DNA of 32,000 nucleotides from Okeania sp. (lineage in GTDB: Bacteria > Cyanobacteriota > Cyanobacteriia > Cyanobacteriales > Microcoleaceae), in assembly GCF_035285525.1 (NCBI RefSeq), contig NZ_JAYKGW010000108.1, forward strand, positions 3,007 through 35,006, written 5' to 3'. The first letter of the stretch is position 1. Every line of letters starts with the position of its first letter. The translations under genes and the position numbers were made by a program. The notes under the pieces are model-generated. The model saw only the letters and a list, made by a program, of their open reading frames with translations. It was not told the origin of the DNA and did not search any database. Positions 1 to 32,000 of the stretch are shown in pieces.

Positions 1-814
1 TTCTGTTTTCAGTTAATTTTACTAATCGTTGAACTTCCTCCAAAGGTAAATCTAAATATTCAGCAATAGTTTCTAAGGTTAAGCCTAAACGCATCATATT
101 AGATACAGATTTTAAGTTAGCTTCATCTTTGCCTTTAGCTTCGCCTTCATCTTTACCTTCAGCAAAAGCTTCTTGATAGACTTTAGTTTTTTTCAATTCA
201 CTTAAACCTAACATGGCTTCAATCTCCTTTCTAGTTTTTTGAGGTAATTTATAAACGACAATTGTTTGAATTAGATTAATTAAATCTGCTTGAATCTTTG
301 GCTGAATAATTTCTTCTTGAGCTTGAGAAATTAAAGATTTAGCCAAATTAACCGCTTGAGTTTCTGGCTCAATTACCAGTTTAACAACTCCTACTCCTAA
401 TGAACCACTGACAGTTTCTGACAATTCGTTTAAATAAATCCGTTGGACTTGACTTGAGGCTAAAATATTGCCAAAGTGCTGATTGTGTTCCCTTTCGATA
501 CTACGACTGGGATAAATAACAACTACTTGCCAAGGATTGGGGATTTTATATTGTCGTAAAAAGAGAAATAATTCGGCAAATATACGATAATAGAGGTCAT
601 CATCTGGTTGAAATTGGACTTCAACTAGGTAAAAAGGTTTGTTAGGGTTGTTGTCTGTTGGTAAGAATAAACCATCTAAACGAAAAGACAATTGTTTGAC
701 TTCGCGGGAGGTAAATTCATAAGTTTGAGTCTTGGTATTGGGTTGGTTAATTAGTTCAAAGAAAAATTCCGGAAATTCCAGAAATATTTGATAGAAAATA
801 CTGTCTGTTTTCAC
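1..814 (-). CDS. Rpn-family recombination-promoting nuclease / putative transposase (DUF2887-type PD-(D/E)xK); 3' end lies outside the window
   Basis: Absent from the ORF track because it runs off the left edge. My minus-strand translation from GTG (814-812) is open for about 271 codons: VKTDSIFYQIFLEFPEFFFELINQP..SFRLDGLFLPTDNNPNKPFYLVEVQFQPDDDLYYRIFAELFLFLRQYKIPNPWQVVVIYPSRSIE..KKTKVYQEAFAEGKDEGEAKGKDEA..LGLTLETIAEYLDL. The D..EVQ nuclease core and Lys/Glu-rich tail match the cyanobacterial DUF2887/Rpn pattern I recognise. Confidence 0.7.
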   Translation of the reverse strand, partial: MKTDSIFYQIFLEFPEFFFELINQPNTKTQTYEFTSREVKQLSFRLDGLFLPTDNNPNKPFYLVEVQFQPDDDLYYRIFAELFLFLRQYKIPNPWQVVVIYPSRSIEREHNQHFGNILASSQVQRIYLNELSETVSGSLGVGVVKLVIEPETQAVNLAKSLISQAQEEIIQPKIQADLINLIQTIVVYKLPQKTRKEIEAMLGLSELKKTKVYQEAFAEGKDEGEAKGKDEANLKSVSNMMRLGLTLETIAEYLDLPLEEVQRLVKLTENR

Positions 815-976
815 AATATTTATAGTTGATTGGCAGTAGAAATATTTTACTTTTTTTTTGAAAAATTATGAAATAAATTAATTTGTTATTCATCTATCAT
901 TACCTAGATAAGTTTTTGTTGGGTTGCGAGATACCCTTAACCCAACCTACTAAATTTAGACAAAACTTATGGATAA

Positions 977-1898
977 CTAAAGTTCTTCTTTCTTTTCAGA
1001 ATATAGTTTTTGCAACTCATCTGTTGAGGAAATATGGGGAATTTGAGAAACAATTTCCTCTAAAAATTTCATATTATTAATTGCAGAAACTTCCGATAAT
1101 ATTGCTATGGCTTCATCACCAAATTTTATTTTTAAACTCATTTCTATTGCTAATAATAATGCTTGTTTTAGTTGAGAAATTTCTGCATTTTTTTGGGAAA
1201 TTTCCAAAATATTTTGAGAAATTTCTGCATTTTTTTGGGAAACTTCTGCGTTTTTTTGGGATATTTGAACATTTTTTTCTATTGCTAATTCATCCCCTGT
1301 TTTAATCAAATTTCCATCAGCATCACACCAACGCAACCAAGTATCATTAACATTTTCAAATACACCATTCCCAAGAGTTAATCCTAGATTTATATCGGGA
1401 AATAAAGCATTATTTTTAGGAGTATAAAAAGTGCCTTGAAGTTGAAATATTTGTAGGAAAGTTTTACTTAGTTTTTGCAATGGTATCGTAGACAACATAA
1501 TAAGGAATTCGTAACTTAGCATAGTCTGTTAATTTACTTCCTAATTCATTGCCTGAGGTGGGAGAAACAATTTCAATTACTACATCTGGAGATTTGCCAA
1601 ATTCCCAGAATAAATAAGAGCGAACATTACGTTTCCACCATTTTTCTCCACCAGGAATATTCAAGCTTAAAAACACATCAGGTACAATTCCTGAATCTCC
1701 GACATAAGAGAATAAACCTACATTAGCAGCAACAATAAAAGGAACATTTATTGGTATTTCAGTACCACTATAAAATACAGTTGTAAGTAAACGTTGTTGT
1801 TTTTCATTAATGAAACTATCCAAGGGAGTATCATCCTCCAGAATCATATTACTGGTGTCTGGATATTCATAAGGCATAACTGTCAATTTTTGTGACAT
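977..1898 (-). pseudogene. Uma2-family (DUF820) endonuclease split by a 1-nt frameshift near 1484
   Basis: ORFs 1464..1898 and 977..1522 together rebuild one Uma2 protein. The N-part is ..VPDVFLSL..PDVVIEIVSPTS..YAKLRIPYYVVYD. The C-part is PLQKLSKTFLQIFQLQGTFY..DTWLRWCDADGNLIKTGDE. On the coding strand GTC TAC GAT a CCA TTG CAA shows one extra base between D and PLQ. The C-terminus carries an ISQKNAE heptapeptide (21-nt) tandem repeat. Confidence 0.7.
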
Positions 1899-1915
1899 AA
1901 TTATTTATTTAAAAC

Positions 1916-2048
1916 AGGACTTACCCATGCGCAACGCAATTTTGTCCGATATGAGCGACAGCGTTTTGCTCCGCGACATGAATGGGTCGCAGTTCATCAG
2001 GATAGCAATCTCAAACCCCTATTTTTCGTACCTCATGGCTTTAGTCCT
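1916..2048. mobile_element. MITE-like element, AGGACTTAC-type ends (133 bp)
   Basis: Starts aggacttacccatgcg and ends catggctttagtcct. The interior (caggatagcaatctcaaacccctatttttcgt) resembles the copy at 17883-18018. Confidence 0.6.
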
Positions 2049-2065
2049 ATAAAAATTACTTAATC

Positions 2066-2153
2066 AGGACTTACGCAAACGCACTATATATAGAGTTCCA
2101 AAACTATTGTATAATAGTTTTAAGCGCTATATGTAGAGTCACTGCGTAAGTCT
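2066..2153. mobile_element. MITE-like element (88 bp), same family as 12269-12357
   Basis: The ends aggacttacgca...tgcgtaagtct are inverted. The internal near-palindrome actatatatagag..aaactattgtataatagtttt..ctatatgtagag is shared with 12269-12357. Confidence 0.7.
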
Positions 2154-2163
2154 TATTAATATC

Positions 2164-2261
2164 AGGACTTACGCAGAAACTAGGTTTATCAACAAAATCT
2201 CGTGGTTTGAACTGAACCCAGAAACCCGGTTTCTCGTAGAAACCGGGTTTCTTTGCGTCCT
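2164..2261. mobile_element. MITE-like element (98 bp) with AAACCCGGTTTCT core
   Basis: Runs aggacttacgcagaaac ... cagaaacccggtttctcgtagaaaccgggtttctttgcgtcct. It has inverted ends and an internal hairpin. Confidence 0.6.
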
Positions 2262-2332
2262 AAATATATTATAAATGATAACCTGTAAATAGTTTTAGCG
2301 GAGCCTAAGGGTAGCTATATTGCCTTTTTGAC

Positions 2333-5300
2333 TTAATAATTAAAGCCTTTTCTTTCTTGCTTATTTCTGCTCCCAAAACTCGCCATCAGTAAATAACAAC
2401 AGGGAACTAAATATAGCGCCACAAGTGTCGCACCACCCACACCACCAGCGATCGCTATTGCTAAAGGAGGCCAAAAGCTACCACCTTCTATCAACAAAGG
2501 AACAAACCCGATCATTGTAGTTAAGGTTGTCGCAACCACATGACGAGTGGAACCTATAACCACTTGACGAACAGCTCGACGGTTGCCTGTTGATGCTTCT
2601 TCGTCTTCCAAAATGGCAGCTAAAACTACTACTGAGTCATTAATGGCGACTCCCACTAAACCAAATGTACCGATGAGACTGGTAAAACCGAAAGGATAGC
2701 CAAATAACCACAGACTGAAAAACCCTAAACCAATAGCACAAATAGCAACTCCCCCAATAATGGCAGTTGCTCGAAAAGAATTTAAGGATAATACCAAAAT
2801 TGAAGCTGCTAACAAAAAGGTAAGAGGTAGGGTAGCAAACAAACCAGATTCTGCATCACCTTGTTTTTCTGATTCTCCAGCAACTTCCAACCAATACCCG
2901 GATGGTAGTTCAAAGTTGGCATCATTTAACCTTTGTTGCCACCCCTGTAAAACTTCGGATGGTAAAATTCCAGCAGCAATAAAACCTTGAATGGAATTTA
3001 TCCGTTTGCCATTACGTCTTTTAATAACGGAAAATTGTGGCTTTAATTCTACTTCTGCTAATGCTGAAAAAGGTATTGTATTAGTTGTACTAAATCGGTT
3101 TTGGTTTAGACTCGAACCTGTTGGTTGTAAGTCTAAAGATGTAATTTGATTAATGTCTCCCCGTTGAAAATTTGATACTCGCACTCGCACTGGTATTTCT
3201 TCAGTATCTTCAATTATTGAACCTCCTAAATTTCCCTCTAATGAAGTTTGTAATTGTTGGGAAAGGGATGTAGAATCTAATCCTGCTAAACGAACTTCTT
3301 CTTCATCTATTTGTAGTGATAATTGAGGTCGAATTTCGCTTAAAGTTTCACGGGTATGAGTTACATTAGGAACTTGCACTAAAAGACTTCTTACTTGTTC
3401 TCCTAATTCTTGTAAACTCTTTAAATTAGGACCATAAATTCTGATTTCTACTGGTGCATCAAAAGGAGGTCCTTGTTCTAATTTTCTAACCAAAACTTGA
3501 GCTTCAGGAAATGCAGTATCAACTTCTGCTTGGAGTGCATTAACAAATTCTGATTTAGCAGTTAAATTTAACTGTAAAAATCCTTGAGCGTAATTTGTCG
3601 CTTCTCTACCTGCTGTTATGTTGTAATAATATCGAGGAGAACTACGTCCTAAAAACCATTGTACTTCTTCAATTTCTGGATGTTTTAATAATAAGTTTCT
3701 GACTTCTATAGCCGTATTTTTAGTTTTTTCAATGGAGGTTAAACCAGGTAATTCTAATTCTATTTGTACTTGGTCTCTATCTACTTGAGGAAAGAATTGT
3801 TTGGGGAGATTGCTAACTTGAATTAAACCAATTATTGGTAAAATTAAGCCCAACAATATTCCCAACAAAGGAATGCTAAATATACTTCTTATACTGAATT
3901 GATAAACTTCAGCTAAAAAAGAATTTGTAAACCCAGTTTGCCACCATTTTTGTTGATTATTTTGGGAATAATGATGATTATTATTGTATAATTTTCCTGC
4001 TAAACCAGAACCTACTGTTAGAGACAATATTAAAGAAGAAATAACAGCTAAAATTACACTAACGCCAATAGTACCAACAAATTCTCCAGAGTTACCAGGC
4101 AACAATACAACTGGTAAAAAAGCCAAAGCAGTAGTCAAAGTTGATGCTGTTAATGGCATAAATAAATGATTAATTGCCTTATTAATAGCAGCTTCAGGTT
4201 TTAATCCAGAAATTACATTTTTATGAACTTCATCAACTACAATAATTGCTGTATCAATCAATAATCCTAAAGCTACGATTAATCCAGTTATTGACATTTG
4301 ATGTAGAGGAACATTGAGAAATTTCATCATTCCTAAAACCATACAACTTGATAAAGGTAATGCCAAACCTACAACAATTGCTGATTTCCAACCCATTAAA
4401 AATACAGTAATTCCAAATACTAGAATTCCACTCATTAATAGATTCAACATCAGACTTTGTAAACGGGTATCAATATAATTACTTTGATTAAAAATAATCT
4501 CCAGTTTCAGACCTTTACCTAACTCTTTACGGAATTTTTCTATAACTGTTTCTGCTGATTTTGCCCAGAGATCTATTTGATAATCGGAATTAACAAATAC
4601 AGCTAAACTTGAAGCCGGATGACCATTAATTAATGCTAGTTCCCTGGGTGGTTCAGTAATTGTTTTTCTAACTTCAGCAATATTGCTAAGTCGAGTAAAC
4701 TGCCCTTGGTTACTAAAACTAATGGGAATATTTTTAATCCGTTCTAAGGAATCTAAATCTGCATCAACCTCTAGGAGTAAATCATTATTTTGACCGCGAA
4801 ATTGACCGGAAGAAACTTTAGCATCGCTCTGTTTAATTTGTGCTGATAATTGTTGGGGAGTAATACCAATACTAGCTAATTGAGTTGCATCAATTTCTAC
4901 TAATATTTCTTCTTGAGGATTACCAATTTCCGCGATTTTTTTTGTTCCTGGTAATTCTAATAATTCATCTTTTAATAATTCAGATAAACGGGTAATAATT
5001 GCATAATTAGGTTCAGTATCTTGCTCCCAAATCAAAGAGATAATCATCGCATAAGCCTTAGCTTCAAGTTCCTCTAATTGTGGCTTAGTTGCATCAACAG
5101 GTAATTGAGTAACTTGATTTAATCGCTCTCTAATTTTTAACCAAACTGTATCCGCATCTGTTTCTTCAACTGAATCTAATAATTCAATATTAATAATTGA
5201 AGTTCCTACCTGAGAGCTTGAATAGTAGTCTTTTATTTCTTCAATTTCAGATATTTCTGATTCTATTTTTTCTGTGATTAATGTTTCTACTCGTTCAGCA

Positions 5301-5458
5301 TCAGCTCCCGGCCAAAAAGTTGTGATAACGGCAATGCGAGAAGTTAATTCTGGGTCTTCGAGTCGTGGCAATGTGAAAAAGGATGATATTCCCCAGGCAA
5401 TAATTATTATAATTGCCAGTATTAATAATCGGAAATTTCGATAAAATAAAGTAGCCAT
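2333..5458 (-). CDS. RND-family efflux transporter permease (AcrB/AcrD/AcrF-like)
   Basis: 1041-aa ORF with the two-fold RND architecture: an N-terminal TM helix, a large periplasmic loop and a TM bundle, twice. Typical segments are GLLIDTAIIVVDEV and GLVGVAINDSVVVL. It lies on the same strand and downstream of the adaptor gene at 6184..8085. Confidence 0.95.
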   Translation of the reverse strand: MATLFYRNFRLLILAIIIIIAWGISSFFTLPRLEDPELTSRIAVITTFWPGADAERVETLITEKIESEISEIEEIKDYYSSSQVGTSIINIELLDSVEETDADTVWLKIRERLNQVTQLPVDATKPQLEELEAKAYAMIISLIWEQDTEPNYAIITRLSELLKDELLELPGTKKIAEIGNPQEEILVEIDATQLASIGITPQQLSAQIKQSDAKVSSGQFRGQNNDLLLEVDADLDSLERIKNIPISFSNQGQFTRLSNIAEVRKTITEPPRELALINGHPASSLAVFVNSDYQIDLWAKSAETVIEKFRKELGKGLKLEIIFNQSNYIDTRLQSLMLNLLMSGILVFGITVFLMGWKSAIVVGLALPLSSCMVLGMMKFLNVPLHQMSITGLIVALGLLIDTAIIVVDEVHKNVISGLKPEAAINKAINHLFMPLTASTLTTALAFLPVVLLPGNSGEFVGTIGVSVILAVISSLILSLTVGSGLAGKLYNNNHHYSQNNQQKWWQTGFTNSFLAEVYQFSIRSIFSIPLLGILLGLILPIIGLIQVSNLPKQFFPQVDRDQVQIELELPGLTSIEKTKNTAIEVRNLLLKHPEIEEVQWFLGRSSPRYYYNITAGREATNYAQGFLQLNLTAKSEFVNALQAEVDTAFPEAQVLVRKLEQGPPFDAPVEIRIYGPNLKSLQELGEQVRSLLVQVPNVTHTRETLSEIRPQLSLQIDEEEVRLAGLDSTSLSQQLQTSLEGNLGGSIIEDTEEIPVRVRVSNFQRGDINQITSLDLQPTGSSLNQNRFSTTNTIPFSALAEVELKPQFSVIKRRNGKRINSIQGFIAAGILPSEVLQGWQQRLNDANFELPSGYWLEVAGESEKQGDAESGLFATLPLTFLLAASILVLSLNSFRATAIIGGVAICAIGLGFFSLWLFGYPFGFTSLIGTFGLVGVAINDSVVVLAAILEDEEASTGNRRAVRQVVIGSTRHVVATTLTTMIGFVPLLIEGGSFWPPLAIAIAGGVGGATLVALYLVPCCYLLMASFGSRNKQERKGFNY

Positions 5459-5603
5459 TTTCAGTTATTAGTTTTTTTTGTTACTGATTTATATTGCAGA
5501 AATCGCTATAGAAAAATGTAGAGGTTTGGATATTAAATCCCTACAATAAAATGTTACAATATAGGTAATAATTAAGCTATTAGCAGTCAGCAAGTGTTAA
5601 GGG

Positions 5604-5939
5604 ATAAAACTACCTAATGGACATCAAGCAGGCTTAGGAAATAAAATAGAGAACTATTGTCTTAATCCTAATCATCAAAAAGGTAAAAATCAAGCTACTC
5701 TTTTCCAAAATAAATTAGGAATTAATTTAAGTAATGCAAATATTCTTAAGGAGGCAATTAAATAAGCTGCTATTAATGAATCAGTTATTATTCGTAAAGT
5801 TAATGAGTATGGTATACACTATAACATGAAATTCTTTCTAAAAAACGATGTAGGAGAATCTTTAATCTTAGTCGCTTAGATAATTCGTTAAGGAGAAGAT
5901 TTTCCTAGATTAACTAATTGTTATCCTGTCAATAAATGA
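5604..5939 (+). pseudogene. DUF6883-like gene remnant (lost start, three internal stops)
   Basis: Frame starting at 5610 reads LPNGHQAGLGNKIENYCLNPNHQKGKNQATLFQNKLGINLSNANILKEAIK*AAINESVIIRKVNEYGIHYNMKFFLKNDVGESLILVA*IIR*GEDFPRLTNCYPVNK*. The ..YxLNPxHxxGKxxAxxF.. and ..PRLxTCYx blocks are the DUF6883 pattern. The position of the expected ATG reads ATA (5604-5606). First in-frame stop is at 5763-5765. Confidence 0.55.
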
Positions 5940-5948
5940 GGTATATTA

Positions 5949-6134
5949 ATGAACACATTCAAAGAATTAGATATCGTAGCTTTAACCCAAGATAGACAAA
6001 CAACCCAGTTTGAAAAAGAAGCATCCATTATCTTATTTAAACGACAAGTGGGAACAATTGTTATGGAATATGATGACCAAGTATTTGAAGTTGAATTTTC
6101 TAATTCTTTAAATTTTATTTTTTCCAGACATTAA
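5949..6134 (+). CDS. DUF4926-like small protein (possibly C-terminally degraded)
   Basis: 61 aa. FKELDIVALTQD..GTIVMEYDDQVFEVEFSN matches the DUF4926 pattern (xELDxVxLxxD..GxxGtIVhxyxxgxaxEVEF). It sits directly downstream of the DUF6883 remnant, the usual pairing. The last ~10 residues look non-homologous. Confidence 0.55.
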   Translation: MNTFKELDIVALTQDRQTTQFEKEASIILFKRQVGTIVMEYDDQVFEVEFSNSLNFIFSRH

Positions 6135-6183
6135 TTTCGGTAATAATATATTTCTTATATTAGCAAGAGTTCGAGATGAATTT

Positions 6184-8085
6184 TCATTTGTCAATTTTTG
6201 AATCTAAATAACGAACTAACTGTCCAGGAGCTAATTGATTAGTTCCAGTCGTCACCACCAAATCTCCCGGTTGCAATACCCCCCGCACCAAACTCCGATT
6301 TCCCTCCGTATGCAAAACCTCAACCATCCGTTTTTCAATCTGATAAGTTCCCAGAGGTAAGTCCCAATCTGACTTTTCCGGAGAAACCAAAGCAAAACAA
6401 GCTAACAACCCCCGCTTTCCCCAAACCAAAGCAGAAGTTGGCAACCAATATCCCGTCATACTATAAGTCTTATTAACTTCCAAACGAACCACAGTACCCG
6501 GAGCGATCGCTTGCGATAATGCTAAAATCACACTTTGAGTCCGAGTCGTAGAATCTAGCTCTGGTAAAATTGACAACACTTTTGCACTATAAGTTTTATC
6601 TCCCATCCTCACTTCCTCTACACTACCTACCCTCAAACCACTAACTTGAGTCGGTGGTACTCCAACCCGAACTTTCCTTTCCCCACCCTCCACCAAGCGC
6701 ACAACAGCTTCACCTGCATTCACCACAACGCCCTCATCTAAATTACGAACCGAAACAGTTCCAGTAAAAGGAGCATAAAGAATACTCTTTCTCAAAACAA
6801 CTTCAATTTCCCAAATTTCTGCATCGAAACGTTTAACTTCAGCTCGTTGCGCTTCTATCTGTTCGATGCGAGTTCCAGCAATAAGTTCATCTAACTGACT
6901 TTGCACTTGACGCACTCTAGCTTTTTGCGCTTCTATCTGTTCCGAGCGAGTTCCAGCAATAAGTTCATCTAACTGACTTTGCACCTGACGCACTCTAGCT
7001 CGTTGCGCTTCTATCTGTTCCGAGCGAGTTCCTGTTTGTAATTTCTCCAGTTCACTCCGCGCTCCCTCAAGTCTAGCATTAATAGTATCAGTTTGAGTAG
7101 CAAATTCATCAAGCTGTTCTTTAGAAATAGCTCCCTGTTGATAAAGTTCTTCTCGTCTTTTTTCCTGAATTTGAGCTAGTTCTAGTTGTTCTTCTAAGTC
7201 TAGAAGTGCTAAACGAGCTGCTTCAATATCTTCGGTGCGAGTTCCCGTTTGCAGTTCTTCTAATTTGGCTTGTTCTTGAGCTAATGAGGCGCGGGTAGCT
7301 GCTATTGTTTCTATCCTCGGTCCTGTTTGCAGTTCTTCTAATTTGGCTTGTTCTTGAGCTAATGAGGCGCGGGTAGCTGCTATTGTTTCTATTCTCGGTC
7401 CTGTTTGCAGTTCTTCTAATCTGGCTTGTTCTTGAGCTAATGAGGCCCGGATAGCTGCTATTTCTTCTATCCTTGCTCCGTTTTGTAGTTCTTTCAAGGA
7501 GGCGATCGCTTTTTCTCTCTGAGCTATTAATATTCCCCGTTGGGCAATGGTTTGGCTAGTATCTAGTTCAGCAATAATTTGCCCCTTAGTTACTGTGTCT
7601 CCTTCTTCTATATATATAGATCTCAGTAAACCTGATCGTTCAAAACCAAGTTCGCTTGTCCGTTTTGCTTCGACTATTCCTGTATAACTTTGAGCAACTG
7701 AATAGGAGTTAACTAATTTTATAGGGATAGCTGGAACAGAAAGGATATTGGGAAGAGGAGTTTCTGAGATTGGTTCGGGAAAATTTTGTTGATTTTGCCA
7801 AAATCTGATACTGCCAAAAGCTATTGCTAAAATAATTACCACAAAGCCAAACCGAAGAAATTTTCGTTCTTTATTTTTGGGTTTAAAGTTCCTAGCCTCA
7901 GACTGAATTGGTAAAGGTTCTATCTCACCAGTTTTGGCAATTTCAGACTGAATTGGTAAAGTTTCTATATTATCAGTTTTGGCAGTTTCAGATAGAATTG
8001 GTAAAGTTTCTATCTTATCAGTTAAGACTTCTACTTTACCATTTTTTTCGTAGGATTTAGAGTCTAACAATTTTTTGTCTGTCAT
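6184..8085 (-). CDS. Efflux RND periplasmic adaptor (HlyD/membrane-fusion family) with an expanded coiled-coil
   Basis: 633 aa. It has an N-terminal TM anchor (FGFVVIILAIAFGSIRFW), a lipoyl-like EEGDTVTKGQIIAELD, and a very long coiled-coil of 26-aa repeats. A beta-barrel segment (YAPFTGTVSVRNLDEGVVVNAGEAVVRLV) follows. It lies upstream and co-oriented with the RND permease. Confidence 0.9.
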   Translation of the reverse strand: MTDKKLLDSKSYEKNGKVEVLTDKIETLPILSETAKTDNIETLPIQSEIAKTGEIEPLPIQSEARNFKPKNKERKFLRFGFVVIILAIAFGSIRFWQNQQNFPEPISETPLPNILSVPAIPIKLVNSYSVAQSYTGIVEAKRTSELGFERSGLLRSIYIEEGDTVTKGQIIAELDTSQTIAQRGILIAQREKAIASLKELQNGARIEEIAAIRASLAQEQARLEELQTGPRIETIAATRASLAQEQAKLEELQTGPRIETIAATRASLAQEQAKLEELQTGTRTEDIEAARLALLDLEEQLELAQIQEKRREELYQQGAISKEQLDEFATQTDTINARLEGARSELEKLQTGTRSEQIEAQRARVRQVQSQLDELIAGTRSEQIEAQKARVRQVQSQLDELIAGTRIEQIEAQRAEVKRFDAEIWEIEVVLRKSILYAPFTGTVSVRNLDEGVVVNAGEAVVRLVEGGERKVRVGVPPTQVSGLRVGSVEEVRMGDKTYSAKVLSILPELDSTTRTQSVILALSQAIAPGTVVRLEVNKTYSMTGYWLPTSALVWGKRGLLACFALVSPEKSDWDLPLGTYQIEKRMVEVLHTEGNRSLVRGVLQPGDLVVTTGTNQLAPGQLVRYLDSKIDK

Positions 8086-8164
8086 TGGTTTTTGCTCTAA
8101 AGATTATTTGTCATTTCAGTTATCAGTTATCATTCTCGTGCTTTTCAAATTTAGTTACAGCGAA

Positions 8165-8348
8165 AGTCCCAAGGAGACTTAAGTAATGGTGTGCATCCAT
8201 AAACCCGGTTTCTTGTATCTAGGTGTGTGCCCGTTGTCAGCTACATGAGCCAAAGAATTTATTCTTTGGCTCAAAGCTAAATTCCCAAGGGGAATCAAAC
8301 AATGGCCTGCATCCATAAACCCGGTTTCTTGTACCTAGGTGTGTGCCC
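8165..8348. repeat. Two-copy ~70-bp direct repeat (spacing ~117 bp) with AAACCCGGTTTCT core
   Basis: aatggtgtgcatccataaacccggtttcttgtatctaggtgtgtgccc (8185-8232) matches aatggcctgcatccataaacccggtttcttgtacctaggtgtgtgccc (8302-8348). A perfect 12-bp-arm palindrome gagccaaagaat tt attctttggctc lies between them at 8247-8272. Confidence 0.8.
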
Positions 8349-8495
8349 TTGAGAGACTCTACAGTAGGGGGGCGGGTCTGGCTAGCTCAATGTGAAGAGC
8401 TACGCGCCCTTGAGAGACTCTAGAGTAGGGGGGCGGGTCTGGCTAGCTCAATGTGAAGAGCTACGCGCTCTTGAGAGACTCTACAGTAGGAGGTC
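8346..8495. repeat. 61-bp tandem repeat, about 2.4 copies
   Basis: The unit cccttgagagactctacagtaggggggcgggtctggctagctcaatgtgaagagctacgcg starts at 8346, 8407 and 8468 (the last is partial). Confidence 0.9.
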
Positions 8496-8591
8496 TAACA
8501 TTTTTTGCTTTGATATATTATAATTAAAACATACGTTTAAAACAATTGCAAGAGTAGCTAATTGATGATTAAATCGAATATAGATAGCTGC

Positions 8592-8605
8592 GTATTCTGG
8601 AATAC
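8592..8605. promoter_or_regulatory. Candidate TetR operator palindrome GTATTC-TG-GAATAC
   Basis: A perfect 6-2-6 inverted repeat 16 nt upstream of the TetR start codon (8621), in the divergent TetR / adaptor-pump intergenic region. Position and symmetry only; no experimental basis. Confidence 0.2.
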
Positions 8606-8620
8606 AAATATTAAGATTGA

Positions 8621-9250
8621 ATGGGTAAAAACTCAACTATTGATACAAAGGAGCGAATTATTAATGCTGCGGAGAAACTGTTTGCCTCTCTAGGTTTTGC
8701 AGGAACTTCATTAAGAGGCATAGTTCGGGAAGCGGATGTAAACTTGGCCGCCATTCATTATCATTTTGGGTCTAAAGAAGAACTATTTAGTGCAGTAGTC
8801 CAACGAGTAGTACAACCAATTATGGAAGAAAAACTACGACTATTGACAATTTTAGAAGAGTCAGACAAACTTCCTTCTGTGGCAGAAATTCTAACAGCAT
8901 TTGTCACCCCTTCCCTACAAATGCTGAAACAGCCGTCAGCAGAATGTCGGATTCATGCACAATTTATAGCCCGATGTCGCACCGAACCATATCAAGTCCA
9001 GAAACTAGCAGAACCAGAATTTAGAATTGTTCAGCAAAGATTTTTGTATGTACTGACAAAAGTGCTATCCAATCAATCTCCCGCAGAATTAAAATGGAAA
9101 CTAGATTTAGTAGTGGCAATGCTAGTGCGGACTATGAATCAAATGGAACACTCAGAAATTTTAAGTGAGGATAGTTCAGTTAAAGATAAAGATATTGATA
9201 AACTTGTGCAGCGTCTTGTAACTTTTATCAGTTATGGAATTAGCGCTTAA
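8621..9250 (+). CDS. TetR/AcrR-family transcriptional regulator
   Basis: 209 aa. The N-terminal HTH ERIINAAEKLFASLGFAGTSLRGIVREADVNLAAIHYHFGSKEELF is the canonical TetR_N signature. The gene is divergent from the efflux genes. Confidence 0.9.
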   Translation: MGKNSTIDTKERIINAAEKLFASLGFAGTSLRGIVREADVNLAAIHYHFGSKEELFSAVVQRVVQPIMEEKLRLLTILEESDKLPSVAEILTAFVTPSLQMLKQPSAECRIHAQFIARCRTEPYQVQKLAEPEFRIVQQRFLYVLTKVLSNQSPAELKWKLDLVVAMLVRTMNQMEHSEILSEDSSVKDKDIDKLVQRLVTFISYGISA

Positions 9251-9303
9251 GAAGTAAGAAAATAGGTGTACCTTATAGTAATGGGAAGCGCTATGTATCA
9301 ATC

Positions 9304-9382
9304 AGGACTTATGCAGAAACCCCATATTTTTTAGGGGCAAGCAGAACCACCATATTTTTTAGGGGTAGAGGGCATTTGCCCT
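9304..9382. repeat. Solo MITE end plus a two-copy ~29-nt tandem repeat
   Basis: aggacttatgcagaaaccccatattttttaggggcaagcagaaccaccatattttttagggg. Only the left AGGACTTA-type end is visible. The unit cagaacc(a)ccatattttttagggg occurs twice. Confidence 0.5.
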
Positions 9383-9450
9383 ATACAAGTAGTGTATTGT
9401 TCAACTGTTTAACACTTTGCGTCAATCTTGTTGGTATTAGAGATAATTTT

Positions 9451-9490
9451 CATTATCAATTATCCATTATTCATTATCAATTATTTATTA
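9451..9490. repeat. STRR-type heptamer array (CATTATC / CAATTAT variants)
   Basis: cattatcaattatccattattcattatcaattatttatta. The upstream extension of ORF 9376..10086 is translated through this array. Confidence 0.8.
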
Positions 9491-10086
9491 TGCCATACAG
9501 TAAATTTACCCTAAGCAAAGCCGTAGAAAACTTTGAATTAACTATTATTGAAGGCGATCGCTTTCTACCAGAAGTTCCCCAAATTAATCCTACTGCTTTA
9601 CTCAGAGATACCTTGAAAGAAACAGTACCTTGGGCGATCGCTGTGAATAGTGAAAAAGCTCGTTCTGAAGGTATTATTAATCCAGTATTATTAGAAGTCA
9701 AACGTCAGCTCAAAGGAAAAATCAGCGTTTTTTCTGGTGAAGAGTTTGCAGTACAACCAGAAATTGATTTAACTGGATATGTTGATTTTTTGATTAGTCG
9801 TTCTTCTGAACAATTATTTATTAGAGCGCCTGTGGTAGTTTTAGTGGAAGCGAAAAAAGAGGACTTGAAATCATCTCTAGGACAATGTTTAGCAGAAATG
9901 GTAGCAGCTCAACGTTTTAATCAACAGAAACAGCAACCAATTTCAACTATTTACGGTACTGTTACAAGTGGTACAGTTTGGCGATTTTTGAAACTAGAAG
10001 AGCAAACAGTTACAATAGACTTAACAGATTATCCATTGCCACCCGTTGAGCAAATTTTAAGCTTTCTAGTTTGGATGGCAAGGTAA
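9490..10086 (+). CDS. Conserved hypothetical with restriction-endonuclease-like PD-(D/E)xK motifs; paralog of 30931..31521
   Basis: I place the start at the internal ATG 9490 (MPYSKFTLSKAVENF..), which aligns with the start of the paralog. Motifs are SEKARSEGII (helix E), GYVDFLIS (D), VVVLVEAKK (ExK) and GQCLAEMVAA (Q). About 40-45% identical by eye to 30931..31521. Confidence 0.7.
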   Translation: MPYSKFTLSKAVENFELTIIEGDRFLPEVPQINPTALLRDTLKETVPWAIAVNSEKARSEGIINPVLLEVKRQLKGKISVFSGEEFAVQPEIDLTGYVDFLISRSSEQLFIRAPVVVLVEAKKEDLKSSLGQCLAEMVAAQRFNQQKQQPISTIYGTVTSGTVWRFLKLEEQTVTIDLTDYPLPPVEQILSFLVWMAR

Positions 10087-10089
10087 TTT

Positions 10090-10120
10090 CAGTTATCAGT
10101 TATCAGTTAACAGTTATCAG
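10090..10120. repeat. STRR heptamer array CAGTTAT
   Basis: cagttatcagttatcagttaacagttatcag, followed by the hairpin gacctccgac taaa gtcgaaggc. Confidence 0.85.
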
Positions 10121-10216
10121 TAGACCTCCGACTAAAGTCGAAGGCTTGAAATACTGAGTTAAATATTTTTTCATCCCCTTAAAAGGGGAGGCACATATCC
10201 TCATTTTTTGGTGAAA

Positions 10217-10716
10217 ATGAATAAAATTAAGCAATTTAAACTAAGATTAAGTCATAAAAATATAGAAAATTTTACTACTCCTCCTGACGATCCTTTAGGA
10301 GAGTTATCTGACTTTGAGTTAGGGTTAAGAAAGTTTTGTTATTTAATCGTCAAGTTATTGTAGAAATTGGGCAAACTAACTTTAAGGTACTTTTATATCC
10401 TGATATTTGTATCTTATTGGAGGATAGATTCACTGAAAAAATAGGAGAGTTATAACGGGATAAAATCATGGGTTTAGATTTCGTTGAAAGTTATTGGTGT
10501 CGAATCAAATTTTTTCCTGTTGATTCCCAAATTAAATGTTATTTAAAAGACCTTAGTTATTATTATCAAGAATCATTAATTATCTTGGATAAACAACAAG
10601 TTTTGACTCAATTAAAGCAATTTTTAACCGAATTAATCAATCTAGTAGTTAATCAAGGTTATATTAGTTTACAGGATAGGGATGAATTTATTAAACCTGC
10701 TTTTGTTCAATCATAG
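10217..10716 (+). pseudogene. Disrupted gene of unknown family (one frameshift near 10340-10360, one in-frame TAA at 10453)
   Basis: ATG 10217 opens MNKIKQFKLRLSHKNIENFTTPPDDPLGELSDFELGLRKF.. and stops at 10361. A second frame from ~10345 reads NRQVIVEIGQTNFKVLLYPDICILLEDRFTEKIGEL*RDKI and is in frame with ORF 10468..10716. Three consecutive open segments suggest a single decayed ~165-aa gene. I recognise no family. Confidence 0.35.
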
Positions 10717-10941
10717 GTACTAAGATAGTTTTCTGTATTTCTTAAGTTAAATTTGCGTTGTTATTGGATGAGATGGTAATGTCAAAGCTTGATATTTTCT
10801 AGCTTAAATTTCTTGGTAGTCCTGCATAGTAATGGTTAAAAATAGAACATTTTCTCTACCAAATTAAGCGGATTTGATATTAGAAAAACTTGTTTTTTAT
10901 AACAGGATTTGGTGCGAAATATGCTGTATCAATTATCCATT

Positions 10942-11081
10942 ATTACAGCAGTTTCACCCCCGCGCGTGAGGTACAAAATTAGTAATTCTGGTAACACAAC
11001 CTTCCAGGTTGTTACAGCAAACGAAAGCTGTGTTACAAAGATATTTAAGTGTACCTCACCATCCTCATGCATTGCTGTAAT
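10942..11081 (-). ncRNA. Candidate structured RNA / hairpin element E1 (nested stems, conserved loop UUUGCUGUAACAACC on the minus strand)
   Basis: Nested inverted repeats are ttacagca(10943-10950)/tgctgtaa(11073-11080) and gtgaggtac(10966-10974)/gtacctcac(11051-11059). The central 14-bp stem is 10991-11004/11023-11036. Its two mismatches become G-U pairs only if read from the minus strand. The loop is the reverse complement of the loop of E2 (12693-12709). No expression evidence. Confidence 0.3.
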
Positions 11082-11116
11082 TATTCTAACTAGCTTTTTA
11101 TAACCAGATTTGATAT

Positions 11117-11145
11117 CAATTATCAATTATCCATTATCCATTATT
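11117..11145. repeat. STRR heptamer array (CAATTAT/CCATTAT)
   Basis: caattatcaattatccattatccattatt, immediately downstream of the TPR gene stop. Confidence 0.8.
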
Positions 11146-12102
11146 TTAATACCTCATATTACCTTCAATCAAAGCTTTAAACTTAGGATTCATATAAATA
11201 TTACCAAAAGCAGTATCAGTTTTTGCCATTTCTCGATAGGGTTTACCAGCACCTAAATTAATTGCTTCTTCTAAATTTTCAATAGCTAAATATATCTTCT
11301 CTTGCAAAGCATAACAACGAGCTTTATTATAGTAGGCTAAAGAATAATCTGGCTGAATTCTTATGGCTTCATTAAAACAAGCGATCGCATCAGGCCAACT
11401 TTCTTTATTTGAGAAAGCTTTACCTAAATTATTCCAAGCTTCCTGATAATCTTCTTTTAGTTCTATTGCTTTCTCATAACTAATAATTTCTTTTTTAGTA
11501 TCTCCTAAATAAAATAACGTTTTGCCTTTAAAATTCCAAGCATAATAATTATTAGGTTGAAGTTCTATTACTTCTTCAAAACATTTCAATGCTTCGTGAT
11601 ACCTTCCCAACTCAAAAAATGCTTTACCTTGATTCTCCCACACTTGATATAAATCTGGTTTAATTTTTATTGCTTGTTTATACTTTTTAATAGCTTCTCG
11701 GTAATTTCCTAAATCACTCCAAATATTTCCTAAATTGTACCAAGCTTGATATAAATTTGGTTGGATATATAGTGCTTTCTCAAAAGAATTTATTGCTTTT
11801 CGATATTCTCCTAAATCATTTAGTAGAATCCCTCTATTATACCAAGCTAAATAACAATTTGGTTCCAAACTTACAGCTAAATTAAAATTATTTAAAGCCA
11901 AATAAAATCTCCCTGTTTTTTTTAAGGCATTCCCCCGATTATTCCAGGCTTGAGCGTAGTCTGGTTTAATTTTTATTGCCCGGTTAAAAGCACTAATAGC
12001 TTGCTCATATTTTCCCGATTTACTAAGATTTACTCCCAGACTATGCCAACCCTGATAATTATCTGGAGAGATTTCTATTTGTTCATCCATTTCATTTTTC
12101 AA
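11146..12102 (-). CDS. Tetratricopeptide (TPR) repeat protein
   Basis: 318 aa made almost entirely of ~34-aa repeats. About nine units fit the W-N-x-G-x-A-L-x-x-L-G-x-Y-x-E-A-I-x-x-F-x-x-A-I-x-I-x-P-D/N-Y TPR consensus. Confidence 0.9.
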   Translation of the reverse strand: MKNEMDEQIEISPDNYQGWHSLGVNLSKSGKYEQAISAFNRAIKIKPDYAQAWNNRGNALKKTGRFYLALNNFNLAVSLEPNCYLAWYNRGILLNDLGEYRKAINSFEKALYIQPNLYQAWYNLGNIWSDLGNYREAIKKYKQAIKIKPDLYQVWENQGKAFFELGRYHEALKCFEEVIELQPNNYYAWNFKGKTLFYLGDTKKEIISYEKAIELKEDYQEAWNNLGKAFSNKESWPDAIACFNEAIRIQPDYSLAYYNKARCYALQEKIYLAIENLEEAINLGAGKPYREMAKTDTAFGNIYMNPKFKALIEGNMRY

Positions 12103-12268
12103 AGAAGAAGGAAGTCAATTATCAGTTAAATCTTTGGTAGTATTGCATTGTCATAATCATGCCTGATTATTTTGTTTGTGAGGAAGCATAGTAGTGGGAG
12201 CATCTTGCTCCCGTACCAAACATTCCTTTCTTGCTCCCGTACCAAACATTCCTTTTCCTATTTCTTTC

Positions 12269-12357
12269 AGGACTTACGCAAAGGTACTATATGTAGATTT
12301 GAAAAACTATTGCGCAATAGTTTTAAGCACTATATCTAGGGTCGTTGCCTAAGTCCT
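12269..12357. mobile_element. MITE-like element (89 bp), same family as 2066-2153
   Basis: aggacttacgcaaaggtactatatgtag..aaactattgcgcaatagtttt..ctatatctagggtcgttgcctaagtcct. It is inserted in a 26-nt repeat tract (cttgctcccgtaccaaacattcctttt at 12204, 12230 and 12364). Confidence 0.7.
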
Positions 12358-12466
12358 GTCTTTCTTGCTCCCGTACCAAACATTCCTTTTTCCTACATAT
12401 TATTAATTATGCAAAACTACCAAATCTTTTTTGAGTTTTATCAAAATAATTAAGTAGGAATTTTAG

Positions 12467-12497
12467 TTCTTACTTCTTACTTCTTACTTCTTACTTC
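12467..12497. repeat. STRR heptamer array TTCTTAC
   Basis: ttcttac x4 in tandem. Confidence 0.85.
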
Positions 12498-12498
12498 A

Positions 12499-12564
12499 TC
12501 AGGATTTACACAACATATTAAATAGTAAAATGCCCCGGTTAAATATATCGGTCTTGCGTAAATC
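12499..12564. mobile_element. Short MITE-like element (66 bp) with AGGATTTAC ends
   Basis: aggatttacacaac...cttgcgtaaatcct. The ends are inverted variants of the AGGACTTACGCA family. Confidence 0.45.
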
Positions 12565-12650
12565 CTGTTCATTATAAATCTAAGCATTTAGCTCTTAGGA
12601 TTTAGCTATTAGCAATAAAACTATATGCTTAAGGACAAGGTTTAATATAG

Positions 12651-12780
12651 AATCCGGGTAATTAGTTATCGTAATTTGCAGTTCAGCCTTCGTTTGCTGT
12701 AACAACCACCGAAGGTTGAACTGCAAAATTGAATATTTAAGTAGCTATAGAGCTATAAGCGTAAACTGTATAACCGGATT
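12651..12780 (+). ncRNA. Candidate structured RNA / hairpin element E2 (18-bp stem, loop UUUGCUGUAACAACC)
   Basis: The stem tttgcagttcagccttcg (12675-12692) pairs with cgaaggttgaactgcaaa (12710-12727). It has a single G-T position that is a G-U pair only on the plus strand. The loop is tttgctgtaacaaccac. Outer inverted repeat is aatccgg (12651-12657)/ccggatt (12774-12780). No expression evidence. Confidence 0.3.
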
Positions 12781-12927
12781 ATATATAAATGAACATATAC
12801 TTTGAAGCTGAATTTCGTAGCAAAATTTTGCTAGCTCAATCAACAAAGCTTTGAAGGCTCACTAAAAGTAATAGCTAATAGCTGTTAGGGCAGATCCTCC
12901 GCAGGAGGCTATCTTAGAGCTGAATGC

Positions 12928-15372
12928 TTACTTGCTAAGTTCATTATAAATAGCCCATATTGCCATTGCTCTTAAATAATGACTAGCTCGAAAAGTACCT
13001 TCTGCTGTAATAGCTTCTGGAGTACGAAATTGTAAACCATTTTCATAAATTTGTTCTACCACTGCTTCAGTTATTTCTAAAGCTTCTTTTTTCATACCAA
13101 TTTGCACCATAAAAGCTGCTAAACCAAAGTTAATTCCTGTCCAAACTTCTAAAGGATGGGTAGCATCAGGATTCTCTGGAGAACCGTCAGGTAACACCCC
13201 ATTAACTGCACCAAATTTCCCATTATGAAAGTTTTTAAAACAAGAATTATAGACAGTTTTTAAAGCAGAAAATGCACATTCAATAGGTACAATATCTGGT
13301 AATTTTAACAGTTTTGCATAAAATTGACCGCATAATTGGTCAGCCATTACTACTTCCGAATTACTCTCACTATCTAAACGATAATACTCCCCATTCCATA
13401 GTTTTTCTTGATAAATAGGTAATGCTTTTTCTAACCAATTTTGATACACAGAAATTTGATTATTAATTGCATCTATAGAATTTTTATCAACCTCAGAATG
13501 GAAACCTTGGGGTGGATAATAAGGAATTTTTCTGGGATGTTCAATTAACACTTTCCCCATAGCGATCGCTGCCTCCAATGCAGCTAACCATAACCCCCCA
13601 CAATAAGCACTCACACCCCGTAACTGCCAATCATCAAAAGTTTGGTCTGGCGCTCCCTCATTTTCCGGAATGCCATCATTATCTTTGTCAAAAGCTTTGA
13701 GATATGCTACCGTTTCGACAATAGCAGACCAACATTGCCACAGAAACTCGTAATCATTTCCACCAGTCAATAAAAAGTCTCGATACACTTGCAACACAAA
13801 ATCACTGGATAAATCTTTCCACTGATTACAATCTTGATAACTGGTATAATTCGTCTTTTCCCAGGGATGCTCATTCGGTGCACCCAAATCATGGGGAGTT
13901 GCTCCAGCGATTTTTCTTACTGCCGATGCTTGATTATAACCAATAATTCTCGGTGTATCATCCGCCGTCGATATCGCCCGTGCAAACGCCACCAAGACTG
14001 ACTTTTCTAGATCTGGCCACAACATCAACAGCCCAAAAGAACCATATAATCTCACATCTAAACTCTCGTACCAACGATAATCTAGACATTCCACTACACC
14101 AAACTGACCTTTAGGATCACCTTCGCTAGCAGCACTCCAAAGAGTTCCCCCACTGGTGAGATCATAAAGCTCATTAAACAAAGCTGTCTTCAACCAACCA
14201 GGTAAATCTTCCCGTTCCAGAATTGGGTTTTGCCAAGTTTCAATATTCTCCCGCCATCTTTGATAATGCTTCATCGCAGTACGAACCATCGACCAAGCAT
14301 TTTTGCCATTGCGACCATAAAAATCTGTATAACGGCGATAATATGAAACTCCAGCACTAAACTCAGTCACAGGCAAATCCCAAACCAAAAAGAAAGGAAT
14401 TTTCCGAGTTTTCCCTGGTCTAATAGTGAAACGAACTGATATCGCTACCCCGATCTGTTCTCCCTCAGTTGCAGGTAGTTCATTTTCTTCATCTATGAGA
14501 GTACCATCCATCCCAAAGTAATGCCAGATATCTTCCCCGCTACCACTAGGGTTCCACCTTGTGTGATAAGTGACTTCCATACCTGCATTAGCAAACGTTC
14601 CAATCGCCATTTGTCCCTCTCCTTCTGCGGGTTCGTCAGCGATATTTAATTTAGTCATCGTGCAACCAATGCGGTGAAAATCTTCCACTAATAGGTTAAA
14701 ACTATCTGTACTCTCACCCCACAGGGGTTTGTATTCATAGACCGGACTCCCATCATCTCGAACTTTAACTTCTGGTGTTTTCACAAAGTTGGTAAACCAA
14801 CCAATAGTATTCTGCCAACTCAGCATGATACTAAGAGTAATTGCTTCATCTGTGGGATTATGGGCCGTCCATTCAAATATAGCGATCGGATAACTGGTTT
14901 CTTGATAGTTACCTGCCCAGATTGGGGAAAATTGTTCACAACTTAATTGGGCATTAAATACATTTTCATAGACAAACCAACTCCGGGGATAAAGAGCATG
15001 ATAAGTGCCAGTATGTTCCCCTGCTTTTTCTTTAGGATACCACTGCCAAGCAGAAAGACTGCCATCTGTAGGTGGTTCAGTGGATAAAGCATAAGCTTGT
15101 TTCTGGCCTTTTGTTTCTTCAAAAACGCTAAATTGACAACCAGGCAAATTTTGATAAATGTGTTCGCCACCGTCAAGATGCCACAAATTAAAATCGCCCC
15201 GTGGGGAACGACCGATAGCACCTGCACCAAAGCCTCCAAGGGGCATTCCGTGCCAGGGGCCATCATCCAGATTACTGCTATAACGGACTTTATAAGGTTT
15301 GTCCCAATCAAGACCAATGGAACGATTCCAAGTATAGGGAGGAATGTTAGGGTTAGGATTTTGTTTATTCAT
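12928..15372 (-). CDS. GH116-family beta-glucosidase (GBA2 / non-lysosomal glucosylceramidase homolog)
   Basis: 814 aa. The N-terminal block WHGMPLGGFGAGAIGRSPRGDFNLWHLDGGEH, the overall length and the C-terminal (alpha/alpha)6-like region (..ENEGAPDQTFDDW..GVSAYCGGLWLAALEAA..) match the GBA2-type family as I know it. Confidence 0.85.
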   Translation of the reverse strand: MNKQNPNPNIPPYTWNRSIGLDWDKPYKVRYSSNLDDGPWHGMPLGGFGAGAIGRSPRGDFNLWHLDGGEHIYQNLPGCQFSVFEETKGQKQAYALSTEPPTDGSLSAWQWYPKEKAGEHTGTYHALYPRSWFVYENVFNAQLSCEQFSPIWAGNYQETSYPIAIFEWTAHNPTDEAITLSIMLSWQNTIGWFTNFVKTPEVKVRDDGSPVYEYKPLWGESTDSFNLLVEDFHRIGCTMTKLNIADEPAEGEGQMAIGTFANAGMEVTYHTRWNPSGSGEDIWHYFGMDGTLIDEENELPATEGEQIGVAISVRFTIRPGKTRKIPFFLVWDLPVTEFSAGVSYYRRYTDFYGRNGKNAWSMVRTAMKHYQRWRENIETWQNPILEREDLPGWLKTALFNELYDLTSGGTLWSAASEGDPKGQFGVVECLDYRWYESLDVRLYGSFGLLMLWPDLEKSVLVAFARAISTADDTPRIIGYNQASAVRKIAGATPHDLGAPNEHPWEKTNYTSYQDCNQWKDLSSDFVLQVYRDFLLTGGNDYEFLWQCWSAIVETVAYLKAFDKDNDGIPENEGAPDQTFDDWQLRGVSAYCGGLWLAALEAAIAMGKVLIEHPRKIPYYPPQGFHSEVDKNSIDAINNQISVYQNWLEKALPIYQEKLWNGEYYRLDSESNSEVVMADQLCGQFYAKLLKLPDIVPIECAFSALKTVYNSCFKNFHNGKFGAVNGVLPDGSPENPDATHPLEVWTGINFGLAAFMVQIGMKKEALEITEAVVEQIYENGLQFRTPEAITAEGTFRASHYLRAMAIWAIYNELSK

Positions 15373-15425
15373 ACCCTATATTTTATTAAGTTAAAAGTTA
15401 AAAGTCAAAAGTAATTAAGGTAGGG

Positions 15426-15618
15426 AGTAGGGAGTAGGGAGTACTTAAGAGTTAGGAAGAATGGGAGTTATAGAGGAATTAGTTGTCAGAATTGTCAAGG
15501 TAGGGAGTAGGGACTAGTTAGGGCTTGCTGATTAAATTTGAAAGTCTTTACAGATAAACCTTTTAGCATTTTTAGGTAGGTCAAAAGTACCAGCTTTTAA
15601 GTCTTGAAAGCTAAAAAG
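15426..15618. repeat. Composite dispersed repeat: module X (15426-15500, with GGGAGTA STRR) plus module Y (15521-15618)
   Basis: X is the reverse complement of 23146-23261: ttaaggtagggagtagggagtagggagta..ttatagaggaattagttg. Y is direct with 23013-23110: gggcttgc..acagataaa..aaaagtaccagctttta. Confidence 0.75.
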
Positions 15619-15761
15619 TCTAGGATTTTTGGCTAATTGTGACAGAAAATCAAGGGATAACTCTTCTGGCTACCTCTTCTGTAATTCTTATTCCTTCTGG
15701 ATTGCTGGATTGCTGGATTCTGGCTTCTCCCTGCTACTAAAAGACTGAAGAAGCGCAAATC

Positions 15762-17519
15762 CTAGATAGGAAGAGCGATCGCAAATTCTGTTCCCTTTCC
15801 TAGTTCAGAAGTAACTTCTATTTTTCCCCTATGCTTTTGAATAATTTGATAAGAAATTGACAACCCTAAACCAGTTCCCTTCCCTGTTGGTTTGGTTGTA
15901 AAAAATGGGTCAAAAATTTTATCTGTAATTTTAGGTGGTATTCCTGGACCGTTATCTCGAATTTTGACAAATACTTGGTCTTGAGCTGCCTTTCCTGTTT
16001 GAATCACAATTTGTTTCGGTTGAATATCCGACTCCAATATCGCATCAATAGCATTAGAAATTATATTCATAAATACCTGATTTAATTGAGCTGGATAACA
16101 TTCTACTAAAGGTAAATCCCCGTAATTTTTGACAATTTCAATTTCACGTTTTAGCTTGTGATTAAGAATTAACAGGGTGTTATCAATGCCTTCGTGAATG
16201 TCTACAGATTTGAGGTGACTTTCATCCAGTCGAGAAAAATTCCGTAGCGACACTACAATATTCTGAATCCGATCAGTACCTATCTCCATAGAAGAAATTA
16301 TCTGGGGCAAATCAGATTTAATGTAATCAATATCAATTTCAGTTATTAAATCTTCTATTTCTGGATGCGAATCAGGATACACTTGTTCATAAAGACTGAC
16401 CAAATCTAATATATTTTGTGTATATTCCTGAAGATAACTTATATTACCATGAATAAAATTGATTGGGTTATTAATTTCGTGAGCTATTCCTGCTACCATC
16501 TCTCCCAGACTAGACATTTTTTCGGTTTGAATTAACTGTGTCTGGGTGTTTTGTAAGTCTTCCAAAGCTTGTGTTAATTCTATCGTCCGTTTTTCTACTT
16601 TTTGATTAGCTAACTTTAAATCTTGAGTGTACTCTCCTACCCATTGAATGAGTTGATTGAAAGAAAGAGCTAATAACCCCACTTCATCATTAGTGCTGAC
16701 TGTAGCTTGCAACTCAAAATTAGATTCTGCTGTCACCCTTTGAGCAGTTTTAGTCAAACTCTTGAGAGGGCGAGCGATCGCTTGACTGGTATAAATAGCT
16801 AAACAAGTAGCGATCGCTGCTGATAGCAAAATACTGCCAATAGTAATTTTTTGACGTAAAGTTTCTGAATGGAACATTTCGTGATTAGCCATGTTTTGGT
16901 TTTGTTCCACTTTATTGATTAACTTGTTTAACTTTTCAGAAAGCTTTTCAAACTCAATGCGAATTGCAATTGCCTCTTGACTTGTATTGATAGCTAATAT
17001 TTCTTGTTTGGCAGTTGAAATATCTTCTGGTCGCAAATTAATCGGATCTATTTCCTGCCAACTTTTCTCCATTAATTGACTATATGAATTCCATGTCTGA
17101 CGATAATCTTGTAATATAGACTGAACAATTTCTGGACTCATGTCTAATTGATTAGCTTGATTTTCAACCATCTCATCAAGAGCAACAATTATTTCTTTTA
17201 ATTGCTGACTCTTACCCAAGAACTTGGTAGTTTCATATTTAAACCATACAGGATTTCCAATCACAACAGCTAATTGTTGAGGATGGAATTGTACCTGCCA
17301 AATACAATTTTCTAATTCCTTTAACAGACTTAATTTCCTGTTTGTCAATTCTAGCTCTTCTACAGTTATTTTGTGGTAATAATTTCCTGCCATTAACCCT
17401 ACCGCTGTACCCAACACAGCAATGCCAATTACCAGAGAATAACCATAACCAATTTTTTGGGCAATACTCAAACCTTTGCTCCAGCGCTTAACTGGAGAGA
17501 AAAGTTTCCCAATTTTCAT
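15762..17519 (-). CDS. Sensor histidine kinase with two TM helices, an extracytoplasmic domain and HAMP
   Basis: 585 aa. TM1 is [19 protein letters not shown] and TM2 is [19 protein letters not shown]. The HAMP is [30 protein letters not shown]. Kinase boxes are [27 protein letters not shown]1 RDNGPGI and G2 [11 protein letters not shown]. There is no receiver domain. Confidence 0.9.
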
Positions 17520-17694
17520 ACCAAGTTCCTCATCAGTAGCCTTTTATACCATTTTATTTATATCAACAGTCAGACTTTATCAGCCATAAGTTAGATTTAA
17601 TTAACTAAAAACTTTCATAAGACAATAGTTTCAGTTAATTATTAGACATTTTCAAGTTGAAAACTATTTGTGACATCTTTAAAGTGAATAGGTC

Positions 17695-17844
17695 AGGACT
17701 TACACGGGAGGCACTATATATAGAGTCTTGGTGCGTTGTGCGCTTTTCATGTCGCGCAGCGTTTCGGCGCTTGAGCCGATATATAAAGCGGAGCTTTGCG
17801 GAACGCAAAACGTACCCTACCAATAGCGTTCATGTGCAAGTCCT
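17695..17844. mobile_element. MITE-like element (150 bp)
   Basis: aggacttacacgggaggcactatatatagag ... catgtgcaagtcct. The two 62-63-aa ORFs in the track (17635..17823, 17657..17848) lie inside it and are probably spurious. Confidence 0.65.
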
Positions 17845-17882
17845 ATAGGTATTAATTTTATTATACCAAGCTTAAAATATTT

Positions 17883-18018
17883 AGGACTTACGCAAAGCAA
17901 GGTATTTCTGTCATTGCTGGTTCCGCAGCTTTGCGTTAGCAAGCAACAGTATTTGCGAAACAGTCCGTCAGAATAGCAACCTCAAATAACCAAAATTCGT
18001 TCCCAATGCGTAAGTCAT
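17883..18018. mobile_element. MITE-like element (136 bp), related to 1916-2048
   Basis: aggacttacgcaaagcaagg ... cagaatagcaacctcaaataaccaaaattcgttcccaatgcgtaagtcat. Confidence 0.65.
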
Positions 18019-18038
18019 GATATTAATCCCAAAATACT

Positions 18039-18140
18039 AGGACTTACACGGGAGGAAGTCGGTTTCTAGGATAAATCCTTGTTTTGAGCAATAGATGTCT
18101 ATGATCGTACCGGGTTTTTGGGTTCACTTGCGTAAATCCT
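18039..18140. mobile_element. MITE-like element (102 bp), family with 19089-19192 and 23463-23564
   Basis: aggacttacacgggaggaagtcggtttctagg ... cgtaccgggtttttgggttcacttgcgtaaatcct. It is collinear with the other two copies over its full length. Confidence 0.75.
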
Positions 18141-18163
18141 GAACCCAAAAAAGCAGCATTTTT

Positions 18164-18191
18164 CCTTCTACCTTCTACCTTCTACCTTCTA
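18164..18191. repeat. STRR heptamer array CCTTCTA
   Basis: ccttcta x4, immediately downstream of the stop of 18193..19074. Confidence 0.85.
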
Positions 18192-18192
18192 C

Positions 18193-19074
18193 TTACTTAA
18201 TAAAATTTTCATTCCCCATTGCTTTATAAACCTCACGAATCATATCATAATCACTATCATTAACAGGAGTGAAGGTAGAACCCGTGAACTTAGAAGCAAA
18301 ATGTGGCGTAGAAAGAATTGCTCGCAACAGTATATCCTGATTTGCCAACATCCGCTGGCGAATTTCATCTACCAACATCGGTTCTAATTTGCCACTACCA
18401 AGAAATACATCACTGGGCAATAGTTCACCCTGGATAAGTATGGGATAATCTTTTTGGGATAAACCCTCATCTCCTAGAGTTTTTTTGTATCTATGTAAAA
18501 CTCTTCCCCAGGCATCAACCTCACCATTTTTTAATGCCTTCAACTGATAATCTTCTGAGTTAATAATTTTCACATCTGATAGCGGGTTCAACCCGGCATC
18601 TATTAGCATTTTTATCTGCGCTATATGATTGCCTGTGATACCTATTTCACCTAACTCAATTGTTTTACCTTTCAAATCAGCTAATGACTTGATTCCGCTA
18701 TTTGCACGGACTGCTATAATAGCACGATAGTTAAGGCGTGTTAGGGCAACAATGGGTATTGCATTTGTCCTCGCTCTAATGATTACATATTCTGATGGTC
18801 CAACATGAATTAAATCTACCTCATCCAACTGTAATGCTGTTGTGGCATCGACTAGGTTATTAACAGGAAAAAATTCTATTTTTGTTTCTAATACATCTGC
18901 CAAAGTAGTGATAAATTGACCATATTCCTGCTCTAATTCTGCCAGACCTTGAACATCGCTCACAGCAAATAGCAGTTTCTTTTTATTCTGAAGCCAAAAA
19001 TTTCTATTATCTGTGATTGTTGTACAACCTGCAATAGATAGAAAAAAATACCAAAGGAAATGACGTCTTAACAT
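18193..19074 (-). CDS. PhnD/SsuA-type periplasmic substrate-binding lipoprotein (phosphonate-ABC-like SBP fold)
   Basis: 293 aa. It has a lipoprotein signal with lipobox LSIAGC. Segments such as LLFAVSDVQG..FFPVNNLVDATTALQLDEVDLIHVGPSEYV.. resemble the PhnD family. No ABC permease or ATPase is adjacent. It lies upstream and co-oriented with the histidine kinase. Confidence 0.7.
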   Translation of the reverse strand: MLRRHFLWYFFLSIAGCTTITDNRNFWLQNKKKLLFAVSDVQGLAELEQEYGQFITTLADVLETKIEFFPVNNLVDATTALQLDEVDLIHVGPSEYVIIRARTNAIPIVALTRLNYRAIIAVRANSGIKSLADLKGKTIELGEIGITGNHIAQIKMLIDAGLNPLSDVKIINSEDYQLKALKNGEVDAWGRVLHRYKKTLGDEGLSQKDYPILIQGELLPSDVFLGSGKLEPMLVDEIRQRMLANQDILLRAILSTPHFASKFTGSTFTPVNDSDYDMIREVYKAMGNENFIK

Positions 19075-19088
19075 AATGAATAATTAAT

Positions 19089-19192
19089 CAGGACTTACAC
19101 GGGAGAAACCCGGTTTCTACAGTAAATCATTGTTTTTGACAATAAATATCCACGCTCGTACCGGGTTTCTGAGTTCGCATGGCTTTAGTCCT
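19089..19192. mobile_element. MITE-like element (104 bp), 14 nt upstream of the SBP start codon
   Basis: aggacttacacgggagaaacccggtttctacag ... cgtaccgggtttctgagttcgcatggctttagtcct. Confidence 0.75.
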
Positions 19193-19362
19193 GTTAATAA
19201 TTAATAATTAACAATTAATAATTAATAATGGATAATTGATCGTAGAAGAAATGTAGGAGGTGTAGGGTGGAAGTCCGTTTTTATGAATGCAACTTGTATA
19301 TATTCCAAACCATTCAATCCCCACACTTCCCACTCTCTCCTGTAAGCAATCTCTAACTCACT

Positions 19363-20832
19363 CTAACTCAAAACCCAATTAACTAGAGTCCGAACCCCGT
19401 AACCAGTTGCACCAGTATTATTGTAACCATCTTCTGCATCTACCCAAGCTGTACCAGCAATATCTAAATGTGCCCAAGGTGTATCTTTAATAAACTGCTT
19501 CAAAAATAAAGCAGCAGTAATAGCACCACCAGGACGAGGACCCGTATTTTTCATATCAGCGTGGATAGCTTTCATTCCCTCGAAATATTTCTCTTCCAAA
19601 GGCATCCGCCACATTTTCTCTCCTGATTTTTCTGCTGCTGCTGTTAGTTCTGCTGCTAAGTCATCATTGGGACTCCACAAACCAGCAATATCATTACCCA
19701 ATGCTACAACGCAAGCACCAGTCAGAGTTGCTAAATCTACAATTGCATCTACTTCCAATTTTTCAGCAAAAACTAACGCATCTGCTAAAGTCAAACGACC
19801 CTCTGCATCTGTATTGTTAACTTCAATAGTTTTGCCATTGGAAGCAGTGAGAAAATCACCAGGGTGCATAGCATGACCGCTAATCATATTTTCAGTGACA
19901 GCGCTGATAAAGTGAACTTCCACATCTGGTTTCAATTGAGCGATCGCTTTCACTGCACCAAAAGTTGCACCTGCTCCACTCATATCAGTTTTCATCATTT
20001 CAATGCTACTACCACCTACTTTGAGGTTTAAACCACCGGAGTCAAATGTTAATCCTTTTCCAACTATGGCTAGTTTGCGACGGGGAGTACCTTCTGGTTT
20101 GTAAGTGATATGAATAAATTTTGGTGGTAAGTCAGAAGCTTGAGCAACTCCCAAAAAAGCTCCCATTCCTAGTTTTTCGCAATCTTCTTTTTCCAGAATT
20201 TCTAGTTCTAGACCAAATTCTTGAGCTAAAGCTTCAGCAGTTTCTGCCATAGTTATTGGAGTACAAGAATTAGCGGGTGCTGCTACAAGTTCCCTGGCAA
20301 GAATAACTCCAGAACAAATTTGTCGGGCGCGGGCGATCGCTTCATCGACACCAGCTAAACTAATTAATTCTACTTTTTCTACATCTGTTCCTAGATTTTC
20401 TAGTTCCGATTTAAAGCGATTATCTTGATGGAGAACTAACTCAATGCCTTCAGTTATAGCTGTAGCTGTAGAATTAGCATCTTGACATATTGGCAGACTA
20501 ATGCCTAGAGTTTTACATCTCTCCTGTTTTGCCAAACGTCCAGATATCCCTGCTGCTTGGCGTAAAGTATCTAATTTTAAGTCTTCTGATTTACCCAAAC
20601 CCACAATAATAATTTTGCGAATAGGGTTTTTACCACCGACACGAGTTGAGGCGCTACTGTTAATTTTACCCTTAAATTCTGTTTCTGCAATGAGTTCAGA
20701 TAAAGTACCAGCCAAGAGTTCGTCCAATTTGGCCATGTCCCCGGTTAATTCTATGGCATCTTCAAATAAACCAATAGCTAGGGCATCTCCGGCCCATTCT
20801 AACTGAGATGTATTAGTTGCTCTAATTTCCAT
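19363..20832 (-). CDS. pepA: Leucyl aminopeptidase (M17 family)
   Basis: 489 aa. M17 signatures are [15 protein letters not shown] and [15 protein letters not shown]. Length and N-terminal domain are typical of PepA. Confidence 0.95.
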
Positions 20833-20938
20833 GTTGATTTCTTTTTAAGTATTAATAGAATATCTTAATCTGTTTTATATCTATTTCAGGAATGTTCCAT
20901 AGGATTTGGTCTCGAAAAAAGAGGGAGAAAAAAAAATT

Positions 20939-21052
20939 AATAGATATTTCCAAAAATAAAAAATAGAATCAATTATTGGAGAGAAATTATCTATTCTTTC
21001 CCCCTAATTCCTACTTCCTACTGCCTTTTTTCTGAAGATATTATGGAAATAG
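20939..21052. repeat. Direct repeat R1 (~110 bp), partner of 22906-23013
   Basis: aatagatatttccaaaaataaaaaatagaatcaattattggagagaaattatctattctttccccctaattcctacttcctactgccttttttctgaagat.. is roughly 80% identical by eye to R2. Confidence 0.8.
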
Positions 21053-21196
21053 CAACTTTGAAAAAAAAATCAGATAGATAATACAAATTTGACATTAAAA
21101 TCTAGAAATCACCACATAATTGAACGCTAATTTGACGACTGTTTCATAGTATGTATAAGATTATCTATTATACTCTAAAAATAAACACTATTATGA

Positions 21197-22851
21197 GTGA
21201 AAAAAAAATGGCCTCCCTCAGCAAAAAAAAACAATTCTGCTGAGAAAGTAAAAGATACATCCCACTATAAAGCTCAATATATTCAGAGTTTTGTGTCCAA
21301 ATGGGATGAGTTAATTGATTGGGAAACTAGAGCCAAAAGTGAAGGCAGCTTTTTTATTGACATTCTCAAACAGCATGGGGCTCAGAAAGTCTTAGATGTT
21401 GCCACAGGAACTGGTTTTCATTCGATTGGCCTCCGCCAAGCTGGTTTTGATGTTGTTAGTGCCGATGGTAGTCCAGAAATGTTAGCCCAAGCTTTTGCTA
21501 ATGGTCGTGATTATGGCCTGATACTACAAACAGTACAAGCAGATTGGCGTTGGCTCAATCGTAATATTGATGGCAAGTTTGATGCAGTAATCTGTTTGGG
21601 GAACTCTTTTACTCACTTGTTCTCAGAACGCGATCGCCGGAAAGTTCTTGCTGAATTTTATGCGGCTTTGAAACACGATGGTATACTTATTTTAGATCAG
21701 CGTAACTATGACGCTATTATGGATGTAGGATTTTCCTCAAAGCACATCTACTATTATTGTGGTGAGAATATCAAAGCTGAACCAGAATATGTGGATGACA
21801 CTTTGGCAAGATTTCGGTATGAGTTCCCTGATCAATCAGTCTATCATTTGAATATGTTTCCTCTGCGGAAAAATTACACCCGACAGTTAATGTTGGAAGT
21901 GGGTTTTCAGCGGATTAAAACTTATGGTGACTTTCAGGAAACTTACCATCAAGAAGAGCAAGACTTTTTTATTCATGTGGCTGAAAAAAGTTACGATAGC
22001 AAACTTTCAGAGAATAATACTATGGACTATTCCCCAACTGTTAATACTGCTCGTGAATACTATAACAGCGATAGTGCTGACAACTTTTATGCTACCATGT
22101 GGGGCGGTGAAGACATTCACATAGGTATTTACCAGAGTGAAAATGAGTCAGTATTTGATGCTAGTCGTCGCACAGTAGAAAAAATTGCTTCTTTGCTAAA
22201 TTTGAGTAAAGATAGCAAAGTTTTAGATATTGGTTCTGGATATGGAGGAGGCGCTCGTTATCTGGCTAAAACTTATGGTTGTCGGGTACATTTCTAAATT
22301 TAAGTGAAGCTCAAAATAAACGAAATCGTGAATTGAATGAGGAACAGGGTTTAACATCTCTAATTGAAGTGATTGATGGTAATTTTGAGGATATTCCCTT
22401 AGAAGACAAAAGTGTAGATATTGTTTGGTCTCAAGATGCTATTCTTCATAGTGGAAATCGGATTCAGGTTTTCAAAGAAGTACAACGGGTACTAAAATCT
22501 GGTGGAGAATTTATTTTTACCGATCCCATGCAAAGTGATGATTGTCCGGAAGGAGTTCTGCAACCTGTTTTAGACCGCATTCATTTAACTTCTCTAGGTT
22601 CAATAGGTTTTTATCAGAAAATTGCAGATTTATCAGGTCTCCAAGAAGTTGAAGTTATCGATCTTTCGGAGCAGTTAGTCAACCACTACCAACGTATTCT
22701 CAAGAGCGTAGAGGAAAATCATGAAAAAGCTGTGGCAGCAAGTGGTGAGGAGTATATTGAACGGATGAAAACTGGTTTGAATCATTGGATAGAAGCAGGA
22801 AAGAAAGGTTATTTATGTTGGGGAATATTAAAGTTTGTTTGTCAAGATTAA
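21197..22851 (+). pseudogene. Fused glycine/sarcosine N-methyltransferase + sarcosine/dimethylglycine N-methyltransferase (glycine betaine synthesis), interrupted by a 1-nt frameshift near 22285-22292
   Basis: ORF 21197..22297 carries a complete GSMT-like domain: HYKAQYIQSFVSKWDELIDWETRA..VLDVATGTGFHS..ICLGNSFTHLFSERDRRK..ILILDQRNYD..YYYCGENIKAEPEYVDD..FRYEFPDQSVYHLNMFPLRK..GDFQETYHQEEQDFFIHVAEK. It continues in frame into an SDMT-like domain: AREYYNSDSADNFYATMWGGEDIHIGIY..VLDIGSGYGGGARYLAKTYGCRV. ORF 22279..22851 continues the SDMT domain in another frame: LNLSEAQNKRNRELNEEQGL..VWSQDAILHSGNR..GGEFIFTDPMQSDDCPEGVLQPVLDRIHL..YIERMKTGLNHWIEAGKKGYLCWGILKF. It could be intact if the frameshift is an assembly error. 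Confidence 0.8.
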
Positions 22852-22905
22852 ATATCATTAGAATTACGATTAATTTACTCCATCTCTAGACATTTAATAT
22901 CAATC

Positions 22906-23013
22906 AATAGACATCTCTAAAAATAAAAAAATCAATCCATTATCGGAGAGAAATTATCTATTCTTTCTTTCTATTTCCTACTCCTTCTTTTCTGGAGATG
23001 TCTATCTAAATAG
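22906..23013. repeat. Direct repeat R2, partner of 20939-21052
   Basis: aatagacatctctaaaaataaaaaaatcaatccattatcggagagaaattatctattctttctttctatttcctactccttcttttctggagat.. Confidence 0.8.
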
Positions 23014-23261
23014 GGCTTGCGTATGGAGATATAAAAGCATTGACAGATAAAGCAGTAATTTATTTGTTGGGAAAAAGTACCAGCTTTTAGAGCAAAAAGG
23101 TTAAAAAAGATAGCACAAAAGGCTCACACAAGAGTAGAAAAATTAAGAGGTAATTCTTCCAACTAATTCCTCTATAAATCCTATTCCTATTAAATTTCCC
23201 TCCTGGGAGGGGTTAGGGGTGGGTTTACTCCCTACTCCCTATTCCCTACTAACTACCTTAA
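23013..23261. repeat. Composite dispersed repeat: module Y (23013-23110, direct) plus inverted module X (23146-23261)
   Basis: See 15426-15618. The X copy here also contains a cctcccaggaggggttaggggtgggtt insert absent from the other copy. Confidence 0.75.
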
Positions 23262-23462
23262 CCACCAGACTTTATTCAGCAAGGAAACCCTAAATAGATA
23301 TATAGATTGATAATTGGAGATGATATTATTTATGAGAAATTAACCATAATTCTTGAGTGGAACACCTAGAATACGGATGCTGCACAACCTTATGAAAATG
23401 ATATTACGATTCTCTTAATCTTTTGATAATATCTTTCCACTTACAAAACTGGTAAATTAAAT

Positions 23463-23564
23463 AGGACTTACACGGGAGGAACCAGGTTTCTAGAATAAAT
23501 CGTTGTTTTCAGCAGTAATAATCTAACCTCGTACCGGGTTTCTGGGTTCATTTGCTTAAGTCCT
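23463..23564. mobile_element. MITE-like element (102 bp), family with 18039 and 19089 copies
   Basis: aggacttacacgggaggaaccaggtttctagaataaatcgttg ... cgtaccgggtttctgggttcatttgcttaagtcct. Confidence 0.75.
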
Positions 23565-23647
23565 ATTAAAGTCAAAACCATAATCCTTACTCATAACTGA
23601 TATCAAATCCGGTTAAACAGTTATAGATTCCTTAAGTCTTTAGGAAT

Positions 23648-23672
23648 CAGGAGTCAGGAGTCAGGAGTCAGG
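23648..23672. repeat. STRR heptamer array CAGGAGT
   Basis: caggagt x3 plus a partial copy. Confidence 0.85.
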
Positions 23673-23753
23673 CTAAAATTGTTAGGTTTTGATTGATATT
23701 GGGAATACTAAAATTAAAGGTAATCAACATAACTAATATCAGCATATCAACTT

Positions 23754-23969
23754 ATGAATAAGAATCTAATATGGTTTTTTGTAATTCTAGCTATAGTTTT
23801 TGTCACTGCTGGTGACAGTCTAGAATTTATGCCCAAACCTCTCCAAAATGCTAGTTTAGAAAGTCGTAAATTTGTGGTGGGATTATGGCCTCGTTGGTTG
23901 AAACCTAAAAATACTAATCAACGTACAGAAGAAGCACTAGAAAAGTTGGAAACTCCTGCTCAAAAATAA
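23754..23969 (+). CDS. Hypothetical small membrane protein (one N-terminal TM helix)
   Basis: 71 aa. LIWFFVILAIVFVTAG is a hydrophobic helix followed by a charged tail. It is the only ORF in a ~1.4-kb repeat-rich gap. I recognise no homology. Confidence 0.3.
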   Translation: MNKNLIWFFVILAIVFVTAGDSLEFMPKPLQNASLESRKFVVGLWPRWLKPKNTNQRTEEALEKLETPAQK

Positions 23970-24316
23970 TAGTTTAAAAAAAGTAAGGGAAGAGAAAAAT
24001 TTTAAAGTGGTAGTGGTCTACAAGTAGTGATTTTTGCAGTTTCACTCCTGACAGTCAAAGAGATTTGCTTCTAAATATCGGTACATCTACAACACTACCC
24101 TTAAAGTTATATTATGTGTCTAAAATTTAACTAGGTTATACCAATTACTATGCATTAATCCTATAGTGAGCGCGATACTTAAACATCTCAATAGTTACCA
24201 AGATTAAAAGTCTGTTATGTAACAATTATTAGTCGGAAAGGTATAAATTTTTCCTATTTTTCCTTTCCCCACACTGACTACACGAACCACACTTTCTCAC
24301 CGAATTAGATATAGGA

Positions 24317-24652
24317 TTATTTTTGAGAAATCGTATTAGGTACGTTTTCTATAATTAATATTTCTGGCTCAAAAACTCTAGCTATTTTGATTAATTCTCT
24401 AAAAAGATTATTTCTAGAATATTTAGGTTCTCCACCATTTTTATTACAAATAGAATACCTTTGACAAGGAGGAATACTAATGATAATTTGTGGTTTATTA
24501 TTACTCCAAATTGCTACAATATCTTTTTCATTTTCATTCTCCACCCCAAAATTGTGGGTTACTGATAAAAGTTCCTCTAATTTAGAGGTGAGGCGATCAA
24601 AAAATTTGAGAATGAAAATACCCTGCTTAAAAGGGGAGGCTTGAGATCTCAT
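24317..24652 (-). pseudogene. Remnant of a DNA (cytosine-5)-methyltransferase (motifs IV and VI only)
   Basis: ..IIISIPPCQRYSICNKNGGEPKYSRNNLFRELIKIARVFEPEILIIENVPNTISQK* contains the catalytic PPCQ (motif IV) and ENV (motif VI) at normal spacing. The position of motif I (FxGxGG) reads FFDRLT. Everything after motif VI (motif VIII, TRD, IX, X) is missing. The first ~12 codons are read through a dispersed repeat also found at 10170-10213. Confidence 0.6.
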
Positions 24653-25149
24653 TTTTTGGTCAGGAATTTTTACCTTACTCCTACCCTTAAATTTAAGGTA
24701 ACAAATTTGTCAATGGTTATAATTACTTAAGCACCCACAGTTGTTCAAAATTAGTTTTTTTGAGATTTATTCATCCGTAGAAAAGGTATAAATTTTTGCA
24801 CTCTATATTGACGAAAAATAGAAGGTTGTAGCTTTTTATAGGGAAAATTTATGATTTTTAAACACAACATTAGCACAATAAACTATGTATCCAGATGATA
24901 CCAAATCCCTGAAATAACGCAAGTAGGTGAAATATTTTGTAACAATTAGCCGAAATCAGATTTATTTTGATAAGCAGAAAAAATAATAATAGTTGATTAT
25001 ATTTTTTTTACTTATGTTTTGCGTTCTTGTGGGAAACTGTTTTTGAATTTTTTTATAGAAGAAGGCGATCGCAACTTCTGTAAGGAAGATTTTAAATAGG
25101 GAATCAACAGAATAAGTAATTAATTTTGCAAGATATAGGGCTGCGCGCA

Positions 25150-25199
25150 GGGAACAGGGAACAGGGAACAGGGAACAGGGAACAGGGAACAGGGAACAG
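25150..25199. repeat. STRR heptamer array GGGAACA x7
   Basis: gggaacagggaacagggaacagggaacagggaacagggaacagggaaca. Confidence 0.9.
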
Positions 25200-25233
25200 A
25201 AAGAATGAATCGCCGATAATATAAGGCTTTTAT

Positions 25234-25672
25234 CTATTAATCCTTGATTTTTTTAGCATTTTACGGGCTACATTTTCTGTTAAACCAGTTGACTGAAATT
25301 AACGTACTAAAGATTAATAATGATTGACAATTTATTTTATATAATATCTAAATACAGGTTTAACAATAAATAAAGTCGGATTTTCCTCTGAAATTTTATC
25401 TATGAAATTTTGTCTTTCTCAGGATAGTAATATTTGAAATAATTCTGGTGATGATAGTTGGGATTTTTCTAATATTTGGGAAACAGAAACAGATTTTTCT
25501 GCTTTGCTAAGTTGAGACAGTAATTGTTTTTCTCTTTTAGACAACCTTGGAAAATGTTGTTGTAAAATATTGGTTAATTCATCGGATAAAAATAGGGGTT
25601 GATAACTTAAATATTGAGCTACACTTCTACCAAATAATTTTTTGATTGTCTCTCCTATTAATTTTAACCATT
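25234..25672 (-). pseudogene. Scrambled degenerate partial copies of the STAND NTPase gene (winged-helix segment copy plus a copy of the segment preceding it)
   Basis: 25314-25672 is collinear with 25700-26055, about 85-90% by eye. It reads WLKLIGETIKKLFGRSVAQYLSYQPLFLSDELTNILQQHF.. with internal stops. 25234-25313 copies 26090-26170 (..FQSTGLTENVARKMLKK vs ..FQLTGLTEKVGRKMLKN) but lies on the wrong side for a simple tandem duplication. Confidence 0.7.
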
Positions 25673-25688
25673 ACTGAAATCAACCTCC

Positions 25689-27107
25689 TCAGATTAACAA
25701 TGATTGACAATTTATTATTCTCAATATAGGTTTAACAATAAATAAAGTCGGATTTTCTTCTTTAATTTTATCTATCAAATTTCGTCTTTCTAAGGATAGT
25801 AATGTTTGAAATAATTCTGGTGATGATAATTGTAATTTTTCTAATATTTGGGAAACAGAAACAGATTTTTCTGTTTGGCTAAGTTGAGACAGTAATTGTT
25901 TTTCTAATTGAGATAATCTTTGAAAATGTTGTTGTAAAATATTGGTTAATTCATCGGATAAAAATAGGGGTTGATAACTTAAATATTGAGCTACACTTCC
26001 ACTAAATAATTTTTTGATTGTCTCTCCTATTAATTTTAACCATTGAGGATTACCTTGATAGAAATTTATCAACTCTTGCCATTTTTATTCATCTAATAAT
26101 CCTTGATTTTTTAGCATTTTACGCCCTACCTTTTCTGTTAAACCAGTTAACTGAAATAAACGTACTGGTGAGTCTTTATCTGTAAAGTTGAAAATTTCTA
26201 AAGGTGGTTCCCAAGTATTAAGAATTAAACAACTATTATGAGGAAGTTCGCCGATAATTTTTAGTAGGTTGCCATAGTTTTCATATCCTGGTTTATAGTT
26301 ACCGACAAGTTGTTCGCTATTTAGTATTTTTTGTAGATCATCAAGAATAATTAGACAACGTATCTCCCGTAATTTTTCTATCAGTATTGATAGTTGAGTA
26401 TCCGTGTTATTCGGGAGGTTTATTTCTGTTACGTTGGAGATAGTTTCTATTAAGTTTTTGAGAGTTAGGTTTAAGGGTGGAGATGTGCGGAGGGTACGCC
26501 AGATAATACGGTCGAAGTTAGATTCTATTTGGGGGATGAGGTGACGAATAATGGTGCTTTTACCAATACCGCTGATTCCGGAAATGGTGATGAGGCGACA
26601 ATGATGTTTGAGTATCCAGGTTTTGAGAGTAGTAAGTTCGGTGGAGCGATCATAGAATGTTTTTTTGATATTTGGTGCGTCTCGGAGGTCGAGTTTTGGC
26701 AGTGGGGTTTTATTTTCGTTTATTGTTTGTTTAGTGGGTGATTTTGATTGAGTTTCTTCTAGAGAGTTGGTGTTATCTGTACAGAGATTAATATTACCTT
26801 TTACATAATTACTTTGTCGTCCGAAATTCAATATACTTGAAAAGTTAGAAATTTGATATCTTTCCATCGCAGCGAGGAAATTTGACTTACGAATTTTTTC
26901 ATTTAATTCCTGAGAAATAAGTTTCCATAAATTTGAAGCGACATTTCCCACATGAAATTTAGTGCAGCGATATTCTTTAGCAACCTTTGAGTATTTTTCC
27001 CCTTGCCAAGTAGCGCGTAATATGGCTTTTTGCAGACTATCAAGATGTTTGCCAGTTTTATCGAAAACTATATCATCCACAAACCTTAAAACTTCATTAA
27101 GAGTCAT
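25689..27107 (-). pseudogene. STAND-class P-loop NTPase (NACHT/NB-ARC-like) with N-terminal HTH-like domain; in-frame TAA at 26085-26087 and no C-terminal repeat domain
   Basis: ORFs 26085..27107 and 25689..26072 share one frame, separated only by TAA plus four codons: ..NQGLLDE*KWQELINFYQGNPQWLKL... Walker A is ITISGISGIGKST and Walker B is CLIILDDL. The GNPxxLKL and FxRLSxxEKxLL..LSLxRRxLI segments form the helical/winged-helix arm. The N-terminus (MTLNEVLRFVDDIVFDKTGKHLDSLQKAILRATWQGEKYSKVAKEY..NVASNLWKLISQEL) is the domain common on cyanobacterial NACHT-WD40/TPR proteins. ORF 25689..26072 starts at TTG, an internal Leu. Confidence 0.7.
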
Positions 27108-27357
27108 TGGTCAATATTGGTTAGGAATAAATTCCTATTGTATCCGATCTTTTCTTAATATTTAGGAAAAAATCTGATATTTTCTGATTGTTATTTTGAG
27201 TCATAGATTATTTTTTCTGAGATTTGATTAGTAGTAGCTCTGATTATGTGTCGTAGTAAATTATTAGGTATTAGATTACTTGGCGAAACTGTAAAACTTT
27301 ATTTTACATATAAGGAAGTAATCCGAATCAAAAAGTATTTGGAGAATATCTAACATA

Positions 27358-27855
27358 ATGAAAAATACAAATTTTCAATCTATTCTTCTATCTTTAGGCG
27401 TTATTTTATTGCCACTCACTGTTAGTAATTTAGTATTAGCAAACATTTCTGCTCAAGGATTAAAAACCACCTTAAATAGAACTTTATCAGGTACATACGA
27501 CGAAGGAACTTGGGGAGGTAAAGGTAGTAACGAAACATGGAATCATTCATGGACAATGGTAGGTGATACAGTTGTTCAATTAAGTAATATTAAAGAAGTT
27601 GATGGTGAATTTACAGCCAATTTAAAAATAGCTTGGAAATGTAAACATACTAGAGAAGATTATAATTTTGCTGGTATCAGAAAAGGTAAATATGATGATA
27701 GATATTCTGGTCATGTAACTGCTGAAGTTGCTGTGGGAAGTATAGCAGGTCAATCAAAGATTTTTGTAAACAATATCAATAACACATACCCAAATTTTCG
27801 ATGTGGAAATAGTCTTGTAAATAAACTCAAAAAGCTCAATCAATCTGAACTATAA
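27358..27855 (+). CDS. Secreted hypothetical protein (signal peptide, 2 Cys)
   Basis: 165 aa. The N-terminal leader is MKNTNFQSILLSLGVILLPLTVSNLVLANISAQG. The mature part is rich in G/N/T/W, with Cys at ..AWKCKH.. and ..FRCGN... I recognise no family. Confidence 0.6.
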   Translation: MKNTNFQSILLSLGVILLPLTVSNLVLANISAQGLKTTLNRTLSGTYDEGTWGGKGSNETWNHSWTMVGDTVVQLSNIKEVDGEFTANLKIAWKCKHTREDYNFAGIRKGKYDDRYSGHVTAEVAVGSIAGQSKIFVNNINNTYPNFRCGNSLVNKLKKLNQSEL

Positions 27856-27904
27856 AATTGTAGAGATGCTAGCAGTATAGTTACTAAATATTGATGGTTT
27901 TAAC

Positions 27905-28160
27905 AAATATAAAATTTGTCAGATTTGCCGACTATATTGATTAGTCAAATTTTGGTAATTAATTAATCTTCCCGAAACCATTAATATTTAGTAATTCTAA
28001 AAAGTAATGTTTTCGGAGATAAGTAAATTAACAGGAGTGTCAAATATTGACGAATTTATTATTATTGATTTTTTTAAATAAAGATAAAATTTGTCATATT
28101 TGCTAGCTGCATTGATTAGTCAAATTTTGGTAATTAATTAATCTTCCCGAAACCATTAAT
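27905..28160. repeat. Two-copy direct repeat (offset 175 bp) with an identical 50-mer
   Basis: attgattagtcaaattttggtaattaattaatcttcccgaaaccattaat occurs identically at 27936-27985 and 28111-28160. Each copy is preceded by the core aaaatttgtca[g/t]atttgc (27911, 28086). Confidence 0.85.
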
Positions 28161-28236
28161 GCTGAATATATTCGTTAGTTAAACTTTCTATCTCATCTAT
28201 CAAGGTCTAAAGTTAGATATATCAAATTTAGTATTA

Positions 28237-28298
28237 GTTATGGTAGACAAATTTTGATGAATCTATATCAACAGTAAAAGTGATGATATTTACCCACC
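28237..28298. repeat. Hairpin element H1 (degenerate copy of H2/H3)
   Basis: gttatggtagacaaattttgatgaatctatatcaacagtaaaagtgatgatatttacccacc is collinear with 29771-29832 and 30662-30723. Confidence 0.7.
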
Positions 28299-28429
28299 TT
28301 ACTTATTACTGTAGACCAGTAAGCAGTAAATAAATTTAGCAAATATTGATTTGATTAATAAATATAAAACTTGTCAGGTTTGCTAACTACATCTATCACC
28401 ATAAACATTCATATTTAAGGATAAATATA

Positions 28430-29014
28430 ATGTTTAAAAACTTCAAAAAAATAGGCTATTGTTTTTTAACAGCAACGGTCTTGATACTCGGCATTAGTTC
28501 AAAAACAAATAGTCAAAATACTGCTCCTGGTTTATGTCTGAGACATACAAGAATAAGTGGTTCGTCTGGAAATGTGATAGATACTAATTGGATATGTTCA
28601 AGAGCAGGTAATTTTAGTAAATGGATTGGACTAGGAGATGATACAGGTTGGAAGGATCAAGAATTAGCTTTTAAAGCGATTGGTGGTGCAGAAATTTGTT
28701 TAGAGCATACTAGAGTTAGTCCTTCTAGTGGATTACTCAGAGATAGCAAATGCAGTAGATCTTATAATGATATTCAGTCCGTAAATTTAGGAGATGATAC
28801 TGGTTGGAAAGATCAAAAATTGACCTTTACTATTTATACTCCTAGAGAAAATTACGAAATGTGTTTACAACATAGAAGAAGAAGTGGTAGTTCGGGAAAA
28901 GTAATTAATACTGGTTGGAAATGCGCTTCTGAGTATAATCAAGAAACTATTTATTTAGGAGATGATACTGGTTGGAGAGACCAAAACTTAAGATTTACAA
29001 TAAGAAATAGATAA
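28430..29014 (+). CDS. Secreted protein built of three ~52-aa internal repeats (possible beta-trefoil-like fold)
   Basis: 194 aa. The leader is KKIGYCFLTATVLILGISS. Three repeats follow: CLRHTRISGSSGNVIDTNWICS..LGDDTGWKDQELAF, then CLEHTRVSPSSGLLRDSKCS..LGDDTGWKDQKLTF, then CLQHRRRSGSSGKVINTGWKCA..LGDDTGWRDQNLRF. Each has two Cys. Confidence 0.7.
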   Translation: MFKNFKKIGYCFLTATVLILGISSKTNSQNTAPGLCLRHTRISGSSGNVIDTNWICSRAGNFSKWIGLGDDTGWKDQELAFKAIGGAEICLEHTRVSPSSGLLRDSKCSRSYNDIQSVNLGDDTGWKDQKLTFTIYTPRENYEMCLQHRRRSGSSGKVINTGWKCASEYNQETIYLGDDTGWRDQNLRFTIRNR

Positions 29015-29119
29015 CAACTTTAGAAAGGGAAAAATAACTGTTTCTTGAAATTTTAATTATTTCAGAATATTCGATCTATTAGTTTGGCGTAAAGTAAACT
29101 TTTAATAGGAATAAAAATT

Positions 29120-29764
29120 ATGAATCCACAAACATTATTCAATGTAGCCAAAACATTTCCAATAGTCAAAAAAAGAAAGTTATTTAAAAACTTATTGTTG
29201 TATCCTACTGCACTTTTAACAGCTCTAAGTTTAACTTTTTCGATACAGGAAAAAACTAACTCTGTTGATGATGATATTGAAATAAATTACCAACTCGAAG
29301 TCTGCAACGAGTATAAAAAAATAATCTATGTAGCTAGGGCAAAGTCTGAATCTTATCTAATAGCTGGAGATAGAAATTATGGCTCTCCATACGGCCGAAG
29401 AATAACAGCATCAAAAGTTAGAGGATGGATTCCAGTTTCTCCTAACAAATGTAAAATTTTTTCCACCTTGTCATTAGGTCTTGAACGTCCAAAATATTCA
29501 CGTTATCTAGGTAGAGAAAGTTCTCTATATATAAAGAGTTCTGACAATAAAAGTTTTCCTCCACAACACATAACAAGTTATAGAAATTCTCAAGGAGGTA
29601 ACACTACAAAACCATCATTTTGTGTGACTGATAAAGGTTTTAATTTCTCTTCCAAAGGTCATCAACTATCAGGTTATCAATGTCCTCGTAATAAACCTGA
29701 AGGTGCATATTTTGTTATATTTGAGCCAGTTTATTCTAGTAAAAATAAGATAGTTTTTCGCTAG
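29120..29764 (+). CDS. Secreted/anchored 4-Cys protein, DUF1036-like; paralog of 29985..30656
   Basis: 214 aa. Hydrophobic leader is LLLYPTALLTALSLTFSI. The pattern EVCNEY..IYVARA..VRGWIPVSPNKCKIF..FCVTDKGFNF..YQCP..GAYFVIFEPV resembles DUF1036 (xCNxT..VxVA..GW..vxPgxC..fCv..f..C..f.ev). This is motif recollection only. Confidence 0.55.
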   Translation: MNPQTLFNVAKTFPIVKKRKLFKNLLLYPTALLTALSLTFSIQEKTNSVDDDIEINYQLEVCNEYKKIIYVARAKSESYLIAGDRNYGSPYGRRITASKVRGWIPVSPNKCKIFSTLSLGLERPKYSRYLGRESSLYIKSSDNKSFPPQHITSYRNSQGGNTTKPSFCVTDKGFNFSSKGHQLSGYQCPRNKPEGAYFVIFEPVYSSKNKIVFR

Positions 29765-29770
29765 ATTTTG

Positions 29771-29832
29771 CTTATGGTAAGCAAATTTTGATAAATTTTA
29801 TCAACAGTAAAATTTGCTATATTTGCCTCTCC
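29771..29832. repeat. Hairpin element H2, 6 nt after the stop of 29120..29764
   Basis: cttatggtaagcaaattttgataaattttatcaacagtaaaatttgctatatttgcctctcc. It is followed by a 7-bp hairpin ctcctgg..ccaggag that includes a HIP1 site. Confidence 0.7.
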
Positions 29833-29984
29833 AGCTCCTGGCGATCGCTGTAAACCAGGAGTAATAAAAAATAGATAATAACTTTAAGAAAGGGAAAGAT
29901 AACTGTTTCTTGAAATTTTAATTATTTGAGAATATTCCATCTATTAGTTTGGCATAAAGTAAATTTTTAATAGGAATAAAAATT

Positions 29985-30656
29985 ATGAACTCACGAAAAT
30001 TATTGAATCTAGTCACAACATTTCCAATAGTCAGAAAAAGAAAGTTGTTCAAAAACTTATTGTTGTATCCTACTGCACTTTTAACAGCTCTAAGTTCAAC
30101 TTTTTTGATACAGGAAAAAACCAACTCACAACTAAATATTAATACTGAAATATTTTACAATGTTAAAGTCTGCAACGAGTATAAAAAGAAAATATTTGTA
30201 GCTAGGGCAAAACAGCGAGCTTATTTAGTAGCTGGAAATAGAAATTATGGTAATCCATACGGTGTAAGATTAGAAGTATCAAAAGTTAGAGGATGGGGTT
30301 CAGTTCTTCCTAATGAATGTCAAGGTTTTCCGATTCTAAAATTAGATGTCGATCCTCCAAAAAATTCACGGTATTTGGATACACAAGACTGGATATATAT
30401 AATGAGTTCTGATCAGAAAAAATTTCCTCCACAAGACATAAAAAGTTATAGAAATTCTCAGGGAGGTAACTCTGTAAGACCAGAATTTTGTGTAATTAAT
30501 AAGGTTTTTAATTTATCTTCTAGAAATTACCAAAAAACAGGAACTAGAATTTGTCCTGGTTATAATATAAATAAAAAATCTACCTTACCTCAAGGTACAG
30601 ACTTTGTTAGATTTGAGCCAGTTTCTCCTCAGAAGGATAGCATAGTTTTTCCCTAG
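29985..30656 (+). CDS. Secreted/anchored 4-Cys protein, DUF1036-like; tandem paralog of 29120..29764
   Basis: 223 aa. The leader region is nearly identical to its paralog (FPIV[KR]KRKLFKNLLLYPTALLTALS). The mature part is roughly 55-60% identical by eye, with all four Cys and the VSKVRGW and SYRNSQGGN blocks conserved. Confidence 0.55.
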   Translation: MNSRKLLNLVTTFPIVRKRKLFKNLLLYPTALLTALSSTFLIQEKTNSQLNINTEIFYNVKVCNEYKKKIFVARAKQRAYLVAGNRNYGNPYGVRLEVSKVRGWGSVLPNECQGFPILKLDVDPPKNSRYLDTQDWIYIMSSDQKKFPPQDIKSYRNSQGGNSVRPEFCVINKVFNLSSRNYQKTGTRICPGYNINKKSTLPQGTDFVRFEPVSPQKDSIVFP

Positions 30657-30661
30657 ATTTA

Positions 30662-30723
30662 GTTATGGTAGGCAAATTTTAATGAATCTATATCAACAGT
30701 AATATTTGTTATATTTGCCTACC
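30662..30723. repeat. Hairpin element H3 (best-formed copy), 5 nt after the stop of 29985..30656
   Basis: ggtaggcaaat (30667-30677) pairs perfectly with atttgcctacc (30713-30723) around a ~35-nt loop. The outer ccctag/ctaggg arms extend the palindrome. Confidence 0.75.
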
Positions 30724-30930
30724 CTACTAGGGTGTTTAACTCGAAAATGTGGGTTCAAAAAAACCTAACCCCCCAACTCCTTTCTCTGGGAGGAAAGGAG
30801 GAGTATCTCTCCCCACTCAAAAGCAGGAGAGGGGTTGGGGGAGAGGTTTTCATTGACTCAATTTTTACCTATAAATAAATCTAGATAAACTACTACTTAT
30901 TCTTTCAATTTCTAATTACAAACACTTAAT

Positions 30931-31521
30931 TTAACTAACCATTTCCACAAAAATTCCGATTATCTTTCTCGAATCTTTAATATAGTAATTCTCTACATCA
31001 ATAAACACTGAACTATTTTCCAATTTCAAAAATTTCCAAACATAACCAGTAGTCACCGCACCATAAATAAAAGGAACATCTTTACCATCTTTTTGATTAT
31101 ATATTTCCGCAGCAACCATTTCGGCAATACATTGTCCTAAACCACTAACTATTCTTTCACTTTTAGCTTCTACAAGAACAACTACAGGAGTATCTAAATA
31201 TAATTGTTCTGGAGATTGACTAATAATAAAATCACAAAATCCATTCAACCCTTTATCCCGATCTACTGAAAAATCTATACCCGAAAAAAAACTGATTTTA
31301 AGTTGCCTTTTAATCTCCAGCAAAATATTAATAATTATCAACTCAGAACTAGCTTTTTCCGTAGCGATCGCTAAAGCAATAGGTACATTTTGCTTTAAGG
31401 TCTCATCCAAAAGATTACTAATTTCTACAGGTTCAATTTGAGAAAATAAATCTTCTGTTTCTATAATCTTTAAATTAAACTCAGTTTTGACTTTTTTTAA
31501 ATCAAAATCACTATATGACAT
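30931..31521 (-). CDS. Conserved hypothetical with PD-(D/E)xK motifs; paralog of 9490..10086
   Basis: 196 aa. Motifs are TEKASSELII, GFCDFIIS, VVVLVEAKS and GQCIAEMVAA, in the same order and spacing as in 9490..10086. Confidence 0.7.
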   Translation of the reverse strand: MSYSDFDLKKVKTEFNLKIIETEDLFSQIEPVEISNLLDETLKQNVPIALAIATEKASSELIIINILLEIKRQLKISFFSGIDFSVDRDKGLNGFCDFIISQSPEQLYLDTPVVVLVEAKSERIVSGLGQCIAEMVAAEIYNQKDGKDVPFIYGAVTTGYVWKFLKLENSSVFIDVENYYIKDSRKIIGIFVEMVS

Positions 31522-31776
31522 TTTACTTATTCTTGATTTCCTAAATCATAATTTTTCTATTTATTATAAATAATTTTATCTCGGAAATTCTACTCTTAAT
31601 TACCCATTTTATTTTTAGTAGTTTCTCTGTCTATAGATTGTGCCTTTATTGCACTTTTATTTGTTTATTTTTAATTTAAAAAAGCTATAGATATTTATCA
31701 CTTTAGCACTAAATAAGTAGTTACATCAGTATATTACCTTTAAACAAGAAACCAAAATAAAGGGGCGGGTTTAGTT

Positions 31777-32000
31777 GGGAAATTTATTTGATAAACTTTC
31801 AGAAGAAAGGGGTGAGTTTAGTAAGGTTAAAAGTTTTTAATTAAGTTAACTGAAAAACCTGCCTCTACTTTGGGAAATTTATTTGATAAACTTTCAGAAG
31901 AAAGGGGTGAGTTTAGTAAGGTTAAAAGTTTTTAACTAAGTTAACTGAAAAACCTGCCTCTACTTTGGCAAATTTATTTGATAAACTTTCAGAAGAAAGG
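31777..32000. repeat. 95-bp tandem repeat, at least 2.3 copies, running off the right edge
   Basis: The unit gggaaatttatttgataaactttcagaagaaaggggtgagtttagtaaggttaaaagtttttaattaagttaactgaaaaacctgcctctacttt starts at 31777, 31872 and 31967. The copies are nearly identical. Confidence 0.9.

Follow-up and report, generated by a model that had tools for sequence, protein, structure and literature searches.

The 32,000-nt stretch of an Okeania sp. genome analyzed here (hereafter, the window) contains four consecutive genes, ORF1 to ORF4, all of which are labelled 'hypothetical protein' in the assembly. What kind of locus do these genes form? The first-pass annotation described them as a same-strand array of exported, cysteine-containing proteins and a candidate for an undescribed module; the ORF listing of the window returned the same four ORFs, all on the plus strand (Table 1). 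The host order was wrongly given as Nostocales, since Okeania belongs to the Microcoleaceae. Okeania is a marine filamentous cyanobacterium.

Borders and control region of the array

Profile matches agree with the proposed location of the array between a decayed STAND NTPase and C5-methyltransferase remnant on one side and a PD-(D/E)xK-like gene on the other. The STAND gene is broken by one in-frame TAA (26085-26087, codon 341; translation LLDE*KWQEL) and otherwise aligns in a single frame, with 82-83% identity, to intact orthologues of 469-479 aa, for which PF26355 is a precomputed assignment. The methyltransferase remnant spans just positions 41-117 of 324 in the PF00145 profile and corresponds only to residues 67-131 of an intact 400-aa homologue in Dapis. 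The PADLOC PD_DExK model matches the Dapis orthologue of the right-border protein, 89-91% identical to that of the window, with E = 3.3e-50. The idea that 24.3-31.5 kb is more repeat-laden than 2.3-20.8 kb held only in part, as 6.8-8.5 kb is likewise rich in tandem repeats.

Table 1. Features of the array and its surroundings (window positions)
Feature	Position	Strand	Details
C5 cytosine DNA methyltransferase remnant	24317-24652	-	111-aa ORF; PF00145, E = 1.4e-10
Tandem duplication of STAND 3' end	25347-26044		372-bp, 1.9 copies, 93% matches
STAND NTPase, HTH(VMAP-M9 type)-NB-ARC-winged-helix	25689-27107	-	NB-ARC 33.6 bits vs cut-off 23.5
Divergent control region, STAND/first array gene	27108-27322		conserved, ~200 nt
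ORF1	27358-27855	+	165 aa
Inverted repeat/hairpin after ORF1	27876-27999	+	25-nt arms, 88% complementary; motif copy 1 (27911-27928)
Direct duplication in ORF1-ORF2 spacer	27898-28160	+	175-bp spacing, 88-nt copies, 90% identical; motif copy 2 (28086-28103)
Decayed orphan ORF4-type 3' element	28229-28313	+	no gene upstream; degenerate sixth motif copy
Hairpin element TTAGCAAAT…GTTTGCTAA upstream of ORF2	28331-28392	+	motif copy 3 (28366-28383)
ORF2	28430-29014	+	194 aa
Duplication unit 1	28999-29862	+	ORF2 tail, 105-nt spacer, ORF3, 3' hairpin, junction hairpin containing GCGATCGC (the cyanobacterial HIP1 palindrome)
ORF3	29120-29764	+	214 aa
ORF3 3' hairpin element	29762-29830	+	motif copy 4 (29809-29826)
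Duplication unit 2	29863-30728	+	ORF2-tail and spacer copy, ORF4, 3' hairpin
ORF4	29985-30656	+	223 aa
ORF4 3' element	30654-30728	+	11-bp stem GGTAGGCAAAT/ATTTGCCTACC, conserved ~42-nt loop; motif copy 5 (30701-30718)
PD-(D/E)xK nuclease-fold protein, right border of slot	30931-31521	-	PADLOC PD_DExK

The control region displays 88% mean pairwise identity over 8 loci irrespective of the gene that follows, and homology of the window to other loci stops at ~27322. In orthologous control regions, a palindrome (TAGGAAT…ATTCCTA) lies within the first ~90 nt together with four copies of a TCTGAT repeat, two of which are mutated in the window. A promoter scan performed no better than chance and no canonical terminator was found.

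Predicted exported proteins of three unrelated families

Each of the four proteins was thought to start with a hydrophobic leader, and hydropathy analysis concurs: the highest Kyte-Doolittle scores in a 15-residue window are 2.39 (ORF1), 2.18 (ORF2), 1.63 (ORF3), and 1.32 (ORF4), values that stem from a heuristic rather than from a dedicated signal-peptide predictor, and by the same heuristic no further hydrophobic segment is present. The anticipated pairing of cysteines was likewise recovered, the mature part of all four proteins containing an even number, conserved in homologues (two in ORF1, six plus one leader residue in ORF2, and four each in ORF3 and ORF4). ORF1, ORF2, and ORF3/ORF4 belong to three mutually unrelated families; profile searches placed none of them in a characterized housekeeping family, as predicted, and uncovered no PADLOC or PHROGs match and no toxin or enzyme motif in any of the four. 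Judged by these searches, they are three undescribed orphan families. ORF1, with a strong Sec-type leader and two conserved cysteines (C95 and C149), lacks any profile match, including in PADLOC and PHROGs, and is classified as an orphan family on that basis.

In ORF2, the leader precedes three ~54-aa repeats (CL.H.R.S.SSG…C…LGDDTGW.DQ.L.F), each with one cysteine pair and an LGDDTGW(K/R)DQ motif. The AlphaFold model is all-beta and confident (mean pLDDT 87, 91-97 in the mature part), with residues 1-29 disordered and the fold beginning at residue 34. Foldseek found no match in PDB or BFVD (best query-normalised TM-scores 0.26 and 0.33, respectively), no PDB sequence profile matched at E <= 10, and none of 17 family members matched Pfam. 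As modelled, ORF2 is an undescribed all-beta domain of three repeats for which no structural analogue has been solved. Three tandem ~54-aa repeats of four strands each recall beta-trefoils (ricin-B) and beta-prisms (jacalin; vitelline membrane outer layer protein I, VMO-I), and VMO-I, too, carries a DDT-containing motif and a single disulfide in each repeat. However, neither fold occurs among the 50 Foldseek matches listed for ORF2, and its strands, at ~10 residues, are longer than in trefoils. A ricin-B/beta-trefoil fold for the array proteins thus found no support in Pfam, PDB profiles, or Foldseek. Distant ORF2 homologues carry classical AxA-type leaders, and in a protein from Pseudomonadota the domain sits C-terminal to a membrane helix. 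In other cyanobacteria, ORF2 is found alone between housekeeping genes; thus, the four genes are not an obligate module.

ORF3 and ORF4 are paralogues with 59-61% amino acid identity, depending on the alignment, and share four conserved cysteines. ORF4 is the conserved copy, with a conserved leader, whereas the upstream ORF3 is fast-diverging. Within the family, conservation peaks in the leader (residues 21-48), and a predicted cleavage-site region, KTNSQ, is common to ORF2 and ORF4-type leaders. The ORF3/ORF4 leader, only moderately hydrophobic and with a 22-residue N-region, could alternatively be a membrane anchor. The array is confirmed as real and partly fast-evolving: mature-part dN/dS is 0.4-1.07 for ORF3/ORF4, pairwise values near 1 being no proof of positive selection, compared with ~0.1 for PD-(D/E)xK, ~0.25 for STAND, and ~0.2-0.3 for ORF2, so that the proposed fast evolution applies to the former family but not to ORF2. 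A neutral-evolution simulation, in which just 0.07-0.8% of simulated ORF3 copies remained stop-free, argues against ORF3 being a pseudogene. Clearly, the mature part changes rapidly yet is kept open by selection.

The initial 'DUF1036-like' label did not survive scrutiny. ORF3 and three other family members match DUF1036 (PF06282) weakly, over 25 residues around SKVRGW..P..C, the best score (17.3 bits) lying below the gathering cut-off of 23, and membership was therefore rejected. ORF4 itself has no such match, and an exhaustive search of 1.84 billion representatives with the family profile returned no DUF1036 protein. It retrieved three proteins, all at E <= 2.7e-17, which we read as family members or fragments; by this measure, the ORF3/ORF4 family is restricted to one clade. 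DUF1036 is an uncharacterized bacterial family, scarce in the literature, and ORF3/ORF4 likewise have no known function. By analogy only, a conserved leader, a quickly diverging mature part, and tandem duplication would liken the family to conotoxins and class II bacteriocins, from which it differs in that the mature part is ~175 aa rather than a peptide and that no double-glycine leader, dedicated transporter, or immunity gene nearby is associated with it.

Gene-end hairpins, duplications, and cassette variation

An 18-nt motif, AAAATTTGTCAKATTTGC, has five matches at up to 3 mismatches, all on the plus strand and all at 27.9-30.7 kb, against a chance expectation of 0.25; five were reached in 0 of 100 shuffles. 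Of the six same-strand copies of a 22-nt core reported initially, five and a degenerate sixth were thus recovered in that orientation, with a core of 18 nt. The hairpins noted initially after gene units were recovered: they follow ORF1 (27879-27997, z = -5.1), ORF3, and ORF4 (30667-30724, z = -4.3), but not ORF2. The ORF4 3' element takes up the interval separating ORF4 from the convergent PD-(D/E)xK gene, and ORF4-type elements have 86% column identity over 11 copies; like the control region, they are conserved above the synonymous sites of the genes. The stem contains a G.U pair, compatible with a plus-strand RNA structure, and shows no compensatory double changes. The element without an upstream gene (28229-28313) has lost 5 of its 11 stem pairs and folds no better than shuffled sequence. 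Across other strains, the motif invariably forms the 3' arm of a hairpin, ~45 nt past ORF4-type stops and ~56 nt past ORF1 stops; its position does not vary between loci, and the flanks lack it. It is therefore attached to genes and was copied by duplication, rather than being the organising 'repeat scaffold' once thought to tie the array together.

The ~865-bp tandem duplication was upheld by four repeat pairs (D2, D3, D11, and D19) spaced 864-892 bp. The unit takes in the last ~16 nt of ORF2, and 29863-29948 corresponds to the 3' end of ORF2 plus the sequence downstream of it; unit 2 is 95% identical to a single-copy Dapis locus. Okeania SIO2C9 has equivalent copies of the ORF1-ORF2 spacer duplication.

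Comparison of about 15 related loci (Okeania, Dapis, Microcoleaceae) showed that strains differ, as expected, in the number of copies and in gene content, and bore out the adjacency of STAND and PD-(D/E)xK to the array in every locus with an ORF4-type gene. The general layout is STAND, optional ORF1, 142-aa membrane protein, 146-aa lipoprotein, and ORF2, then one or two ORF4-type genes and PD-(D/E)xK. The window has ORF1, ORF2, and two ORF4-type paralogues, whereas other strains add the membrane-protein/lipoprotein pair, lack ORF1 or ORF2 (the latter in L023), or have a single ORF4-type gene; L025 retains the control region and has another gene, of 178 aa, in the slot. Junctions are clean: Dapis M229 lacks 27323-28407, and the window lacks the membrane-protein/lipoprotein pair. 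Decayed versions include a frameshifted ORF4 (L004/L005), a fragment (Dapis M126), and a fusion or deletion (L026). In L004, L005, and L026, STAND is reduced to fragments and ORF1 and ORF2 are intact; given also the broken STAND gene of the window, the array does not strictly depend on STAND. The full arrangement comes only from loci of a single shallow clade, with nucleotide identities of about 80-95%, and STAND adjacency may therefore reflect plain orthology rather than functional linkage.

Nature of the locus

The locus resembles NTP-dependent conflict systems (Kaur, Burroughs, Iyer, Aravind 2020, PMC7159879) in its STAND protein with a VMAP-M9-type N-terminal helical/HTH module, its filamentous cyanobacterial host, and the combination of a constant NTPase with variable neighbours. 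In those systems, effector domains are fused to or tightly coupled with core proteins, with vWA-MoxR or other partners (PMC7159879), whereas here STAND is a minimal HTH-NB-ARC-wHTH protein and the variable genes are separate, encode predicted exported proteins, and lack recognisable effector domains; no vWA or MoxR was detected among the called genes of related loci or the ORFs at 23-32 kb of the window. STAND and slot could nonetheless be one conflict (defence or allorecognition) system, the HTH-NB-ARC switch sensing a threat and turning on swappable exported or membrane effectors, with ORF3/ORF4 in an arms race. Such a system would match the HTH_VMAP-M9 module known from conflict systems of multicellular bacteria (PMC7159879), the constant core with variable neighbours, including the unrelated 178-aa membrane-type gene, the nearby restriction-modification pair (intact in Dapis) and CRISPR-associated-type PD-(D/E)xK gene, the high dN/dS of ORF3/ORF4, and the decay in the window of both the TCTGAT repeats and the STAND gene. 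We consider it unlikely, however, given array proteins devoid of PADLOC or PHROGs matches and of toxin or enzyme motifs, a weak PADLOC match of STAND itself (PDC-S27, E = 2e-4), array genes intact where STAND is dead, an ORF2 autonomous elsewhere, and a linkage seen only in one shallow clade.

Alternatively, there may be no module at all, merely a recombination hotspot that collects and decays unrelated lineage-specific orphan genes, with strand, leaders, and hairpins incidental. The individual dispensability of each cassette, the several decayed versions, the low GC content (28-34%), the solitary movement of ORF2, and the unrelatedness of the three families are in line with this, but random accumulation would not be expected to yield only predicted exported or membrane proteins. 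The orientation of all cassettes away from the STAND gene, the KTNSQ region common to two families, a control region and 3' element more conserved than synonymous sites, and selection keeping ORF3 open also render the hotspot improbable. An integron-like or other site-specific cassette system, in which the gene-following hairpins would be attC-like recombination sites, is hardly credible despite same-strand cassettes, imperfect palindromes behind some of them, and clean insertion/deletion junctions: no integrase or other recombinase adjoins the slot in any locus examined, hairpins stand behind ORF1 and ORF4-type genes only, not behind ORF2 or the membrane-protein/lipoprotein pair, their arms read by eye lack RYYYAAC/GTTRRRY core sites, the stem G.U pair fits RNA and not single-stranded DNA of the other strand, and cassette junctions lie ~15-25 nt off the hairpins.

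With modest confidence, we favor the reading that the region is a clade-restricted, cassette-variable accessory locus, with a slot between STAND plus its control region and PD-(D/E)xK that acquires, loses, and duplicates independent cassettes encoding exported or membrane proteins. In this accessory locus, the first cassette would be transcribed from the conserved control region, on whose TCTGAT repeats the N-terminal HTH of STAND may act, and ORF2 with the following ORF4-type gene would constitute one transcription unit ending at the conserved hairpin. The four proteins would leave the cell by the Sec pathway, with cleavage after a TNS/ISA-type site and disulfide bonding outside the cytoplasm. 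From sequence features, the array products appear to be exported binding-type proteins, possibly under STAND control; they may have a binding role outside the cytoplasm, on the cell surface or in the sheath, where ORF3/ORF4 would experience diversifying pressure from an outside partner, for example, phage, grazers, or neighbouring cells.

The four array proteins and the ORF2 domain

The four plus-strand genes of the array lie exactly where the first-pass annotation had placed them (see table), and all are annotated as hypothetical proteins in the Okeania sp. assembly. The host, assigned in that annotation to the Nostocales, belongs instead to the Microcoleaceae, relatives of Trichodesmium. ORF1-ORF4 are orphans: none matches a Pfam or NCBIfam family at the curated threshold, none has a PADLOC or PHROGs match at E ≤ 0.01, that is, no defence or phage family was found, and the literature yielded nothing on these proteins, DUF1036 turning up only in one paper on another subject. 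ORF3 and ORF4 are paralogues of a single family. Homology among the ORF1, ORF2 and ORF3/ORF4 families was rejected by profile-profile comparison (hhalign probabilities ≤ 0.2%), and the C-x-(x)-H-T-R string common to ORF1 and ORF2 is therefore regarded as coincidental. ORF1 has five close relatives and nothing further.

Assignment of ORF3 and ORF4 to DUF1036 (PF06282) is not supported. The whole-protein gathering cut-off is 23 bits; the ORF3 match, 25 residues long, reaches only 17.3 bits (E = 0.008), and ORF4 has none. Of the eight family members, four give a match at E ≤ 1, the best of them at E = 0.008, and no DUF1036 protein was recovered by exhaustive profile search. In 1.84 billion representatives searched with hmmsearch, the ORF3/ORF4 profile found three matches, all scoring E ≤ 2.7e-17 with this profile of the family itself, which we read as probable family members or fragments; a word-seeded search gave nine clusters for the family. 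The AlphaFold prediction for ORF4, built on only 8 close sequences, is poor (mean pLDDT 49.7), so that its weak Foldseek matches to arrestin-like beta-sandwiches (E ≥ 0.017) are unusable.

Each of the four proteins has one hydrophobic N-terminal segment and no second membrane-type segment by hydropathy. Sec type I signals combine a positive N-region, an H-region of about 10-20 residues and small residues at positions -3 and -1 of the cleavage site. By hydropathy and manual inspection, the leaders of ORF1 (…LANISA/QG, the slash marking the putative cleavage site) and ORF2 (…GISSKTNS/QN) look like classical Sec leaders, and in those of ORF3/ORF4 the basic N-region is 22 residues long and the hydrophobic core weaker, ahead of an …EKTNS/Q site. 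Export of all four products is accordingly a heuristic call, supported by AxA-type leaders in distant ORF2 homologues, by disorder of the ORF2 model up to residue 29 and by a Pseudomonadota protein in which the ORF2 domain follows a membrane helix on the C-terminal side. The mature parts carry even numbers of cysteines (two in ORF1, six in ORF2, four each in ORF3 and ORF4), which are kept in homologues. The leaders of ORF2 and ORF3/ORF4 are also alike (MFKNFKK…SSKTNSQ and LFKNLLL…EKTNSQ); the match is weak (41-46% identity, tblastn E = 0.14-0.32) and hints at either a common origin or a common processing constraint on the export signal.

ORF2 is built of three repeats with pairwise identities of 51-52% and 21 invariant positions (consensus CL.H.R.S.SSG…C…N…LGDDTGW.DQ.L.F). 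Its family is small, with 16 clusters among 5.8 billion, yet taxonomically scattered over cyanobacteria, a Pseudomonadota MAG, Hyphomicrobiaceae and possibly Saccharibacteria. The AlphaFold model, obtained from 17 sequences, is confident (mean pLDDT 87, 91-97 in the mature part; pTM 0.78) and all-beta, with four long strands in each repeat. Foldseek returned no PDB match at E ≤ 1e-3 (best query-normalised TM-score 0.26) and one in BFVD (E = 5.9e-4) with a TM-score of only 0.20, the best TM-score in that database being 0.33. The family profile matched no PDB sequence, and none of the 17 members matched Pfam. A beta-trefoil of the ricin-B type, as had been suggested, would be expected to adopt the trefoil fold or match QxW-repeat families, and a beta-prism (jacalin or VMO-I) to resemble solved beta-prism proteins in structure or profile; the Foldseek, PDB-sequence and Pfam searches supported neither, and no search bore out a likeness to VMO-I. 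We predict ORF2 to be a compact, disulfide-bonded, three-repeat all-beta domain without a Pfam entry and, judged against PDB and BFVD, provisionally a new fold.

In the Pseudomonadota MAG (locus L017), a 466-aa single-pass membrane protein ends in an outward-facing ORF2-type triple repeat; its N-terminal ~230 aa have no Pfam match. The neighbouring genes resemble, from reading of translations only, an integrase, a PIN-type toxin and XRE-type regulators.

A constant frame with exchanged contents

In the related loci, the array occupies a frame of constant order: a STAND gene on the minus strand, a conserved region of about 200 nt, a variable set of plus-strand genes and a minus-strand PD-(D/E)xK gene. 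The contents of this slot differ among Okeania and Dapis loci, as the first-pass annotation had expected. The fullest version (Okeania SIO2C9, L006) holds ORF1, a 142-aa membrane protein, a 146-aa lipoprotein, ORF2 and ORF4; L023 has the same set without ORF2; Okeania KiyG1 lacks ORF1 and carries two ORF4-type genes; and Dapis M229 and L008 contain only ORF2 and ORF4. Dapis M126, L004/L005 and L026 carry decayed versions, and L025 retains the control region followed by an unrelated 178-aa membrane-type gene. Relative to Dapis, the segment with ORF1 and its hairpins is an insertion or deletion with clean junctions. The membrane-protein/lipoprotein pair is absent from the window and has left no trace: the spacer between ORF1 and ORF2 was considered as its remnant and rejected for want of any tblastn trace, and is homologous to the spacer downstream of ORF1 in Okeania SIO2C9. 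Both proteins of the pair are orphans. The first (138-148 aa) is basic at its N-terminus and has a single membrane helix and a strongly acidic tail; the other, a lipoprotein of 136-146 aa (…LLGC), has a charged body that resembles a coiled coil.

Three MAGs (Coleofasciculus, Caldora and an uncultured one) carry ORF2 without the rest of the array, flanked by housekeeping genes. Homology covers the coding sequence and at most ~70 nt, at ~88% nucleotide identity. Because it ends at the gene borders, it suggests recent gene-sized horizontal transfer or mis-binning of the MAGs, and ORF2 appears to be an autonomous, horizontally moving gene. Reading of translations only places the Coleofasciculus copy between ExbB/ExbD-like and fumarase-like genes and the uncultured one beside a long glycosidase-like ORF.

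The control region, which adjoins the STAND start, has 88% mean identity across strains whatever gene comes next, and contains a TAGGAAT…ATTCCTA palindrome and four TCTGAT direct repeats. The window has lost two of the four repeats; its STAND gene is interrupted by a nonsense codon, a single in-frame TAA, and the 3′ end of this gene is duplicated over 372 bp. STAND membership was judged by an NB-ARC/P-loop match above cut-off followed by a winged helix; the NB-ARC domain (PF00931) reaches 33.6 bits, above the cut-off of 23.5, and a winged helix matches residues 396-443 of the Dapis orthologue. Together with HTH_VMAP-M9 (PF26355), taken from precomputed annotation of orthologues, this gives an HTH(VMAP-M9 type)-NB-ARC-winged helix architecture without sensor repeats. 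The methyltransferase of the window is a 111-aa remnant; the same place in Dapis M229 (L001) has an intact 400-aa C5 methyltransferase beside two Bpu10I-type endonuclease ORFs or fragments.

On the right, the PD-(D/E)xK gene matches the PADLOC CRISPR-associated PD_DExK model at E = 3.3e-50 over profile positions 2-144 of 146, spanning the catalytic core (D…E-x-K), and has the motif CDF…VLVEAK. A second gene of this type, 48% identical to it, lies in the left part of the window; Trichodesmium and Okeania metagenomes contain many genes of its family, and one 90% cluster has 62 members. The GC content is 28-34% over 24-32 kb versus 34-42% over 12-23 kb.

Positions of features in the window and in compared loci (L-numbers; L001 is Dapis M229)
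Feature	Locus	Position	Strand	Length or detail
ORF1	window	27358-27855	+	165 aa
ORF2	window	28430-29014	+	194 aa
ORF3	window	29120-29764	+	214 aa
ORF4	window	29985-30656	+	223 aa
STAND gene	window	25689-27107	-	
PD-(D/E)xK gene	window	30931-31521	-	
Second PD-(D/E)xK gene	window	9376-10086 (paralogue 9490-10083)	+	
Control region	window	27108-27322		alignment A6
ORF1 and its hairpins	window	27323-28407		
ORF1-ORF2 spacer	window	27856-28429		
Orphan element	window	28229-28313		
ORF2 leader match	window	28430-28516		
ORF3/ORF4 leader match	window	30043-30128		
164-bp insertion	window	30729-30892		
95-bp tandem repeat	window	31775-32000		runs off window end
Heptamer repeat	window	25148-25199		(CAGGGAA)x7.4
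Other heptamer repeats	window	10089, 12463, 18164, 19194, 23642		
Heptamer repeat	L001	13321-13367		CAGGGAA
Long-period tandem repeats	window	6841-7493, 7898-8023, 8345-8490		periods 78, 45, 61 bp
633-aa ORF	window	6184-8085		
Lone ORF2	L011	7998-8655		
Lone ORF2	L013	630-1262		
Lone ORF2	L015	8001-8585		
Membrane-protein/lipoprotein pair	L006	1951-2906		
Membrane-protein/lipoprotein pair	L014	6951-7906		
Membrane-protein/lipoprotein pair	L007	3358-4303		
Membrane-protein/lipoprotein pair	L023	9054-9992		
C5 methyltransferase region	L001	4620-6917		
ORF2-type repeat protein	L017	7065-8465		466 aa

Repeats, duplication and divergence of the array genes

The core motif AAAATTTGTCAKATTTGC occurs in five copies (≤ 3 mismatches), all on the plus strand and all within 27.9-30.7 kb, against a chance expectation of 0.25; a sixth, degenerate copy lies inside an orphan element. 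The motif is the 3′ arm of a hairpin, and in every related locus one copy follows each ORF4-type stop by ~45 nt and the ORF1 stop by ~56 nt. No copy was found in the flanks of related loci (up to ~10 kb a side), and the idea that this 18-nt motif is a dispersed mobile repeat was rejected, as none is present in the rest of the window or in the locus flanks. The ORF4-type 3′ element takes up the space that separates the convergent ORF4 and PD-(D/E)xK genes and has 86% column identity over 11 copies, above that of the adjoining coding sequence. All copies have an 11-bp stem that includes a G.U pair, as would suit a sense-strand RNA hairpin; the 11 copies contain no compensatory double changes, and covariation thus proves nothing here. 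A scan for consensus promoters and terminators performed no better than on shuffled sequence and found no terminator, and known RNA families gave only a chance miRNA match (E = 0.1). On the simplest reading, the element would be a terminator or an RNA-stabilising hairpin.

The tandem duplication of ~865 bp noted in the first-pass annotation is real (repeat pairs D2, D3, D11 and D19) and starts within the last ~16 nt of ORF2. Okeania KiyG1 has the junction sequence GCTCCTGGCGATCGCT after its first copy as well, and its locus is colinear with that of the window across ORF2 and both copies, so that the duplication is older than the split between these strains. The supposed repeat scaffold dissolves into gene-attached hairpins and a segmental duplication, of which it is a by-product. 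An integron-like cassette array, which would bring an IntI integrase, an attC site after each cassette and conserved core sites, was likewise rejected, because no recombinase adjoins the slot in related loci and hairpins stand behind only two of the five cassette types.

The window has other repeats as well. A 164-bp insertion separates the 3′ hairpin of ORF4 from the PD-(D/E)xK gene; it is present in no orthologous locus and has no second copy in the window or compared loci. Because it contains a long, G/C-rich imperfect palindrome, AACCCCCCAACTCC…GGGGTTGGGGGAG (-54 kcal/mol, z = -3.7), it resembles a small element of the MITE type. A 95-bp tandem repeat with at least 2.4 copies at 98% identity lies directly past the PD-(D/E)xK gene. 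Heptamer tandem repeats, typical of filamentous cyanobacteria, are present at several places, and the same CAGGGAA run is found in Dapis and in L011. Long-period tandem arrays with 90-96% matches lie within a 633-aa ORF and, for the 61-bp array, just downstream of it, so that repeats are not limited to 24-32 kb.

The array evolves fast but under constraint. Pairwise dN/dS (Nei-Gojobori; comparisons with SIO2C9 ORF2 and L008 PD-(D/E)xK left out) is ~0.1 for the PD-(D/E)xK gene, ~0.25 for STAND, ~0.2-0.3 for ORF2 and ~0.4 for ORF1. In the mature part of ORF3/ORF4 it rises to 0.41-0.87 among single-copy orthologues and to 0.70-1.08 in any pair with an upstream paralogue (ORF3 or KiyG1 copy a), the leader (residues 21-48) being the best-conserved part of the family. 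ORF3 is not a drifting pseudogene, since only 0.07-0.8% of copies subjected to simulated neutral substitution at its divergence remained without stop codons. The ORF3 type is an older, separate lineage, as a fragment from another metagenome is 68% identical to ORF3 and only 41% to ORF4. A diversity-generating retroelement was set aside as the source of ORF3/ORF4 divergence, as the ORFs read at 23-32 kb and the called genes of related loci gave no sign of a reverse transcriptase. These patterns fit a mix of purifying and diversifying selection on ORF3/ORF4. The first-pass view of the array as real, fast-evolving and variable in copy number was largely right; the labels attached to it (DUF1036, trefoil, Nostocales, scaffold) were wrong or unsupported.

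Standing and possible function of the locus

Collectively, the best-supported reading is that the locus is a clade-restricted accessory slot for exported proteins. Transcription of the slot genes likely starts in the conserved divergent control region, and the HTH of the STAND protein possibly governs the slot. The products would probably act outside the cytoplasm as binding proteins, with ORF3 and ORF4 probably under outside pressure. The analysis shows the layout of the locus, the orphan status of its proteins, the exchange of cassettes and their rapid yet constrained evolution; export, the transcription units, control by STAND and a role in binding are inferences.

That STAND and slot form a conflict system is a less likely reading. 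In NTP-dependent conflict systems, an NTPase core is coupled to effector domains and to vWA-MoxR, GAP1 or other partners (Kaur et al. 2020; PMC7159879). The VMAP-M9-type module of the window STAND is the sole feature in common with them; no effector or partner domain was found in the array proteins or their neighbours, which places the locus outside that class. Three observations limit the conflict reading: the array genes are intact where STAND is dead, ORF2 stands alone elsewhere, and all linked loci come from one shallow clade. We consider it unlikely, though worth stating, that the minimal HTH-NB-ARC STAND and the TCTGAT-repeat control region form a nucleotide-dependent switch for swappable exported or membrane effector cassettes, a new conflict or surface-variation architecture in filamentous marine cyanobacteria. 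Its cassettes would be ORF1, the membrane-protein/lipoprotein pair, ORF2 with its previously unseen fold and the diversifying ORF3/ORF4 paralogues, and the effectors would act outside the cell.

As a kind of system, a variable accessory island of secreted orphan proteins is familiar; what makes this one truly interesting is the ORF2 domain, together with the combination of a STAND gene and an exchangeable slot. To our knowledge, almost nothing is known of surface biology in Okeania, Dapis and related marine cyanobacteria, which form blooms and mats. ORF2 offers a new domain to study, with a confident predicted structure that has no PDB or BFVD counterpart. ORF3 and ORF4 are clade-restricted and combine a conserved leader with a fast-changing body, as is typical of proteins facing an outside partner. 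STAND and its strongly conserved 200-nt control region beside a swapped slot make a testable regulator-target pair. If this link is false, the locus would be an ordinary accessory island with interesting orphan genes; if it is true, the repertoire of STAND-based systems would be widened to exported effectors.
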